Assembly (NCBI GenBank): GCA_041674405.1 | Contig: JBAYVT010000002.1 | Span: 23,158 to 87,157 of the forward strand | From: Patescibacteria group bacterium | GTDB taxonomy: Bacteria; Patescibacteriota; UBA1384; XYA2-FULL-43-10 | DNA length: 64,000 nt | Direction: 5' to 3' | In this document: in pieces, positions 1-64,000 of the stretch | Layout: each line of letters starts with the position of its first letter | Numbering within the stretch: position 1 is the first letter of the stretch | Program-made: the position numbers and the translations under genes | The notes under the pieces: generated by a model | The model's database searches: none | The model's input: only the letters and a program-made list of their open reading frames with translations | What the model was told of the DNA's origin: nothing

Positions 1-299
1 ACATTCCATGGGCGCACAAGCATGTTTGTAAAAAAACCATTCCAGATATCTTCTCCCAGATACAAAGAATCTGTTACCTCTATCCGGTAAATAAATGAGG
101 TAATCAAATAATAGGTGACCGTGCTTTTTAGTGAATAGCTCGCAATTTCGGCAGTCCCGGCAGTTGCATAAACCGATTTCCAAACAAGAAAGAAAATAAT
201 AAAAAAAACCATGTTAAAAAAGATCGACAAAGTAAAATCGGTCTTGTAGGCGGTGAAGCCTTTAAATTCAGTTAAAAAATGGAAATAATATTTCCTCAT
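1..299 (-). CDS. Partial membrane protein, ABC-2-type permease-like; N-terminal part, with the gene running off the window start
   Basis: Not in the ORF track. Minus-strand ATG at 299..297. Hand translation MRKYYFHFLTEFKGFTAYKTDFTLSIFFNMVFFIIFFLVWKSVY... stays open to position 1. Hydrophobic N-terminus resembles ABC-2 permease starts; family is a guess. Confidence 0.4.
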   Translation of the reverse strand, partial: MRKYYFHFLTEFKGFTAYKTDFTLSIFFNMVFFIIFFLVWKSVYATAGTAEIASYSLKSTVTYYLITSFIYRIEVTDSLYLGEDIWNGFFTNMLVRPWN

Positions 300-393
300 A
301 TTATCATTTTAGCACTATTAATGAGCTAGATTAATTAAGGTTAGCAAAAGATTAACTTGCCAATGCCGACGACTCCAACATCATAATCTAGCT

Positions 394-1338
394 TTATTTT
401 TCCCCTTTGCTTTCTTTCGTGCTAGCTGCTTTTGGGATCTCGGGTTTCTTAAGAGGGGCGGCTGGCTGCAGTTGGACTGGAGATTGGGGAATGTTCACTG
501 GCGCCGTTTGCTGTTTCTGGCCGGGCAAAAATGCAGAGACGATAATCAGGATAAGCCCAACTGCAAATAAACCCCCGCCTTCGGCCAAATAGAAAATGAA
601 AAAATCAGACCTAAATTTATTATAAAGATCCTGTACTAGACTGGCAAATTCTTTAATTTCAGTCATTCCGAGATTTGGCGTTGGTATATATCTTAATAAC
701 AATGATGCAAGCAATGTCAAGATGCCAAAAATCAAAAGGGCGATCCCTGGGATTCGCAATTTTCCTTTCCAGTTTGGCCACATTGCTGCCGAAAGGAGCA
801 ACAAGAGAGTCACTATTCCCAAATAAAGCGGTGCTGTGACATGGCGTTTGCCGATGATTTTTTGCGCCTGCTCCAACTCCGGTGGAACTGGGATAACATA
901 TTTTTCCTTAATTTGATTGATGAATTCTGAGTCTTGGGATGAAAGTTTTTGGATAGAGAAAGCCTGTTTGATAAGCGACAAGTCGATCGTCATCGTCTTG
1001 CTTCCTTTGTCGAGAACATTATTGAAGATCTCGTTTATGTTGTTTTCAACAGTAGTTTTGACTATCTCCGGGGAAATCATTGACATTACATGGGCTATAT
1101 ATTCATCACTTTGAGGTCCAGAATCCATGTTTTGATCCCCACCTTCCTTTTGTGCCAGATAATTCGTGATGGTGCGTGGATCAATTTTCATTAAACGGTT
1201 ATAAAAATCAACCTTTTCGAATGCGTTTTTATAGTATGTAGGACTTAATATTGTCCGCTCGGAATTAAAATAAAACAGTGCTGCCGGAAAAGTCAGGATA
1301 AATATAACCAAGAGCAAAATCGATAGAAATTTACGCAT
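394..1338 (-). CDS. Hypothetical membrane protein with an N-terminal TM helix, C-terminal TM helices and a Pro/Lys-rich tail
   Basis: 314-aa ORF. Hydrophobic segments: MRKFLSILLLVIFILTFPAALF, and LYLGIVTLLLLLSAAMW through GLILIIVSAFL. No recognisable catalytic motif. Confidence 0.6.
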   Translation of the reverse strand: MRKFLSILLLVIFILTFPAALFYFNSERTILSPTYYKNAFEKVDFYNRLMKIDPRTITNYLAQKEGGDQNMDSGPQSDEYIAHVMSMISPEIVKTTVENNINEIFNNVLDKGSKTMTIDLSLIKQAFSIQKLSSQDSEFINQIKEKYVIPVPPELEQAQKIIGKRHVTAPLYLGIVTLLLLLSAAMWPNWKGKLRIPGIALLIFGILTLLASLLLRYIPTPNLGMTEIKEFASLVQDLYNKFRSDFFIFYLAEGGGLFAVGLILIIVSAFLPGQKQQTAPVNIPQSPVQLQPAAPLKKPEIPKAASTKESKGEK

Positions 1339-1442
1339 AACCCCTCAACTTTCTAGTCCTTAGATAGTAGTCCTTAGTCTATTTTATCACTCAGGCTATT
1401 TGTTTGCTACATTACAGACTATGAACAACCGGCTTCGGACTC

Positions 1443-1584
1443 GCACTTAATTCTGGACGCAAGTCCAGATTAAGTGCTATATTACCAAAGTGACGATCAC
1501 ATTTTTGATCGTAATTGCGAATCCCGAGCCCGTCGAGGGTGAAGCAATCTTTGCAAAGATCGCCACGGCTTATAGCCTCGCGAT
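1443..1584. repeat. Cluster of GC-rich hairpins and palindromes (REP-like) in the eno upstream region
   Basis: Hairpin 1443..1477 (gcacttaattctggac / GCAA loop / gtccagattaagtgc, one bulge). Hairpin 1493..1512 (acgatca / tgatcgt). attgc...gcaat element 1514..1548 enclosing cccgagcccgtcgaggg. 14-nt palindrome atctttgcaaagat at 1547..1560. atcgc...gcgat element 1559..1584. Confidence 0.5.
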
Positions 1585-1586
1585 GA

Positions 1587-2894
<1,308 letters not shown>

Positions 2895-2910
2895 CACCGA
2901 AAAGGTGACT

Positions 2911-3573
2911 ATGCAGCCACGAGACGATAAATTCATCTACACCGACGGAATCGACTATTCCAAGACGTCTGCGGATTCCGTTTGGGGAACTGAAGAGAAA
3001 ATCACGTCGAAAATTATTGACGAAACTGTTACTTCAGGAAAATGGCTAAATCTTTGTGCTGGCGATGGACGGTTCAACAATCGCCTTCTTTCACTCGCCA
3101 ATCAGGTTATCGCAGCAGATATTGATGAAAGCGCATTAGAAAAATTGACAAGAATCACGCCAAAAGAGTTGGAAAAAAAACTTAAGACAAAGATACTGAA
3201 TGTGACCGAGAAATTTCCATTCAAAGATGCGGAGTTTGACGGAATATTCTGCTCCGGCACATTACACCTGTTCCCTGAGGATATTCTTCGCAAAATCTTC
3301 AATGAAATGGATCGGGTGCTAAAGCCAAATGGTAAAATAGTCATTGATTATGCAGCCGATATTCGAAGAGAATACCCGAACGGTTCGCTCTGGGTAATCG
3401 AAAACGAGCCCAATTATTCTCTCAAAGACGCCAAAGAATTGCTTTCAAAAATGTTTTCAAACTATTTAGTGGAAATGTTCGCTGACAAATCAGAGCCAGA
3501 AAGAGTGTCGTTTAACAACAAAGAATATCAATTTTCCTCCAATTTCATTTTAATCAGAGCACGGAAAAAATGA
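2911..3573 (+). CDS. Class I SAM-dependent methyltransferase
   Basis: The track ORF 2743..3573 overlaps the eno 3' end. The plausible start is ATG 2911 (MQPRDDKF). Motif I-like LNLCAGDGRF and post-I ADIDE. The stop overlaps the gpmI start (ATGA). Confidence 0.78.
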   Translation: MQPRDDKFIYTDGIDYSKTSADSVWGTEEKITSKIIDETVTSGKWLNLCAGDGRFNNRLLSLANQVIAADIDESALEKLTRITPKELEKKLKTKILNVTEKFPFKDAEFDGIFCSGTLHLFPEDILRKIFNEMDRVLKPNGKIVIDYAADIRREYPNGSLWVIENEPNYSLKDAKELLSKMFSNYLVEMFADKSEPERVSFNNKEYQFSSNFILIRARKK

Positions 3574-5057
3574 CCAAGCCAAAAGTCATTTTAATCATTT
3601 TGGATGGGTGGGGAATCGGCGAAAAGGATGAAGATAACGCCATTCACCTCGCTAAGACTCCTAATTTCGATAAACTCTGGGAGTCTTTTTCTCATGGCAA
3701 GATAAAGACCTCCGGCGTTGCTGTTGGTTTGCCGGCAGGGCAAATGGGCAATTCCGAAGTAGGCCACCTAACTATCGGCTCCGGTAGAGTAATTGATACT
3801 GATCTTGTCAAAATTTCTAAATCGGCAGAAAGAGGAGAGTTCTCCGCAAATCACGCATTTAAATCCGTATTTGACCATGTGAAAAAGTATGATAGCATCT
3901 TACACATTCAAGGTTTGATCGGTCCAGGTGGCGTTCATTCTCATTCCAACCATTTACTTGCAATCCTCAAGGCAGCAAAAGCTACGGGCATTGAAAAAAT
4001 TGCACTCCATGCATTTACCGATGGCCGCGACACAGACGCCAAAAGTGCGAACAAATATCTAAAAGAGTTAGAAAATGCTATTGAGGAAATCGGCGTTGGC
4101 TTTATAGCTACGGCAGTCGGCCGGTTTTATGCCATGGATCGCGATGATAATTGGGATCGTTTGAAAGTTGCCGAGGATGCGATCTTCGGCGGAGTTGCAA
4201 AAACGGTTGTCCGTAAAAAACCATCCGAAATTATGGAGGAATTATATGAATCAGGCATCACCGATGAACATATCGAACCGCACATTTTTCTAGATGAAAA
4301 AGGCAATGGTTATAAAATTGGAAAAAATGACGGTGTCATATTTATTAATTTCCGCGCTGATAGAGCCAGAATGTTTTCGAAAAAAATTCTCGAAAAACAG
4401 GAGGAACTCAATCTGTTTTTTGTCACTATGACTGACTACGGCAAAGATATTGATAGCGTCATCGCTTTCCCGCCAGATAACATTGAAGATACTTTGGCCG
4501 ATATTATTTCTGAAAATAATCTTACCCAATCTCACATTGCTGAGACCGAAAAATTTGCGCATGCAACCTATTTTCTAAACGGCGGCGTCGAAGATGAACA
4601 CAAAGACGAAAAGTTTATTCTGATCGAGAGCCGCAAAGATATAAAAACCCATGACCTTGCTCCCGGCATGCGAGCTTCTGAAATTGCTGATACAACCGTC
4701 GAAGAAATTCAGAAGGGGAGAGATTTTATCTTCGTAAACTTCGCCAATCCCGACATGGTCGGCCACACAGCGGTAAAAAAAGCGGTTATTGAAGCAATTG
4801 AGACAACCGACCGAGAGCTCGGAAAACTGGTAGAGACAGCACAAGAAAAAAAGTATGAGATCGTCATATCCGCCGATCATGGAAATGCCGAAGCTCCCGA
4901 TACTGCCCACACTGTGAATCCCGTCCCCTTGATCTATATTGGCGAAAAGTATTCTAAAGTATCTAATGGCGCCCTTTCCGACATTGCGCCAACAGTTCTT
5001 CAACTTCTCGAAATCAATAAGCCCTCGCGTATGACCGGTAAGGGCTTATTGAATTAA
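3570..5057 (+). CDS. gpmI: 2,3-bisphosphoglycerate-independent phosphoglycerate mutase (copy 1)
   Basis: 495 aa. ILDGWG, GNSEVGHLTIGSGR (catalytic Ser region), HAFTDGRD, NFANPDMVGHT, SADHGNAE. Confidence 0.93.
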   Translation: MTKPKVILIILDGWGIGEKDEDNAIHLAKTPNFDKLWESFSHGKIKTSGVAVGLPAGQMGNSEVGHLTIGSGRVIDTDLVKISKSAERGEFSANHAFKSVFDHVKKYDSILHIQGLIGPGGVHSHSNHLLAILKAAKATGIEKIALHAFTDGRDTDAKSANKYLKELENAIEEIGVGFIATAVGRFYAMDRDDNWDRLKVAEDAIFGGVAKTVVRKKPSEIMEELYESGITDEHIEPHIFLDEKGNGYKIGKNDGVIFINFRADRARMFSKKILEKQEELNLFFVTMTDYGKDIDSVIAFPPDNIEDTLADIISENNLTQSHIAETEKFAHATYFLNGGVEDEHKDEKFILIESRKDIKTHDLAPGMRASEIADTTVEEIQKGRDFIFVNFANPDMVGHTAVKKAVIEAIETTDRELGKLVETAQEKKYEIVISADHGNAEAPDTAHTVNPVPLIYIGEKYSKVSNGALSDIAPTVLQLLEINKPSRMTGKGLLN

Positions 5058-5069
5058 CTATCTCAAGAA

Positions 5070-5240
5070 TTATTCTACCTGCTTATTTGCGGCTTTTTTC
5101 TCCTGGCAACCGCAGGTGCAATCCGGGCCACATGTACAACAATGGATACATGTAGGCTCTTCATGACACGAACATTTTGCATTCTCATCTAGAGGCATAC
5201 CGCATGCCACACACTTTTCCGGTTCACTAGATTCTGACAT
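5070..5240 (-). CDS. Small cysteine-rich protein (56 aa, 11 Cys), metallothionein-like or metal-binding
   Basis: Below the track cutoff. Hand translation: MSESSEPEKCVACGMPLDENAKCSCHEEPTCIHCCTCGPDCTCGCQEKKAANKQVE, ending at a TAA stop. RBS aaaggagaaat lies immediately upstream of ATG 5240..5238. Confidence 0.6.
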   Translation of the reverse strand: MSESSEPEKCVACGMPLDENAKCSCHEEPTCIHCCTCGPDCTCGCQEKKAANKQVE

Positions 5241-5252
5241 ATTTCTCCTTTA

Positions 5253-5319
5253 CCCCGAGCGAAGTCGAGGGGTTTGCCCCGAGCCTGCCTGCCGACAGGC
5301 AGGTAAAATCGAGGGGTTT
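5253..5319. repeat. GC-rich short repeat module (ccccgagc ... tcgaggggttt, twice) enclosing an 8-bp hairpin
   Basis: ccccgagc at 5253..5260 and 5277..5284. tcgaggggttt at 5265..5275 and 5309..5319. Hairpin cctgcctg/ccga/caggcagg at 5284..5303. Related core cccgagcccgtcgaggg at 1523..1539. Confidence 0.45.
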
Positions 5320-5340
5320 TTAATTGCGACTTAATTTTAT

Positions 5341-5730
5341 CTAATTCCGCAAGAAAAAACCACGGCAATTCTCACTACCGCAATTGCATGGCATCTTTTC
5401 TCCGCCCTGTTCTGTTTTATTGTAATCACAAGTAATTTCATCACCGGTGGAAATTGGTTTTAAGGCATTTAGACAAACTTCATCTCCAAGAATCAGTTCC
5501 GCTTTCGGATCGCAAGAATGGTTCATATAGTTCAAAATTTCCGGATCGTCTACAAATTTATTTTTACCAATTTTTGCGTATCCAGACTTTGGTTTCGAAT
5601 GAATATTATCCATCGGCACATCATAAAATTTTTTTCCAGCAGCAATATTCTCTGTCGCAAAAATTCCAATGCCATGGATTTTACTTTGAGCTTTTTTCAT
5701 CGATAAGCCGTTCTGTATATCCTGAATCAA
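5341..5730 (-). CDS. SET-domain protein (putative protein lysine methyltransferase), minimal size
   Basis: 129 aa. GIGIFATENI, NHSCDPKAEL, ISTGDEITCDY, and a C-terminal Cys cluster CNCGSENCRG (post-SET-like). The start may instead be M11 (5700). It overlaps the end of the upstream gene. Confidence 0.8.
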   Translation of the reverse strand: MIQDIQNGLSMKKAQSKIHGIGIFATENIAAGKKFYDVPMDNIHSKPKSGYAKIGKNKFVDDPEILNYMNHSCDPKAELILGDEVCLNALKPISTGDEITCDYNKTEQGGEKMPCNCGSENCRGFFLRN

Positions 5731-6331
5731 TTAATTCGCGAAAAGCTTTCAGGACCTTGTTGGGTACATCCTGATAAATCTGAAAACCCATTTTGGGATA
5801 TTCGATTATCCTCTGCAAATCACCAACCATAATATTTATGAGATAATCTTGCGGATAATTTTCGTCAGCATAATCAATAAAGTCAATTTTGGGCGAAGTT
5901 ACCACAAATTCCTTTCCAGGCCATTGCTTTGCAAATGTAGCGTAAGTTCTACGTTCCATATAAGGCTTCTGAACAATGATGAATGAATCAATCTTCAAAT
6001 TCTTTTTGTCCAATAATTTCCGAGTGAACTGAATATTCTCGCCAGTGTTGGTAGATTTGTTTTCGATAATAATCTTGTCTTTCGAAACTCCCATGCCAAT
6101 AGCGATGTCGGCAAAAATTTCTGCTTCAGATTTTTCAAAAGACCGCACGCCGTGACTACCTGAGAATATTAGCAAAGGAGCATATTTATCAAGAAACAGA
6201 TCGGCGGCTCTTTTGGCTACACGTTTGTCATGAGACCCCAAAGCCAAAATAGCGTCAGCTTTTTTAAGCTTCTGATTCATCAACATGTAATCCCAAATTA
6301 TTTGGGCATTCTCGATAATTTCTGCAGGCAT
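5681..6331 (-). CDS. DUF218 (YdcF/ElyC/SanA-like) domain protein
   Basis: 216 aa. ADAILALGSHD...LLIFSGSHG...ENKSTNTGENIQF matches the DUF218 pattern. Confidence 0.72.
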   Translation of the reverse strand: MPAEIIENAQIIWDYMLMNQKLKKADAILALGSHDKRVAKRAADLFLDKYAPLLIFSGSHGVRSFEKSEAEIFADIAIGMGVSKDKIIIENKSTNTGENIQFTRKLLDKKNLKIDSFIIVQKPYMERRTYATFAKQWPGKEFVVTSPKIDFIDYADENYPQDYLINIMVGDLQRIIEYPKMGFQIYQDVPNKVLKAFRELIDSGYTERLIDEKSSK

Positions 6332-7516
6332 TTATTGTTTTAATTTGCCGCCCTTTATTCCCATCTTCGAGGAATTAAGGCCAGACAAGAGAGCTGATTT
6401 AAATGTATGGGTGAAATCTTTCTTTGCCGCGTGCTTCTCTTCAGCAAATTTAATAAGCTTTGATAAAAGATCGTGGAGTGGCACTCCGCTTTTCTCCCAG
6501 AGGTGGTGATAAACGGTGCCAGGCAGGGGATTGATCTCATTTGCAAAAACTTCGTTAGTTTTTTTATCAAGAAGAAAATCGACCCGGGCAATCCCACAAC
6601 AACCAACAGAAGTATATACTTTTTTCGCCATTTCCTGAATCTTCTTTGTCATTCCCCTATCAAGGCGCGCAGGGATTACCAGCCCCGATTCCGCTTTCCC
6701 GAGCTGTGCGCCACCATCTTTTAGGTACTTTTCCTCGAAATCAAAAAGTTCTGCCTGAAAAACAGATTCTTGCAGTTCTGAAGCCGTTAAATCATCGTTG
6801 CCAATAATGCAGCAAGTCACATCCATAAGGTTGTCGACCCCCTCTTCAACCAAGACTTTGTCATCGTAATAAAGCGCGACTTCAATTTTATTTTCTAGAT
6901 CCTTCTCATCCTTCACTTTCGCAATGCCGATTGAGGATCCAAGATGTACGGGTTTCACAAAAACCGGCCATTTCATTTTTTGGATTCGATCGACAATGAA
7001 TTTTTTATTCGAATCCCAATCTTTTTTACGGAAAACTCCATATTTAGTTGTCGGAATTCCATTTACTTCACAAAGTTGCTTGGTAAGTGCTTTATCCATT
7101 GAAATTGCCGAGGACGCCACATCACAACCGACGTAGGGAACATCCAACATCTCAAACAATCCCTGTATTGTCCCATCCTCGCCATATGCTCCATGAAAAG
7201 CCGGAAAAGCGAGATCGATTGTGATCGATTTCCCAACAATCCCCTTTTTCTTAAAGACCATTTTCCCGCGCGAATTCTGAAGGTCGAGAAGGTATTGTTT
7301 GAAGGAGGTTTTTTCTTCTATCCTCACCTTGGGATCGGTAAAACTGGCAAGTTTGCCCAAAGATTCATCAATCATCCATTCACCATCGCGCGTGATATAT
7401 ACTGGAACTACATCATACCCTAGTCCACAAAGTCCGGAAATTATCAACTGGCCGGTAATAATTGAAACATCGTGCTCGGTACTCCGGCTGCCAAAGAATA
7501 CACCAATTGTTTTCAT
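6332..7516 (-). CDS. ddl: D-alanine--D-alanine ligase
   Basis: The track ORF extends to 7675. The plausible start is M54 (MKTIGVFFGSRSTEHDVS) at 7516, preceded by aaaaggagaaac. ATP-grasp motifs GEDGTIQGLFE and ARVDFLLD...EINPLPG. Confidence 0.93.
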   Translation of the reverse strand: MKTIGVFFGSRSTEHDVSIITGQLIISGLCGLGYDVVPVYITRDGEWMIDESLGKLASFTDPKVRIEEKTSFKQYLLDLQNSRGKMVFKKKGIVGKSITIDLAFPAFHGAYGEDGTIQGLFEMLDVPYVGCDVASSAISMDKALTKQLCEVNGIPTTKYGVFRKKDWDSNKKFIVDRIQKMKWPVFVKPVHLGSSIGIAKVKDEKDLENKIEVALYYDDKVLVEEGVDNLMDVTCCIIGNDDLTASELQESVFQAELFDFEEKYLKDGGAQLGKAESGLVIPARLDRGMTKKIQEMAKKVYTSVGCCGIARVDFLLDKKTNEVFANEINPLPGTVYHHLWEKSGVPLHDLLSKLIKFAEEKHAAKKDFTHTFKSALLSGLNSSKMGIKGGKLKQ

Positions 7517-7526
7517 GTTTCTCCTT

Positions 7527-8909
7527 TTAGATGTGCTGATCTCCCCAATCATTTTGAAAAAGTATAACATCACCCGGTTGTAGAATCTTGGATAATGAAT
7601 CATGCGCCGATTTCGCCGTTTCGTGCCAGATAATATTTTTATCGTCAAAACCAGCATTTTTAAGTCCTTCGGCAATATATGGGGTCGCGCTATTTTTAAT
7701 AAGAATTACCTTGTCGGCAACCGCTGATAATTTTTTGCCAATTTCGGTGTGAACATTTTTATTTTGGCTGCCGGACTCAACCAAACCAGGAGTGATGAAC
7801 AATTTACGCCTATCAGTAAATGTTGCAAGTACTTTGATTGCCTCTGTTACCCCTTGGGGGTTGCCGTTGTAGCTGTCATCAATCACAAGAACACCACCAG
7901 CACCCATGATTGGCTCAAGTCGGTGATTGACCGGTTTGATTTCGGAGATACCTCGTTTGATTTCAGCATTTTCCATACCAAGAGATTTTGCTACAAGATT
8001 GGCAGCTTGAACATCACCCAAAATGTATTCGCCCAGAATAGGAATCTCAATTTCTCCCAGCTCTGCAATCTCCGCTTTCCAGTGTAATTTGTCCACATCA
8101 AACTTTTTTGCTTTAACATCATTCGTGCTGAAGAATTTGACTTCTCTTGTACTGCAGTATTTTTCGTAATATTTTTTCACATTTTCATCATCGGCGTTTA
8201 AAAACACTCTGGCATTAGGTTTTGCATTTTCCACCGCTTCGAAAATTGTCGCGGCAATTCTCTCGATGCTGCCAATCCGCTCAAAGTGTGCCTCGTTGAT
8301 ACCGCTAATAACTTGAATATCTGGAGGAAAGATCCCGGCAATTCGTTTATTATCACCTTGATATTCTTCTCCAAATTCAACAATTAACATCTCTGAAGTT
8401 TTCTTATAATTTTTGATTATCCACGAGCTCATGCCAACAGCAGTATTGATGCTTTCACCCGGTGCCAACACCTTATATTTTTGCTTGAGCACAGATTCTA
8501 TTACGTTTTTAAGTGTAGTCTTACCGTAACTGCCGGCGATGCCGATAATTTTCAGCTTGGAATTTTTGACCAAATTCCGTGCTCGATTCATAACTATCTT
8601 CTTGGCCACATAATCAAAAGGGCTTAAAATCAGCAGCGAAAGCGTAAAATATATCGGCGCAATAAAAAACGAAATTATTATCCAGATAACGCCAGCCAAT
8701 GTCCCGAGTGTTAAAAATAGGTAGGTCGATACCGCAAAAATCGCGAACGAAAGAAGTGCCAGAAGCATTATTTTCTTTGTCCATACTAATCTTTTTCGAA
8801 GCGGTACATTTGCTTTATAAAACCCGCGGCGAAACAAAAGCCGAAAGTACCGAATTATTTCGTAATTCTCAATTTGCAAAAGATAAAGCTGATATGTAAG
8901 TGGATTCAT
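7527..8909 (-). CDS. Mur-ligase family protein (MurF-like) with an N-terminal transmembrane region
   Basis: 460 aa. About 110 N-terminal residues hold 2-3 hydrophobic helices (IMLLALLSFAIFAVSTYLFLTLGTLAGVIWIIISFFIAPIYF). These are followed by the P-loop GIAGSYGKTTLKN and the Mur ligase central and C-terminal pattern (DDSYNGNP). Adjacent to ddl. Confidence 0.8.
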   Translation of the reverse strand: MNPLTYQLYLLQIENYEIIRYFRLLFRRGFYKANVPLRKRLVWTKKIMLLALLSFAIFAVSTYLFLTLGTLAGVIWIIISFFIAPIYFTLSLLILSPFDYVAKKIVMNRARNLVKNSKLKIIGIAGSYGKTTLKNVIESVLKQKYKVLAPGESINTAVGMSSWIIKNYKKTSEMLIVEFGEEYQGDNKRIAGIFPPDIQVISGINEAHFERIGSIERIAATIFEAVENAKPNARVFLNADDENVKKYYEKYCSTREVKFFSTNDVKAKKFDVDKLHWKAEIAELGEIEIPILGEYILGDVQAANLVAKSLGMENAEIKRGISEIKPVNHRLEPIMGAGGVLVIDDSYNGNPQGVTEAIKVLATFTDRRKLFITPGLVESGSQNKNVHTEIGKKLSAVADKVILIKNSATPYIAEGLKNAGFDDKNIIWHETAKSAHDSLSKILQPGDVILFQNDWGDQHI

Positions 8910-9658
8910 TCTATAAATTCGTTTAGTAATTTAGTAAATTCTGCCGGCTTCTCCAAGAAACTAAAATGGCCGGCATTTTTGACAATTTCGAGACGTGAAT
9001 CTTTTATTTTTTTATGTATTACTCTTGCGTCTTCGATCGGCGTAGATTCATCATCTTCTCCCCAAACAACTAATGTCGGTGCATCAATTTTTGAAAGAAA
9101 AACGCTCAAGTCTTCGCTGATAAGATTTTTGTAGGTCTCCCTAAGTTCGGACGTTTCAAGATAGTCCTCAGAACCAATCCGTTTATAAATTAATTTTCTC
9201 AGCCCTTGCATAAACTTTGGTTTGAAAAATGGCTTGGCAATTTTTGCCATTCGATTATAATTGTCAGCCTTCGGTGATCTAATGCCTGCGCTATCGACTA
9301 GGACTAATCGAGATACCAGATCAGAATATTCAACGGAGAGTTTGATCGCAATCCGACCGCCGAATGAATGTCCGACGATAATCACTTTTTCACACCCAAG
9401 CTTGTCAATCAATCCAGCGACGACTTTTGCATAATCGGACACGGTAAAGACCGTACTTGGCTTCGGTGAAGATCCAAATCCCGGTAGATCAACAAGATAA
9501 ATTGAAAATAAATTCTGATCAATCGAGTCGGCAACATTTTTCCAAACCATGCCATCCGATCTCCAGCCATGCAAAAAAACAATGGCTTTTTTGCCAGTGC
9601 CAAATTTGTAATACGATACTAGCGTTCCACCAATATTAAGCTGCTCTTTCATAGCCAA
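8906..9658 (-). CDS. Alpha/beta-fold hydrolase
   Basis: 250 aa. HGW oxyanion region (VFLHGWRSDG), nucleophile elbow GHSFGG, C-terminal GHF. Confidence 0.8.
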   Translation of the reverse strand: MAMKEQLNIGGTLVSYYKFGTGKKAIVFLHGWRSDGMVWKNVADSIDQNLFSIYLVDLPGFGSSPKPSTVFTVSDYAKVVAGLIDKLGCEKVIIVGHSFGGRIAIKLSVEYSDLVSRLVLVDSAGIRSPKADNYNRMAKIAKPFFKPKFMQGLRKLIYKRIGSEDYLETSELRETYKNLISEDLSVFLSKIDAPTLVVWGEDDESTPIEDARVIHKKIKDSRLEIVKNAGHFSFLEKPAEFTKLLNEFIE

Positions 9659-9710
9659 AATTATAGCAAAAATTGGCCAAAATAGCCATTATTTATGGCA
9701 AAGAAGCAAA

Positions 9711-10130
9711 TCAAAGTTTCGTTAGATATTCGAGCACTTTTGGATGGATTGAGGTTGTAAAATATTTTGTAACTTCTGTCGGCTTTATCCACATAAGTTC
9801 TTTGAATGATTCCCCGGCTTGCTCCATCCCCTCATATGGCTCACAAAGATAATAGATCGAAAGAAATTCCTGTTTTTCCGGATAGGTTTTGGCAAAAACG
9901 ACTTCTTTAACGCGAACTTCAATTCCGGTTTTCTTTTTAACTTCTTTAATCAGACTGAATTCCAAATCTTCCTCATAACCCGGTCTGCCACCAGGAAAAC
10001 ACCATGAAAGCTTAGGAATGTTAGGGTCATTTTCACGCTTACCAATCAAAATCTTTTTTTGTTTCTCGTCGTAAACTATCGCCAACAAATTCACTACAAA
10101 TACTCCTTTTCCAAAAATATTGAAATCCAT
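9711..10130 (-). CDS. NUDIX hydrolase
   Basis: 139 aa. Nudix box GGRPGYEEDLEFSLIKEVKKKTGIEV. Confidence 0.85.
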   Translation of the reverse strand: MDFNIFGKGVFVVNLLAIVYDEKQKKILIGKRENDPNIPKLSWCFPGGRPGYEEDLEFSLIKEVKKKTGIEVRVKEVVFAKTYPEKQEFLSIYYLCEPYEGMEQAGESFKELMWIKPTEVTKYFTTSIHPKVLEYLTKL

Positions 10131-10592
10131 TTACTTCCTTTCTTTTGATACAAATTTTAAGATACTGATGTTTGATATTTGAAAAATTTTAACTATTTCA
10201 ACAATTATGGTTATCACTACCCCCATCATACTTAATATGATAAATATTTTTACCATAAGATCGGTCCATGAAGGTGCCGAAACAGCGGAAAAATCAAATG
10301 GATATGTCAAATACAATGCGTACATAGGCATAATTGAAATTACTGCCAAAAATATCAGTATGATATTTCTAAAGATTATTCGGTCATAGATCAGAAGAAT
10401 AGTATTCCCTAAAATTTGGGCAAAAAAATTTAGAACGAACAGCAAGATAGCGGCAATAGCTGAGTCCTTCAAAAATTTTAAATGCCAGTCAGGTAACTTG
10501 TAAAAAATTATTAGCAATATGATGTTCACTAACATTGAAAAAACGTAATCCACCTTGTGAGATTTCGCTGCTTGCTTAATCATTGTTTGCAC
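10131..10592 (-). CDS. Hypothetical polytopic membrane protein
   Basis: 153 aa with about 4 hydrophobic helices and no recognisable motif. Confidence 0.55.
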   Translation of the reverse strand: MQTMIKQAAKSHKVDYVFSMLVNIILLIIFYKLPDWHLKFLKDSAIAAILLFVLNFFAQILGNTILLIYDRIIFRNIILIFLAVISIMPMYALYLTYPFDFSAVSAPSWTDLMVKIFIILSMMGVVITIIVEIVKIFQISNISILKFVSKERK

Positions 10593-10601
10593 TATAGCAC
10601 A

Positions 10602-11198
10602 TCATTTTACTTCTGTCGCATTAGCAAATCTTCTTTCGCACACTGACCAATCAATTGCATTTATGATTGCCTCAATGTATCCATCGCGCTTTGTACCGTA
10701 GTCCAGCATGTATGCATGCTCGAAGGCATCTACAACTAGTATTGGCTCGCATCCAGCAAGATGTCCGGTGTCGTGTTCTCCAACCCAGACATTGAGTAGT
10801 TTGTCACCGATTTTATCATAATAAATTACAAGCCAGCCGATACCGCGCATCGTGAGCATTCGTTTAAATGATTCTCGCCACCTGTCAATCGACCCAAATT
10901 CGCTCGCTAAATACTTATGTAATTTCGAGGATGGATCTTGCTCTTTCCCGCTTTTGATTAAATTTCCAAAATATAGCTCGTGCAGCCGCATGCCGTTCCA
11001 CTCCCAGCCCATCCGGCGCTTCAATTCGGAAAAACAGCGAGATTCAAAATCACCAGATTCCGCCATCTTGGAATTTTCCTCGATTAGGCCATTGATATTC
11101 TTTACGTAACCCTGATAGAGAGTGAAATGATTTTTAAGAAGCTCTTCAGAAAACCCTTTTGTTCCGATCAACTCTTCAAAATTTTTTGCCTCATACAT
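10602..11198 (-). CDS. Fe/Mn-family superoxide dismutase
   Basis: 198 aa. C-terminal metal-ligand motif VVDAFEHAYMLDY, GWLVIY. RBS aaggagg upstream. Confidence 0.88.
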   Translation of the reverse strand: MYEAKNFEELIGTKGFSEELLKNHFTLYQGYVKNINGLIEENSKMAESGDFESRCFSELKRRMGWEWNGMRLHELYFGNLIKSGKEQDPSSKLHKYLASEFGSIDRWRESFKRMLTMRGIGWLVIYYDKIGDKLLNVWVGEHDTGHLAGCEPILVVDAFEHAYMLDYGTKRDGYIEAIINAIDWSVCERRFANATEVK

Positions 11199-11272
11199 GA
11201 TCCTCCTTGTTTATAATAATTCAACAATAATTATACTACGCGGTTATTCAAATTCGTTCATAATTTCTTACA

Positions 11273-11313
11273 ACAAAAAGCCTTGCACTGCCACTCCGGG
11301 AGTGGCAGTGCAA
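11273..11313 (-). terminator. Intrinsic terminator downstream of the aminopeptidase gene
   Basis: Perfect 13-bp stem ttgcactgccact (11283..11295) / agtggcagtgcaa (11301..11313). On the minus strand it is followed by ggcttttt. Confidence 0.7.
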
Positions 11314-11321
11314 AGTTAATC

Positions 11322-11370
11322 AACGGAGTTTACTTTATGGACTTTACGAACTTTACCGACTTTATGGACT
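11322..11370 (-). repeat. 9-bp tandem repeat, about 4.5 units (minus strand GTCCATAAA GTCGGTAAA GTTCGTAAA GTCCATAAA GTAAA)
   Basis: Read directly from sequence. Lies between the aminopeptidase stop (11373..11375) and its terminator, in frame with the stop. Confidence 0.6.
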
Positions 11371-11372
11371 AA

Positions 11373-12446
11373 TTATATCTTCCAGGCCCCATTTTCCTGT
11401 ATTACTTTACCGTCGAGAATGATTTTACCCCTCTTCATATCCTTAACAATATCCCAATGGATCGCCGAGTCGTTTCCCCCACCATTTTCCTTGTATGCCA
11501 TACCGAGAGCGAGGTGAATGGTTCCGATTATTTTCTCATCGAACAATAAATTCCTAGTAAATTTTTTAATTTTGGGGTTCAGACCAATTCCAAATTCTCC
11601 CAAATATGATGAGTTACTGTCGGTCTTTAATTGTTCTTTTAAAAAATTCTTATTTTTTGAGCAATCTGATTTAATTACCTTGCCTTGATTAAATTCCAGA
11701 TAAATATCCGGCACTTCTTTTCCCGCCTCAATTGCCGGGAAATCAAATTTGATCCAGCCTTTTGCTGATTCCCGAACTGGTGCCATAAAAATTTCGCCAC
11801 AGGGGATGTTGTCGCCTTCCATATCGTTGGCAACTTTATCACCATGAATATCAAACTCAAGATCAACGTTTTTTCCCAAAAGATGAACGTGCTTGCCAGC
11901 CCTGAACTTACCGGAGACTTTGTTAATATTCTTTTTTACTTTATCCCAATCTTGAATCTCTGCCCCAAATACAAAATCCTCGTATTCATGAATTGACATC
12001 TCCGCTTCTTGAGCTAAGGCCTGGCAAGGATAACCAACTGATGCACGTCTGATTTTTCCCCTCTCATTGCAAATATAGTTTGTTATCGGATGAGTCACCG
12101 ATTCGCGTATCATCATTTTGGACGGATCGACACTGGTCATTTCTTTTGTATTGGAGTCGGTCACAATTCCAATGTAATACTGTGCATTTTTTGCAGTATA
12201 ATCGAGAATTTCCGGAAATTTTTTTAGGTGATGATCTTTTGCATATTTGTAAAATAATGGTCCAAGACCAGGCAATGAAAGTCGCAAAACCGGGTGTGCA
12301 CCTGCTTTCAGAACTTCGATATAAAGCGCTTCTACAAATGCTGCCGCTTCTGTCGAGCCAGAAATTACAACATTTGAGTCGTGTTTCACCTTCAAAAAAT
12401 ATCTGACGACTAATTGCGCGAGCTTTTTTGTTCTTGGGTCAATCAT
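11373..12446 (-). CDS. Aminopeptidase, M29 (AmpS/PepS/aminopeptidase T) family
   Basis: 357 aa. Family-typical [20 protein letters not shown] and the D.AIHWDIV ending. Confidence 0.82.
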
Positions 12447-13024
12447 TTCGTAATAACCTTATCAATTAGACCATAGTCTTTTGCCATTTTGGCATCCATG
12501 TAGAAATCGCGGTCGAGATCTTTTTCGATTTTTGATTCGGATTGGCCAGTGTTTTGCGCCATGATTTTAGTCAGATTTTTCTTTGTTTTCAAGATATGCT
12601 CGGCATTAATCGCGATGTCAGAAGCTTGGCCTTCTGCTCCACCCAGTGGCTGATGAATCATGACTTCGGCATTTGGCAAGGCAAATCTTTTGCCTTTTTC
12701 ACCTGAGGACAAAACCCAGGCACCGCCTGATGCCGCCATACCAACACAGACCGTCGAAACTGGTGCTTTCACATAATTCATCGTATCGATTATCGCCAAA
12801 GTTGCTGTCACCGATCCACCTGGTGAATTTACGTACATATTAATGTCTTTTTTTGAATCTTCCGAATCAAGAAATAAAAGTTGGGCAATAATAATATTGG
12901 CCAAATCATCAGTGATCGGTCCGCCCAAAAAAACAATTCTGTCTTTTAGAAGCCGTGAGTATATATCATAAGCCCTCTCTCCTTCAAAAGTTTTTTCTAC
13001 TACCGTAGGAACTAGATATGACAT
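12443..13024 (-). CDS. clpP: ATP-dependent Clp protease proteolytic subunit
   Basis: 193 aa. [28 protein letters not shown] (Ser nucleophile), IHQPLGG. Confidence 0.96.
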
Positions 13025-13161
13025 GATTCTCCTTTGTTTAAATGTGATATACCCACATTATGATAAATACCTGATATTTTGCTTAATAAAAAAATCAATA
13101 TCTGTTAAATCAACATAGCAAAAACGAGCTTTGTCTTCAATATATAGATGCAAAATCGTTA

Positions 13162-13344
13162 TACAGCACTTATTTTAGATAGCCTTTTTTGTGCAATATA
13201 TCCGGGATATTTATTACTTTTGAACAAGGCAACTCGCCCATTGAAAATTATCGCCCCGATTACACAAGGGCGAAACCGCGCGGCACGGATATCATTCAGA
13301 TACTTTTCGTCGATAGCTTTTTCCGGTTCTTGGATAATAATTGT
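13162..13344 (-). pseudogene. Possible gene remnant, in frame directly after the MFS stop codon; no canonical start
   Basis: Hand translation after the TAA at 13345..13347: TIIIQEPEKAIDEKYLNDIRAARFRPCVIGAIIFNGRVALFKSNKYPGYIAQKRLSKISAV, then a stop. Resembles the N-terminus of a deaminase- or Nudix-type fold, but no catalytic motif is present. Confidence 0.25.
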
Positions 13345-14622
13345 TTAAGCGATAAAATCCATCATTGATACAGATTTTTTAGCCTCAGAATACTGATTGT
13401 AGCGCAAGCTTATGAAGATTCCGAAAGACAAAATGAATATCGACAGGGCGACCATTGCTACAAATGGAGAAGTCGCATCCGATATTCCTCCTACTGCGAG
13501 AGCAGGGATCGACATCGCAAGATTGATAAGCATAGAAACAATACCAAACACTCTTCCTCGGAAATGTCCTTCCGTTTTAATATGAAGGAATGTCTGTGCT
13601 GAGATATAAATAATGGAACAGCCAAACCCCAGAGCAATAACAAGCAGAGTTACAATCAATCTCGAGAAAATGAAAGTGTGATAAAATTTGAATCCTGAAA
13701 ACATTAGCAGAGCCAAACCCACAGCAAGGAAAGGCCAATTAGTACTAAAATCAAAATTAAATTTTCGCCGTCTCTCAAGGATATATGCCGCAATTATCAT
13801 TCCGATACCCGCAGGAGCAATAACATAAGGACCAACCAATTCTGCCGGTAAGGATAGGACGCTCGTTCCGAAACCTGGCAACAAGACCACAAAAGAGCCC
13901 AGTGCGACCCAGCCGACGGTAAGTTTAGCCATCATTCTAAAAATCTGGCGATTTTTTAAGCTATACGCTATTCCCTCTTTAGTCGATTTCCAGATACTTT
14001 CAATGTCCGGTGCGAGAGTTGAGAGAGATATTGGCTTGGTTTCTTTCAAATCATAGTTTGTCATCCTATTCACTGAAAGGGTTGCAATCAGATAAAACAA
14101 GCCGCAGATCAGAAACAAAAATAAGGGAGAACTAACTCTCATTATCGGACCAGCCAGCGAATAGCCGACCAGAAGCGTTGCATATGTTGTCGTTACAATT
14201 AATGAATTCGCTGCGATCAATTTCTCCTTAGGCACTATGAGTGGAATTGAGGCTTGCTCGGCCGGAGAAAAAAATTGTGCAACAGAAGAAATTATAAATA
14301 TAATTTCCAAGAGAGCCAAAACGTTGCTTTGGGCAAAGATTAGAAGAACTACAGCAACAAATCTTAGAAAATTGGTAAGTATCAAAATTTTCTTATAATT
14401 GAACCTATCCGCAAAAACTCCGGAAAAAGGCCCGAGAAGAACCGATGGTATTGCAGAAGCAATTAATACGAGTGAAATTGCGGTCGTCGAATTTGTAAGC
14501 TGATAAATATGCAAGATCAATGCAAAATTCAACATATTTAGAGCAACCTGCGAAGTCCATTGCGAAGTCCAGAGTTTGAAAAAATCTTTGTATTTAAGCA
14601 CACTTACAAATGTAGATGACAC
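13345..14622 (-). CDS. MFS transporter
   Basis: 425 aa with about 12 hydrophobic helices. MFS-like loop GPFSGVFADRFNYKK. Confidence 0.85.
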   Translation of the reverse strand: MSSTFVSVLKYKDFFKLWTSQWTSQVALNMLNFALILHIYQLTNSTTAISLVLIASAIPSVLLGPFSGVFADRFNYKKILILTNFLRFVAVVLLIFAQSNVLALLEIIFIISSVAQFFSPAEQASIPLIVPKEKLIAANSLIVTTTYATLLVGYSLAGPIMRVSSPLFLFLICGLFYLIATLSVNRMTNYDLKETKPISLSTLAPDIESIWKSTKEGIAYSLKNRQIFRMMAKLTVGWVALGSFVVLLPGFGTSVLSLPAELVGPYVIAPAGIGMIIAAYILERRRKFNFDFSTNWPFLAVGLALLMFSGFKFYHTFIFSRLIVTLLVIALGFGCSIIYISAQTFLHIKTEGHFRGRVFGIVSMLINLAMSIPALAVGGISDATSPFVAMVALSIFILSFGIFISLRYNQYSEAKKSVSMMDFIA

Positions 14623-14638
14623 GGACCCTCCGCGTTTG

Positions 14639-15838
14639 TTATTTCGTCAAAGTTTTTACCAGGTGGTCAAGAGCCTTTGCTCCCGCATCTTCCTTACTCG
14701 AATCAATTTTTTGGTCTTGAATAATTTTACCTAACATGAGACCAATTTTAACATTTTTGGTAGCCTGTTCGCGCATATCTTTGCGAATATCATCAATTTT
14801 TTTCTTCATATTTTCCAGATATTTTTCGAAACTCATTCCCGAAGATTCTACTTGTCCGCGAAAATGTTCTATCATTCTTTCTGTTTCCTGGATAATCAAT
14901 ATCTCGGGAATGTCAACTTTGAGAAGAGGTAATACTTTTTCGATTACTGAAAGCTCAAGCTCGTTTTTGTATTTCGCATCAGTTTCTTTTTTGAGGCTAT
15001 CCATGACAGCCGATTTTAATTCGGAAAATTTCTTGTGCCCATAATGTTCTGCAAATTTGTCGTCGAGTTCGGGAAGGATGACCTCTTTGAGGTCTTCAAG
15101 TTTAACATTGAATTCTGCTTCCTTGCCGGAAAGTGTTTTCTCGTGATAATCTTTCGGAAATTTGATTTTAAAGGTTTTTTCTTCACCCTTTTTCATCCCC
15201 ACAACTTCATCCTCAAATCCCGGAATCAGATTTCCTTCGCCCAAAATGATCGGGTGATTTTTTGAGCACATTGCATCAACTTTAACGCCCTTCTTAAAAC
15301 CTTCATATGAAATTTCTGCCCGATCTCCCTTTTTTGCCGAGCGTTCAGCATCCTTAAATGTTGCTTTTTGTTTGCGCAAATGTTCTAAAATTTTTTCGAC
15401 ATCAGTTTCTTTTGGTTCTTCTTTTTTTGGTGCTTTCACTTTTAGTTTCGAATAATCCCCAAGCTCAATTTTGGGCATAACATCAATTTCGGCAGTATAT
15501 TCCAAATTGTCCTTAATATCTAGTTCATCGATCGAAAAGTTCGGAGATTTTGTAATTTTGATATCTGGCTGCGATAGTGGCATAATTTTTTCGCTTGCAA
15601 CCACTTCCGGATAACTTCCCCTTACAGCACAATCAATCCCTTCAGAAATGAGGCGATTGTGGCCAGCTGCAGATTCTACAATTTTGTACGGGGCCTTGCC
15701 GGGGCGGAATCCATCAAGCTTCATTCCGGATGCAACTTTTTCGTAAGCTTCACGAAAATATTTTGCAAGCTCTTTGGGTTCAACTAGAACTTCTAGTTTC
15801 ACTCGGCTGTTTTTAAGATTTTCAAGTTTTACCTTCAT
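14639..15838 (-). CDS. tig: Trigger factor
   Basis: 399 aa. Ribosome-binding signature GFRPGKAP, then an FKBP-like middle and a helical C-terminus. Confidence 0.92.
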   Translation of the reverse strand: MKVKLENLKNSRVKLEVLVEPKELAKYFREAYEKVASGMKLDGFRPGKAPYKIVESAAGHNRLISEGIDCAVRGSYPEVVASEKIMPLSQPDIKITKSPNFSIDELDIKDNLEYTAEIDVMPKIELGDYSKLKVKAPKKEEPKETDVEKILEHLRKQKATFKDAERSAKKGDRAEISYEGFKKGVKVDAMCSKNHPIILGEGNLIPGFEDEVVGMKKGEEKTFKIKFPKDYHEKTLSGKEAEFNVKLEDLKEVILPELDDKFAEHYGHKKFSELKSAVMDSLKKETDAKYKNELELSVIEKVLPLLKVDIPEILIIQETERMIEHFRGQVESSGMSFEKYLENMKKKIDDIRKDMREQATKNVKIGLMLGKIIQDQKIDSSKEDAGAKALDHLVKTLTK

Positions 15839-15907
15839 AATATTCCCAACAATAAAATAATAATTTACTCGTATAGATTATCATATTAAGACTAGGATTG
15901 AAAGTCT

Positions 15908-15937
15908 GGTAGCACAGGCGGAACCGCCTGTGCTACC
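15908..15937 (-). terminator. Perfect 14-bp GC-rich hairpin downstream of the 50-aa ORF
   Basis: ggtagcacaggcgg aa ccgcctgtgctacc, 25 nt after the ORF stop. There is no strong U-tract on the minus strand, so a terminator role is uncertain. Confidence 0.5.
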
Positions 15938-15961
15938 GACGGCAGCAGAGGGTGTGGGACG

Positions 15962-16114
15962 TTATCCGGGCCAGTTGGCCGGATCGTTGTCGGGGTCGTA
16001 GGTGACTGGCTTAGCCCGTTTGCGGGCATCATTCAGGATGATCAACAGGTCGGCAAACGGCACATCGGGTACTGAGTCCGAAGCTACCTGGTAATCGCCG
16101 GCATAACCACACAT
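15962..16114 (-). CDS. Orphan 50-aa ORF in a G+C-rich islet
   Basis: Below the track cutoff. Hand translation: MCGYAGDYQVASDSVPDVPFADLLIILNDARKRAKPVTYDPDNDPANWPG, then a stop. Strong RBS caggaggtagtttt precedes the ATG. 33 of 50 codons end in G/C (hand count), unlike neighbouring genes. Confidence 0.5.
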   Translation of the reverse strand: MCGYAGDYQVASDSVPDVPFADLLIILNDARKRAKPVTYDPDNDPANWPG

Positions 16115-16167
16115 AAAACTACCTCCTGGTCCTTGATTCCCTCTTGCATTTTATATATCACTTTAGA

Positions 16168-17151
16168 TCAATATACGCTATATCCACCAAATTTTTTTAA
16201 TTCAGAAAGCAGAAGCTTTTTATTGCTTTTATCACCGCAGAAAAGCAAACATCCTCCTCCCCCAGCACCACAAGCACGGTGGGAATATCCGTATTTTTCC
16301 GCAATTTTAGCCATCATTTTCATGTTTTTTGTATAATATGCACTTGATAGATCTAGGCGCAAATTCCTATCATTGGCGATTCCTGTTTTGAGCATAGATA
16401 GGTCTTTCCCCAAGATCCCTCGCCAAATATCTTCCGCATTTTTGGCAATCTTCTTAATTAATAATGGATTTTTTTCATATCCAGATCTCATTTGAGAGTT
16501 TAGTTTTCCTGATGATCTCGATTCACCGCTGTAATATACCAGAATATGATTCAACACCCAGTTATATAACGGAGAGTTTTCTTCTCTATGGTCAATCATC
16601 TTCGCTTCTCCATATCCAGGACCACCAAAAGTCATGTAGTTCATTCCTCCGTGCCACGCAGCATAATAATCTTGCTTGCCTCCTAAAATTCCCATCGACA
16701 TTTCAACCAAATAGTTCAATTCGGGAACATTTACACCGGGAATTTCATAAAGTTCGGAAAGTGCCATGATCACTCCAACCCCTACCGCCGAAGAAGTGCC
16801 TAGGCCAGAAGCAGACGGAATGATGCCAACACTGGTAACTTTTATTTCCAATCCATCCGGCTTTAGGTTAAATAACGAAATAAAATGTCGGACAATCTGG
16901 CTAACATTATTTTTTTCTTGTTTGATAAGATCTTCAATACTCCCTTCGATTTTCTCGCCCAAATCAGGAAGTTCGAGTTTAATACCCTTGCCGCCATTCA
17001 GTTTCGCTTCAACTTTGACTTGTACCGGTAAGGCAATATTTACAACCGAGCCACGATCCGCTTTAAGTTTCTTAAGGTAGTAGCTAATATCTGTAGAACC
17101 GCCGGCAATATCTGCACGAACTGGCACGAACAGAGTTACCCTTTTCATCAT
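16168..17151 (-). CDS. GHMP-family sugar(-phosphate) kinase
   Basis: GHMP motif PSASGLGTSSAVGVGV, N-terminal RADIAGGSTD. The likely start is M8/M9 (ATGATG at 17151..17146) after AGGAGG, overlapping the stop of the upstream gene (ATGA). Confidence 0.8.
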   Translation of the reverse strand: MMKRVTLFVPVRADIAGGSTDISYYLKKLKADRGSVVNIALPVQVKVEAKLNGGKGIKLELPDLGEKIEGSIEDLIKQEKNNVSQIVRHFISLFNLKPDGLEIKVTSVGIIPSASGLGTSSAVGVGVIMALSELYEIPGVNVPELNYLVEMSMGILGGKQDYYAAWHGGMNYMTFGGPGYGEAKMIDHREENSPLYNWVLNHILVYYSGESRSSGKLNSQMRSGYEKNPLLIKKIAKNAEDIWRGILGKDLSMLKTGIANDRNLRLDLSSAYYTKNMKMMAKIAEKYGYSHRACGAGGGGCLLFCGDKSNKKLLLSELKKFGGYSVY

Positions 17152-17999
17152 TTCCTCCTGGATTTCTTCCATTCCTTAATCGCCTTTTCGTATGATTCAT
17201 AGGTACCCGTATCAAGCCACTGGCTAAAGAAGGGGTAACCAAATAATTTCCCCTCCTCCGCCAACTTTGGATATATGTCATATTCAACCATTGCCTTCCC
17301 CTTTTGGGGAACATATTTATCGATCACTTCTGGTTCCATTATAGCCATACCCGCATTAGCAAGATTACTTGGTGCTTCTGATCTCTTTGGTTTTTCGACA
17401 AAACCGGTTATTCGGCTGCCGGTAAGTGATGCAACCCCAAAACGGCTCGGGTCCTCAACCGGTGTGAGTGCAATTGTAGCTAATCCTTCATTATTTCGAT
17501 GAAAATGCATAAAATCCGAAAGATCAATTTCCGAAAGCACATCCCCCCAAACAATAAAGAAGGTTTCATTTAGAAATTTTTTTGCCAATCGCAATGGTCC
17601 TGCTGTTCCTAGTGGGGATCTTTCTTCAACATAATTTATCCTGACGCCAAATTTTGTGCCATCTTTGAAGTAATCCTTGATCATCTCCCCCTTATAACCC
17701 AATGCCAGACAGATTTCGGTAACACCATGTGAGCGCAGAAGGTCTATCACATGTTCCACCATTGGCTTTCCAGCAACTGGCAAAAGCGCCTTTGGTAATT
17801 CATAAGTAAATGGCCGAAGCCTTGTCCCCTCGCCCCCAACGAGAAGAATTGCTTTTTTGATTTGGTTTATGCCAAGGCCATTTTCGATAAGATATTCTGT
17901 CGCATGCGATCGATTTCTGATTTTTTTACCATCGATTATTGCATCAATCTTTGAAAATAGGTCTTTTTTAATGGTGACGGTTAACTTTTCTCGTTCCAT
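17148..17999 (-). CDS. Sugar-1-phosphate nucleotidyltransferase with an N-terminal ribbon-helix-helix (CopG-like) domain
   Basis: 283 aa. Residues about 5-45 (KLTVTIKKDLFSKIDAIIDGKKIRNRSHATEYLIENGL) look like a strand-helix-helix RHH. Then LLVGGEGTRLRPFTYELPKALLPVAGKPMVEH, the NTP-transferase signature. Confidence 0.82.
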   Translation of the reverse strand: MEREKLTVTIKKDLFSKIDAIIDGKKIRNRSHATEYLIENGLGINQIKKAILLVGGEGTRLRPFTYELPKALLPVAGKPMVEHVIDLLRSHGVTEICLALGYKGEMIKDYFKDGTKFGVRINYVEERSPLGTAGPLRLAKKFLNETFFIVWGDVLSEIDLSDFMHFHRNNEGLATIALTPVEDPSRFGVASLTGSRITGFVEKPKRSEAPSNLANAGMAIMEPEVIDKYVPQKGKAMVEYDIYPKLAEEGKLFGYPFFSQWLDTGTYESYEKAIKEWKKSRRK

Positions 18000-18071
18000 A
18001 GAACTCCTTAAAAATTATTCATATACGATAATATACGATATATAAAAATAGATCAAATTGATTGAAATAGC

Positions 18072-18461
18072 TTAGTCCGACATGATTACCCAGGGTCGCC
18101 GATCCTGTTTCTTGTATTTAACGCAGGCAACAAAACGTTCAGGATCTTTCAAAAATATCAGAGAAACAAAATTTGCTTTTTTCTTTTCTTCCCAAAATTT
18201 TTCATCGACACATAAGTCATCAGAATACATTTTACGAAATTCCGAAAGACCTTTCGATCCAAAATTTTCGTAATACAAAACATTATCTACAAAAACTCGT
18301 CCAACAATACCGCCACCTGATTTTTTAAGATAAATTTCATCTTCTTTTGCAACAGATCCGTAAGGGGCAATTTTATGAATTGAAAATCGTGACTCGATTG
18401 TTTTTTTTCCAACCAGGATATTTTCTATAGCATCACCAACAAAAATCGCTAAATGCCTCAT
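18072..18461 (-). CDS. Small PUA-like (ASCH-domain-like) protein
   Basis: 129 aa. GKKTIESRF near the N-terminus and the size are reminiscent of ASCH domains. Weak call. Confidence 0.45.
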   Translation of the reverse strand: MRHLAIFVGDAIENILVGKKTIESRFSIHKIAPYGSVAKEDEIYLKKSGGGIVGRVFVDNVLYYENFGSKGLSEFRKMYSDDLCVDEKFWEEKKKANFVSLIFLKDPERFVACVKYKKQDRRPWVIMSD

Positions 18462-18498
18462 GAAACTCCTAAAGTGCCTTAATATTTTTGGCCACCTA

Positions 18499-18538
18499 AT
18501 TAAAACAAAAACAAACAGCTGTTTGTTTTTGTTTTAAT
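18499..18538. repeat. 40-nt perfect AT-rich palindrome centred on cagctg; possible bidirectional terminator or protein-binding site
   Basis: attaaaacaaaaacaaacag|ctgtttgtttttgttttaat verified as its own reverse complement. Lies between the PfkB-kinase stop and the start of the ASCH-like gene. Confidence 0.6.
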
Positions 18539-18556
18539 ATTTAGAATATACCCTTA

Positions 18557-19570
18557 TTAATAAATCTCGACAACCATGCGTGGATTTTCAGCTACTTGCG
18601 CCTCAAGCTCCGATTTGGGCAACAACCCCCCTTGTGCTCCAATTATTCTGACAACGGAAGTAGAATTTACTATACCTGCTTTGAGTGCTTCAGATATCTT
18701 GTATTGATCGGAAAAATCCGCGTCTTTTGAATCTAAAAATTTCGCAACAAAAGCTGATGCAAAACTATCACCCGCTCCAGTCGCATCCACTCTTTCTCGA
18801 TTCATTGCTTCGATTCGATATGACCGAACCCCATCAAATGCGTAAGCGCCTTCTTTTCCATCGGTTACGATAATTATTCTTGGCCCAAGAGCATGAAGCG
18901 ATTTGGCAATTTCTTCAACCCGCGGCCGCACAGGATAATTGGAAAATTTTATTGCTTCTTCACGATTCAAAATCAATATCGAAACACATTTTAATAATGC
19001 CCTGTATTTCGAAACACCCTTTTCGATTTGCAAAGAACCAGGATTCCATGCAATTTTTGTTCCCTTCTCAGAAGCCATAGATATTAGATCCTTTTCAACT
19101 TCTTCGGTGTTTTCCCCCATCGGGCAAACAAAAAACCATTTAGTTTTTAAATTTTTTTTAGGCTTCAGCACTGAGTAATCTGAAACCCCGTGGCAAACAA
19201 AAATTGTTCTTTCGTCCCCAAGATTAAAAATGATTGAAAAATTTGTTTGGACATCATGTTTTTTAATGACCTGCGCTTCGTCTACACCCTCAATCCTAAG
19301 CCTTTCCAGTATTTTTTCAGAAGGAGAATCGTCTCCAATAGCAGTAATAATTGCAGTGTTATATCCAAGGCGATTGAACGAAACAGCAGTGTTGCATGCT
19401 GAACCGCCAATATCATAAAATGCATGTTCTAAAGAAATTTTTTCCCCCAGTTCAAAAGAAACAGATTTGCCCGAGGCATATCTCCGGCTGCTTTCAATAT
19501 CAAAAGTATGAGGCTTAACAAAAATATCCTCTGAAGCATCCCCAATTGTGACAATATCATACTTTGTCAT
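18557..19570 (-). CDS. PfkB-family carbohydrate kinase
   Basis: 337 aa. C-terminal signature DATGAGDSFASAF, N-terminal GGSACNTAVSF. Sits in an operon with fba and pgk. Confidence 0.85.
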   Translation of the reverse strand: MTKYDIVTIGDASEDIFVKPHTFDIESSRRYASGKSVSFELGEKISLEHAFYDIGGSACNTAVSFNRLGYNTAIITAIGDDSPSEKILERLRIEGVDEAQVIKKHDVQTNFSIIFNLGDERTIFVCHGVSDYSVLKPKKNLKTKWFFVCPMGENTEEVEKDLISMASEKGTKIAWNPGSLQIEKGVSKYRALLKCVSILILNREEAIKFSNYPVRPRVEEIAKSLHALGPRIIIVTDGKEGAYAFDGVRSYRIEAMNRERVDATGAGDSFASAFVAKFLDSKDADFSDQYKISEALKAGIVNSTSVVRIIGAQGGLLPKSELEAQVAENPRMVVEIY

Positions 19571-20412
19571 ACTTTTGCTTTATTTCTTGAACCAAATAAT
19601 GTTATGTAATCACAGACTAATTTTTCAATATCAGCCTTCACTTCATTGAAGACATCTCTTGGATCATCGCTGATATCGATATTCTTTGAGGCGCTGGACA
19701 AGAACGCCTTGCGTATTTTGGTATCAATATTAAATTTGACCGCACCCGCTGCTATAGCAGCTTTTATGTCCTTCTGTGAAAGGCCCGATGCACCATGGAT
19801 CACAATTGGAACAGAACTAGCATGGGCGATTTTTGACAAAAGTGAAATATCTAACTTTTCACCCCTCGGTGCACCATGTTCATTGCCTACAGAAACTGCT
19901 AATGAAGTAATCCCGGTTCGATTAATAAAATCACTAGCTAAATCAGGATGGGTATATGAACTTTTGTTCGATAATTCTCCACCCTCTTCGCGCGAAATTA
20001 CACCCAGTTCCGCTTCCACATCTACATCAAATTCTTTCGCATACGAAACAACTTTTTTAGTTAAAGCGATATTTGATTCATATGGCAGTTTTGAAGCATC
20101 AATCATTACAGAATTATATCCGATATCGATGCACTCCTTGACTATTCCAAAATCACGCGCATGATCAAGGTGAATTGCGGCAAAAACATCTTGGCTGTCC
20201 AGTTCGCTTTTTATTATTCCAAATAGTTCAGGAAGCCCGGCATAATCGATTGCGCTTGGCGTAGTCTGAATAATTACTGGTGAATTCATTTTTTTTGCAG
20301 CAGCTACGACTACTTGTACTGTTTCGAGATTATATACATTAAAAGCACCTATGGCATAGCCATCGTTTTTGGCTCCTTGATATGCTTCTTTGAGATTTAA
20401 TAATGGCATCAA
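19567..20412 (-). CDS. fba: Class II fructose-bisphosphate aldolase
   Basis: 281 aa. AIHLDHA, VIHGASG, GAVKFNIDT. Confidence 0.9.
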   Translation of the reverse strand: MMPLLNLKEAYQGAKNDGYAIGAFNVYNLETVQVVVAAAKKMNSPVIIQTTPSAIDYAGLPELFGIIKSELDSQDVFAAIHLDHARDFGIVKECIDIGYNSVMIDASKLPYESNIALTKKVVSYAKEFDVDVEAELGVISREEGGELSNKSSYTHPDLASDFINRTGITSLAVSVGNEHGAPRGEKLDISLLSKIAHASSVPIVIHGASGLSQKDIKAAIAAGAVKFNIDTKIRKAFLSSASKNIDISDDPRDVFNEVKADIEKLVCDYITLFGSRNKAKV

Positions 20413-21566
20413 ATTACGCTTGTCTTGATATTGCTCACAAATTTATTGTTGTCAAGTGCAATCAAGCCCGGCATCTTTTCACCAGCAAGGTATGAAAGAG
20501 TTGCACCACCGCCTGTTGAAATGAAATTAATATCGCCACGAAGATTGTTTGCATCGATAAACCCAACCGTATCTCCGCCCGCAACAATGGTAGTCCCTTT
20601 GTTTTTGGAAATTGCCTCTGCAATTCTCCTTGTTCCAGTCTCATATCGTTCGTCTTCCGAGTGTCCCAGATTTCCGTTCCAGAACGTCGTAGCAGCAGTC
20701 GCTATTTCAGCCTCAAATTTAGCAATTGTTTCCGGGCCGATATCCATGATTTTGAAACGGCCACCATCAGAATTTTCCCTAGCCTGATCTACCGGTAAAA
20801 CAATTTTATCTTGATATCTCGATAGAATATCCTCACAGGTTTCAAACATTTCCCTTTCATATAATGAATCACTTACGTCTTGGCCAGACGCCGCAAGAAA
20901 AGTATTGGCAATAGCCCCTCCAATTAAAATTTTGTCCGCTTGTCCTGCCAGATTATTTATCAAAGCGGCTTTATCCTTGACTTTTGCTCCGCCCAAAACA
21001 ATCTTATAAGGCTTTTGTGGATTTTGTATCAAAATATCAAGAGTTGTTTTCTCAGACTCAATCAGAAATCCGGCATAGCTTGGAAGATAATTGGTAATCG
21101 CATCTACTGAAGCATGGGCCCTATGGCTTACCCCGAAAGCATCATTAACATAAATATCTGCGTAGCTTGCAAGTTCTTCCCCAAATCTTTCATTGTTGGC
21201 TTCTTCTTCTCTGTGCCATCGCAGATTGCCCAACATAAAAATATCACCAAAAGTCATCTCTGATATTTTTTTGGCGACCAAGGGGTGAATTATGTGATCT
21301 GTCGCATACACTTTCCGTTTTAATAGCTTTGCAAGCTCAGAGGCGAGCGGGATGGTAGAAAGTTCTGGAATAATTTCTCCAGCCGGCTTTCCCAGATGAG
21401 TGGCAATGATAATCTTAGTCCTTCTTTCAAGTAAATACTGGAGAGTTGAAAGAGATTCAACAATTCTATTGTTATCTAAAATCTTACCGTCTTTAATCGG
21501 TACATTATAATCGACGCGAACAAAAATCCGCTTTCCACTAACGTTTGCATCCCTAACGCTAACCAT
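20409..21566 (-). CDS. pgk: Phosphoglycerate kinase
   Basis: 385 aa. RVDYNVP, ATHLGKP, DAFGVSHRAHAS, GGGATL. Confidence 0.96.
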   Translation of the reverse strand: MVSVRDANVSGKRIFVRVDYNVPIKDGKILDNNRIVESLSTLQYLLERRTKIIIATHLGKPAGEIIPELSTIPLASELAKLLKRKVYATDHIIHPLVAKKISEMTFGDIFMLGNLRWHREEEANNERFGEELASYADIYVNDAFGVSHRAHASVDAITNYLPSYAGFLIESEKTTLDILIQNPQKPYKIVLGGAKVKDKAALINNLAGQADKILIGGAIANTFLAASGQDVSDSLYEREMFETCEDILSRYQDKIVLPVDQARENSDGGRFKIMDIGPETIAKFEAEIATAATTFWNGNLGHSEDERYETGTRRIAEAISKNKGTTIVAGGDTVGFIDANNLRGDINFISTGGGATLSYLAGEKMPGLIALDNNKFVSNIKTSVI

Positions 21567-21727
21567 ATTCCCTCACTTTTACAATTAACCATATTTTACC
21601 ATTGTAAATTTTTACCGTAAATAGATCATGGCGGAGTTCTGTTCGTTTTGATAAAATTAATGTGCGTTCAAAATATTGCGATTTAAAATCAGATTTATAA
21701 TTTTTATCTCTGATTGACGGAGGGGTT

Positions 21728-22660
21728 TTGCCTTACAGGCTTAAAGATCATCATTTAAACCATATATTTAGCATAATAAATAAGTATTATGAAATTTATG
21801 GCGTTTCCAAAAAAAGCAAAAAATTTTCTAGAATTGAAATTGCATCAGATTTAATCTGGATAAACGGCAGATCACAAATGCCACCCAAAAAAGTCTTGTT
21901 TGAAGACCAACAGATAATTTCGGAAGATCTCAATAAAAAGATTGCTTTCGTTGGCATGCCCCTGTGTGATGTCTCGGCCATCCATCATTTAATTTACAAA
22001 TTAAGAGATTCTGGATTAGTACCGGATCGAGATGATCTGTTGCTGATTGCATCTGAATGTAAGCCAGACGATGCTTGTTTTTGTGAATTTTTCGGTACTG
22101 ATAAGCGATCAGGTTTTGATATTTATATTCAAAAAAATAGCAGTGGGTACGATGCATTCTCAGGGACAGCTGCTGGAGAAAAAATTTTAAAAAAATTAGC
22201 GCTAATGCCTGATCACAAATTAAACCTGCGCCCAGTTACCCATAAGTCCCTAAACAAATTGTCCAAGGAAGAAATAACAAAACTGATTGAAAAACGCGGC
22301 CAATTTGATGACTTATGGAACAAGATTGCAAATAACTGCTTTGGTTGTGGCGCCTGCACAGCTGTTTGCCCGCTTTGTTATTGTTTTAGACAAGAAGAGA
22401 AAAATAATTTAGATGGCAGCTGCAAATCTTGCATAAATTGGGATTCTTGCTTTGCAAAAGAATTTTCCGAAGTACAAAATAGAGCTGATTTACGGCCTCA
22501 AAATGTTGACCGGCTATATAATTGGTATCATCACAAATTTGTCCGCTCCCCTTATCTTTGCGTCGGATGTGGACGATGTATCAAGGCTTGCCCTGCAAAT
22601 TTAAATATTAAAAATATTCTTTTATCAATTGAAAAGTTAGGCGAAAAAAGTGATGAATAG
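21728..22660 (+). CDS. Hydrogenase beta-like subunit (4Fe-4S dicluster protein; sulfhydrogenase HydB / AsrA-like)
   Basis: 310 aa, TTG start after ggagg. Cluster motifs CFGCGACTAVCPLCYC and CVGCGRCIKACP. Confidence 0.78.
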   Translation: MPYRLKDHHLNHIFSIINKYYEIYGVSKKSKKFSRIEIASDLIWINGRSQMPPKKVLFEDQQIISEDLNKKIAFVGMPLCDVSAIHHLIYKLRDSGLVPDRDDLLLIASECKPDDACFCEFFGTDKRSGFDIYIQKNSSGYDAFSGTAAGEKILKKLALMPDHKLNLRPVTHKSLNKLSKEEITKLIEKRGQFDDLWNKIANNCFGCGACTAVCPLCYCFRQEEKNNLDGSCKSCINWDSCFAKEFSEVQNRADLRPQNVDRLYNWYHHKFVRSPYLCVGCGRCIKACPANLNIKNILLSIEKLGEKSDE

Positions 22661-23450
22661 CCCTTTTTCATATCGTGAATATAAAATTACTAACAAAACT
22701 GAAGTTGCTCCAGATACATTTCTGTTTCGACTTAGAGGAAAATTGAAATTTGATCCAGGGCAATTTGTCCAGGTAAAATTTCCCCATATCGGAGAAGTGA
22801 CTCTGGTTCCCTGCTCTAAAAAAGATGAAAAAACATATTTTGAACTTTGCGTTCGCAGAGCCGGAAATACGACCGAAAAAATATCTGAAAAGGTACCGGG
22901 TGATTCGATGTTTGTTCGAGGGCCATATGGGCACGGATGGCCAATCGGCAAAACATTGGAAAAAGATATTTTGCTGATTTCCGGCGGCATCGGAATCATC
23001 CCGCTTATGCCGCTTATGGATGAACTGGTGAAATATCGAGGTAATTTTGGGAAAATCTACTTTCTCGCCGGATTTAAAACTCCGCACCACGTCATGTTTG
23101 AACAGGATCTTTTGCGTTACAAAAAGAAAATAAGCTATTTCAAGGTTGCGGTCGAAAAAACCGACAGAGATTGGTGGGGTGAAAATTGTATGATCACCGA
23201 CTTGATTAAAAACACAAATCTGAGTCCAAATATCAATGTATTTCTATGTGGTCCGGAAATTATGTTTCGCCCCTGCGTCGATGTTCTATTACAAAAAAAA
23301 ATTAATCCGAAAAATATTTACGTTTCTTTCGAGCGAAGAATGGAATGCGGGATCGGTTTTTGCCAACATTGTACTATAGGCAAGTATAAAGTTTGTGAGG
23401 ATGGCCCCATATTTACCTGGAGCAAAATAGCACCGGAGTTAGAAAAATGA
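22650..23450 (+). CDS. Hydrogenase gamma-like subunit (PyrK/ferredoxin-reductase-type FAD/NAD(P) oxidoreductase with a 2Fe-2S site)
   Basis: 266 aa. GQFVQV, ISGGIGIIPL, C-terminal CGIGFCQHCTIGKYKVCEDGP. Confidence 0.8.
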   Translation: MMNSPFSYREYKITNKTEVAPDTFLFRLRGKLKFDPGQFVQVKFPHIGEVTLVPCSKKDEKTYFELCVRRAGNTTEKISEKVPGDSMFVRGPYGHGWPIGKTLEKDILLISGGIGIIPLMPLMDELVKYRGNFGKIYFLAGFKTPHHVMFEQDLLRYKKKISYFKVAVEKTDRDWWGENCMITDLIKNTNLSPNINVFLCGPEIMFRPCVDVLLQKKINPKNIYVSFERRMECGIGFCQHCTIGKYKVCEDGPIFTWSKIAPELEK

Positions 23451-24178
23451 ATGCAATATTCCCCAAAAAAACACTAGGAATTTTTTCTCTCACTTGTTGC
23501 GAAGGTTGCCAATTTTCGCTGTTAAAGGACTTTGTTGGTTTTGAAAAAATCACAAGATTTTATGAAATAAAAAGTTTTCGCCTCGGGCAAGAAGAAAATG
23601 ACGAATGCTTTTTTGATGTTTCGCTTGTTGAGGGAACACCCGAGTCAACTCGGGAACTTGAGCATTTGAAAAAGATAAGAAAAGTATCGAAAGCAGTTGT
23701 TTCAATTGGCGCTTGTGCACATTTAGGCGGTATTCAATCAGAGCGAAATCGCTTACCTAAAAAATACATCGGAAAAGAAAAAGTTAAAAAAATTAGTGAC
23801 ATAATAAAAGTAGATTTGGTTATTCCTGGCTGCCCGATTTCCCACAAGGAGGCAGTGGCCGCCCTTCTTGACACATATTGGGGCAAAAAATTTCGGCCGA
23901 AGGATTATGCCGTATGTTTCGAATGTAGAAAAAATGAAAATGAATGCTTGATAAAAAATGGCAGACCCTGCCTGGGCCCGATCACCCGGGGAGGATGTGA
24001 TAGTGTTTGTATAAATGGTGGAGAATTGTGTCTTGGGTGCCGCGGTGCGTTAGATCAAACGAATTTTAATAAAATTAAAGAAATACTAAACCCGATGATC
24101 GGAGAAGACAAAACGAATAATCTCCTTACCATATATGGAGACCTGGAACAAGAATGGAAAGATCAGGACAGACAATGA
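23447..24178 (+). CDS. [NiFe] hydrogenase small (delta-like) subunit
   Basis: 243 aa. SLTCCEGCQ, GACAHLGG, PGCPIS, then a distal Cys cluster CDSVCINGGELCLGC. Confidence 0.8.
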   Translation: MNAIFPKKTLGIFSLTCCEGCQFSLLKDFVGFEKITRFYEIKSFRLGQEENDECFFDVSLVEGTPESTRELEHLKKIRKVSKAVVSIGACAHLGGIQSERNRLPKKYIGKEKVKKISDIIKVDLVIPGCPISHKEAVAALLDTYWGKKFRPKDYAVCFECRKNENECLIKNGRPCLGPITRGGCDSVCINGGELCLGCRGALDQTNFNKIKEILNPMIGEDKTNNLLTIYGDLEQEWKDQDRQ

Positions 24179-25092
24179 AATTTGAAGAATTAAAGAAAAT
24201 ACTAGCAAGTAAAATAGAATTTAAAGATTTTGACGACCCTGATGTCGTAAAAATTAATGCCGGTATAGTAAGTAATCATAAATATAAAATTAAAAGCCAC
24301 AATTCGAGTTTTTTTGTAAAAGAGATCAAAGACAACGAGGCAAATATTCTCAAAATATTAGATATGATTGATCTAGATTTCTATCCCAAAATCTTATATC
24401 TTGATCTACTCGATAAAAATATCCTCGTCTCCGAATTTATTGAGGGTGACGCACTGCAATCTTGGGAGATTCAGGACAATCTTCTGCTAGGTTTTACCCA
24501 AATGCAAAATTTGATGAATAATATTAGTTTCCTCAAAGAAAAAGAAATATTTGGTATTTCGAATTTTAGCGAAACTGATGGTGGTTTTTTCCGAAATCAA
24601 ATAACAGAAAATTTTTTATATGGATTGGAAACACTTGATGACTTGTCAAAAACTAATTTGCCAATCGTAAAAAAACACTTCGAGTTGGTATCTTTTTTGA
24701 AGAAAGATAAGCAAAAAATATTTGATGATTTTTCAAACATGCCGTTTGCGAGGCAACATCACGATTTCAAGCAGGACAACATCATTGGAAATCCACAAAA
24801 ATTGGTTGATTGGGGATCTTCTTATGGATATGGGCCATTTTTGTTTGATCTTGCTCCTTTTTTGTTAAACAATAAAAACCAATTAGAACTATACAAATCA
24901 AAATCAGATGTCTGCAAGGGCTTTACAGACCGCCAGATAAATCGCTGGCTTTATGTCGCCGCTGTAGCAAGATATATGGAAGATTTGAGATATAGAATTA
25001 GCGATAATGGATGGAATTCGTCTAAAGAAAAATGCGAACGCTTTCTTGAGAGCGAGTATGATAATTATCAGTCATTGCTTGATAAAATATAG
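24175..25092 (+). CDS. Protein-kinase-like fold phosphotransferase (APH/choline-kinase family-like) embedded in the hydrogenase operon
   Basis: Catalytic-loop pattern HHDFKQDNII (HxDxxxxN), followed by LVDWGSSYGYGPFLFDLA (the DFG/DxE-equivalent). The likely start MKFEEL at 24175 overlaps the small-subunit stop as ATGA. Confidence 0.7.
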   Translation: MKFEELKKILASKIEFKDFDDPDVVKINAGIVSNHKYKIKSHNSSFFVKEIKDNEANILKILDMIDLDFYPKILYLDLLDKNILVSEFIEGDALQSWEIQDNLLLGFTQMQNLMNNISFLKEKEIFGISNFSETDGGFFRNQITENFLYGLETLDDLSKTNLPIVKKHFELVSFLKKDKQKIFDDFSNMPFARQHHDFKQDNIIGNPQKLVDWGSSYGYGPFLFDLAPFLLNNKNQLELYKSKSDVCKGFTDRQINRWLYVAAVARYMEDLRYRISDNGWNSSKEKCERFLESEYDNYQSLLDKI

Positions 25093-25114
25093 CTAAAATT
25101 TCAGGAGATAGATC

Positions 25115-26362
25115 ATGAGTTCATCAGTTCCCAAAATTGAAGGACACGCTACTTTTTACGCCCATCTTCGTGCCGGAAAAGTTGACAAGGCCAGAATTAT
25201 TGGCCTTGATGGAGATCGGTTTGTTGAAAAAATATTATTCGGGCGCAGCTATATGGAAGTACCAGTAATTACCTCTCGCATCTGTGGTATATGCCCCGTA
25301 ATTCACAATGTTACCTCAACCAAAGCTGTGGAAAATGCTCTCGATATCAAGGTTTCCGAACAAGTAGAAACACTGCGGAAACTAATGCTCTGTGGCCAGA
25401 TGGTTCAGAGCCACTCGCTTCATCTATACCTTCTGGTTCTTCCCGATTTCATGGGAATGTCTTCCTCTTTCGAGCTTCAAAAAAAGCACCCGGATATTTT
25501 TGCCGATGCAGTTGCCCTAAAATCATATGCCGATAGTATTATTGAGATAATCGGAGGCAGGGCAGTTCATCCGGTTTCGAACGTACCTGGCGGTTTCAAA
25601 AAATTTCCGGAAATTTCTGAATTACGGAAATTACTGGAAGAAAGTAAAAAGATGACCGATCTTGGGATTAAAACATTAAAGCTTTTTCAGTCATTTAATT
25701 ATCCTGAAATTTCCCGCAAGATAATTTACTCGGCGTTGTCTGACCTGAATGAATATGCTTTCTATGGCGGAGAAATCAAGACCACGAGCGGTGAGAATTT
25801 TAAAGCAAAAGATTATAAAAAATATATTTACGAAGAAATTCTGCCATATAATCGTGCGAAATTTGGAACGCTCAAGGGCAAAGAAATGATGGTTGGCGCA
25901 ATTGCCCGGATTAATCTCAACAAGAAACAATTGGAAAAAGAAATTGGAAGTTTGAAGGAACTTGGTGTAGGTGAAGAGCTGTCCGATAATCCATTCGGTA
26001 ACATAATTGCCCAAGCAATTGAAAACTATTATTTTATCGTAAAATCAGAAGCGATAATTGAAAAATTAATTAAAGAGGGTATTTCCGAAGAGTCAATAGT
26101 TGAACCAAAAAAAATTGATGAAGGAGTTGCTGCTTGCGAAGCACCGCGTGGAACGCTGTTTCACTACTACAAATTTGACAAAGAAGGTATGCTTGAAAAG
26201 TGTGATATTGTTACGCCAACCGTACAAAATCTGCCAGCATTGGAATATGACATGAAAAAACTCGGCCCCTTTCTCAAGGACTTGGACGAAACAGAGAGAA
26301 CAGAAATGATTGAGATGCTTATTCGTTCATATGACCCATGCATCACTTGCGCCACACATTAA
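25115..26362 (+). CDS. [NiFe] hydrogenase large (alpha) subunit, group-3-like
   Basis: 415 aa. N-terminal Ni-binding motif RICGICPVIH, C-terminal DPCITCATH followed directly by the stop. Confidence 0.9.
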   Translation: MSSSVPKIEGHATFYAHLRAGKVDKARIIGLDGDRFVEKILFGRSYMEVPVITSRICGICPVIHNVTSTKAVENALDIKVSEQVETLRKLMLCGQMVQSHSLHLYLLVLPDFMGMSSSFELQKKHPDIFADAVALKSYADSIIEIIGGRAVHPVSNVPGGFKKFPEISELRKLLEESKKMTDLGIKTLKLFQSFNYPEISRKIIYSALSDLNEYAFYGGEIKTTSGENFKAKDYKKYIYEEILPYNRAKFGTLKGKEMMVGAIARINLNKKQLEKEIGSLKELGVGEELSDNPFGNIIAQAIENYYFIVKSEAIIEKLIKEGISEESIVEPKKIDEGVAACEAPRGTLFHYYKFDKEGMLEKCDIVTPTVQNLPALEYDMKKLGPFLKDLDETERTEMIEMLIRSYDPCITCATH

Positions 26363-26468
26363 TACAGAAATGAATAGCCCCAAAGGGGACCGTTCGGGTC
26401 GAATCTGAACCAATAGCAAATATACGAATTATTAGTAAATTAACCATCAGTATATTAGCAATCGATTT

Positions 26469-27350
26469 ATGAATGCAATCATTGAAATCAAAAAACTGAC
26501 AAAATATTATGGCAAAACCCTCGGGATTAAAAGCCTTGATTTGGATGTAATTGAAGGAGAAATATTTGGTTTTATCGGGCCAAATGGCGCTGGCAAATCT
26601 ACAACGATCAGGCTTTTGCTAGATTTAATTCGGCCAACAGCGGGAAGTGCAAAAATTTTTGGCAAAGATATCCACCGCCATAGTGTGGAGCTTAAACAAG
26701 ATATCGGCTATTTGCCAGGAGAAATATTTTTGCCGGAAAATCTCACCGGTAAAAGCTGTATTAATTATTTTAAATCCTTCAAGGAAACAATTGATGACAG
26801 ATATCTTAAAGATTTAAAATCTCGTTTTGAATTTGATGATAAGAAAAAGATTTCCCAGTATTCCAAAGGCAATAAGCAAAAATTAGCAATAATTTTAGCC
26901 CTGATGCACAAGCCGAAACTCCTAATTCTAGACGAACCGACAAGCGGGCTCGACCCCTTAAACCAGCAAGAATTTTACAAGGTTATCACCGAAACAAAGG
27001 AGTGGAGAACAACAACTTTTTTCTCAACTCATATTTTGGATGAGGCTGAATTTCTTTGCGATCGAGTCGGAATCATTAAGGATGGCCGTCTGCTCCAGAT
27101 TGAAGACATCGACAAATTTAAAGAAAAAAATATTCGTGAAATAAATCTGGAAACCACCGCAGATATTCCTCTTTCGGCCTTGAAAATTGATGGCGTCGAA
27201 AAGACGGAAAAAACTGATCATGGCTATCGCCTAATCACCAAGGGCCATAACGGCGAATTGATAAAAATCATTTCGAAATTTGCAATCGATGACATTAAAA
27301 TATCCGAACCATCGCTTGAAGAAATATTTATGCATTTTTACGAAAAATAA
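26469..27350 (+). CDS. ABC transporter ATP-binding protein
   Basis: 293 aa. Walker A GPNGAGKST, signature YSKGNKQK, Walker B LLILDEP. Confidence 0.92.
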   Translation: MNAIIEIKKLTKYYGKTLGIKSLDLDVIEGEIFGFIGPNGAGKSTTIRLLLDLIRPTAGSAKIFGKDIHRHSVELKQDIGYLPGEIFLPENLTGKSCINYFKSFKETIDDRYLKDLKSRFEFDDKKKISQYSKGNKQKLAIILALMHKPKLLILDEPTSGLDPLNQQEFYKVITETKEWRTTTFFSTHILDEAEFLCDRVGIIKDGRLLQIEDIDKFKEKNIREINLETTADIPLSALKIDGVEKTEKTDHGYRLITKGHNGELIKIISKFAIDDIKISEPSLEEIFMHFYEK

Positions 27351-27447
27351 CTAATAGCTAGAAACTAAAATGTAAAATCTAAGGATGGGTCGTTAAATAA
27401 TTGTTTTGATAAAATATGGTTTTAAGTTTTAACATTTAAGTTATTAC

Positions 27448-28251
27448 ATGGATAATATGATCGCAATAATGTACAGAAAATTTATTGACCAAGCGATTTC
27501 ACTTCTATATTATTTTGGCGGCCTACTCGCCTACTCCTGGATGATGATCGCCATGTTTCCAACAATGAAGACGGCAGATCTGGCCGGTATTTACAACCAA
27601 TTTCCCAAAGAATTTCTAAAGTTTTTTGGCGCCAACGGGATTGAAAGCATGGGAACGGTAGAAGGTTTTTTATCTATAGAATTTCTTTCGCTGTTTTTTA
27701 TACTAATTATCGCTTTTTATATCGGCTCGTCCGCCGGATCAACCATAGCTGGCGCAATCGAAAAAAGGACAATGGATTTTCAGCTATCACAGCCAATTTC
27801 TCGGGCTAAGCTTTTACTCAGTGAGACAATCGTCGGGCTCCTCAACACTGCACTTTTGGTATTTGCCACTTCAGGCAGTATCTATATTCTTGCAAAGGCA
27901 TACGATGTTTCAATGAGCACTCGGGGAATCTTCGTTTTTGCTTTTGTGGCGATAATATTCTTATGGGCATTTTACGGGTTAGCAGTTTTGATTTCTTCCA
28001 TCTTGCGCAGCAAAATCACCGTTGCCTCGATAACGGTATCTATTATCATGGGCTTGTATATATTGAATGCTCTTTCGAAAATCGTGGATAAACTGGCAAA
28101 GATCGAAAAATACACATTGTTTAATATGTATAATCCACAAAAACTTTTGACCGATCACATCATAAACTGGCACCAGATCGAATTCTTGCTTTTAGTTCTT
28201 GTGGTTGGAATAATTAGTTCAATATTGATATTTAATAATAAAGATATCTAG
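27448..28251 (+). CDS. ABC-2-type transporter permease
   Basis: 267 aa with about 6 hydrophobic helices, directly downstream of the ABC ATPase. Confidence 0.7.
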   Translation: MDNMIAIMYRKFIDQAISLLYYFGGLLAYSWMMIAMFPTMKTADLAGIYNQFPKEFLKFFGANGIESMGTVEGFLSIEFLSLFFILIIAFYIGSSAGSTIAGAIEKRTMDFQLSQPISRAKLLLSETIVGLLNTALLVFATSGSIYILAKAYDVSMSTRGIFVFAFVAIIFLWAFYGLAVLISSILRSKITVASITVSIIMGLYILNALSKIVDKLAKIEKYTLFNMYNPQKLLTDHIINWHQIEFLLLVLVVGIISSILIFNNKDI

Positions 28252-28305
28252 CTATTTGGTTAACGAGATCGGCGATTCGTATAAAATTTATCCGTTCGCC
28301 ATATT

Positions 28306-29094
28306 TTATGGTTTCCTAGAAACGAAAACTAATCCGATCGGGTAGGTTTTTGGAAACTTAGGTTGTTTTTCAAGAAGTTCGGCGGTTACTTCCGGCTCTA
28401 ACATTTTTTCAACCACAAACCCCGCTTTAATCAAAGAATTAAAATAATCAGAAATCGGCCGTTGATAATGTTCAATCTCGTAAACCTTTTGGTATTTTTG
28501 AGCAACATCAACATCCCGAATCTTACTGTTGTCCATTGTAAATTTCGAGTATCCCCTACTAAAATACCCTTTCGATCCCCGAATGGTCCTCTCTTTCCCG
28601 TCGGCTTGTCCCCGCAAATAGGTAACGAGATCCCATACAGGGTGAGTGATTGCAAACAAAAACCGTCCTCCGTTTTTCAAGGTTTTAAAAGCCTGGGACG
28701 TAACAAAGTCAATCTCTTCGAGTTCGTTCAGCAAGAAACCTGAAAAAATTACATCTACGGAATTCGGTTTTATTTTCCAGGGTTTGGTAACATCTTGTTC
28801 AATAAATTCGGCTATATTGGTCTGAACTCTTTTTCTCGCAAAATCCAAATTATGGGGAGATATGTCGATTAGAATTAGTCGATCTGGGTTCTGACCCTCA
28901 ATTTGCGAACTGAAATAACCGTTGCCGCACCCCAAATCAACCACCGTCTTCCCGTTTAACGTTCCAATCTCAGATAATAATTGCGGGTTGAGCACATATT
29001 GTTTGTAGACCCCGCCATTATCTCCGGTCGCTTCGTTCCAAAAACTCGCAAATTCAGGATCTAAATATGCAGAAATCGCATTATTCTGTGTCAT
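28306..29094 (-). CDS. Class I SAM-dependent methyltransferase
   Basis: 262 aa. Motif I VVDLGCGNGYF, LIDIS. Confidence 0.8.
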   Translation of the reverse strand: MTQNNAISAYLDPEFASFWNEATGDNGGVYKQYVLNPQLLSEIGTLNGKTVVDLGCGNGYFSSQIEGQNPDRLILIDISPHNLDFARKRVQTNIAEFIEQDVTKPWKIKPNSVDVIFSGFLLNELEEIDFVTSQAFKTLKNGGRFLFAITHPVWDLVTYLRGQADGKERTIRGSKGYFSRGYSKFTMDNSKIRDVDVAQKYQKVYEIEHYQRPISDYFNSLIKAGFVVEKMLEPEVTAELLEKQPKFPKTYPIGLVFVSRKP

Positions 29095-29314
29095 GGTGGT
29101 CCATTTCTTTATGGGTTTTTATAAATTTTAAGTTCTCTTTTGCTTCGGTTTCGGAGATTTTTGAAAGTGCCCTGCCGTCGTGCATCAAAATCCAATCCCC
29201 GACTTTAGGATTTTGAACTAGAGAAATATCGGCCTTGTATTCTTCACCCTCATAATCAAAAAGGGCAATTGCCCCTTTGATTTCTTTGATTTTTCCAGGT
29301 ATTGCTAAACACAT
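29081..29314 (-). CDS. hypC: Hydrogenase maturation chaperone, HypC/HupF family
   Basis: The track ORF starts 7 codons early. The functional start is MCLAIPGKI (ATG 29314..29312), the canonical HypC N-terminus, followed by GDWILMHDG. Confidence 0.85.
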   Translation of the reverse strand: MCLAIPGKIKEIKGAIALFDYEGEEYKADISLVQNPKVGDWILMHDGRALSKISETEAKENLKFIKTHKEMDHHDTE

Positions 29315-29370
29315 GGTCACTACACTCCAAATCAAAAATCAAAATTTAAAAATCAAAAAATTGGAATTAT

Positions 29371-30369
29371 TTATTTTGAATTTGTTACCCGCTCCACCAT
29401 ATCCACAAGCCTCTCTGAGTATCCCCACTCGTTGTCATACCAGGCAATTATTTTAACAAGATCTCCACCGATCACGCATGTTAATGGTAGGTCGACTATC
29501 GATGAATATGGATTTTGTTTAAGGTCGCTTGATACCAGCGGCTCTTCTGAAACCTGAATTATTCCTTTGTGGCTGCCATCTGCAGCCTTTTTAAGTGCTT
29601 CATTAATATCATCGACTGAAACTTTTTTGGAAAGAACCGCAACGATATCAGAGAGCGAAACCACCGGGGATGGAACACGGATCGATAAGCCGTCAAATTT
29701 ATTCTTAAGCTTGGGTATTGTCAAAGTCGCTGCTATTGCCGCACCTGTCGTAGTCGGAACAATATTTTGGGCTGCAGCGCGAGCCCGGCGCAGGTCTTTA
29801 TGCGGACCGTCAACCAAATTTTGGTCAGCCGTATAGGAATGAATCGTTGTCATCATTGATTTTTCAACGCCAAATTCATCCTCAATCACCTTCATCACCG
29901 GCGCGATACAATTGGTTGTACAGGAAGCATTTGAGACAATACTCTCGTCATCGTATTTATCAGCATTAGCGCCGATCACGAAAGTCGGAACCGAATCATC
30001 CTTTGCCGGCGCGGACAAAACAACTTTTTTGGCGCCGGCTTCCAAATGGGCTTTTGCCAAATCATTAGTCAAAAATATACCGGTCGACTCGATGACAACA
30101 TCGATATCAAGTACTTTCCATGGCAAAGCTCCCGGATTTTTCTCCGAAAGGTAATGGATTTTCTTGTTATTGACGATAATCTCATTATCAGAAAAGCCAA
30201 CTTCCCGGTCGTAAATACCGTAGCATGTGTCGTATTTTAAAAGATGGGCTTGGGTTTCTGCCGGGCACAGGTCATTTAAAGCGACAAGCTCAACATTCGG
30301 CCGGTCCAAAATTATCTTCGCCGCCGCCCGGCCGATCCGTCCAAAGCCATTAATTGCTACTCGCAGCAT
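29371..30369 (-). CDS. gap: Glyceraldehyde-3-phosphate dehydrogenase
   Basis: The track ORF extends to 30486. The likely start is MLRVAINGFGRIGR at 30369, after aggagg. Active site SNASCTTNC. Confidence 0.95.
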   Translation of the reverse strand: MLRVAINGFGRIGRAAAKIILDRPNVELVALNDLCPAETQAHLLKYDTCYGIYDREVGFSDNEIIVNNKKIHYLSEKNPGALPWKVLDIDVVIESTGIFLTNDLAKAHLEAGAKKVVLSAPAKDDSVPTFVIGANADKYDDESIVSNASCTTNCIAPVMKVIEDEFGVEKSMMTTIHSYTADQNLVDGPHKDLRRARAAAQNIVPTTTGAAIAATLTIPKLKNKFDGLSIRVPSPVVSLSDIVAVLSKKVSVDDINEALKKAADGSHKGIIQVSEEPLVSSDLKQNPYSSIVDLPLTCVIGGDLVKIIAWYDNEWGYSERLVDMVERVTNSK

Positions 30370-31132
30370 CCACCTCCTTCGGGATAACAACGTCACCTTT
30401 AAAACTTTTATTTGCTGCCCAAATGCGGCAGATTTCGACAAATACACTTGCTCTAAGGCTGGCACTGCCAACCAAGACTCCATCAATCAACGGCGATTTA
30501 GCAAAATTTAATATTTTTTCATGGTCTATGCTGCCACCATACAAAATTGGGCTTTCTCGGAATATCACTTCGCGAAGTTTGGCCACTGCTTTTTCTGCAT
30601 GTTCGACCGGTGCGGCATTGTGATTGCCAATTGCCCATACGGGCTCGTAAGCCACAACAATATCCTTGTATTTGTTTTTTGGAACATGAGTCAAGGCCTC
30701 TTCAAGCTGGTCGGCAGCATCGGACAGGGGGGCGCTTTTCGTTTTCTCGCCAACACAAATGATTGGAGACAATCCGTGTTTTAAGGCTGCTAACACTTTT
30801 TCATTAACATCAAAATCTGTCTCGCCAAAATGAGCCCGGCGTTCCGAATGTCCGACAATTACGTATTTGCAAACATCGCGAATCATAATCGGCGAGATTT
30901 CACCGGTGTAAGGACCCTCATCTTCATAAAACATATTTTGGGCCCCTAGGTTAACCTTTCCGTCTCTTTTCAAAATTTCTGATAGTTCAGAAAGCCAGAT
31001 CACTGGCGGGCAGACCACGACCTCGACTCCATCAAGACTGGCAACAGAGTTTCTGATTGAGGTCGCTAAAATATACGCATCAGATGCCCGCGTATACATC
31101 TTCCAGTTCGCAACAACCATCGGCCGTCTCAT
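30350..31132 (-). CDS. tpiA: Triosephosphate isomerase
   Basis: 260 aa. VANWKM, VGHSERR, YEPVWAIG, YGGS. Confidence 0.95.
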   Translation of the reverse strand: MRRPMVVANWKMYTRASDAYILATSIRNSVASLDGVEVVVCPPVIWLSELSEILKRDGKVNLGAQNMFYEDEGPYTGEISPIMIRDVCKYVIVGHSERRAHFGETDFDVNEKVLAALKHGLSPIICVGEKTKSAPLSDAADQLEEALTHVPKNKYKDIVVAYEPVWAIGNHNAAPVEHAEKAVAKLREVIFRESPILYGGSIDHEKILNFAKSPLIDGVLVGSASLRASVFVEICRIWAANKSFKGDVVIPKEVDAASSN

Positions 31133-31151
31133 ATTCCCTCGCTTTAAGAAC

Positions 31152-32180
31152 TTATTTCACTCTTACATTATTATATAGCTTAATAATCATCTTTGCCAAT
31201 TTAGTATTATCGTGGTACAAAGGCTTTTTTTCATCAACCAAATCCGCTCTAGAGATTTTCACTCCAGATATTTTCTCGTTTTCTGTTGTGATATTATAGA
31301 CTTCACCAAGTTTTGATGATTGTTTTGACTTCTTTATTACATGGCTATTTACTAAGCAATAATCAAAAATTTTGCCTGGGGCATGTTTTTTTATTGCTGC
31401 AATGTGATCAGAGACAGAGTAATTTTCTGTCTCTCCTCTCTCGGTTGAAATGTTTGCAATATATATTTTCAGCGCTATTTTGTTAGATAATATGGCTTTT
31501 TTAATTCCAGGTATCAACAGGTTTGGAATTACACTAGTATACAAACTCCCTGGTCCCAAAAGGATCAAATCTGCCTCATTAATCGCCTGGACCGCTTTTT
31601 CATACGCCCTCACTTTGTCTTTATTTAAAAAGACAATATTAATTTTTTTTCCAGCTTGTGGAATCTTATCTTCCCCCAAAATTTTTTTTCCGCCAGCATA
31701 CACAGCACCAATTTTAATATTATCCAGTGTGGCTGGTAAAATTTTTCCCGCCGTGCGAAAAATCGTGGAGGTTGCCTCTATTGCCTGTTCGAATGATCCT
31801 AGATGCTTAGTTAGGGCTGCAATCCAAATATTTCCAAGCGTATGGTTTGATAAGGATTTATTTTTCCCAGGAAATCGATATTCCAATATTTTGGATAATA
31901 TTTCTCCATCTTCCGCCAACGCTGAAATACATTTACGGATATCTCCTGGTGGCAAAATATCAAATTCTTTCCTGATTACTCCCGTGGAAGAGCCGTCATC
32001 AGTCACAGCCACAATTGCTGAAATGTTATTAGAATATTTTTTAAGCCCGGATAATAAAACGGATAAACCCGTGCCACCACCGATTGCGGCAATTTTAATA
32101 TCACTTCCAGCAAGAAGACGAGGGTCGTTAGGCTCGTAAACGAGATTTCTCCACCATGTTTTGAAAAAGCTTTCTCTCAT
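31152..32180 (-). CDS. YvcK/CofD-family gluconeogenesis-factor-like protein
   Basis: 342 aa. IAAIGGGTGLSVLLSGLK, VTDDGSSTG, GPGSLYTS. Confidence 0.85.
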   Translation of the reverse strand: MRESFFKTWWRNLVYEPNDPRLLAGSDIKIAAIGGGTGLSVLLSGLKKYSNNISAIVAVTDDGSSTGVIRKEFDILPPGDIRKCISALAEDGEILSKILEYRFPGKNKSLSNHTLGNIWIAALTKHLGSFEQAIEATSTIFRTAGKILPATLDNIKIGAVYAGGKKILGEDKIPQAGKKINIVFLNKDKVRAYEKAVQAINEADLILLGPGSLYTSVIPNLLIPGIKKAILSNKIALKIYIANISTERGETENYSVSDHIAAIKKHAPGKIFDYCLVNSHVIKKSKQSSKLGEVYNITTENEKISGVKISRADLVDEKKPLYHDNTKLAKMIIKLYNNVRVK

Positions 32181-33439
32181 TTTATCATCCCTTTAGCATG
32201 TAAGTCTCGATAATAAGAAATTGCAAATCTGTGTGCCTCATCACGCAATGCAACAATGTTGTTTTTGATTCCGGGGGTCTTTTCGATATAGCTTTTTACA
32301 TCATGATTCTGAAAGTGTAGCTCGTCTTTGTCACGCTTTGGCCCCTTTGAAATTGAAATAATCGGGGCATGCAAACCTGATTCCGTAAGGACTTTCAGTG
32401 CAGCCTTAAGATGTGTTTCCCCGCCATCAATCACTACCAAATCAGGATCACCCCATTTGTTATTCATTCTGCGCCGTAGAATTTCTGCCATCATCGCGAT
32501 GTCGTTAGCACCATTCACATTTTTGATTTTAAATTTTCGATATTCTTCCGGCGCTTTTTTACCAGAGATAAATACACTCATCGCGCCGACCGCATAGCTG
32601 CCAGAAATATTGGAAATATCGAAACATTCCATTCTTTTGAAATATACTTTGGTGCTATCAAACACATCATCCCGAATTCCCAGCGCCACATCTCGTAAAT
32701 GGTCAAGGGCAGCAACCTGATTTCGTGTTAACGCTGCAACCTCATATCGCTTCTGCCGACTCAATTCTTTCATTTCTTTGTAAAGGGCTTGCTCAACCTC
32801 GGCTTTCTTCCCACGGAGAAAATTTTTAAGATATGTGATGTTTTTGTTATATTGTTTTTTATCTACCCAATCGGCGCAGGGCGCAGTGCAAACACGAATG
32901 TCACCATATATACAAGCACGGCATTTCTTGGCCTGCAGATTATATTTCGTTTTTGAACAATCGCGATAAGGAAAGATTTTCCTCAAATATCGCAATGATT
33001 TTTTAAGTTCCATTCCATTTGGATAGGGGCCAAATAATCTGCCCGCTTTTTTCTCGCGAGCAAACTCTTCGTGCGGTATATCTTTAATTCTTCTCAATCC
33101 AACGCATGGAAATTCTTCTTTTGTGAAATGAATTACAAAAAACGATTTATCATCCTTGAACTGAATATTATATCTTGGCTTAATTTTTTTAATCAGCTCG
33201 GCTTCAAGAATTACCGCCTCAATCTCACTTTCGGTTTCTTTGAAAATTATTTTTCTTGCGTTTGAAACCATTAGATCAATTGACGGACCACGGCCAATCT
33301 CTTTTAAAAAATATGATTTTATCCTACTTTTTAAATTTTTGGCTTTGCCCACATACAAAATATCCCCGTCGGCATTCTGAAACTGATATACCCCCGGGGA
33401 TTTTGGCGCGTAAATTATATAATCCTGTAAACTCTTCAT
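32177..33439 (-). CDS. uvrC: Short UvrC-like excinuclease subunit: GIY-YIG, UVR and endonuclease core, with no C-terminal helix-hairpin-helix region
   Basis: 420 aa. PGVYQFQNADGDILYVGKAKNLKSRIKSYF (GIY-YIG), a UVR-like helix pair around EVEQALYKEMKELSRQKRYEVAA, and ECFDISNISG. The protein ends about 180 aa short of typical UvrC. Confidence 0.78.
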   Translation of the reverse strand: MKSLQDYIIYAPKSPGVYQFQNADGDILYVGKAKNLKSRIKSYFLKEIGRGPSIDLMVSNARKIIFKETESEIEAVILEAELIKKIKPRYNIQFKDDKSFFVIHFTKEEFPCVGLRRIKDIPHEEFAREKKAGRLFGPYPNGMELKKSLRYLRKIFPYRDCSKTKYNLQAKKCRACIYGDIRVCTAPCADWVDKKQYNKNITYLKNFLRGKKAEVEQALYKEMKELSRQKRYEVAALTRNQVAALDHLRDVALGIRDDVFDSTKVYFKRMECFDISNISGSYAVGAMSVFISGKKAPEEYRKFKIKNVNGANDIAMMAEILRRRMNNKWGDPDLVVIDGGETHLKAALKVLTESGLHAPIISISKGPKRDKDELHFQNHDVKSYIEKTPGIKNNIVALRDEAHRFAISYYRDLHAKGMIK

Positions 33440-34674
33440 TTCAATTGCTTAATATATTTCACAACCTCATCTATTTTTATAATTTTCTTTTCTGTTTTTT
33501 TGCGATTTGCTATCTCAACTCCACCGGATTTGAAAGATCGCTCAGAAACAACAATGGTTATCGGACAACCAATCAGATCTGCGTCGGCAAACTTTTCGCC
33601 GGCAGTGATTTCTTCTCTATCGTCATACAACACTTCAATTCCAGCGTCAAGAAGCTCCTTGTAAATCTTCTCTGTTTCCTCATTTTTGTTTAAAGAGATT
33701 AAATTGACACTGAATGGCGCAATGTTTTTCGGCCAGATGATCCCATAATCATCGTGAAATAATTCTACAGCCGTGCCCAAAAGGCGTGTTAGACCAATGC
33801 CGTAACAACCCATTATCATTGCCACTTCTTTACCCTCAGAGTTCAGAACTTTAGCATTCATTTGGGATGAATATTTATTTGAAAGAGGAAAAATATTACC
33901 AACTTCAATTGAATTGGCCATAACAATTTTACCATCGCATTTCGGGCATTTATCACCCTCAGATACTTTCGCAATTTCTCTGTTTTGGGCAAAATCACAC
34001 TTGTTGCAATAAAAGATTGTATCTTCACCGGAAGTCGCCAAAGCTTGAAATTCATGCGAAAATTCTGAGAATACTCCACCGCTAGCCTCGACCAATTTGG
34101 TCTCAATTCCACATCGGGAAAAAGCTCTAAAATACGCTTTGATCACTTCTTGATAGTACTTTTCAAAATCTGCTTCATCAATATGAAAGCTATACATATC
34201 TTTCATAATAAATTCTCGCCCACGAAGGAGACCTGACTTAGCTCTCGGCTCATTCCTGAACTTGGTTTGTATTTGATAAAGAGATATTGGCAAATCTTTG
34301 TATGAAGAAATATGATGCCTCACAATGTCGATGATCTGTTCTTCATGAGTTGCGCCAAGACCGATCTCCTTATTTCTTGAGTCCTTAAACTGATACATCA
34401 CTTCAGACATCTTACTCCAGCGACCAGTTTCTTCCCATAATTCTCTTGGCTGAAGCACATTCATTAGAAGCTCTTGTCCCTCAACCTTATTCATTTCATC
34501 TCGAATAATATTTTCAATTTTAGAATAAACACTGAAACCAAGCGGAAGAAGTGCATACGCCCCCGCCATGTGTTTTTCAACAAAACCACCGCGAGCTAAA
34601 AGAGAGGCATTTATCGAATCAGAATCAGCCGGAGTTTCCTTATAAGTTTTGATAAGGCTTTTAGATCTTTTCAT
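33436..34674 (-). CDS. proS: Prolyl-tRNA synthetase (compact form without an INS editing domain)
   Basis: 412 aa. Class II motifs (FRNEPRAKSGLLRGREFIMKD, GCYGIGLTRL), a Zn-ribbon-like insert CNKCD...CPKCDG, and a C-terminal anticodon-binding domain. Confidence 0.85.
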   Translation of the reverse strand: MKRSKSLIKTYKETPADSDSINASLLARGGFVEKHMAGAYALLPLGFSVYSKIENIIRDEMNKVEGQELLMNVLQPRELWEETGRWSKMSEVMYQFKDSRNKEIGLGATHEEQIIDIVRHHISSYKDLPISLYQIQTKFRNEPRAKSGLLRGREFIMKDMYSFHIDEADFEKYYQEVIKAYFRAFSRCGIETKLVEASGGVFSEFSHEFQALATSGEDTIFYCNKCDFAQNREIAKVSEGDKCPKCDGKIVMANSIEVGNIFPLSNKYSSQMNAKVLNSEGKEVAMIMGCYGIGLTRLLGTAVELFHDDYGIIWPKNIAPFSVNLISLNKNEETEKIYKELLDAGIEVLYDDREEITAGEKFADADLIGCPITIVVSERSFKSGGVEIANRKKTEKKIIKIDEVVKYIKQLK

Positions 34675-34680
34675 TCCCCG

Positions 34681-35769
34681 CTACTTTCTTATTAAATGTA
34701 TTATATCACCATACGTGATCAATGCGATTAGAAGAAGCAAAAACACAAAGCCAACCGAGTGAATAATGTTTTCGACATACTCGCGAATTAATCTCCGACG
34801 AGCAACCATTTCAATTAAAATAAAAAGTATTCTGCCCCCATCAAGTGCAGGTATGGGCAAGATGTTCAAAATTGCCAGATTAATAGAAAGCAATGCAACA
34901 AATTGAAGAAGGGCAAGGATTCCCATTCTTACAAACAAACCGGTATAAGTATAAATTGCGACAGGGCCACCAACTCCTTCGCCAGCTTGTCCTGTAGTAA
35001 ATAAATTATGCAAGTAATTTCCCAAAAACTCAAACGTAAAAATACCGATACGATATTCTTCGCGAGCCGCAACCCAGGGAGCATCATACAGCGGTACTCT
35101 GATTATGCTTCTCTCAATCAGTCCAACTCCCAAAGGTGCATCGGAAGATCCGGACAGAGAAACCTCTTGTTTATTTATCGCCCCATCTCTTTCGTATACT
35201 ACAGTAACCTTTTGGCCATAATAAGCTTGAGTAAAATTGGTTAGATCTGAGAAACTTCCCACATTTTGAGTGGTGTTGCTAGAATCAATTTCTTTAATTA
35301 TATCCCCGGCAGCCAAACCAGCAGACTTAGCTGGAGAATTATTTTCGAAATCGGCAATGATTATTTGATTAGATAGTCTTTTGCCAGGGACTTGATCCGA
35401 AGGAGAGATAACGGGAGACATGCCCACAGAAAAACCGACAACCAAAAGAACCCATGCCAGTACAATATTCATCAATATTCCAGCAAGAGAGATAATTAAC
35501 CTTTTATAAGCCGGTTGATTTTCCAGTGCGCGCTTGCTTTTACTCTCCTCCAACTCACCGAGCATTTTTACATAACCGCCGAGAAAAAAGAAGGTATTTA
35601 TAGTATATGTCGTCTCGCCCTTCTTTATCGAAAAAAGTCTCGGTGGAAAACCAAAAGCAAATTCTTCAACTTTCACTCCGGCTTTTTTTGCAGCGATAAA
35701 ATGCCCGAATTCATGTGACAGAACAAGAAGCGCCAGAATTATAATAAATGTTACAATGGTCAATATCAT
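34681..35769 (-). CDS. rseP: Site-2 (M50) intramembrane metalloprotease, RseP-like, with a PDZ domain
   Basis: 362 aa. HEFGH at the N-terminus, a PDZ-like AGLAAGDIIKEID, and the second motif NILPIPALDGG. Confidence 0.88.
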   Translation of the reverse strand: MILTIVTFIIILALLVLSHEFGHFIAAKKAGVKVEEFAFGFPPRLFSIKKGETTYTINTFFFLGGYVKMLGELEESKSKRALENQPAYKRLIISLAGILMNIVLAWVLLVVGFSVGMSPVISPSDQVPGKRLSNQIIIADFENNSPAKSAGLAAGDIIKEIDSSNTTQNVGSFSDLTNFTQAYYGQKVTVVYERDGAINKQEVSLSGSSDAPLGVGLIERSIIRVPLYDAPWVAAREEYRIGIFTFEFLGNYLHNLFTTGQAGEGVGGPVAIYTYTGLFVRMGILALLQFVALLSINLAILNILPIPALDGGRILFILIEMVARRRLIREYVENIIHSVGFVFLLLLIALITYGDIIHLIRK

Positions 35770-35773
35770 CTAA

Positions 35774-36331
35774 TTAGATCTTCATTACTTCAGATTCTTT
35801 TTCAGTGATCATTAAATCAACTTCTTTATTTTTCCGCTCTATTAGCTCATTCAGATCTTTTTCTGCTTGATATTTATCATCCTCAGTCGCTTCATTATTT
35901 TTAATAAGGCCCTGAACACGCGACCAAGCATCGCCACGAATTGTGCGAAGTGACACCTTGGCTTCTTCTCCGGTTTTTTTAACCTGTTTGGAAAGTTCGA
36001 TTCTGCGTTCTTCTGTAATTGGTGGCAAACTCAAGCGGACAAACGTTCCATCGTTTACTGGAGTTAGGCCAAGGTCTGCATTTCTGATTGCGGTTTCAAT
36101 ATCTCCAAGAGAATTTCGATCAAAGGGTTTGATTTGAATTAGGCTTGCTTCAGGAACAGAAATGCTAGCCAACTCTTTGAGCGAAGTATTCATGCCATAA
36201 TACGAAACTAGAATATCTTCAACCAACGAACCTTGCGCTCGGCCCGTGCGAATTTTTGTAAGATCGGATTTCAGGTTTACGATAGATGCTGACATTTTTA
36301 CATCGGCATCTTTCAAAATATCTGCAATCAT
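35774..36331 (-). CDS. frr: Ribosome recycling factor
   Basis: 185 aa. Typical RTGRA, PPITEERR, IRGDA. Confidence 0.96.
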   Translation of the reverse strand: MIADILKDADVKMSASIVNLKSDLTKIRTGRAQGSLVEDILVSYYGMNTSLKELASISVPEASLIQIKPFDRNSLGDIETAIRNADLGLTPVNDGTFVRLSLPPITEERRIELSKQVKKTGEEAKVSLRTIRGDAWSRVQGLIKNNEATEDDKYQAEKDLNELIERKNKEVDLMITEKESEVMKI

Positions 36332-36366
36332 CAGCCTCCTTATTAATTCAATAAAATTTTATCACT

Positions 36367-36960
36367 TTAGTTGCCGAGTTCATAGCGGGTAAATCGTGAG
36401 ATAACTATATTTTCTCCGATTTTGGCAATCAAATCATTGAGAAGATTTCCAATTGTTTTGTCCGGATCTTTAATAAATGGCTGAGACAAAAGGCAAATCT
36501 CTTCGAAATACTTTCCCATTTTACCATCAACAATTTTGGCCGCTATTTCTTCCGGTTTACCAGAGGCTTTTACTTCTTCCATGAAAATCGCTTTTTCTCT
36601 GTCAGCTTCTTCGGCTGGGACTGCATCGGAATTTACATATTTTGGATTCATTGCCGCGATATGAAGAGCAACATCATGAACGAATGTTTTAAATTCATCG
36701 TTTCTAGCGACAAAATCAGTTTCTGTGAGAACCTCAAGGATCACCCCGATTTTTGCATCATGGCAGTAGCACTCAATAATCCCCGATTTTGTTTCGCGTT
36801 CTGCTTTTTTAGCTGCCTTTGACATTCCTTTTTTGCGCAATATCTCGATTGCCAAATCCTCATCCCCACCAGCTTCAATAAGAGCTGATTTAACTTCCAT
36901 CATTGGAAGACCAGTTTTGGCTCTGAGTTCTGCAATTTCTTTAGCTGTAATATTTGCCAT
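36367..36960 (-). CDS. tsf: Elongation factor Ts (short form)
   Basis: 197 aa. LRAKTGLPMMEVKSAL, TETDFVARN. Confidence 0.95.
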   Translation of the reverse strand: MANITAKEIAELRAKTGLPMMEVKSALIEAGGDEDLAIEILRKKGMSKAAKKAERETKSGIIECYCHDAKIGVILEVLTETDFVARNDEFKTFVHDVALHIAAMNPKYVNSDAVPAEEADREKAIFMEEVKASGKPEEIAAKIVDGKMGKYFEEICLLSQPFIKDPDKTIGNLLNDLIAKIGENIVISRFTRYELGN

Positions 36961-36974
36961 GTTCCTCCAAAAAA

Positions 36975-37679
36975 TTAATTTTTATCGTTAGCCACCGCCC
37001 CTTTGTTTTCTTTGATCGTTTTTGCAAATAAATTTACAAATAGGGCAATGGATTTTGTGGCATCGTCGTTAGCTGGAATAGGATAGTCGACTAGATTCGG
37101 ATCAGCATTGGTATCTACTATACCAATTGTCGTAACCCCAGATTGAGTTGCTTCTTTTATGGCATTTTTTTCATCATGAACCCCAACCAGGATGATTACG
37201 TCAGGCTGTTTGGAAAGGCCGACAAGTCCTCCGACCAATCTCTCGCCTTTTTCAATTTCTTTTGTAAGTTTTACTTTGTCGCGTTTTTTCATCTCTGCAA
37301 ATTCTGGGCTCGATACGATCAATCTGGCTCTTTCCAATTTCTTGAAAGCTTTCTGAACTGTGTTGAAATTTGTTAACATTCCACCCAGCCAACGAGAAAC
37401 AATGTAAGGCATACCACAATCCTGAGCGCCTTTTTTGACAATCTCTTGGGCCTGTTTTTTGGTACCAACAAATAGGACCGTTTTCCCTTCTTTGGCCGCT
37501 TCAGCTAAAAAATTCATCGCGTCGGAAAGCTGTGATTGCGTTTTTTCCAGATCAATAACATGGACACCAGATTTGGCGCCAAAAATAAATTTGTCCATTT
37601 TGGGGTGCCAACGACTGGTTTTGTGCCCAAAATGAACGCCTGCTTCGAGCATCTCTCGAAGTGTTGGTGTGGTAACCAT
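36975..37679 (-). CDS. rpsB: 30S ribosomal protein S2
   Basis: 234 aa. LLEAGVHFGH, RWLGGMLTNF, DTNADP. Confidence 0.97.
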   Translation of the reverse strand: MVTTPTLREMLEAGVHFGHKTSRWHPKMDKFIFGAKSGVHVIDLEKTQSQLSDAMNFLAEAAKEGKTVLFVGTKKQAQEIVKKGAQDCGMPYIVSRWLGGMLTNFNTVQKAFKKLERARLIVSSPEFAEMKKRDKVKLTKEIEKGERLVGGLVGLSKQPDVIILVGVHDEKNAIKEATQSGVTTIGIVDTNADPNLVDYPIPANDDATKSIALFVNLFAKTIKENKGAVANDKN

Positions 37680-37824
37680 AAACGATTCTCCTTTTTAACC
37701 TCCGCCTTACGATTTACCTCGGCCCGAAGATTTCGGGACGGGCAAAGGATTTTTTAATCTCGGCTCGCCCAAAGGACGAGACGGATGAGAAAGGCGTGTG
37801 AATTTATTAACAATTAATTACTTT
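37680..37824 (-). promoter_or_regulatory. Long GC-rich structured 5' leader of rpsB-tsf (candidate r-protein autoregulatory leader)
   Basis: About 145 nt between the candidate promoter and the rpsB ATG. Hairpins cccgaa/gat/ttcggg (37723..37737) and ctcgccc/aaa/ggacgag (37764..37780, one G-U pair). Markedly more GC-rich than the flanks. Confidence 0.4.
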
Positions 37825-37830
37825 TAAGAC

Positions 37831-37858
37831 ATTATCATATTTTTTGGATAATTTCAAT
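37831..37858 (-). promoter_or_regulatory. Candidate sigma70-type promoter for rpsB
   Basis: Minus strand: TTGAAA (37858..37853), 16-nt spacer, GATAAT (37836..37831), preceded by TAT. Similar TATGATAAT / TATCATAAT boxes lie upstream of tig and clpP. Confidence 0.45.
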
Positions 37859-37877
37859 ATTTAACCCGAACAATCCC

Positions 37878-37906
37878 TTGACATAATTTAAAAATATTGT
37901 TAAAGT
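37878..37906 (+). promoter_or_regulatory. Near-consensus promoter driving the ncRNA-tRNA-Ile unit
   Basis: TTGACA (37878..37883), 17-nt spacer ending in an extended-minus-10 TGT, then TAAAGT (37901..37906). Confidence 0.6.
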
Positions 37907-37912
37907 CGTTTT

Positions 37913-38093
37913 TGTCGGTTTCGCGGGAGATCGAAACCTGACGGGGCGAGGGTTCAAGGAGTCCGCTCCAGTCTCCCGCCTAATGGTGGCGAAGCGAAAG
38001 CTTATTGCCGAGAGGCAATCGCAAGTAACCAATCTTGCCGCCATCCCAAACATTAAACCGCCCATGGGCGGTTAAGCTTGCCTCTTTGGAGGC
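37913..38093 (+). ncRNA. Candidate structured non-coding RNA (class not recognised), co-transcribed upstream of tRNA-Ile
   Basis: GC-rich in an AT-rich intergenic region.
- Hairpin 37914..37942, whose loop CGGGAGA (37924..37930) is complementary to TCTCCCG (37972..37978).
- GGAG/UCCG/CUCC hairpin at 37958..37969.
- A 10-bp helix 37983..37992 / 38035..38044 encloses hairpins AGC-GAAA-GCU (37993..38002) and UUGCC-GAGA-GGCAA (38005..38018).
- 18-nt palindrome 38056..38073.
- Hairpin 38080..38093 abutting the tRNA. Confidence 0.5.
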
Positions 38094-38094
38094 A

Positions 38095-38171
38095 GGGTAC
38101 GTAGCTCAGTTGGATAGAGCGTCTCCCTGATAAGGAGAAGGCCGGGGGTTCAATCCCCTCCGTACCCACCA
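38095..38171 (+). tRNA. tRNA-Ile (anticodon GAT), CCA encoded
   Basis: Hand-folded cloverleaf. Acceptor GGGTACG/CGTACCC, D arm GCTC-AGTTGGATA-GAGC, anticodon arm TCTCC-CTGATAA-GGAGA, variable AGGCC, T arm GGGGG-TTCAATC-CCCTC, discriminator A plus CCA. 77 nt. Confidence 0.95.
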
Positions 38172-38176
38172 CCCTT

Positions 38177-38215
38177 CCCTCTCTGCGCCTCGCGCAGAGA
38201 GGGTTTCCCGTTTTT
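38177..38215 (+). terminator. Intrinsic terminator after tRNA-Ile
   Basis: 11-bp stem ccctctctgcg / cgcagagaggg, followed by tttcccgttttt. Confidence 0.8.
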
Positions 38216-38219
38216 AGGC

Positions 38220-38248
38220 TTGATTTTAAGTCAATATTCTGTTAATAT
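38220..38248 (+). promoter_or_regulatory. Candidate promoter for rpmE, implying a leaderless or near-leaderless mRNA
   Basis: TTGATT (38220..38225), 17-nt spacer ending in TGT, then TAATAT (38243..38248). The ATG at 38258 is only 9 nt downstream, and no Shine-Dalgarno sequence is present (ttcgtt). Confidence 0.45.
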
Positions 38249-38257
38249 AATTTCGTT

Positions 38258-38551
38258 ATGAAAAAAGTCATTCATCCAACTTATTATCCTGAGGCTAAGG
38301 TCACATGTGCATGTGGTGCAACTTTTACTATGGGATCAACCGAAAAAGAGATTCATGTAGAAATCTGCTCCGCCTGTCACCCATACTTTACCGGCAAAGA
38401 AAAACTGGTTGATACCGCTGGCCGCGTCGATAAATTTAAAGAGCGAATGGAAGCAGCCAAGAAGTTCAAAGAAACTAAAGAACTGAAGAACAAAAGAACC
38501 GAAGAACCAAAAGAGAATACTTCCAAAAACGAAAAATCTGAAGATAAATAG
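38258..38551 (+). CDS. rpmE: 50S ribosomal protein L31 (Zn-ribbon type) with a Lys/Glu-rich C-terminal tail
   Basis: 97 aa. [12 protein letters not shown]...C.aCHPYFTGK. Confidence 0.95.
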
Positions 38552-38570
38552 CTCAATTTGAGATACAATG

Positions 38571-38601
38571 AAACCAGCGAGAATTTTCAAGCTGGTTTTT
38601 C
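38571..38601 (+). terminator. Intrinsic terminator or attenuator between rpmE and prfA
   Basis: Stem aaaccagc (38571..38578) / gctggttt (38591..38598), running into ttttt. Confidence 0.65.
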
Positions 38602-38641
38602 ATTATCTAACATAAGCCCAATAAGTCTTATTAGAATTTTT

Positions 38642-39715
38642 ATGAACGATAAACTACAAAAAATTTTAGATCGTTATTACAAACTCGATAATAAACTCAA
38701 GGATCCGGCGTTATCGTCAAATCCCGAGGAATTGGCTCACGTCGCTAAAGAAAAAGCTGAGATCGAAGATGATGCCAAAAAAATCGAGCGTTATTTTCAA
38801 ATTGAAAAAAATATTGAAGAAAATAAAGAAATAATTCGCGATAATGATCCCGAACTTTCTGAAATCGCAGAGTCCGAGCTCGATGATTTAACAGCGGAAA
38901 AATCTAATCTGGAACAAGATTTGAAGCGTCTCCTCGTTCCGGAAGATCCAATGGACAAAAAAAACGTCATCATCGAAATTCGCCCGGCAGCCGGTGGTGA
39001 TGAGTCAGAGCTTTTCGCTGCTAAGATTTTTCGGATGTACTCTCGCTACGCTGAGCGCCAGGGTTGGAAAATGGAAATTTTAAATTCATCAATGAGTGGG
39101 ATTGGGGGCATTAAGGACCTTTCATTTGAAATTAAAGGCGACAAGGTCTATTCGAAAATGAAATACGAATCAGGTGTTCATCGAGTCCAGAGAGTACCAG
39201 AAACTGAAAAAGCCGGCAGAATTCATACCTCAACAGTTACCGTGGCGGTACTTCCGGAAGCTGAGGAAGCTGATATTGAAATAAAACCCGAGGACCTTCG
39301 AATCGATGTTTTTCGATCCTCCGGCCCTGGCGGCCAATCGGTAAATACAACTGATTCCGCCGTTCGAATCACGCATACACCAACCGGGCTTGTGGTTACC
39401 TGCCAAGATGAAAAATCGCAATTGAAAAATAAGGCAAAAGCCCTGAACATCTTACGCTCTCGGCTTCTTTCGGCTGAAGAAGAAAGGTTATCCAAAGAAA
39501 GGGGAGATGCTCGCCGTTCGCAGATCGGCACCGGAGATAGATCGGAAAAAATCCGCACTTATAACTTCCCCCAAGATCGCATTACCGATCACCGGATCAA
39601 TATGTCCTGGCATTCATTGCCAAAAATTATGGATGGTGATATTGAGCCGATAATTACTGCCCTCATTGCGGAAGACCAAGCACGAAAATTACAATCTGAA
39701 TCTAATGAATCTTAA
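38642..39715 (+). CDS. prfA: Peptide chain release factor 1
   Basis: The track ORF starts at 38558. The likely start is [10 protein letters not shown] at 38642. It has [17 protein letters not shown] (PxT tripeptide as PET) and [16 protein letters not shown] (GGQ). Confidence 0.95.
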
Positions 39716-40568
39716 AACCGCTTTTTTGCGCGCCAAAAATGAACTCAATGCAATAGGCATTAAAACAGCCGAACTCGATGCCAAAGTTTTGCTTTTGCAG
39801 GTTATCGAAGAAAATGATGTTTATCTTTTGAAAAATCCCCTTTTCCCTTTAACCAACTCGCAATATTCAAAATTCCGCCGATGTATTCGCCGGCGAAAGT
39901 CTGGCGAACCGGTCGCCTATATTCTCGGCCATAAAGAATTTTTTGGTTTTGATTTTAAGGTAAACAAAAATGTCCTCATTCCACGACCGGAAACCGAACT
40001 CATCGTCGAGCAAGCAATCGAGTTTATAAAGCATAAAGTCCAAAAATTCGAAGGCAAATTAAACATCATCGATATTGGCACCGGTTCCGGCTGCATTATA
40101 ATTTCAATCGCAAATTCTCTACGGACTATGGGCTATGGACTACGTGCTAAATTGTATGCAAGTGATATTTCTGATAAAGCACTGCGAGTCGCCAGACTGA
40201 ATGCCAAGAAGAATGGGGTTAATAAACAAATTAAATTTTTCCGTTCGGACCTATTTTCGAATGGAAAATTGCCAAAAAAATTCGATTTAATTTTAGCAAA
40301 TCTGCCTTACCTAAAATCGAATTATAAAAATCTGGATTCCGAACCAAAAATCGCACTCGACGGAGGAAGGAATGGATTGAAAATTGTCAGCTCATTAATT
40401 GAGCTTTTGCCGGAAAAATTAAACCGCAGCGGCATTGCCCTCCTAGAGATTGACAACGATCAACCAGAAAAAATTAAAAAAAACGTTGGTAATATTCCAA
40501 ATTTAAAATTTGAAGAAGTAAAATCCATTCCTCATTGGCACGGCACGATAAAAATTTCAAGAAATTGA
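39705..40568 (+). CDS. prmC: Release-factor glutamine N5-methyltransferase (PrmC/HemK)
   Basis: The likely start MNLKTAF at 39705 overlaps the prfA end. Motif [12 protein letters not shown]. The catalytic tetrapeptide reads NLPY (40299..40310) instead of the canonical NPPY. Confidence 0.86.
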
Positions 40569-40593
40569 AAAATCCGCCATCGGGCGGATTTTT
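40568..40593. terminator. Bidirectional intrinsic terminator between convergent prmC and htrA
   Basis: aaaaatccgcc atcg ggcggattttt: a stem flanked by an A-run and a T-run. Confidence 0.8.
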
Positions 40594-40645
40594 CATATAC
40601 TTGTGATAATTTGCGTAAAGGATTATGCACGCTACTCTGATTATC

Positions 40646-41875
40646 TTATTGTGATTGCTGAAGTACTACCTTCACATCTTTTTCATCACCCTTAGAGAGA
40701 ATACGAAGTGTAATCGTGTCTCCGATTTTGTATTGCTGGATAAGGTTTACAAGGCTATGATCAACATCAACTTTTTCTCCGTTTATCTCTAGAATAATAT
40801 CGTTTTCAACAATTCCTGCTTTATCTGCCGGCGATCCTGGCACAACAGCAACTTGTCCAAGGCCATTACCCCGAATTACGAGTGCCCCATAATCAACGGA
40901 CAAATTATTCTGTTGTGCAATATCTTTGGTAATTTGAATATATCTTACTCCAAGATACGGACGAACAATTTTTCCGGTAGCCTTGATGCTGTCGATAGCC
41001 GTTTTTGCTACATTGATCGGAATAGCAAAACCGATTCCTTGTGCATTTGATGCTACCGCCGTATTTATTCCGATAACCTGGCCAGCCAAATTGACTAACG
41101 GCCCACCAGAATTTCCGGGGTTAATCGCGGCATCGGTTTGTAAAAGCCCGGTTAAATCTTCAGATGTCGTTCCCGTGGAATCTGATGCCTGAACTGATCG
41201 ATTTACTCCCGAAATTACCCCTTGGGTAACAGTATTCTGATATTGCCCCAGAGCATTTCCTACCGCTACAACCCATTGCCCAACAACCAATTGGTCCGAG
41301 TCGCCAAGTTCCACTACCGGCAAATTATTAGCGTCGATTTTGACTACAGCCAAATCCTGCGTAGGATCGAGTGATTGAACTGTTGCGTCAAATGATCTAC
41401 CATCGGCCAGAACAACGGTGTATTGGGTATTGGTATCAGAAACGACATGCTTATTAGTGAGAATCAATCCGTCATTCGTGATGATGAAGCCCGTTCCGGC
41501 GCCCTGTGATTGAACAGTTTGGCCAAATAAATTCTGATAAGTTGATTTAGATACGATTGAAACCACCGAAGGAGAGACCTTTTTGCTCGCATCGATCACC
41601 GCATTGGATTCCTGTAGTACTAATTTCTGGGTGGTGGTTGTTCCAATTGATAGATTGCCAACATTTTTTACCCCAAGCTTGTTGGCGATTGCGCCATTGT
41701 TTGTAAATAATACAACGATTGCAAACATGCCTCCTATTATTCCCAAAACAAACGCTGTGATTACAACAAATACTGATAAAACAAGGGCCTTGCTTTTTCT
41801 TTTGGGTGTAACACTTGGCATTTCCGGGCTACCAAAATTGCTATCTTCTATTTTTATTTCTTGAGGAGACATCAA
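40646..41875 (-). CDS. HtrA/DegP-family serine protease with an N-terminal TM anchor and a PDZ domain
   Basis: 409 aa. TNKHV (His), GNSGGPL (Ser), and a C-terminal PDZ (PADKAGIVENDIILEINGEKV). Confidence 0.9.
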   Translation of the reverse strand: MMSPQEIKIEDSNFGSPEMPSVTPKRKSKALVLSVFVVITAFVLGIIGGMFAIVVLFTNNGAIANKLGVKNVGNLSIGTTTTQKLVLQESNAVIDASKKVSPSVVSIVSKSTYQNLFGQTVQSQGAGTGFIITNDGLILTNKHVVSDTNTQYTVVLADGRSFDATVQSLDPTQDLAVVKIDANNLPVVELGDSDQLVVGQWVVAVGNALGQYQNTVTQGVISGVNRSVQASDSTGTTSEDLTGLLQTDAAINPGNSGGPLVNLAGQVIGINTAVASNAQGIGFAIPINVAKTAIDSIKATGKIVRPYLGVRYIQITKDIAQQNNLSVDYGALVIRGNGLGQVAVVPGSPADKAGIVENDIILEINGEKVDVDHSLVNLIQQYKIGDTITLRILSKGDEKDVKVVLQQSQ

Positions 41876-41984
41876 TCCTCCATACTTAATTCTATATACA
41901 AACTAAAATTATACTTTAGATATTCAGTAAGTTCAATGTACGATTAAATTCTACCCCTAATATACTGAGAATTCCCTTAAAAAA

Positions 41985-42548
41985 TTAAGAGCTTTTGCGA
42001 ATAAAATTTTTAAGCTTTAACTCATCATCTTTAAGCTCACGCTCTAGTACCACCCAGCCATTTTTATCCAGATTCACATTTGGCACGATATGCAACTTTC
42101 CGTCATCTGCAACAATCCGGACCTTTCTTATGTCAACTTTTTGAATCACGCCTTCGACATCACCGGTCTTAACCCTGAATCCAACCTCAAAATCTTCATC
42201 TTTAGCTAAAAAGACGCCGGAAATAATATCCGAAGTCAAGGTTGTGGCACCATTCGCCAAAGCTAAACCAAGAACTAGAAGCGATCCTGAGATGGTGATT
42301 GCGATTGAAGTAAAACCAAGCGCTCTTGCCATTTCTCCAAATAATAATACCCAGAATATAATTGTTAGCATCGAAATAATTATTCCGGATAATGCTTTTG
42401 GCACCTTAGTATATTTCAAAGTGTTTTTTAAAACCGAAAGCACAATGCGTATAATTATGTAACCTATTACCAAGCCAAGCACTACAAAAGGAAGCTTGGG
42501 CAGATAATTCAAGATGGGATCCCAAAATCTCGTAACGATATAATTCAT
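41985..42548 (-). CDS. Small MscS-like mechanosensitive channel protein
   Basis: 187 aa. Three TM helices followed by a beta-domain pattern (GDVEGVIQKVDIRKVRIVADDGKLHIVPN). Confidence 0.72.
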   Translation of the reverse strand: MNYIVTRFWDPILNYLPKLPFVVLGLVIGYIIIRIVLSVLKNTLKYTKVPKALSGIIISMLTIIFWVLLFGEMARALGFTSIAITISGSLLVLGLALANGATTLTSDIISGVFLAKDEDFEVGFRVKTGDVEGVIQKVDIRKVRIVADDGKLHIVPNVNLDKNGWVVLERELKDDELKLKNFIRKSS

Positions 42549-43960
42549 TTGCTCTCCAATCTCTCAGTAATTAATTTATTTATGATCTGCGGATTGGCTT
42601 TTCCACCCATTTCGCGCATAACAAGACCAACAAAAAAACCTAAAAGTTTTTTCTCACCAGTTCGATATCGCTCAGCCTCGGCCGGATTCTCTGAAATTAT
42701 CTTGTCAACAATTTTTCCAACTGAGTCTTCGTCGGAAACTTGTTCGAGGCCTTCGGCCTTAATAATTTCAGCTGCAGTTGTACCGCTTTCAACCATTTTA
42801 GAGAAAATGTTCTTTGCAGTGTTGTACGAAATTTTTCCTGATTTTATAAAAGAAAGAAGGTCACCAAGATGTGTTATTGGAACCCGTTTTTTGTACTCTT
42901 CATATGTGAGCTTTTTGTTGGCAATTTCCCGGCTGACTTCTTCGGTCACCCAGAGAGCCAATGCTTTTTCTAATTTTTCCGCATCCTTAAGATAAGTCGC
43001 ATGATCAATATTTGAGACAATTTTATCAGCAATGTTTTCTGGAATTTCAGATTCATTAAGATGTGCTTTGAGTGTTGCGGGTGTATGCCCAATAGATTTT
43101 TTAATTGTTTCAACCGCATCGTTCGGGGTTTTGACCGGTGGTAAATCAGGTTCTGGAAAATATCGATAGTCGGCAGCTTCCTCTTTGCGGCGTTGTTCGA
43201 AAGTAATATCTTTTTTGCTGTCATAACCTCGAGTGATCTTCGATTTTTTTTCCGGCCAATTTTGGTAATCGTCTTCCAATCTTTTTGCTTCGATCAGAAG
43301 CGCCCTTTCAATAAATTTGAACGAATTAATATTCTTGAGTTCAACTATTGGCGACATCTTTCCATTTTCATCCTTCACATCAATATTGGCATCGCAGCGC
43401 AAATGTCCCTTTTCCATCGATGCCTCGGAAACTCCGAGATATTTTACGAGAAGAACAAGTTCCTGCAAAAATTTTTTTGCTTCCGCCGGCGAGGTAATGT
43501 CCGGCTCGGTCACTATTTCCATAAGGGGTGTGCCGGCGCGGTTAAGGTCAACATAACTTGCACCATTTTTATGTATTAATTTGCCGGCATCTTCCTCGAG
43601 ATGAATGCGGTTTAATCTAATTTTGTGCCCGTCAATTTCAAGATGTCCCCCAATGCAAAAAGGTTGATCGTACTGGCTAACCTGAAAACCTTTTGGCAAA
43701 TCCGGGTAGAAATAGTGTTTTCGGTCAAATTTTGAAAGGGGATTGATTTTGCAATTCATAGCCAGGCCAGTCTTGATAGTCCACTCTATTGCTTGCTTAT
43801 TCGCAACAGGCAACGCGCCTGGCATGCCAAGGCAGACTGGACAAACATTGGAGTTTGGCTCGGCAGATTCCGAATTATTGTCACATTCACAGAACATTTT
43901 GCTTTTCGTCGCAAGCTGTACATGAATTTCTAATCCGATTGTAGTTTTAAACTTAGGCAT
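42545..43960 (-). CDS. gatB: Asp/Glu-tRNA(Asn/Gln) amidotransferase subunit B
   Basis: 471 aa. IGLEIHVQL, CPVCLGMPGALP, NRAGTPLMEIV. Confidence 0.95.
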   Translation of the reverse strand: MPKFKTTIGLEIHVQLATKSKMFCECDNNSESAEPNSNVCPVCLGMPGALPVANKQAIEWTIKTGLAMNCKINPLSKFDRKHYFYPDLPKGFQVSQYDQPFCIGGHLEIDGHKIRLNRIHLEEDAGKLIHKNGASYVDLNRAGTPLMEIVTEPDITSPAEAKKFLQELVLLVKYLGVSEASMEKGHLRCDANIDVKDENGKMSPIVELKNINSFKFIERALLIEAKRLEDDYQNWPEKKSKITRGYDSKKDITFEQRRKEEAADYRYFPEPDLPPVKTPNDAVETIKKSIGHTPATLKAHLNESEIPENIADKIVSNIDHATYLKDAEKLEKALALWVTEEVSREIANKKLTYEEYKKRVPITHLGDLLSFIKSGKISYNTAKNIFSKMVESGTTAAEIIKAEGLEQVSDEDSVGKIVDKIISENPAEAERYRTGEKKLLGFFVGLVMREMGGKANPQIINKLITERLESK

Positions 43961-44496
43961 TATCTTCCTTCGGAATCGTTAACATTATCTTCTTTGTATC
44001 GTGTCGCTTGTTCAGAACTGGTTCTCCAATCACCCTGTCCTGTGGTCACGGTCTTTGGTGTATCATGTTCACCAGCCAAATATCCGGGCAATGCATCTTC
44101 AACATGATCCCTTAAATAAGTGGCATTTCTCATATCTCTCCATGAATGGTAGTATTTTGGAATGATCCCTTGATTTATCACGGATGAGGCATAATTCAAA
44201 TATTGATCACTGGGCTTTAACTCAAGACTGGAAGCAAGATAGTCTTTCACCTGTTCGATGGAATTTGGGTCATAAGGGTCTAGTGAAGAAATACCAAGAA
44301 TATTTGAAATGATAATCAATCGGACCAATGGACTTGATTGCTCTAAACCGGCAATAATATCATCGATCGTTTTTTCTTCGTTTCTATGTAAATGTTCACG
44401 TATAATTTGCGGAAACTGATCTGAAAAAAGTGAGACCTTTTCAACAGCGTTTTCTGTTTCACCTGGAGGGATAGCTCCAATTCCTTCAGATTTCAT
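43960..44496 (-). CDS. Hypothetical protein
   Basis: 178-aa ORF tightly packed within the gat cluster. No recognisable motif. Confidence 0.55.
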   Translation of the reverse strand: MKSEGIGAIPPGETENAVEKVSLFSDQFPQIIREHLHRNEEKTIDDIIAGLEQSSPLVRLIIISNILGISSLDPYDPNSIEQVKDYLASSLELKPSDQYLNYASSVINQGIIPKYYHSWRDMRNATYLRDHVEDALPGYLAGEHDTPKTVTTGQGDWRTSSEQATRYKEDNVNDSEGR

Positions 44497-44514
44497 TATG
44501 TAAACCTCATTAAA

Positions 44515-44961
44515 TTATATTTCCTGAATATAAGCTAAAAATTTTTGGGTGGCAGACACTAACGTTTGTCGCCCGATTTCTCCGTTGTCATGGGCAATCT
44601 GATTTCTTATTTTATGCGCGTACCATACTGATTCATATGTATTCCTATCCATAAATTTTTCCGCCGCGCGCAATCTGTCAGCAAACGTTTCCCCTTCACA
44701 ACCTTTCAATTTCAAAATGAAATCCACCAACTTGTCTGCTTCCAAAACCGCATGTTTTAGCTCAATTTTATTGTCCGAATTAGCAAGATCTAAAATTTCA
44801 TTTCTTTTTGTGCGGATATAATTTTTCTCCTCGTTTGAAATTCCCCGCTTGACTTTGCCTTTCTTTCGAAATGGCAAAGTAACAAGCCACCATAACCCAC
44901 GGAACAATCCTAAAACTATTACTTCCGGAACCGTTTGCTGATTTTTTTTATAATTTGCCAT
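44515..44961 (-). CDS. Hypothetical membrane-anchored protein
   Basis: 148 aa. One TM helix (VIVLGLFRGLWWLVTLPF) and a helical C-terminal domain ending in AHKIRNQIAHD. Confidence 0.55.
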   Translation of the reverse strand: MANYKKNQQTVPEVIVLGLFRGLWWLVTLPFRKKGKVKRGISNEEKNYIRTKRNEILDLANSDNKIELKHAVLEADKLVDFILKLKGCEGETFADRLRAAEKFMDRNTYESVWYAHKIRNQIAHDNGEIGRQTLVSATQKFLAYIQEI

Positions 44962-45626
44962 TATTTGATCTCTATCGAATTAATATAAACCGGACTCACG
45001 GGTTTATCATTCGAATCAGTAGCTACTTCGGAAATGCTTTTTACCACATCCATCCCGGATAATACTTCGCCGAAAACCGTATATTTTCCATCGAGCTGAG
45101 GCTGTGGTTGGTCAGAGACAATGAAAAACTGGCTTCCGTTCGTATTCGGGCCAGAGTTTGCCATCGCAAGCGTGCCGGCGACAATCTTGTGGTCATTAAT
45201 TTCATCATTAAATTCATATCCCGGCCCACCAGTTCCATCACCCTTTGGATCACCGCTTTGGATCATGAAGCTTTTAATCACTCGGTGAAACGTAAGACCA
45301 TCATAAAATTTTTGATCCGCCAATTTTTCGAAATTTGCGACAGTATTTGGCGCATCCTGATCATATAGTTTAAGATCAATATCACCGAGGGAAGTCGTAA
45401 TGAGTGCTTCGTGTCTAGCGGGCGGATTTAAAGTTGCATTTATTTTCCCGCCAACAAAAGGAAATACAATGATAAGCGCAACCGCAACCACATACACCCA
45501 AAAATCAATTCTGTGCCAAGGCTCAGACCATGGGTTACTTAAAAATCTCTTCTTTTTTACAAGTTCCTTCTTGTCTATTATCTCTTCAATTTTTTTCTCT
45601 TTTCTTATGCGAGCTTTTTTACCCAT
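44961..45626 (-). CDS. Cyclophilin-type peptidyl-prolyl cis-trans isomerase with an N-terminal TM anchor
   Basis: The track ORF extends to 45767, overlapping the MazG-like gene. The likely start is MGKKARIRK at 45626. [34 protein letters not shown]. Confidence 0.88.
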
Positions 45627-45678
45627 CGGTTCCTTCAAAACAAATACTAATTTCTTAACTCTGGAAAAATGATCAGGA

Positions 45679-46014
45679 TTATTTTTGTAGCTTTTTACGC
45701 CTTGCTTTGATCTTCCCCATCTTCTTTTTAACTGATTCAAAAGCATCGATATCAATATTCTCGGCAATAAGTAAAGCAGTAATTATCACGTCGGCAATTT
45801 CACTGGAAATGTTATCTTTTTTATAATCAGACATTTTTTCACTGCGCTGCATATTCATTGACGACATAATTTCGTTGGATAATTCACCAACCTCTTCCAT
45901 CAATTTCACGGTTCGATTGAGTGTTCTGCGATCTTGGTCATAAATTGCGCCAATCTCACTAAGTGTTTTTTCATGCTCTTCCCTGATCAATTTTTGAATT
46001 TCTTCCGTATTCAT
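45679..46014 (-). CDS. MazG-like nucleotide pyrophosphohydrolase (small all-helical type)
   Basis: 111 aa. [12 protein letters not shown] ... [14 protein letters not shown] pattern (EExxE / ExxD-like). Confidence 0.72.
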
Positions 46015-47480
46015 AGTTTTGGCTTTTTAACATGATGATCTGTTGAATTTTCAAATGCACTGGCGACTTTAAAGATTTTACCTTCTCCATGCATTGGGCC
46101 GATTAGCTGCATACCGACCGGAAGGCCAGACTTGGTAAACCCGGCAGGTACGCTCATTGCCGGCACACCGGCAGGATTTATCGGCACGGTATTGGCATCG
46201 GCCAAATACATCGAGAGCGGATCATCCATCTTCTCCCCGATTTTGAAAGCCGGGAAAGGGGAGACCGGCGTTAAAAGAACATCATATTTTTGTAATACTT
46301 CCTCGTACTCTTTCTTGATTTTCGTTCGGACTTTAGCCGCCTTAAGATAATATGCATCGTAATAGCCAGAGGAGAGTGTATATGTACCCATCATAATCGA
46401 ACGCTTTGCTTCATCCCCAAATCCGGCTGTTCTGGAATTGAAATAGATTTCTTCCAAAGTTTTTAGTTTTTCGTTTTTAGTTTTTAGTTCGCTATAGCCA
46501 TAACGAATTCCATCATATCTGGAAAGATTTGATGATGCTTCAGATTTTGCGATTATATAGTATGTCGCAATCGCGTATTTAGTTGATGGCAATGATGTTT
46601 CCTCAACAATCGCACCCAATTTTTCTAGCTGGTGTTTCGCGTTTTCCAAAATTTCTGCTACCTCAGGATTTAATCCCTCACCATAAAACTCTTTTGGCAC
46701 GCCGATTTTTACCCCTTTCAAATTTTTAGCAAGATACGAGGTATAGTCGGGTAATGCTTCCTGTATCGTGGTTGAATCCTTCGGATCATTGCCGGCGATA
46801 TGATTTAAGATAATTGCCGCATCTTCGACGGTTTTGGCAATTGGTCCGATAGTATCAAAACTTGAAGCATAGCTTACCACTCCGTTTCTAGAGACTAGCC
46901 CATAGGTTACCTTAAGTCCGACTGTTGAGCAAAAGCTGGATGGCTGGCGTATTGAGCCTCCGGTATCGGTTCCTAGTGAAAAAACGCACTCGTCAGCAGC
47001 AACGGCAGCTGCCGATCCTCCCGACGAACCACCGGGAACTCGGTCCAAATCCCAGGGATTATGCGTCGGTCCAAAATACGAGGTTTCTGTCGATGAGCCC
47101 ATCGTAAATTCATCTGTATTCACTTTCCCGAGAAGTATACAACCGGCATCCTTAAGTTTTTTAACAACCGTTGCGTCGTGAGGAGGAATAAAATCTTCGA
47201 GTATTTTTGAGGCTGCAGTTGTCTTTATTCCCTTCGTTAAAAACACATCCTTGAGCGCTATCGGAATCCCGTCGAGTTCACTTAAAATTTTGCCAGCAGC
47301 TCTGCGCTTGTCAGACTCCTTCGCCTCATTGAGAGCGGATTCTTTTGTAATCGTAATATATGATTTTACTTTCGGTTCCACGCTTTCAATCCGTTCGAAA
47401 ATTGCTTCTGTTAATCTGGCTGAGGTGATTTCTCCGCTTGAAAGCTTGTCTATTGCCTGTTTTAGAGTTAAAGAATGCAT
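46011..47480 (-). CDS. gatA: Glutamyl-tRNA(Gln) amidotransferase subunit A
   Basis: 489 aa. Amidase signature GGSSGGSAAAVAA ... GTDTGGSIRQP. Confidence 0.95.
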   Translation of the reverse strand: MHSLTLKQAIDKLSSGEITSARLTEAIFERIESVEPKVKSYITITKESALNEAKESDKRRAAGKILSELDGIPIALKDVFLTKGIKTTAASKILEDFIPPHDATVVKKLKDAGCILLGKVNTDEFTMGSSTETSYFGPTHNPWDLDRVPGGSSGGSAAAVAADECVFSLGTDTGGSIRQPSSFCSTVGLKVTYGLVSRNGVVSYASSFDTIGPIAKTVEDAAIILNHIAGNDPKDSTTIQEALPDYTSYLAKNLKGVKIGVPKEFYGEGLNPEVAEILENAKHQLEKLGAIVEETSLPSTKYAIATYYIIAKSEASSNLSRYDGIRYGYSELKTKNEKLKTLEEIYFNSRTAGFGDEAKRSIMMGTYTLSSGYYDAYYLKAAKVRTKIKKEYEEVLQKYDVLLTPVSPFPAFKIGEKMDDPLSMYLADANTVPINPAGVPAMSVPAGFTKSGLPVGMQLIGPMHGEGKIFKVASAFENSTDHHVKKPKL

Positions 47481-47792
47481 TTAGATTTCCTCATCACCAT
47501 TAGCAAAAACGCCTGGAACTTTGAAAGATTTGGACTCAAATTCCGGTGCATTTAGCTCTATTTCGGCATATCCTATTTCCGATCTTTCAACTATGTCTTC
47601 GCGAGAAATATTGGTTAGTCCGGTAACCTGAGCAGTCGGTTCGACATTTTCCGTATTTACTTCGGACAGCTGGTCAACATATTCTAAAACGCTAGAGAGC
47701 TGTCGAGCAAACTTGTCTTTTTCCGGTTCGGAAAGATTCAGCCGTGCCAATTTGGCAATATATTCAACATCGGTTTTGGATAATTTCGCCAT
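47481..47792 (-). CDS. gatC: Asp/Glu-tRNA amidotransferase subunit C
   Basis: Start MAKLSKTDVEYIAKLARLNLSE, the typical GatC N-terminus. Confidence 0.9.
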   Translation of the reverse strand: MAKLSKTDVEYIAKLARLNLSEPEKDKFARQLSSVLEYVDQLSEVNTENVEPTAQVTGLTNISREDIVERSEIGYAEIELNAPEFESKSFKVPGVFANGDEEI

Positions 47793-47874
47793 AAACAAAA
47801 AAATATTAGCTCTTAGAAACCTAAACCGATCTTAGCACTATTCGTTTCTAGGTTCAAGCAACCAATTGCTATTT

Positions 47875-49254
47875 TTAAATCCTCTGGCAATCAAAAACAA
47901 CAGGATATTTATTATCAAAACAAGCTGAACAAAATCCTGTATTACCAGAAGCTCGATGTAGCCCATCTAGGCTCAAATAATGCACTCCCTCTACTCCGAG
48001 GTATTTTTCCAGTGCCGGCAAATCAAGTTTGGAGGCAATTAATTCCTCTTCTTTTGCCATATCAATGCCATAGTAACACGGGTGTTTTACTGGTGGGCTC
48101 GCTACAATTATTCGGATTTCCTTTGCACCGGCTTCGCGTACCATTTTTACGATTTCCTTAGATGTCGAGCCACGAACAATAGAATCATCAACCAGGCCAA
48201 CTCGCTTGCCATTGATTAATTTTTTTAACACATTTAATTTCAAACGTACTCCCGAGATCCTGACTGAACTTGAAGGATCAATAAAAAGACGTTTTGCTTG
48301 GGGTGTTTTAATGATTCCCCTGCCATATGAGACACCCGAGGCGCTGTGAAATCCAATTGCCGATGCGATTCCTGAGTCTGGAATTGGAACAATAATATCT
48401 AGCTTCTTTTTTAATATCTGATTTTCTTCAAATAAAATTTTCCCTAATTTATGGCGAAACATTTCATTCGGAGTACCGTTCAAAATACTATCCGGCCTTG
48501 ATAAATATATTTTCTCAAAAACACAAAAACTAACCTTACTTCCTCCATGCAAATATTTACTGGATATTATCTTTCCACTGGAGAAAACTAGCATAGTGCC
48601 CGCCCCAACCTCCTTTATATTTTTTGCACCCATTTGATCCAGAGCACAAGTTTCAGAAGCAAGCATAAAAATAGTTTCTTCGTTAGTTTTTGCCCTCCCA
48701 TAAAAAAGAGGCCTGATTCCTTTCGGATCACGTACAGCGATTAATTTTTTAGCGGTTAAAACAAGAAGAGAAAAGGATCCACAAATTCGATTACAAGTTT
48801 CAGCGACTGCTTGTTCAATAGTTTTTTCATTTGAATGCGCAATCAACGATGCAATTAATTCTGTGTCGCTATCTCCTGATAACTTAATTCGGCGGCTTAT
48901 CATTTCTTGGCGTAATTTAGAACTATCAATATTGCCGTTATGAACAACTGAAACATGATATTTTCCTCTTTTTTCAACTGGCTGGGCATTTTCTATAACT
49001 GATCCTCCGGTTGTCGAATAACGATTTTGCCCGACTGCAATATTGCCGGTAAGCGGAGTAATAGTTTCTTGGCGAAAAATTTCGCTTACCAGTCCTTGTT
49101 TTTTGTATGTCTTGATTCTTTTGCCGTTTGATACCGAAATTCCAGCAGATTCTTGTCCCCGGCCCTGAATACTCTGAAGACCAATAACAAGAAGGCTTGC
49201 CAACATGAATGAATCCTTATTTTTTTCGGATATCGCTCCAACTATTCCACACAT
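47875..49254 (-). CDS. purF: Amidophosphoribosyltransferase
   Basis: 459 aa. N-terminal MCGIVG (Ntn Cys), PRPP-binding VGLVDDSIVRGST. Confidence 0.95.
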   Translation of the reverse strand: MCGIVGAISEKNKDSFMLASLLVIGLQSIQGRGQESAGISVSNGKRIKTYKKQGLVSEIFRQETITPLTGNIAVGQNRYSTTGGSVIENAQPVEKRGKYHVSVVHNGNIDSSKLRQEMISRRIKLSGDSDTELIASLIAHSNEKTIEQAVAETCNRICGSFSLLVLTAKKLIAVRDPKGIRPLFYGRAKTNEETIFMLASETCALDQMGAKNIKEVGAGTMLVFSSGKIISSKYLHGGSKVSFCVFEKIYLSRPDSILNGTPNEMFRHKLGKILFEENQILKKKLDIIVPIPDSGIASAIGFHSASGVSYGRGIIKTPQAKRLFIDPSSSVRISGVRLKLNVLKKLINGKRVGLVDDSIVRGSTSKEIVKMVREAGAKEIRIIVASPPVKHPCYYGIDMAKEEELIASKLDLPALEKYLGVEGVHYLSLDGLHRASGNTGFCSACFDNKYPVVFDCQRI

Positions 49255-49436
49255 GGTAATCCTTTTGTAATTAAAACTAAATCATCCCAATTTCATCTTA
49301 TATCTTTTACCCTGAAATACAAAAAATGCATTAAAATTTTGTGCACATTTTTTGTTCTCCTAGATGATTTGATATTTAAATCGGGAAAATTTGATTAAGG
49401 GAAGATATATATCCTAACCAAAATAAATCAGAGCGA

Positions 49437-49465
49437 TTGACAAAACTACCCTTATGTTATAATAT
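49437..49465 (+). promoter_or_regulatory. Near-consensus promoter in front of island ORF A
   Basis: TTGACA (49437..49442). TGT-TATAAT at 49455..49463 gives a 15-nt spacer; the alternative TAATAT at 49460..49465 gives a 17-nt spacer. The track ORF start at 49437 is just the TTG of this -35 box. Confidence 0.6.
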
Positions 49466-49508
49466 TCCAAGTTGGACTCATACACCGACATACAGGCTAC
49501 AGGAGGAG

Positions 49509-50102
49509 ATGTTCGTGATCGACAAAGTTAGAGAGTTCAAACCATGGGAGAAGCCGAGGGCTGACGGGAAGCACAGCATCAGCTTCTTGATCGGGTTTCG
49601 TGCCGTACTTGCGATCCCGATCCAGCACTATGACGCCGTTCTCGGCGGTCTCTACTGCGTCGCCGTCCTCCTGCTTAGAGAGGATGGGGACCATGAGATC
49701 AGAGACCGGTCGAGCGGGCTCTTGGAAATCTTGGCAGGCCGAGAACAGGATAACCTGCCACTTTCCGATCCGGCCAAGCTCGAGATGTTGGTCGGGGTCC
49801 TGTCTTCGATCTCATCCAACTCGACCGCCTACCGGCTGTACAGGAACACGGCAACCCGCAGGGTCGTGATCGTCCGCGAGGAAGGCGAAATCGGCGAAGG
49901 GGCTACAGAGAAACCTGAGAAAAGACCAGCAGGCATCGCTGCCTGGTCCGTCGAAAGGTTCAATGAATGTCTCGCTCGTGGCCACCACCGGTTCGAGGGA
50001 CGCATTCTGGTGAACAACCGAGGGGGCCAGCCTTACGAGCTGATGGTGTGCACTGACTGCAGAGTCACGATCGCAGCGATGCAAGTGATCCCGGGCAAAT
50101 AG
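49509..50102 (+). CDS. Orphan protein A of the G+C-rich island (about 195 aa)
   Basis: AGGAGG at 49501..49506. The start is ATG 49509 (2-nt spacing) or, more plausibly, GTG 49515 (8-nt spacing). 73 of the first 100 codons end in G/C (hand count), unlike host genes. C-terminal Cys/His pattern NECLARGHHRF...MVCTDCRV. No family recognised. Confidence 0.7.
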   Translation: MFVIDKVREFKPWEKPRADGKHSISFLIGFRAVLAIPIQHYDAVLGGLYCVAVLLLREDGDHEIRDRSSGLLEILAGREQDNLPLSDPAKLEMLVGVLSSISSNSTAYRLYRNTATRRVVIVREEGEIGEGATEKPEKRPAGIAAWSVERFNECLARGHHRFEGRILVNNRGGQPYELMVCTDCRVTIAAMQVIPGK

Positions 50103-50126
50103 CCCAAGAAGGAGGATAGAGCCGAG

Positions 50127-50160
50127 CGGCCCCGATTCAATTCGGGGTCGTTCTGCGTTT
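50127..50160 (+). terminator. Intrinsic terminator after island ORF A
   Basis: Stem cggccccga / tcggggtcg (one G-U pair) with loop ttcaat, then ttctgcgtttt. Confidence 0.6.
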
Positions 50161-50177
50161 TATCCACAGCAATATTT

Positions 50178-50207
50178 TTGACAGCGGTATATATCAAGTG
50201 GTAAGTC
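50178..50207 (+). promoter_or_regulatory. Possible promoter in front of island ORF B
   Basis: Perfect TTGACA (50178..50183), but only a weak -10 (TGgTAAGTC around 50199..50207). Confidence 0.35.
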
Positions 50208-50246
50208 TAAAATAGATCGTATTACTTCCGCATCGGGGTGATTTTG

Positions 50247-50639
50247 ATGGGAAGTTCGTCAGGTCGGCGTCGACGCCCGTCTTCGGTATGGAAGCAAGCA
50301 TACCGCGCGAATGGTAAAGCTCACAAGCTCACCAAGTCGGGCGAAGACGAGAAGGCTGCCGAGGCGTTTTACCAGAAGGTAGGCTGTGTCTGCGAGACAT
50401 CGCTTACCCCAGGCTTTACGCAATGGCAATGGGATCCTGTCGTAGAAGCCGTCTCGGTATCTCTAGCACACCCGCCGAAGAAAGAACGGCACAAGCGACT
50501 CCATGTTCCTCCAGACGTACTGGAGGAATACATCAGAGGGAACGGCTTTTCAAGCCGCGAAAGGAACTTCCTTCTGAAGCGCCTTCGGCAAGTACTTCGG
50601 TACCGAGAGAAAGGCGCTCCCCAACCTTACGTTCGGTAG
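50247..50639 (+). CDS. Orphan protein B of the G+C-rich island (about 130 aa, basic)
   Basis: ATG 50247 lies 6 nt after ggggtg. The track start GTG 50238 is an alternative. Arg/Lys-rich (GRRRRPSS, KKERHKRLH, LKRLRQVLRYREK). G+C-rich codon usage. No family recognised. Confidence 0.6.
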   Translation: MGSSSGRRRRPSSVWKQAYRANGKAHKLTKSGEDEKAAEAFYQKVGCVCETSLTPGFTQWQWDPVVEAVSVSLAHPPKKERHKRLHVPPDVLEEYIRGNGFSSRERNFLLKRLRQVLRYREKGAPQPYVR

Positions 50640-50671
50640 GCAACCCTACTCTATCAACCCCGCAGTAACCT

Positions 50672-50710
50672 CGCGCGGGCCATCCGTGGCTCGCGCGTTC
50701 CCCGTTTTTT
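50672..50710 (+). terminator. Strong intrinsic terminator closing the island
   Basis: 11-bp stem cgcgcgggcca / tggctcgcgcg (one G-U pair) with loop tccg, followed by ttccccgtttttt. Confidence 0.75.
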
Positions 50711-50721
50711 AGTACAAAATT

Positions 50722-53438
<2,717 letters not shown>

Positions 53439-53445
53439 AGCCGTA

Positions 53446-54348
53446 TTATACGCTCATCTTGTTAAGCGCAGCAATTCTTTCTGAAATCGGCGGATGGGTG
53501 GAAAATATTTTTTGAAAATACGATTCTTTCTTTCCAAACGGATCAGAAATATAAAGATGAGCGGTGGCACCGGAAACTTTTCGCATTGGGCGTGAATATC
53601 CGCCAATCTTTTTTAATGCTCCCGCCAAACCTTCGGGATAACGGGTCAGAAGTGCTCCGGATGAGTCGGCCAAGAATTCCCGTTTTCTCGAAATTGCCAG
53701 CTGAATTAACGTTGCCGCAATCGGAGCCAAGATTGCTGCCACAAGAGCCACTATTAAGAGAATCGCCTGAAGCTGTCCATCACCCCCCGAATCACGATTT
53801 CTCCCCCCAAAACCAAACCATCGCGAACGCAGAAACAAGTCTGATAATAAGGTAATGACACCAACCAAAACGACGACAATCATCATAAGGCGTGTGTCAT
53901 AATTGCCAACATGCGATAATTCGTGCGCAATCACACCTTCCAATTCGTTTTTATCAAGGATATCCAAAAGTCCTGTAGTTACTGCCAAAGACGCATGTTT
54001 AGGATCCCGACCAGTGGCAAAAGCATTCGGTGCATCGTCGGAAATGATATAAATCTCCGGCATCGGAAGGCCCGCTGTAATGGTAAGATTTTCAACAATG
54101 CGAAATAATGGCTCATTGCTTTTGCGATTAAGCTTTTGCGCCCCAGATATTGATAATGCAATTTTGTCACCAGAAAAATAACTCAAAAGCCCTTGAATTA
54201 AGGCTATCACAATCGCGAAGTACAGAATAACCGGCGAGTTGAAAGCATAAGAAAAAACAAAACCAAGAGCAATGACAATAACAACGAAGAATAACAAAAG
54301 TATTCCCGACCTCCATTTATTGGTATCGATGTTTTGATAGATTGTCAT
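53446..54348 (-). CDS. htpX: Zinc metalloprotease HtpX (M48)
   Basis: 300 aa. HELSHV, TM helices, C-terminal STHPPISERI. Confidence 0.92.
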   Translation of the reverse strand: MTIYQNIDTNKWRSGILLLFFVVIVIALGFVFSYAFNSPVILYFAIVIALIQGLLSYFSGDKIALSISGAQKLNRKSNEPLFRIVENLTITAGLPMPEIYIISDDAPNAFATGRDPKHASLAVTTGLLDILDKNELEGVIAHELSHVGNYDTRLMMIVVVLVGVITLLSDLFLRSRWFGFGGRNRDSGGDGQLQAILLIVALVAAILAPIAATLIQLAISRKREFLADSSGALLTRYPEGLAGALKKIGGYSRPMRKVSGATAHLYISDPFGKKESYFQKIFSTHPPISERIAALNKMSV

Positions 54349-54354
54349 TACGAC

Positions 54355-54657
54355 CTAAAAAATTATGTGTTCAATTTTTTTGCCAACAACAGGAAGAGGT
54401 TTGATTTGGCCTTTTAGGGCTGCAATTATTCCAAGAATCATAACTACAAGGTTGAAAAGTGCCAAAATCGGGCCGAGAACCCAACCTATCAGCGGGATAG
54501 CCAGCACAAAAGGAACCGCTGCCCACAAAAGAAGCAGGACCGTCCCTTGCTTTGCGTGATAAAAGACATAATCGTCATCACGATAAAATAAGAGTGGAAT
54601 TACAACTAAAATTAGCAGATAACAAAGAACAGCAGCCATAATGCTAGTCTTTCTCAA
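54355..54657 (-). CDS. Small membrane protein, DUF4870-like
   Basis: 100 aa with 3 TM helices. YHAKQGTVLLL resembles the DUF4870 core. Confidence 0.55.
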   Translation of the reverse strand: MRKTSIMAAVLCYLLILVVIPLLFYRDDDYVFYHAKQGTVLLLLWAAVPFVLAIPLIGWVLGPILALFNLVVMILGIIAALKGQIKPLPVVGKKIEHIIF

Positions 54658-54684
54658 GGTAGCCTCCCGCTAAATTACAAAAAA

Positions 54685-55026
54685 TTATTTAATCAAGCGA
54701 ATTGCAAATGGATATTTGTAATCTTCACCTTTGGATACGGCAACAGCAGCCATGATGCAGAAGATCAAGTTGACGATCGCGACCGCTGAAACGATCAAAG
54801 TTCCGATCAAGATTATTGTCAAAATCCATCCAATGATATAGCCGATAAGCACCGTAATTTGGAAATTCAAAGCTTCCTTGGCTTGGTTTTTGACATAACC
54901 CTCTTCCGGTTTTGTAAGATAAATTACAAGCGGACCAATAAACCCGATTACAATACCTAAAACATGTGCCAAAATTGCAAGAGTATTATCTTCGCTCTTG
55001 CTTGGCGCTGGTTTTTCTTCTGGCAT
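54685..55026 (-). CDS. Small membrane protein, DUF4870-like
   Basis: 113 aa. LAILAHVLGIV...QAKEALNFQITVLI pattern. Confidence 0.62.
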   Translation of the reverse strand: MPEEKPAPSKSEDNTLAILAHVLGIVIGFIGPLVIYLTKPEEGYVKNQAKEALNFQITVLIGYIIGWILTIILIGTLIVSAVAIVNLIFCIMAAVAVSKGEDYKYPFAIRLIK

Positions 55027-55052
55027 ACAAACTCCCTTAAATTATTTAATAT

Positions 55053-55613
55053 TTAGCTAAAATTAACCTTAGCTGGCTGTTTCTCCGCTTCATTCTCAAC
55101 TTCAAATAATTCCTTAGACTTAAAGCCAAACATCGAAGCAATAATGTTCGAGGGGAAACTTTGGATAGCAATGTTTAGTTCGCGAACATTGCCATTGTAA
55201 AACCTGCGGGCAGCCTGAATTTTATCTTCTGTGTCTGTAAGCTCGTCCTGCAGTTTGCCAAAGTTTTCATTGGCTTTGAGCTGTGGGTAGTTTTCAGCAA
55301 TTGCGAAAATTGATTTAAGGGCTTCGGAAATTTGATTTTCCGCCTTACCCTTTTCCGTAAGATTTCCAGCTTTAAGCGCATCTGCACGTGCCTTGGTCAC
55401 ATTTTCAAAAACTTCTTTTTCATGTTTTTCGTAACCTTTGACTGTTTCGACTAAGTTGGGAATCAGGTCATACCTACGTTTCAACTGAACATCAATATCA
55501 CTCCACGCCTCTTCGGATCGAACTTTCAAGGTAACAAGCTTGTTGTAGCCAGCAATCAAAGCAATAAGTATTATTGCTACGATTATAATTATGATCCAAA
55601 CAGCTATCGACAT
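55053..55613 (-). CDS. lemA: LemA family protein
   Basis: 186 aa. N-terminal TM helix, YNKLV, RRYDLIPNLV, ENYPQLKA, ARRFYN. Confidence 0.9.
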   Translation of the reverse strand: MSIAVWIIIIIVAIILIALIAGYNKLVTLKVRSEEAWSDIDVQLKRRYDLIPNLVETVKGYEKHEKEVFENVTKARADALKAGNLTEKGKAENQISEALKSIFAIAENYPQLKANENFGKLQDELTDTEDKIQAARRFYNGNVRELNIAIQSFPSNIIASMFGFKSKELFEVENEAEKQPAKVNFS

Positions 55614-55671
55614 AATATTCCTTTTTTATGAACTTCGTTCTACAGACTCATAACTCAATATGCCTTAACTC

Positions 55672-58053
55672 TCAATTATTATACACATAATGCAAGTATA
55701 TGTCACCAGATTTTGTTATTTCTTTGTCATTTAAATTCTCGAATCGGGCTGAAAGCCGGAATGTTTTACCATCAGATACATAGCCATAAAACCAGCCCTC
55801 AGACGATTTTGGATCTGCCGGAATCACATCGATATAAGTTGGCACAATTGCCTTTTCGACTAGATTGCCAGCCGTATTTATATTAAGCAAGGCCGAAGAT
55901 ATCGGATATTTACCATATTTTTGCTTATAAGCTTCAAGACCGCCTTTGATTTTGGCAAGATCTGATCTGCGTAAATTGTCATTTGTTTCTGCCGTTGACG
56001 CTTGTGCGTTGCTTGAAGACCCGTAAGTGCTGCCAGGGGTAGTATCCGAGCTTGATGATGAAGAACTCGTTGCAATTTCTATTTTATCACCAAGGCTTGG
56101 TATCGTAATGGTATTTTCTACATCGTAACCGGAAAAGTCTATATTTATCTCAGCCCGTGTTACAGAAGAAGAAATAGATGGGATGATAATCAGGTCAGCT
56201 TTGTGTATGAGATGGTCTGAAATTCCAATCCAAATATTGCCATCGATTTTTTGTACCATTTCACTCTTTATCCCTAATTTATCAAATATTCCGCCGATTT
56301 CAAGTTTGTCTATCTGGTAATTGTAACATCGTACTCCTCCGATTTTCTCGTTAGCAACACGGCTACCAATGATGGAAAAACCTTGGTCTGGTTTGGCTGC
56401 ATAGAATTGGGACATAGCATTTCCACTATCTGCCAGTGCCGAAAGTTTATAATCAAGCCACTTGTTCGGGTCTGCTTTTTCGTTAAATTTTATATCACTT
56501 CCCGCTTTAACATATAAATCGTTGGCTGAATTCAACAAAGAAATTTTGCTGTCTGATCCTACTAATTTTTTAACTGTGATGTCCAGAGAGAATGCATTTT
56601 TGTTGGACGAACCAGAAAACGTAAAATCCAGCTGCTTTACTGTGGTTTCTTGTGATTGGTAGCTTGGATAAGAAGACTGGTCCCCTAAATTAGTTGTGGA
56701 ATTGGTGGCAGAATTATTTGCCGAATTTGAATTGTCCGTTGCGGAGTCAACAGATGGTGTAGAAGAATATGACGAACTACCATAAATATCGGATGCTGTA
56801 GAATCCGTGCTCGTCGAAGAATCACCAGAATAATAGCTTTCGTATTGGGCCAATACTCCGGAAATTGAATTGCTTATTTCGCTGTCAGATAGTGCATAAG
56901 GAAGGGCAATGGCCGACACAAGCGGCGAGGTTATGTTTGAATTTATTGTTTTATTGACGGTCAGAGACAAGGTTCCGGACATTTTAAAATTCGGATGATT
57001 TTGATTGTTGGCAACTGCTATTGCTAGAGCTTTTTCTGGATTTTTTGGCAGGCCACCCCACAAGTTCTCAAGGCCAATAGCACCATAAATATTTTCGAGC
57101 CCCAATGACATTACGCCGGCTTCGGTTAAAAACGTGACCGCCACAATCAACAGAATTGCGCACGAAGTAATTACAAAAGCCGGCCTTTTCAAAAGGGGTG
57201 GTTTACTGCTTTTGGCAAACTGGGGAGCTGCACCCACCTGCTTAGCACCCGATTGCATAGGTTTCACAGGCGCACCGGAAACAGAAGGCATTTTTGCGTA
57301 TGGCGGAACAGCAGCCGTTGTATTATTCGTCTTTGCTTGGCTGGGATTTACCGGTAACGTTGGCAAAACCGGCTCACCCACGGGCTTTTCGGAAGAAGGT
57401 TTGCGTTTTTTAAAAAATCCAAATATACCGGCCTTCTTGGGCTTGTTAATAGATGGCATATCCGAAGAAACCGGCTTATTAATTTCCGGCTGCTTGATAT
57501 CACTTAGAGAATTATTTGTAGTTTTTTGGGTATTGACCGGTTGTTGAGGCAGTGGCGGCATTGCCGCATCTTCCAATTGTTTTCCATCAGGCGTCGATAA
57601 ATCAATAACCGGTGGCGAGGATTTTTCTTGGGGCAAATTTTCAGTAACATCGGGCTTGCTTGCATTTTCGACAATCTGATTTCCAGCAGGATCAATCTTT
57701 GGTTGTGGTTGCTCTAAAAGAGGGCCAACGGGCGTAGTTTCTGGTTTAGCCATTTCGGCTGTTTCGGTTGCCTTTTTGGAGGCTACTTCTGGTGCAGTAT
57801 TTGGTTTATTTGCCGGCACAGAAGCTTGGTCATTGGCAGCAACAGACGAAGCAGGAATTTTTTTGCCAACCTGCTCGTCAATCTCCTTGGGAATGTTAAA
57901 AGGAACGGGTTTTTCCTCCGGTTCATTAGAAACATTTTCATTATCCAATGTTCCGACAATTTTGGGCTTATTTCCTTCTTCGGGAAGATCAACTGGGTCG
58001 TCCCAGGGACTGCCTCCGGTTCCCGAAGCGGTATTTGTATCGTCTAGGTCCAT
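55672..58053 (-). CDS. Large single-pass membrane protein: disordered Pro-rich N-terminus, TM helix, Ser/Thr-rich ectodomain, pilin-like C-terminal module
   Basis: 793 aa. About 290 aa of low-complexity P/K/Q-rich sequence, TM helix PAFVITSCAILLIVAVTFL, poly-Ser tracts, and a C-terminal RRSDLAKIKGGLEAYKQKYGKYP segment reminiscent of type IV pilin-like proteins. Confidence 0.7.
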   Translation of the reverse strand: MDLDDTNTASGTGGSPWDDPVDLPEEGNKPKIVGTLDNENVSNEPEEKPVPFNIPKEIDEQVGKKIPASSVAANDQASVPANKPNTAPEVASKKATETAEMAKPETTPVGPLLEQPQPKIDPAGNQIVENASKPDVTENLPQEKSSPPVIDLSTPDGKQLEDAAMPPLPQQPVNTQKTTNNSLSDIKQPEINKPVSSDMPSINKPKKAGIFGFFKKRKPSSEKPVGEPVLPTLPVNPSQAKTNNTTAAVPPYAKMPSVSGAPVKPMQSGAKQVGAAPQFAKSSKPPLLKRPAFVITSCAILLIVAVTFLTEAGVMSLGLENIYGAIGLENLWGGLPKNPEKALAIAVANNQNHPNFKMSGTLSLTVNKTINSNITSPLVSAIALPYALSDSEISNSISGVLAQYESYYSGDSSTSTDSTASDIYGSSSYSSTPSVDSATDNSNSANNSATNSTTNLGDQSSYPSYQSQETTVKQLDFTFSGSSNKNAFSLDITVKKLVGSDSKISLLNSANDLYVKAGSDIKFNEKADPNKWLDYKLSALADSGNAMSQFYAAKPDQGFSIIGSRVANEKIGGVRCYNYQIDKLEIGGIFDKLGIKSEMVQKIDGNIWIGISDHLIHKADLIIIPSISSSVTRAEINIDFSGYDVENTITIPSLGDKIEIATSSSSSSSDTTPGSTYGSSSNAQASTAETNDNLRRSDLAKIKGGLEAYKQKYGKYPISSALLNINTAGNLVEKAIVPTYIDVIPADPKSSEGWFYGYVSDGKTFRLSARFENLNDKEITKSGDIYLHYVYNN

Positions 58054-58117
58054 TACCCCTCACTGCTAATCATGCATATTATAAGATTAATCGCACCTAA
58101 GAACAAGCCTTGGCGGT

Positions 58118-58552
58118 TCATTTCAATTCAATTTTAACCATAAGCTCAAATTCTTTTCCTCCAATAACGATTTTTACCGAATGATCCCCTTCGTCTTTGA
58201 GCGCCCCCTTTAAGTTAACTTTTTCTGCGTGTATTTGATATTTTTCGGCAAGCTCGTCTTCTATTTTCTTGGCATTTATGCCGGTATAGGCTTTTTTACC
58301 CTTTTCCGCTTTAAGGACAAAGTTCAAATTTAAATTTTGAATTGATTCCGCCAAATCTTTCGAACGGCTTTCGTCTTCCTCTTTCTCTTTGTTTATAAGA
58401 TATTCTGATTCCAATTTTTTGGCACGTGAATCAGTAGCATAAAATGCCAGCCCTTTTGGAATCAGATAATTTCGCGCAAATCCCGGCTTAACATTCCTGC
58501 GCTCTCCCAACTCCCCTATACCTTCTAATTTCTTGGTAAAAATTACTTCCAT
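58118..58552 (-). CDS. rplI: 50S ribosomal protein L9
   Basis: 144 aa. MEVIFTKKLEGIGELGERRNVKPGFARNYLIPKGLA. Confidence 0.93.
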   Translation of the reverse strand: MEVIFTKKLEGIGELGERRNVKPGFARNYLIPKGLAFYATDSRAKKLESEYLINKEKEEDESRSKDLAESIQNLNLNFVLKAEKGKKAYTGINAKKIEDELAEKYQIHAEKVNLKGALKDEGDHSVKIVIGGKEFELMVKIELK

Positions 58553-58556
58553 AAAC

Positions 58557-59789
58557 CTACTTCTTTAATAAATATTGTAAAGCACCCGATAAAATATTGT
58601 CGTCTGAAGCATTTGTGTCAGCCTTAATCTCCAAATCCGGCTTAATTCCAACTTTATCAATCGTATTCCCATTCGGCGTAAGCCATTTTGCAATCGTGAC
58701 CTTGATGGCTGAGCCGTCTTTTAGCTCCTCCAGTATTTGTACGCTTCCCTTGCCAAAAGTTGTTGTACCGATGATCTCACCACGCGCTCTGTCCTTAATT
58801 GCGCCAGCCAATATCTCAGCCGCTGAAGCCGATCCATCATTCACCATAACAGCCAAAGGATAATCCTTGAGTGTCGCCCGCCTTATGGTTTTATAATCCT
58901 TCTTCTTGTTGTCTTTTTCAACTTCAGAGACCACATTTCCGCCATCCAAGAAATAGCTGGCGACATCGACTGCACTATCAAGATAACCACCAGGATTGTT
59001 CCTAAGATCCAGAACAATTCCATCGGGTTTATTTTTTAAAATATCATTCGCAATGCCATCAAACAGGTTATTAGTATCATCACCAAATTGTCGGATTGTC
59101 ACATATGCAAATTTCTTGCCATCCAATGTCTTATATTCCAGCGTAACCGATGGAACCGTGATTTTTTCTCTGGTAACCCTGATTGTAATATTTTGATCCT
59201 GTCCAGGCCTCGATAATACTAATGTTACATCCGTGCCGCTTGTTCCTCTGATTTTATCAATCGTGCCTTGGAAGCCGAGATCAAAAGCATTTTGCCCGTC
59301 TACTGAAATTATCACGTCTTTTGCCTTGATTCCGGCTTTCTCCGCCGGAGAGTCAGGGAGAGGGGCAACAATGGTTAAGGAGTTATTTACTTCGGTAACC
59401 TCCACGCCGATCCCTTCAAATTGTCCGGACATATCTTCTTGAAATTTTTTGTTTTCCTCTGGGGTAAAGTACACGGTATAAGGATCATTTAGCGAATTTA
59501 GCATGCCTGAAATTGCGCCATAAACAAGGTTTTGGGGATTTATTGTATCAACCGAGTCTTGATTCAATTTGTTCCAAGCATCCCAAAAAGTTGAAAAATC
59601 GACATTTGCCGGCTTACCGGTATCGGTATTTACTACACTCGCCGGAACAAAGGGAATGTTAAGATCGATGCCCTTTTTCCCGGTGGTATATCCCGATATA
59701 AAAGCGCCCGATAGTACGATTATCAGGACAAGAAAATACAACAAACATTTAGCCCAAATTTGTTTAGGCCATTTTTTCTTTATTTTCAT
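58557..59789 (-). CDS. S41-family carboxyl-terminal processing protease
   Basis: 410 aa. TM anchor, PDZ (PAEKAGIKAKDVIISVDG), LDLRNNPGGYL, GSASAAEILAGA. Confidence 0.9.
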   Translation of the reverse strand: MKIKKKWPKQIWAKCLLYFLVLIIVLSGAFISGYTTGKKGIDLNIPFVPASVVNTDTGKPANVDFSTFWDAWNKLNQDSVDTINPQNLVYGAISGMLNSLNDPYTVYFTPEENKKFQEDMSGQFEGIGVEVTEVNNSLTIVAPLPDSPAEKAGIKAKDVIISVDGQNAFDLGFQGTIDKIRGTSGTDVTLVLSRPGQDQNITIRVTREKITVPSVTLEYKTLDGKKFAYVTIRQFGDDTNNLFDGIANDILKNKPDGIVLDLRNNPGGYLDSAVDVASYFLDGGNVVSEVEKDNKKKDYKTIRRATLKDYPLAVMVNDGSASAAEILAGAIKDRARGEIIGTTTFGKGSVQILEELKDGSAIKVTIAKWLTPNGNTIDKVGIKPDLEIKADTNASDDNILSGALQYLLKK

Positions 59790-59847
59790 GAGATAATTGT
59801 AACCAAATTAGTCTGATAAGTCTAATGGGCTAATTGGGAATTTTTGT

Positions 59848-61026
59848 TTAGTAAATGTAGCTATATCCGCCATAGCGTCCAGGATTTACGTTCTCTCGAT
59901 AGCTATACTTGAATTTAGACCAGTTATACTCCGAAACGTCAATCGTCCCGTCTCCATTTATCGCTTGCACAATCGCAACGTGACCGTACGGCATAGAAGT
60001 AGATTTTTGCCAACTAATAATTGCGCCGACACGGGGGGTGGAAGAAACGCTGTATCCTTGGTCGCCAGCAAGAACAGGCCAATTTGCCGCATCTCCATTA
60101 CCAGGCCGAGTATTATGCCAAGCTTTACCTTCCATTACATTAAAATACCATGATGCATATGATGTACATTCTCTCACCAAGAAACCATATCCAGGAGGAT
60201 CTGGGTCTGGAGTGTCTGGTGTAAGATAACAATACGGGTATCCGCCACACCCTTGGTCTTTTACGATCTCTCCTGCTCCTAGTTTTTGGCGCAATGCATA
60301 AATAGCGTCAGAAAGATTATGGATTTCTGATTTTAATGCCTCAACCCGATCTAAATAGCTCTGCTTTTGAGCCAAGGTTCCGGTAAGTAGGGTGTTTTTA
60401 TAACTCTTCTGTGCTGTTATCGAATTGAAATAACTTTCTTTCTGGTCACGCAAACTTTTCAGTTCTGCCATTTTGCTGTCCTGATCGGCTTTTTGTTTTG
60501 AAAGCTCGTCTTTCATTTCATTAATCTTCTCTGTTTCAGTCTGAATTTGTTGTTTGATAGCATCGTAATATTGCTGTTTGGTGACCGCATCAGATAACGT
60601 GCCTGAAGACAAAAGCGCATAAGTCAAGCCTGAATTATCCCCTTCCATATACCACGAAACGACAATGTTATTTAATTTAATTTTTTCTTCATCCAATTTA
60701 TTTTGCTGTTCCTCAATTTGCCTCGCCAGATCATCAATCGTGGTTTGGGTTTCTGTAATCTGATTTTCGGTAGTATCGATTGCATTTTGAGTTGAGGTGA
60801 TTTGACTATTTAGGTTATTTATTTGTGTGTTTATCGCGTCTGCTTGTTTCTGGGCAGTAGCTGCAGCTGCTGCAGCAGCCGCCGCCTGTTGTTGTTTGGC
60901 CGTCTGTTGCTTCTGCAAATCGGATAAAGAGGTTGCCGATGAGGACAAAGGAATCAAAAAAAGCGCAAAACCAAGTATTAGCGATGCGCCCCAAGTGATA
61001 AATTTTTGTATTTTTTCAACCCTCAC
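59848..61026 (-). CDS. Secreted coiled-coil / CHAP-domain peptidoglycan hydrolase (PcsB-like architecture)
   Basis: 392 aa. Signal or TM segment, long Gln-rich coiled coil with a poly-Ala run, and a C-terminal CHAP (ECTSYASWYF ... YGHVAIV). Confidence 0.85.
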   Translation of the reverse strand: MRVEKIQKFITWGASLILGFALFLIPLSSSATSLSDLQKQQTAKQQQAAAAAAAAATAQKQADAINTQINNLNSQITSTQNAIDTTENQITETQTTIDDLARQIEEQQNKLDEEKIKLNNIVVSWYMEGDNSGLTYALLSSGTLSDAVTKQQYYDAIKQQIQTETEKINEMKDELSKQKADQDSKMAELKSLRDQKESYFNSITAQKSYKNTLLTGTLAQKQSYLDRVEALKSEIHNLSDAIYALRQKLGAGEIVKDQGCGGYPYCYLTPDTPDPDPPGYGFLVRECTSYASWYFNVMEGKAWHNTRPGNGDAANWPVLAGDQGYSVSSTPRVGAIISWQKSTSMPYGHVAIVQAINGDGTIDVSEYNWSKFKYSYRENVNPGRYGGYSYIY

Positions 61027-61123
61027 TTATTCTTCTTTCCTGTACATATTATTATACTACTTATCATTTAACTGGTCAAGATATTAATATATGTTTCAAA
61101 GTTTTTTACTTTTGAATTTTGGC

Positions 61124-62032
61124 TTATTTAAGGTATTTCTTAACGGCAACAATCGAACATACAGCGCCAAGTATAACACCAACGGCAAATTGCAAAAATA
61201 TTACCAATCCGAAACTGACCCCAAGATAGCCTTGCCCCATATCAAAACCGCCGAGATAATTTCTAGCAACAGGAATTGTGATTTGAAAAGCCAAATACAA
61301 AAGCAGAGACGCAATTATGGTGGCAGCGATACCATACGCTATACCATCAACTATAAATGGACCGCGGATATACCAATCCGTCGCCCCCACAAGCTTCATG
61401 ATTTCTATTTCTTCCGATCGTGCAAATATTGTTAAGCGGATCGTATTGTAAATAACCAAAACAGAGATCAAGGCAAAAACCAAAGAAAGGCTCCAACCAG
61501 CGATATTCACAAAAGTAGTTATCCTGATAAGTTTGTCGATTAAATCTTTATTTTTGCGGTAAGATAATTCTTTGATCAACGGAGTGTATTCCTGGCTGGA
61601 AAGAAAAGAGTCAATTTTATCCAGATCCTGCGGATCTTCCGTTTTAATCTCTAAACTCCTGGGAAGCGGATTGTCGGCCTGATTGACAATATTTTTGATG
61701 TTTTCATTGTCTTTATTTCTCTCTTGCCAGATTCGCAATGCTTCTTCTTTTGAAACGTAATCTACCGATGTTACCTCCGGCCTGGCACGAATGACTTTTT
61801 GAAGCGCAGTAACCTGATCTTCAGTTGCAGAATCTTGAATATAGGCGACCATGTCGATCCTGTCTTTCAGGTTTTCCGCCATTTTATTTGTGATCACAGA
61901 AAGCGACGCAAATATCGAGATCGTGATAAGCGTAATTACCATAATCAAGGTTGAAGCAAGCGAAAGCCAGCGATTCCGCCAGAGTGAAATCAGAGATGTT
62001 TTAAATATTCGATATATTGTGAGGGTAAACAT
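61124..62032 (-). CDS. ftsX: Cell division permease-like protein FtsX
   Basis: 302 aa. TM1, periplasmic domain, three C-terminal TM helices. EEIEIMKLVGATDWYIRGPF. Confidence 0.9.
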   Translation of the reverse strand: MFTLTIYRIFKTSLISLWRNRWLSLASTLIMVITLITISIFASLSVITNKMAENLKDRIDMVAYIQDSATEDQVTALQKVIRARPEVTSVDYVSKEEALRIWQERNKDNENIKNIVNQADNPLPRSLEIKTEDPQDLDKIDSFLSSQEYTPLIKELSYRKNKDLIDKLIRITTFVNIAGWSLSLVFALISVLVIYNTIRLTIFARSEEIEIMKLVGATDWYIRGPFIVDGIAYGIAATIIASLLLYLAFQITIPVARNYLGGFDMGQGYLGVSFGLVIFLQFAVGVILGAVCSIVAVKKYLK

Positions 62033-62123
62033 ATGTTTCCTTAACCAGTTAAAAAGTTAAAAGTAAAAATTAGTTCAATGCTTAATAATTTTTTACTTGT
62101 AATTTTGAATTTTGATTTTCAAA

Positions 62124-63005
62124 TTAAAGAACGTACTTACCATGTGCCTGGTCCGCCACGATTTTTCCGTCACGCATGGTGATAACCCTCCTCTGCAGAG
62201 CATCAACCACTTCTTTGTCGTGCGTTGCGAGAAGCACGATAGTTCCCTGTCGATTGATTTTGAACAAAAGCTCAATAATTTCCCATGTAGTTACAGGGTC
62301 CAAGTTACCAGTGGGCTCATCAGCGATTAAAAGCCTTGGCTTATGCACAAGCGCTCTTGCGATCGAAACACGCTGTTTTTCACCACCTGATAATTCTTCA
62401 GATAGAGCCTTAATTCTCGAAGTCAATCCGACAATTTCAATAATTTTTGGTACTTTGTCTTCGATTTCTGCCCTGGTCGCCCCAGCCACCTCTAGAGCAA
62501 AAGCGACATTTTCATATACGGTCTTTTTTGGAAGCAATTTGAAATCTTGAAATATCACCCCGACCTTTCTGCGATAATAAGGTAAATCCCTTTTTTTAAG
62601 CTGCAAGATGTCTCGGCCGGCAACGATAATTCGTCCCGAAGTCGGATCTTCTTCTCTCGTCAAAAGCCTGATCAGGGTCGATTTGCCAGCCCCGGATGGC
62701 CCAACCAAAGATATGAATTCACCTAAAAAAACTTTGAAGGATACATCGTCCACTGCAACAATATTGCCAGGATAAGTCTTGCACACATTGATAAATTCAA
62801 TCACTGCTTCTGGTGAATTTTTTTTGGCTTTATTGCCTGGATCTGATTTTTTTTCATCAACAGAATCATTTTCTGGAACGTCTTTGGGCGGTTTAGGCAT
62901 CAGATCTTGTCCTTCAGGCTTCTCTGAGGATTTATCATGAGGCGCTTTTGTTTGAGTCTCGGAATCTGCCTTTTTATCAATTTTTGGTTTCAAAATATCC
63001 TGCAT
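62124..63005 (-). CDS. ftsE: Cell division ATP-binding protein FtsE with a disordered N-terminal extension of about 70 aa
   Basis: 293 aa. Walker A GPSGAGKST, LSGGEKQR, LLIADEPTGNLD. Confidence 0.93.
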   Translation of the reverse strand: MQDILKPKIDKKADSETQTKAPHDKSSEKPEGQDLMPKPPKDVPENDSVDEKKSDPGNKAKKNSPEAVIEFINVCKTYPGNIVAVDDVSFKVFLGEFISLVGPSGAGKSTLIRLLTREEDPTSGRIIVAGRDILQLKKRDLPYYRRKVGVIFQDFKLLPKKTVYENVAFALEVAGATRAEIEDKVPKIIEIVGLTSRIKALSEELSGGEKQRVSIARALVHKPRLLIADEPTGNLDPVTTWEIIELLFKINRQGTIVLLATHDKEVVDALQRRVITMRDGKIVADQAHGKYVL

Positions 63006-63006
63006 A

Positions 63007-64000
63007 TTATCCCATTAATTTTGTTAAATCAGTACCGATCATCTCCCCTGGCATTGCAATCTCCATGACAGATAAAATTGTGGAGGCAACATCGGCAAGA
63101 ATCCCCGTCGGTCCTTCAGAAGAATATTTTATCAAATCTTCATGCTTGAATAAAATATCGTTACTAAATAAAAGTGGCTTTTTCAAAAAATCCATTGAAA
63201 CAAAGGGTACGGGATTGGTCGTATGTTCTTTGTTTACCTCACCCGTGATCGGGTCAATCATATTTTCACAATTTCCATGATCAGCCGTAAGAAATACAAA
63301 ATATCCATTTTCCGATGCTTTCAAAAGCATTTTTTTAAGACAAGAGTCAATCGCCTCGCATGCTTTTACCGATGCCCCAAGCATTCCTGTGTGCCCAACC
63401 ATGTCCCCGTTTGCAAAATTCACAAGTATGAAGTCTTCCTTTGCTGACAGGGCAGAAATAACTTTTTCGCTCACGCCAGAAGCCGACATTTCAGGTTTTT
63501 TATCATATGTTGGCACTTTTGGAGATGGCACGACTATATCATTCTCGTTTTTGTGCGGCTTTTCTACCCCACCATTGAAAAAATAAGTCACATGAGGATA
63601 CTTTTCAGTCTCAGCAGTATGAAATTGCTTAAGCCCAGACTCGGAAATAATGTCAGAAAAGGTATTTTTTAGATTTGTAGGCTTAAAAATTACCGGTAGG
63701 CCATACCTTGCATCATATTCTGTCATTGTAGCGATATTAAGCGGCGTAATTTTGTTTCGGCGAAAACCATTAAATTCAAAACTTGAGAAGGCCTCGAGGA
63801 GTTGGCGAACGCGATCTACGCGAAAATTGTAGAAAATTATCGTGTCACCGTGCTCGATCAAACCAGTTTTATCTATTACGCAAGGCTCAATAAACTCGTC
63901 AAATATCTGATTATCATAACTATCCTTGATCGCCTCAAGAACCGAAGAAAATTCTTTCCCCTTCCCTTCGGTCATCAGGCGATAAGCTTTTTCGGTACGT
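63007..64000 (-). CDS. gpmI: 2,3-bisphosphoglycerate-independent phosphoglycerate mutase (copy 2), with the 5' end beyond the window
   Basis: The frame stays open upstream of the track Met (..RTEKAYRLMTEGKG..) to position 64000. ETEKYPHVTYFFNGG, NFANGDMVGHTG, TADHGNCE. Confidence 0.9.
   Translation of the reverse strand, partial: RTEKAYRLMTEGKGKEFSSVLEAIKDSYDNQIFDEFIEPCVIDKTGLIEHGDTIIFYNFRVDRVRQLLEAFSSFEFNGFRRNKITPLNIATMTEYDARYGLPVIFKPTNLKNTFSDIISESGLKQFHTAETEKYPHVTYFFNGGVEKPHKNENDIVVPSPKVPTYDKKPEMSASGVSEKVISALSAKEDFILVNFANGDMVGHTGMLGASVKACEAIDSCLKKMLLKASENGYFVFLTADHGNCENMIDPITGEVNKEHTTNPVPFVSMDFLKKPLLFSNDILFKHEDLIKYSSEGPTGILADVASTILSVMEIAMPGEMIGTDLTKLMG

Follow-up and report, generated by a model that had tools for sequence, protein, structure and literature searches.

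Between a GHMP kinase gene and tig, both on the minus strand, lies a gap of 329 nt (kinase stop at 16168, tig start at 15838) that contains a segment with a composition very different from that of its surroundings. The question that this locus raises is what the segment is: a gene, a remnant of one, a structured RNA or a product of chance. The G + C content of this islet (15905-16135) was 0.584, against a mean of 0.403 (sd 0.050, in windows of 231 nt) for the whole stretch of 64,000 nt that was analysed (hereafter the window). The islet is thus ~3.6 sd above the window mean and 18 points richer in G + C than the host, a level matched in the window only by the tRNA-Ile patch and by an island at 49.4-50.7 kb. 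These values bear out the preliminary description, which had reported a G + C-rich segment of ~230 nt in a gap between two minus-strand genes, and the ORF, the ribosome-binding site and the perfect hairpin were all found where it had placed them. The locus consists of the following features:

16115..16167, minus strand: spacer from the kinase stop to the ORF start (53 nt, read from the sequence)
15962..16114, minus strand: ORF of 50 codons plus stop (ATG...TAA), translation caggaggtagttttATG / MCGYAGDYQVASDSVPDVPFADLLIILNDARKRAKPVTYDPDNDPANWPG
15938..15961, minus strand: G + C-rich spacer from the stop codon to the hairpin (24 nt, read from the sequence)
15908..15937, minus strand: perfect hairpin, arms GGTAGCACAGGCGG/CCGCCTGTGCTACC (15908-15921/15924-15937)
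15839..15907, minus strand: tig promoter and 5' leader region, A + T-rich and host-like, forming the downstream boundary of the islet

The same islet sequence was present in assemblies from differing pipelines and samples, namely an ENA k141 contig of 137.9 kb, JGI 3300037067 and the NCBI MAG. These independently assembled copies of the locus were 100% identical, which speaks against a chimera. The source samples carry the accessions ENA ERZ27247358 and JGI 3300037067. Nowhere else in the 64-kb window is any part of the islet repeated, so that within this part of the genome it lacks the multiple copies that define REP or MITE elements. The hairpin sequence was not found in viral contigs, and none of the genes up to 5 kb on either side of the islet encodes an integrase or recombinase domain. 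On these grounds, which cover the window and viral contigs, a repeat or mobile element was rejected. Judging from the sequence, we consider it fairly probable that the islet is a small protein-coding gene, specific to its lineage and foreign in composition, which carries the function-less label of hypothetical protein.

Coding potential of the 50-codon ORF

The ORF is preceded by caggaggtagtttt-ATG, with the Shine-Dalgarno (SD) sequence cAGGAGGt (16122-16127) 7 nt ahead of the start codon. The window has only four sites at which AGGAGG precedes, by 4-10 nt, the beginning of an ORF with 40 or more codons; at one of them, 17148, the neighbouring GHMP kinase gene is called to start. Among dinucleotide shuffles of the islet, 0.125% contained AGGAGG at 4-10 nt before the ATG of an ORF with 45 or more codons; the same geometry with GGAGG was seen in 0.48%. 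ORFs of 50 aa or longer were present in 67% of the shuffles (in 16% with an ATG start), and the length of the ORF therefore gives no support for coding.

Codon phase was scored with a model trained on 934 codons from other G + C-rich genes of the same group; in all 25 control chunks it identified the correct frame. The frame of the ORF scored +11.0 bits (true-frame controls, 11.35 +/- 5.8), which was attained by 0.13% of the shuffles. The antisense frame in phase with the ORF scored nearly the same (+10.7 bits); the phase is therefore settled by the codon model, but not the strand, which was called from the SD sequence, the ATG and the open frame. A codon-phase signal would persist also in a gene fragment that was inactivated recently. 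The G + C content of the three codon positions was 0.64, 0.43-0.44 and 0.66-0.67, respectively, a coding pattern that is found in the island gene too. The third-position value (GC3) confirmed an earlier hand count of 33 of 50 codons ending in G or C, and at 0.66 it compares with 0.37 in the host. Codon usage was foreign, as only 0.03% of 50-codon chunks of the host reach the score of the ORF.

The SD geometry, the codon phase and the placement of the hairpin support the conclusion that the islet is probably coding. The preliminary description had named a structured RNA or a repeat as what would speak against its proposal; coding fitted better than either, with the SD geometry and the score of +11.0 bits on one side and, on the other, no excess folding without the hairpin, no Rfam match and no repeat. 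Default gene callers had been expected to overlook the ORF, wrongly: the gene is called in the NCBI, JGI and ENA records, as MFA7243965.1 (locus tag WC080_01610). Since it is annotated there as a hypothetical protein, little changes if the gene is real.

The product would be an acidic peptide of 5.5 kDa (pI 4.1, net charge about -4.5), which contains the stretch KPVTYDPDNDPANWPG. AlphaFold, run on the single sequence, predicted a helix at residues 20-33 of the 50 (mean pLDDT 73). This helix, FADLLIILNDARKRA, would be amphipathic and flanked by proline/aspartate-rich tails. The 5' side of the 53-nt spacer upstream of the ORF is A + T-rich (aaagTGATATATAAAatg) and is possibly an extended -10 element; it is put forward as a candidate only, since a consensus scan for sigma-70-type promoters detected none for the ORF.

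The arms of the hairpin are 14 bp long, 100% complementary and separated by 2 nt, so that in effect a stem of 13 bp carries a GUUC loop, and the stem is 67% G + C. By our own estimate (64,000 positions x 9 loop sizes x 4^-14), about 0.002 perfect 14-bp hairpins are expected by chance per 64 kb. The window contains five perfect hairpins of at least 10 bp, and the other four are located 6-59 nt past gene or tRNA 3' ends. The hairpin of the islet lies 24 nt past the stop of the small ORF and 230 nt past that of the kinase gene. It shares with Rho-independent terminators a G + C-rich perfect stem-loop soon past a stop codon, and its class and position are those of the genome's other long hairpins and of the G + C-rich hairpins found at the same position before tig in relatives. 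However, compared with typical intrinsic terminators its perfect 14-bp stem with a 2-nt spacer is longer, and a U-run directly after the stem is absent (tail AGACUUUCAAUC), which is why a canonical terminator scan (at least 5 T in 8 bases) gave no call. We infer that the hairpin belongs to the terminator/insulator class, with the predicted role of ending the upstream transcription unit before the tig promoter region. This region (15839..15907) contains CTTTCAAT, located after the hairpin both in the window and in the relative L164, as well as a promoter-like ATGATA-16-TATTAT upstream of tig (15884..15857, minus strand).

As a gene, the islet would occupy the last position of a sugar-activation group (NTP-transferase, GHMP kinase), immediately upstream of tig. 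Its transcription could result from read-through of the kinase gene or start at a weak extended -10 element within the 53 nt between the two genes. Translation would start from the near-perfect SD sequence, of which the geometry (AGGAGGT, 7-nt spacing) is directly visible. From its placement, the 14-bp hairpin may end or stabilise the transcript of the ORF and insulate the tig promoter. For the acidic peptide of 50 residues, binding to a partner rather than enzyme activity would be our guess.

Homologues and the slot upstream of tig

An exhaustive phmmer search of 1.84 billion representative proteins and a word-indexed search of 5.8 billion clusters matched the peptide only to itself. There was no homologue in viral contigs or phages, and the one match in the plasmid collection (E = 0.7) was noise. 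Pfam gave a single sub-threshold match, DUF6373 (E = 0.056, 13.9 bits against a cutoff of 25), and no match was obtained in PHROGs, NCBIfam and PADLOC, or in the PDB at E values up to 10. The searches that had been proposed for the peptide thus returned nothing but itself in protein, viral, phage and plasmid collections. A literature search on G + C-rich orphan genes in Patescibacteria yielded general orphan-gene papers only.

The preliminary description had also proposed to check presence or absence in related genomes, and in these the islet was absent. The best relatives of tig in the big protein collection were 74% identical, and their genomes do not contain the islet; a tig scan of genomes and metagenomes for strain variants found nothing closer than 57%. 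The flanks of the slot before tig are conserved in the relatives. An acyl carrier protein (ACP) gene fills the slot in L163, L164, L170 and L171, and other relatives have unrelated orphan mini-genes (a 47-aa ORF in L168, a 121-aa ORF in L166), a tRNA-like element, or nothing. Across the relatives, the slot contents mostly have a high GC3. The ACP gene is likely the ancestral state of the slot, as far as this comparison goes. The ACP genes have the same position and orientation as the islet ORF, between sugar-nucleotide genes and tig, and are likewise small, with an SD of the GGAGG/GGGGG type and a hairpin after the gene; in three of the four, GC3 is above that of the host. However, the islet ORF has no sequence kinship to them, lacks the DSL phosphopantetheine motif and is shorter (50 versus 83-99 aa).

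Because the slot contents are replaceable among relatives, the gene was most likely acquired, and the islet ORF is probably an acquired, lineage-specific orphan mini-gene in a variable slot. Its gain, from a donor or mobile element that is unsampled so far, would postdate the split from the relatives with 74% identical tig.

A singleton in a slot where gain, loss and replacement are seen in relatives (including the empty slot of L165 and the gene-less one of L169) could also be a non-functional remnant: a deletion would have shortened a longer foreign gene to its 5' part (SD, start codon and a portion of the coding sequence), which kept a coding-like composition but lost its useful product. 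We regard this as possible, although rather unlikely. The insignificant length of the ORF agrees with it. GC3, counted from the sequence, is 0.5 for the 20 codons at the start and about 0.77 for the 30 that follow, a difference that might reflect a composite origin. In addition, the N-terminus resembles the MCGxxG start of Ntn amidotransferases: MCGYAG fits the motif MCG[IF]xG with the catalytic Cys of the class II (Ntn) enzymes (PurF/GlmS/AsnB), over this hexapeptide only. However, the likeness ends after six residues. Without these, comparison with references consisting of E. coli and B. subtilis N-termini and the purF N-terminus from the window gave p = 0.08-0.57; the PDB contained no match, and tblastn for an amidotransferase in the islet had a best E value of 0.2 (280-nt target). 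A 5' remnant of an amidotransferase gene was therefore rejected.

No other candidate parent was similar, with pairwise p values of 0.2-0.97. A decayed ACP gene had been suggested by the pattern Y.GD..V..S...F.[ED]L...L, spotted by eye, and was rejected by shuffle tests and by a profile of the four slot ACPs, which scored below 0 bits in all six frames of the islet. Smith-Waterman alignment of the peptide to ACPs gave p = 0.64-0.72, neither Pfam nor NCBIfam had a match to ACP / PP-binding (PF00550), and the DSL serine motif is absent. Likewise, homology to the 47-aa peptide of L168 (M.CG..DY..AS.S by eye) was unsupported (p = 0.195). Further against a remnant, the SD sequence, the ATG, an open frame in coding phase and a normally spaced terminator are intact together. 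Streamlined genomes are typical of Patescibacteria, and in such a genome a long persistence of this combination would be unexpected if the product were useless.

The variable contents could alternatively mean that in this clade the slot itself is a hotspot of gene capture or gene birth, repeatedly receiving unrelated, G + C-rich mini-genes that are self-contained (near-perfect SD, own terminator), with no integrase, tRNA junction or repeat left behind; we hold this to be quite unlikely. If it were true, the 50-aa ORF, the 47-aa ORF of L168, the 121-aa ORF of L166 and the 600-bp block of L003 would be independent products, and their uniformly high GC3 would be a signature either of the donor pool (e.g. 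DNA that these episymbionts take up from hosts or phages) or of the process. The comparison of the slots raises the question where episymbiotic Patescibacteria obtain new genes, and why these stay G + C-rich.

Regarded as a lineage-specific gene, the islet resembles ORFan small genes and phage 'moron'-like mini-genes, in which likewise a short reading frame comes with a strong ribosome-binding site of its own and with a terminator hairpin. The likeness extends to a non-host composition, the lack of homologues and a location between conserved housekeeping genes with neighbours that vary among relatives. Bacterial ORFans and morons are usually more A + T-rich than the host, whereas the islet ORF is 18 points richer in G + C; for it, neither a phage or plasmid relative nor a flanking mobile-element gene was detected. 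In kind, the islet gene is most likely ordinary, a taxonomically restricted small gene.

Comparison with the island at 49.4-50.7 kb

The islet and the island had been suspected to come from the same donor or element. The likeness on which this was based was found again: the island has a caggagg ribosome-binding site (ctaCAGGAGGagatgttcGTG at 49515), GC3 is high in both (0.66 in the islet, 0.68/0.56 in the island) and the position-specific G + C pattern is alike. For the synonymous codons of the islet, a model of the island gives a better fit than one of the host (LLR +6.95), and both ORFs are orphans or near-orphans. The island ORF (195/221 aa) has one homologue, P0123, with 56% identity, which is also G + C-rich between A + T-rich flanks. 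By this sequence comparison, the 221-aa ORF of the island is demonstrably a conserved gene, which as a comparable case from the same genome counts in favour of a gene in the islet, and it forms with P0123 a second G + C-rich orphan family that is again embedded in A + T-rich genomes. The island gene thus shares with the islet ORF a high GC3, a caggagg SD, A + T-rich host-like flanks and an almost complete lack of homologues, but a homologue (56% identity) and a promoter of canonical, TTGACA/TATAAT-like type are found for the island gene only.

The common origin itself was not supported. No nucleotide or six-frame similarity between islet and island was found, and the comparison of composition that had been proposed, carried out on dinucleotides, placed the islet as far from the island (distance 0.223) as from the host (0.227). 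Pieces of the island differ among each other by 0.123 +/- 0.03, so that the islet is well outside their spread (~3 sd). High GC3 and strong SDs are present also in the unrelated slot genes of other genomes, and these features are therefore not donor-specific. Moreover, the two regions are 33 kb apart and share no repeats, integrase or tRNA junction. A common donor was rejected for the lack of both sequence similarity and a shared dinucleotide signature, and we consider it improbable that islet and island are pieces of one foreign element or derive from one donor.

RNA, leader and chance readings

RNA genes often appear as G + C-rich islets in A + T-rich genomes, and the tRNA-Ile patch is one in the window. 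The islet could accordingly be a structured non-coding RNA or, being located directly upstream of tig, a cis-regulatory leader of that gene (riboswitch, attenuator or arrest peptide), with the ORF incidental or a leader peptide. The minus strand of the whole segment indeed had a folding z of -5.3. However, with the hairpin removed, z was -1.24 for the minus and -0.42 for the plus strand, i.e. as in shuffles, so this single hairpin accounts for all the excess folding energy. Rfam 15 gave no match at the gathering threshold and only spurious miRNA-type hairpin matches at E values up to 10, and ARAGORN found nothing in the islet. A structured RNA was rejected on these results; furthermore, a codon signal with period 3 is not expected of an RNA gene.

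In relatives, the sequence before tig is unrelated or lacking, which shows that the islet is not a conserved leader of tig. From the hairpin to the tig start there are ~70 nt, the SD of tig is left uncovered, and the promoter-like elements are downstream of the hairpin. The same reasons speak against an arrest peptide of the SecM/MifM type: the linkage of a small ORF to tig is not conserved (relatives have ACP, other orphans, a tRNA-like element or nothing), no RNA structure joins translation of the ORF to the SD of tig, and promoter-like elements separate the hairpin from tig. All in all, an RNA or leader is very unlikely. An integron cassette is not indicated either, as the genes up to 5 kb on either side include no integrase or recombinase and the hairpin is a perfect palindrome, not an imperfect attC with extrahelical bases.

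The locus can serve as a worked example that an RNA gene is not the necessary reading of a G + C-rich islet in an A + T-rich genome, and that the evidence for coding can be carried by codon phase and SD geometry and not by ORF length. It is highly improbable that the ORF is a chance frame in a G + C-rich spacer or the islet an assembly artefact, as its commonplace length in shuffles and its lack of homologues might suggest: the joint probability of SD, ATG and ORF is 0.001-0.005, a codon-phase score as high was obtained in only 0.13% of the shuffles, and the ENA, JGI 3300037067 and NCBI MAG sequences are identical.

Anatomy and coding evidence of the islet

The G+C content of the segment 15905-16135 (the islet; 58.4%) was well above the average of the window (40.3%, sd 5.0% in 231-nt windows), and was matched at only two other places in the window, the tRNA-Ile patch near 38.1 kb and a separate G+C-rich region at 49.4-50.7 kb (the island). 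The islet lies in a gap of 329 nt between two minus-strand genes:

14639..15838, minus strand, tig
15937..15908, minus strand, perfect inverted repeat GGTAGCACAGGCGG-tt-CCGCCTGTGCTACC
15962..16114, minus strand, small ORF of 50 codons
16168..17172, minus strand, GHMP-family sugar kinase gene

On the minus strand the islet reads, in order, caggaggtagtttt-ATG, 50 codons (product MCGYAGDYQVASDSVPDVPFADLLIILNDARKRAKPVTYDPDNDPANWPG), TAA, 24 nt and the inverted repeat, and 33 of the 50 codons have G or C in third position. The ORF, its SD and ATG, the hairpin, the G+C enrichment and the codon count were all exactly as the preliminary description gave them. Its expectation that the ORF would escape gene calling was wrong: the peptide is in the public records as MFA7243965.1, and the identical product was called as a gene on a 137.9-kb ENA contig and on a JGI contig. 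Over 10.2 and 6.6 kb they match the window at 100% identity, which rules out an artefact of one assembler as the source of the islet.

The length of the ORF is no evidence of coding, since in 67% of the dinucleotide shuffles of the islet one frame or another was open for 50 aa or more (in 16%, with an ATG start). The geometry of the start was non-random: AGGAGG, ATG and at least 45 codons were combined in 0.125% of the shuffles (0.48% for GGAGG). Four AGGAGG sites in the window stand 4-10 nt ahead of an ORF with 40 codons or more, and one of them belongs to the called start of the adjacent kinase gene.

A frame-specific codon model was trained, with the islet left out, on 934 codons of other G+C-rich genes of the group: the island ORFs, P0123 (the homologue of the long island ORF), and the genes found upstream of tig in relatives, including three for acyl carrier proteins (ACPs). 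In leave-one-out controls the true frame was chosen in 25/25 chunks of 49 codons (mean 11.35 +/- 5.8 bits). The frame of the islet ORF scored +11.0 bits, a value reached in any frame by only 0.13% of shuffles, and the four out-of-phase frames scored -15 to -31. The in-phase antisense frame, which is closed by a stop, scored +10.7 bits, so the model fixes the phase and not the strand; the SD and ATG belong to the minus-strand frame.

Only five perfect hairpins of at least 10 bp are present in the 64-kb window, all intergenic. The other four lie 6-59 nt past the 3' end of a gene or of tRNA-Ile; that of the islet lies 24 nt past the stop of the small ORF, versus 230 nt past that of the kinase gene. 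The coding nature of the islet is supported by start geometry, codon phase and terminator placement. The predicted peptide is acidic (pI 4.1), and AlphaFold without an alignment gave one helix (residues 20-33, pLDDT about 89) with coil on both sides (mean pLDDT 73).

A structured RNA or a repeat, which the preliminary description had named as the reading opposed to coding, was supported neither by Rfam, nor by folding, nor by a repeat search. Rfam gave no match to the islet at gathering thresholds and, at E up to 10, only spurious microRNA-type matches on the hairpin; ARAGORN found no tRNA or tmRNA in it, and no part of it has a second copy within the window. A 251-nt islet segment folded better than its shuffles (z = -5.3, minus strand), but this excess is due entirely to the hairpin, as the 201 nt left after its removal gave z = -1.24 on the minus strand and -0.42 on the plus strand.

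The slot upstream of tig in relatives

Scans of species-level genomes and metagenomes for tig gave a best identity of only 57%. A large protein collection yielded relatives with tig at 74-60% identity, and their contigs were fetched. The order PGK, aldolase, PfkB kinase, NTP-transferase, slot, tig, MFS transporter, ClpP was conserved, the slot being the interval between the sugar-activation genes and tig, and its content varied between relatives.

Content of the slot in relatives, with the identity of tig to that of the window
L163, 74%: ACP gene, 85 aa, 4453-4710 (NCBIfam acyl carrier protein, 73 bits, above cutoff)
L164, 72%: ACP gene, 83 aa, 377-628
L165, 71%: empty, 98-nt spacer
L166, 65%: 121-aa orphan with caggaggtgtttcgATG
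L168, 64%: 47-aa orphan with gaggagg
L170, 62%: ACP-like gene, 99 aa, 3482-3781
L169, 61%: irregular tRNA-like element on the opposite strand, no ORF
L171, 60%: ACP-like gene, 89 aa, 3569-3838
L003, 57%: GHMP kinase gene as in the window, then a block of ~600 bp (52-61% G+C) with orphan ORFs

The recurrence of an ACP gene across the 60-74% range of tig identity makes it the likely ancestral state of the slot. L166 and L168 have both flanks in common but not the cassette, and no DNA similarity was found between the slot of the window and that of any relative. Downstream of the slot gene in L163, L164, L166 and L168 come a G+C-rich hairpin and the tig promoter region, in that order; the promoter region opens with the same CTTTCAAT in the window and in L164. 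The GC3 of slot genes was 0.58-0.72 versus 0.34-0.45 in their hosts, the ACP gene of L170 (39% overall G+C) being an exception. G+C-richness, a strong SD and a trailing hairpin are thus a trait of the slot in the clade and not a peculiarity of the genome of the window.

The ACP genes of L163, L164, L170 and L171 stand alone between a sugar-1-phosphate nucleotidyltransferase gene and tig, and three of the four are far richer in G+C than their host (L163 and L164 by GC3, 0.58-0.72; L171 by overall G+C, 0.49 vs 0.37). Patescibacteria are generally thought to be without fatty-acid synthesis, and an ACP in such organisms, with this codon usage, is a little odd. The element of L169 (3583-3658, minus strand) is an ARAGORN 'tRNA-???' with a two-base anticodon call and a GGTTCGAATCC T-arm. 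Just downstream of clpP the same contig carries a gene (7554-7922) with bAvd / 23S_rRNA_IVP domains, a type of accessory protein of diversity-generating retroelements; no equivalent was called after clpP in the window. Apart from the window, a GHMP kinase gene in this position was seen only in L003, whose NTP-transferase is 76% identical. The G+C-rich block of L003 (3227-3850) is unrelated to the islet; of its two orphan ORFs, the first has at least 112 aa and the other, preceded by ggaggagaggcagaATG, 75 aa. A masked run of N covers the 3' end of the kinase gene.

Origin of the islet

The islet peptide was a singleton: a word-indexed search of 5.8 billion clusters and an exhaustive phmmer scan of 1.84 billion representatives returned only itself. 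The islet had no match in viral contigs or phage genomes, and the peptide had none in PHROGs, NCBIfam, PADLOC or PDB, one chance-level match among plasmids (E = 0.7) and one sub-threshold match in Pfam (DUF6373, E = 0.056, 13.9 bits, cutoff 25). By eye the peptide resembled an ACP core, as of a decayed ACP gene, and also the L168 peptide; both likenesses were rejected by shuffle-calibrated Smith-Waterman tests (p = 0.2-0.97 across the two sets), and a profile of the four slot ACPs gave negative bit scores in all frames of all the non-ACP slots. The N-terminus MCGYAG resembles the MCG[IF]xG start of Ntn amidotransferases (purF of this genome starts MCGIVG). An amidotransferase remnant was rejected, the other 44 residues being dissimilar (p = 0.08-0.57) and PDB and tblastn searches empty.

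The proposed likeness of the islet to the island held in part. Both have high GC3, the same position-specific G+C pattern and a caggagg SD (in the island ctaCAGGAGGagatgttcGTG at 49515), and synonymous codon usage sets both apart from the host (LLR of island over host model +6.95 for the islet vs -9.85 +/- 4.87 for host chunks). It did not extend to sequence, with no similarity at the DNA or six-frame level, nor to the dinucleotide signature, in which the distance of the islet to the island (0.223) equalled its distance to the host (0.227), versus 0.123 +/- 0.03 for island pieces against the whole island. The long island ORF has exactly one homologue in the 5.8 billion clusters, P0123 (56% identity; L172, 413-982), on a short contig in a block of 50-64% G+C between flanks of 34-37%. 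In A+T-rich genomes like these, a G+C-rich near-orphan can thus be a real gene under conservation; on whether islet and island had one donor, the homologue has no bearing.

The island itself (49437-50639, plus strand) sits between purF and ligA, which are on the opposite strand. Its long ORF has 221 aa, or 195 aa from a GTG at 49515 after caggagg, with a TTGACA ... TATAAT-like promoter in the A+T-rich left flank; the adjacent 133-aa ORF (50238..50639) had no family match.

We favour, with some reserve, a mini-gene of foreign composition that is complete in itself, with SD, 50 codons and a terminator-class hairpin, in a replaceable position. It lies at the end of the NTP-transferase/GHMP-kinase group, directly before the tig promoter. 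It would be transcribed by read-through from the kinase gene or from a start at the spacer element TGATATATAAA, and translated. The hairpin would terminate transcription despite having no U-tract. The gene was probably gained by horizontal transfer and not born in place, and its peptide may act by binding a partner. We hold the main rival, a fragment of a foreign gene that is no longer functional, to be unlikely, and the remaining alternatives, taken together, less likely still.

On this reading the islet belongs to the orphan genes for small proteins that end in a terminator, and its product already carries an annotation as hypothetical. Bacterial orphan genes are usually more A+T-rich than their host, whereas this one is richer in G+C, which is mildly unusual, as is the occurrence of several unrelated high-GC3 mini-genes in the slot across relatives. 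It is improbable that the slot is a hotspot of gene capture or gene birth, because the data (ten relatives, several on short contigs) fit ordinary gain and loss over long divergence equally well.

Other hairpins and G+C-rich patches in the window

The third G+C-rich patch (37890-38094, plus strand, 52-60% G+C) lies just upstream of tRNA-Ile (38095-38171), which is followed by a 12-bp terminator hairpin (38177-38203). The patch had no convincing ORF and no Rfam match, and folds into several clean hairpins (z = -3.2; 0/200 shuffles as good). The patch may encode a small RNA not yet described, or form a leader transcribed together with tRNA-Ile.

A perfect A+T-rich palindrome of 40 bp (18499-18538, ATTAAAACAAAAACAAACAG/CTGTTTGTTTTTGTTTTAAT, 20-bp arms, no loop) lies 18 nt past the stop of a PfkB-type kinase gene (18557..19570, minus strand) and upstream of an ASCH-domain ORF (18072..18461, minus strand). 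It is probably a terminator, though unusually long and only 20% G+C. Perfect hairpins at 11283-11313 (15 bp) and 40566-40595 (13 bp) lie 59 and 50 nt past gene ends, the latter with symmetric A- and T-run flanks (TGAAAAATCCGCC...GGCGGATTTTTCA), like a bidirectional terminator.

Follow-up and report, generated by a model that had tools for sequence, protein, structure and literature searches.

Upstream of a tRNA-Ile gene in a Patescibacteria MAG, in the spacer between rpsB and rpmE, there is a GC-rich segment with extensive base pairing. Is this segment a noncoding RNA in its own right, or is it part of the tRNA precursor? We analyzed it as part of a 64,000-nt stretch of DNA (the window; all coordinates below are positions in the window). 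A sequence-only reading of this DNA had proposed that the segment specifies a single coherent RNA of a new and open class. We favor, with slightly better than even confidence, a different reading, that the segment is a cis-acting, structured 5' leader of pre-tRNA-Ile that is built of tRNA-derived modules. It is most likely not a conserved, free-standing ncRNA family, and what is most likely new here is an unusually long, tRNA-derived, structured and lineage-specific pre-tRNA leader.

A promoter, a tRNA-Ile gene and a probable terminator define a small operon

The operon consists of a promoter, the leader, a single tRNA-Ile(GAU) gene and a terminator, and it is in the hyper-variable slot between rpsB and rpmE. 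The neighboring genes on the minus strand are proS, rseP, frr, tsf, and rpsB, and those on the plus strand are rpmE, prfA, and prmC. A sigma-70-type promoter is present on the plus strand at 37878..37906, with TTGACA, a 17-bp spacer, and TGnTAAAGT, including the upstream TG. It had the top sigma-70 score of the region in a promoter scan (10/12), in agreement with the promoter previously proposed for the leader. Based on the position of this promoter, transcription would start at approximately 37912..37914.

The tRNA gene, on the plus strand at 38095..38171, was called by ARAGORN, encodes its CCA, and matched the Rfam tRNA model with 72.6 bits (38095..38168). It is followed on the same strand by a hairpin at 38177..38215 with a 12-bp stem and a 3-nt loop, and then UUUCCCGUUUUU. 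This hairpin, described in the sequence-only reading as a strong terminator, is probably the intrinsic terminator of the operon. It was not called by a strict, simple terminator scan because its U-run is interrupted. An equivalent hairpin and T-run are also found in relatives.

The leader is about 181-187 nt long, and a putative RNase P cut at 38095 would detach it from the tRNA, as had been suggested. We rejected as a gene the only minus-strand open reading frame (76 aa; 37835..38065), which has no Pfam match, overlaps the promoter, and is not conserved.

The folding signal is strong and unevenly distributed

The segment is GC-rich (56% G+C compared to 40% for the genome and the window) and folds better than expected by chance. 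The minimum free energy (MFE) was -76.6 kcal/mol (z = -3.24), and none of 200 shuffled sequences matched it. The MFE structure is a chain of independent hairpins plus a four-way junction. Every helix and loop on which the claim of dense, mutually consistent pairing had been based was found in the sequence. However, the signal was uneven. It was concentrated in a cloverleaf at 37983..38048 and in the last 46 nt, which contain two hairpins (38049..38094, z = -3.9), whereas the 5' third (37908..37982) was at chance level (z = -0.7, with 48 of 200 shuffles equally good).

The minus strand folds comparably (z = -3.45), and therefore the strand assignment rests on the promoter, the tRNA, the terminator, and the five G-U pairs in the segment. 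The promoter, tRNA, terminator and fold support the proposal of a promoter-driven, highly structured plus-strand segment of ~180 nt that is co-transcribed with tRNA-Ile.

The leader matches no known RNA family in Rfam

We searched Rfam 15 on both strands, using gathering thresholds for the window and E<=10 for sub-regions of 651 nt and 192 nt. Only tRNA was found, and no family matched the leader. The tRNA model RF00005 (gathering threshold of 29 bits) did not match within 37905..38096, even at E<=10, and a search of four relatives also gave tRNAs only. The sequence-only reading had recognized no SRP RNA, 6S RNA, tmRNA, RNase P RNA, or riboswitch, and Rfam was likewise silent at E<=10.

We considered whether the segment might be a diverged housekeeping RNA of CPR bacteria (a minimal RNase P RNA, 6S RNA, or SRP RNA) that was missed by Rfam. 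CPR RNase P RNAs often escape standard thresholds (PMC8172020), and the segment is close in size to 6S RNA. Nonetheless, there was no match at E<=10, either with the 192-nt query or in relatives, and the segment is absent from close relatives, which would be impossible for an essential RNA. We consider this explanation extremely improbable. Individual candidates were rejected as well. The segment does not have the rod with a central bubble of 6S RNA and had no match to that family at E<=10. RNase P RNA (RF00010 and RF00011) had no match at E<=10, in relatives as well, and the segment is 187 nt compared to the expected ~250 nt or more; a P4 helix with CR-I and CR-V was sought by eye in the segment and was not seen. 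To our knowledge, 180 nt is far below the size of any bacterial RNase P RNA. Readings as SRP RNA, tmRNA, or 5S RNA were rejected based on size, motifs, the lack of matches, and absence from close relatives.

The 5' third of the leader resembles a decayed tRNA-Pro gene

We read the 5' third of the segment as a decayed tRNA-Pro(CGG)-like gene because it aligns with the tRNA-Pro(CGG) of a sister operon, that of the relative L096. The local alignment of 37915..37985 with this tRNA scored 31, compared to 18 ± 3.7 for shuffles (4 of 500 shuffles); the corresponding values were 1 of 500 for tRNA-Arg of L095 and 3 of 500 for the window's own tRNA-Ile. Significance reaches only about the 1% level, uncorrected for the eight comparisons made. 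The alignment with tRNA-Pro begins in the anticodon arm, continues across the T arm, and ends in the 3' strand of the acceptor; it includes a 12-nt exact match to the T arm.

The features of the 5' third fit this reading. The degenerate tRNA relic (37924..37981, plus strand) has an acceptor-like 7-bp pairing, a T-arm motif (CGAGGGTTCAAG, 37947..37958, plus strand), a GGAG-UCCG-CUCC hairpin (37958..37969, plus strand; one of the hairpins already described), and C-CUA at the place where NCCA would be expected. The relic would no longer have a D arm or T-stem pairing. The 5'-terminal hairpin (37914..37942, plus strand) has 10 bp, one bulged U, and the loop CGGGAGAU. It aligns to the anticodon arm of tRNA-Pro of L096 and is probably the anticodon arm of the decayed gene.

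The sequence-only reading had noted this hairpin and proposed a possible pseudoknot involving its loop. Both observations are correct as far as the sequence goes: CGGGAGA (37924..37930) is the exact complement of UCUCCCG (37972..37978), giving 7 bp. Judging from its length and position, we suggest that this pairing is the remnant of the acceptor stem. Forming it is feasible at a cost of +2.1 kcal/mol (-74.5 versus -76.6 kcal/mol for the MFE structure), in competition with a helix of the MFE structure.

The middle of the leader forms an anticodon-less mini-cloverleaf

The most regular part of the leader is a mini-cloverleaf at 37983..38048 (plus strand; 61-66 nt) with a closing helix, three arms, and a C-CCA end. 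Its folding energy was -27.6 kcal/mol (z = -4.0), with 49% of the ensemble in the MFE structure. The closing helix has 7 bp in the MFE structure (GGUGGCG/CGCCAUC) and 10 bp in the register described previously (37983..37992 with 38035..38044; eight Watson-Crick and two G-U pairs). The helix encloses three hairpins, and we confirmed that it closes a multi-stem junction with GNRA loops (GAAA and GAGA). The first two arms are AAGC-GAAA-GCUU and (A)UUGCC-GAGA-GGCAA(U), and the third is GCAAG-UAACCAAU-CUUGC, with an 8-nt loop.

The mini-cloverleaf is like a tRNA in shape only. The order of elements is a 7-bp helix, 2 nt (CG), a 4-bp arm, 1 nt (A), a 5-bp arm, 3-4 nt (UCG), a 4-5-bp arm, 0 nt, and then C-CCA; that is, a 7-bp acceptor, canonical linkers, and a 3' NCCA. 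A GAGA tetraloop is found in place of a 7-nt anticodon loop, GAAA takes the place of the D loop, and the UUCRA motif of a T loop is missing from the third loop (UAACCAAU). With GNRA tetraloops at the D and anticodon positions and no T-loop motif in the third loop, the cloverleaf cannot decode. It had no match to the tRNA model at E<=10 in the 192-nt and 651-nt sub-regions, and ARAGORN in relaxed and mitochondrial modes called only tRNA-Ile, and neither the relic nor any of the mini-cloverleaves (those of relatives are described below).

Two GC hairpins precede the tRNA

The last part of the leader contains two hairpins, both as previously described. The first (38056..38073, plus strand) is a perfect 18-nt palindrome, AACCGCCCATGGGCGGTT (AACCGCCC-AU-GGGCGGUU). 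It is terminator-like, yet it is without a U-tract. In the relative L009, the equivalent place is occupied by a homologous hairpin, CCGCCTTCGGGCGGTTA. The second (38079..38094, plus strand; UGCCUC-UUUG-GAGGCA) has 6 bp and ends at the 5' end of the tRNA, so that position -1 is paired. In the relatives L008, L095, and L096, the genes for tRNA-Ile, tRNA-Ala, and tRNA-Pro also have comparable GC hairpins 0-2 nt upstream, which differ in the sequence of their stems. Such tRNA-abutting GC hairpins seem to recur regularly in the precursors of this clade.

The palindromic hairpin could be taken as part of a regulatory leader, similar to an attenuator or riboswitch, that governs read-through into tRNA-Ile by means of two folds. 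The 5' third does have two near-isoenergetic folds (the two energies given above), and the core of the palindromic hairpin (CCGCC-N4-GGGCGG) is shared with a genuine, classical bidirectional terminator at 40574..40587. However, there is no U-tract behind 38056..38073, and the alternative folds do not include this hairpin. In addition, there is no conserved core that resembles a ligand pocket, no match to a cis-regulatory family in Rfam, and no conservation among relatives. Regulation of this kind seems very unlikely to us.

The content of the rpsB-rpmE slot changes rapidly among relatives

We obtained the rpsB-rpmE spacers of relatives (n=9) by exact-protein look-ups of the closest homologues of S2 and L31. 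The exact leader was found in one genome only; the locus L004, in which the leader is 100% identical, is from the same organism. Five relatives (L008, L009, L013, L095, and L096) have a TTGACA-17-TAnnnT promoter at the homologous place. The first ~12 transcribed nucleotides (YTYTTTTGTTG...) are kept in these five, and the content downstream is different each time. All relatives with the operon have a 5'-terminal helix at the start of the transcript. The tRNA operon is absent from the spacers of L006, L097, L098, and L099, and the spacer of L100 has an unrelated insert. The relatives without the operon include close ones (L006, with 81% identity in S2, and L097, with 84% identity in L31); the closest relative is L009 (86% identity in S2).

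The five operons contain different combinations of leaders, tRNAs, and hairpins. L096 has a 25-nt leader, the 5' part of which pairs with the trailer around tRNA-Ile, followed by tRNA-Ile, a hairpin, and tRNA-Pro(CGG). L095 has a 165-nt leader, tRNA-Arg, an aberrant His-like tRNA whose anticodon loop has 8 nt, a mini-cloverleaf, and then tRNA-Ile and tRNA-Ala, each preceded by a hairpin. L008 has a leader of the L095 type, an aberrant tRNA whose anticodon loop has 6 nt, a mini-cloverleaf, a hairpin, and tRNA-Ile, and L013 has a leader of the same type and then tRNA-Asn with a palindromic insertion in the D loop. In L009, a different leader is followed by tRNA-Pro(CGG), a mini-cloverleaf, a hairpin of the form CCGCC..GGGCGGUUA, and a miniaturized Ile-like tRNA that was not called by ARAGORN. 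Because presence and content differ among relatives in this way, we take the slot to be a fast-evolving small tRNA operon that is present only in a narrow clade.

The order of modules in the window (Pro relic, cloverleaf, CCGCC..GGGCGGUUA hairpin, abutting hairpin, and tRNA-Ile) mirrors the order of tRNA-Pro, mini-cloverleaf, hairpin, and Ile-like tRNA in L009. The two spacers are weakly alignable (z = 2.3; 16 of 500 shuffles). The decay is reciprocal, with Pro decayed in the window and Ile decayed in L009.

Conservation and covariation in relatives, to which the sequence-only reading had looked for support, were largely missing for the unit as a whole: five of the nine relatives keep the promoter and four do not have the operon. 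BLAST found no second copy of the leader in the window, in all of the fetched loci, or in a phage collection. Three pattern scans of viral contigs gave two chance matches in high-GC coding DNA and nothing else. A scan of genome contigs for RpsB yielded only 43%-identical loci that were actinobacterial or unrelated, and in a scan of metagenome contigs with an RpsB alignment, relatives were at most 55% identical among the matches listed.

Modules in relatives keep their helices

Two kinds of structured module in relatives can be compared to the mini-cloverleaf of the window. The first is the mini-cloverleaf of L008 and L095 (~55 nt), which has a 7-bp helix (GGUGGUG/CACCGCC) and three short arms and occupies the corresponding position, after the first tRNA and before the hairpin that precedes tRNA-Ile. 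Together with the module of L009, these mini-cloverleaves have retained their helices, and two double compensatory changes were seen among the three. The second is the leader shared by L008, L095, and L013 (type A), with a 13-bp closing helix and arms, in which 13 of 38 pairs are changed on both sides. Because these modules keep their helices by compensatory changes, we conclude that structured flanks are a maintained feature of the precursors.

The mini-cloverleaf of the window resembles the type-A leader in its promoter, position, three arms, and tRNA-like linkers, and it may also share the ..UGGCG/CGCCAU.. closing helix and the 3' flank YCAMAAC. It differs in that its arms are 12-18 nt, compared to ~40 nt in type A, and in that the type-A helix has 13 bp and starts from the 5' end of the transcript. 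The 3' strand of the cloverleaf and its flank had 24 of 30 identities to the closing helix of type A (2 of 200 shuffles). In a hand alignment all of the helices were paired, a circular result since they were picked for pairing, and the 5' strand is displaced by ~70 nt in the window. We also built a covariance model of the type-A leader (model R1) from the three sequences, a weak test. With default filters the model did not match the window, and with filters off it matched 37983..38055 with 2.2 bits (E = 0.28). Given this score, we can only infer homology of the cloverleaf to either the mini-cloverleaves or the type-A modules of relatives. Given the differing content of the relatives' spacers, the lack of a second copy, and the lack of recognition by model R1, the proposal of a single coherent RNA of a new class is not supported. 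The makeup of the segment is modular instead.

We considered whether the mini-cloverleaves of the window, L008, and L095 might be a functional small RNA, tRNA-shaped, anticodon-less, and CCA-ended, that acts in trans. It would be cut out by RNase P together with 3' processing and could be, for example, a decoy or a substrate of tRNA-binding enzymes. The tRNA-like connectivity followed by C-CCA, the very well-defined fold, and the compensatory changes in the counterparts are in line with such a product. However, the cloverleaf in the window has no homologue of measurable sequence identity, and neither the tRNA model nor ARAGORN recognized it. The CCA in L008 and L095 depends on which of two registers is used, and the module in L009 has no CCA. 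A released product seems distinctly unlikely to us.

The leader might instead be neutral debris of decaying, redundant tRNA genes, without a role, the structure being leftover stems and terminator hairpins. This would account for the variation of the operon in presence and content among close relatives, for the tRNAs with 6-nt and 8-nt anticodon loops, the D-loop insertion, and the miniaturized Ile-like tRNA that occupy the same slot, and for a 5' third that is unstructured beyond chance. However, debris should gather mismatches, and the helices of the cloverleaf and of both 3' hairpins are perfect and have stable tetraloops; the analogous modules in relatives show compensatory changes. The cloverleaf in particular has 22 bp, zero mismatches, and two GNRA loops (z = -4.0), and such perfection argues against mere debris. 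It is far too regular for simple decay, which hints at selection and also counts against the reading that we favor. We consider debris unlikely as a full explanation of the leader, while giving it some weight.

Comparison to known systems and a model for the leader

Polycistronic pre-tRNAs of bacteria have structured 5' leaders and spacers that RNase P removes. The leader described here is like these in that it is promoter-proximal, co-transcribed with a tRNA, and ends at the 5' end of the tRNA, with a terminator after the tRNA. It differs in being unusually long and GC-rich, in containing tRNA-shaped modules, and in having a hairpin that pairs position -1.

Variable tRNA clusters with pseudo-tRNAs are known from tRNA arrays and operons such as the trn operon of Anabaena (PMC8421152), and tRNA gene fragments are known in prokaryotes (PMC9897764). 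In these cases, fragments arise from integration of elements or from CRISPR activity. The slot between rpsB and rpmE is similar in being a variable tRNA cluster with some non-canonical or decayed members and with contents that differ between close relatives. In contrast to those cases, it has one to four tRNAs in a fixed slot, and its relics have perfect helices. We saw no mobile-element genes in the spacer and no sign of element integration or CRISPR activity.

The t-elements of plant mitochondria are tRNA-like structures that serve as processing signals for RNase P and RNase Z (PMC1920247). The mini-cloverleaf is comparable in that it is tRNA-shaped and non-decoding, and is within a longer transcript beside a gene, and recognition by the same kind of enzymes is plausible. 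It differs in being bacterial and in being upstream of a real tRNA rather than an mRNA. We view this as a functional analogy and not as homology.

In the reading that we favor, a cis-acting leader of pre-tRNA-Ile, the leader would consist of successive modules that descend from a longer tRNA operon: the 5' hairpin and tRNA-Pro-like relic, the mini-cloverleaf, the terminator-like palindrome that is without a U-tract, and the tRNA-abutting hairpin. Transcription would begin at the predicted start (~37912..37914), and a helix would form at the very 5' end of the RNA. RNA polymerase would pass through the relic, the cloverleaf, the two hairpins, and tRNA-Ile and would stop at the terminator. The helices at or near +1 and the stable GC hairpins may shield and shape the precursor. 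RNase P would cleave at the predicted site at 38095, and possibly also at the cloverleaf, and the leader would be discarded.

A broader proposal is a long shot, as we see it: Patescibacteria of this clade might co-transcribe a class of anticodon-less, tRNA-shaped mini-RNAs with their tRNAs, and these would be processed out and have a non-decoding function. Members would measure ~55-66 nt and have a closing helix of 7 bp and three short arms, many of them with tetraloops, and some would have an encoded CCA. The module at 37983..38048 would belong to the class, and the 165-nt type-A leaders would count as relatives with expanded arms.

If the mini-cloverleaves are stable, CCA-ended RNAs, then they would be a bacterial example of RNAs that have the shape of a tRNA, do not decode, and are produced through tRNA processing. 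If the reading that we favor is correct, then tRNA relics in a pre-tRNA leader can give rise to a well-folded, GC-rich island within a reduced, AT-rich genome, caution is needed in discovering ncRNAs by eye or by folding energy, and tRNA operons turn over fast in CPR bacteria.

A structured leader in sister genomes and aberrant tRNA genes

As a conserved structured RNA, a 160-175-nt "type-A" leader of sister genomes is a stronger candidate than the window's own tRNA leader, the GC-rich segment 5' of tRNA-Ile(GAU). We found the type-A leader in three relatives' loci (local coordinates: L008:2604-2768, minus strand; L095:140-296, plus; L013:66-238, minus). From the transcript 5' end onward it forms a 13-bp closing helix (GUUGUGAGYGRCG/CGYCRYUCACAAC), with three to four long arms besides, and in 13 of the 38 predicted pairs both sides have changed among the three loci. 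The leader had no match in Rfam.

The sister operons, variable small tRNA operons in the rpsB-rpmE spacer, contain aberrant tRNA genes. Two are His-like with G-1 and have anticodon loops of 6 nt (L008:2523-2597, minus) or 8 nt (L095:391-469, plus). The D loop of a tRNA-Asn(GUU) gene (L013:1-60, minus) holds an inserted 16-nt palindromic hairpin (UCCGCCAGCUGGCGGA). A miniaturised, 64-nt tRNA-Ile-like gene (L009:289-352, minus) keeps an intact acceptor stem and ACCA, but its anticodon loop measures 5 nt and its T arm is capped by a tetraloop. Comparative data were restricted by contig breaks: several metagenome contigs of relatives (L010, L011, L012, L013, L005) stop in or close to the tRNA operon, within 200-600 nt on the upstream side of rpsB, which suggests assembly trouble there from strain variation or repeats.

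Other features of the window

A textbook intrinsic, bidirectional terminator at 40569..40595 (AAAAAUCCGCC-AUCG-GGCGGAUUUUU) separates the convergent prmC and trypsin/PDZ protease genes, and its CCGCC-N4-GGGCGG core also occurs in the palindrome of the window's tRNA leader. In 38220..38260, the rpmE promoter (TTGATT-17-TGnTAATAT) ends only 9 nt upstream of the ATG, and the gene lacks a Shine-Dalgarno sequence, so the L31 mRNA probably either is leaderless or has a very short leader. L008, L009, L095, and L096 show a similar arrangement. A 1.2-kb island at 49500..50732 has 54-57% G+C, in contrast to 40% for the window, and is possibly an insert, either foreign or specific to the lineage. Its two open reading frames (221 and 133 amino acids) had no Pfam match, and the island had no Rfam match at E<=1.

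The rpsB 5' UTR

The rpsB 5' UTR (37680..37806, minus strand) has conserved boxes, with counterparts in nine relatives' loci (L006, L008, L009, L010, L013, L096, L097, L099, and L100). The 5' box is AAUUCACACGCCYYUCUCA and the 3' box, immediately 5' of the Shine-Dalgarno sequence, is GURRGGCGGAGG; between them are hairpins that vary among loci. No Rfam family matched this structure. A long-range helix (CGCCYY/RRGGCG) pairs the two boxes, with compensatory changes in four of its six pairs across the ten loci. The rpsB 5' UTR is thereby a candidate leader for autoregulation by S2 in Patescibacteria.
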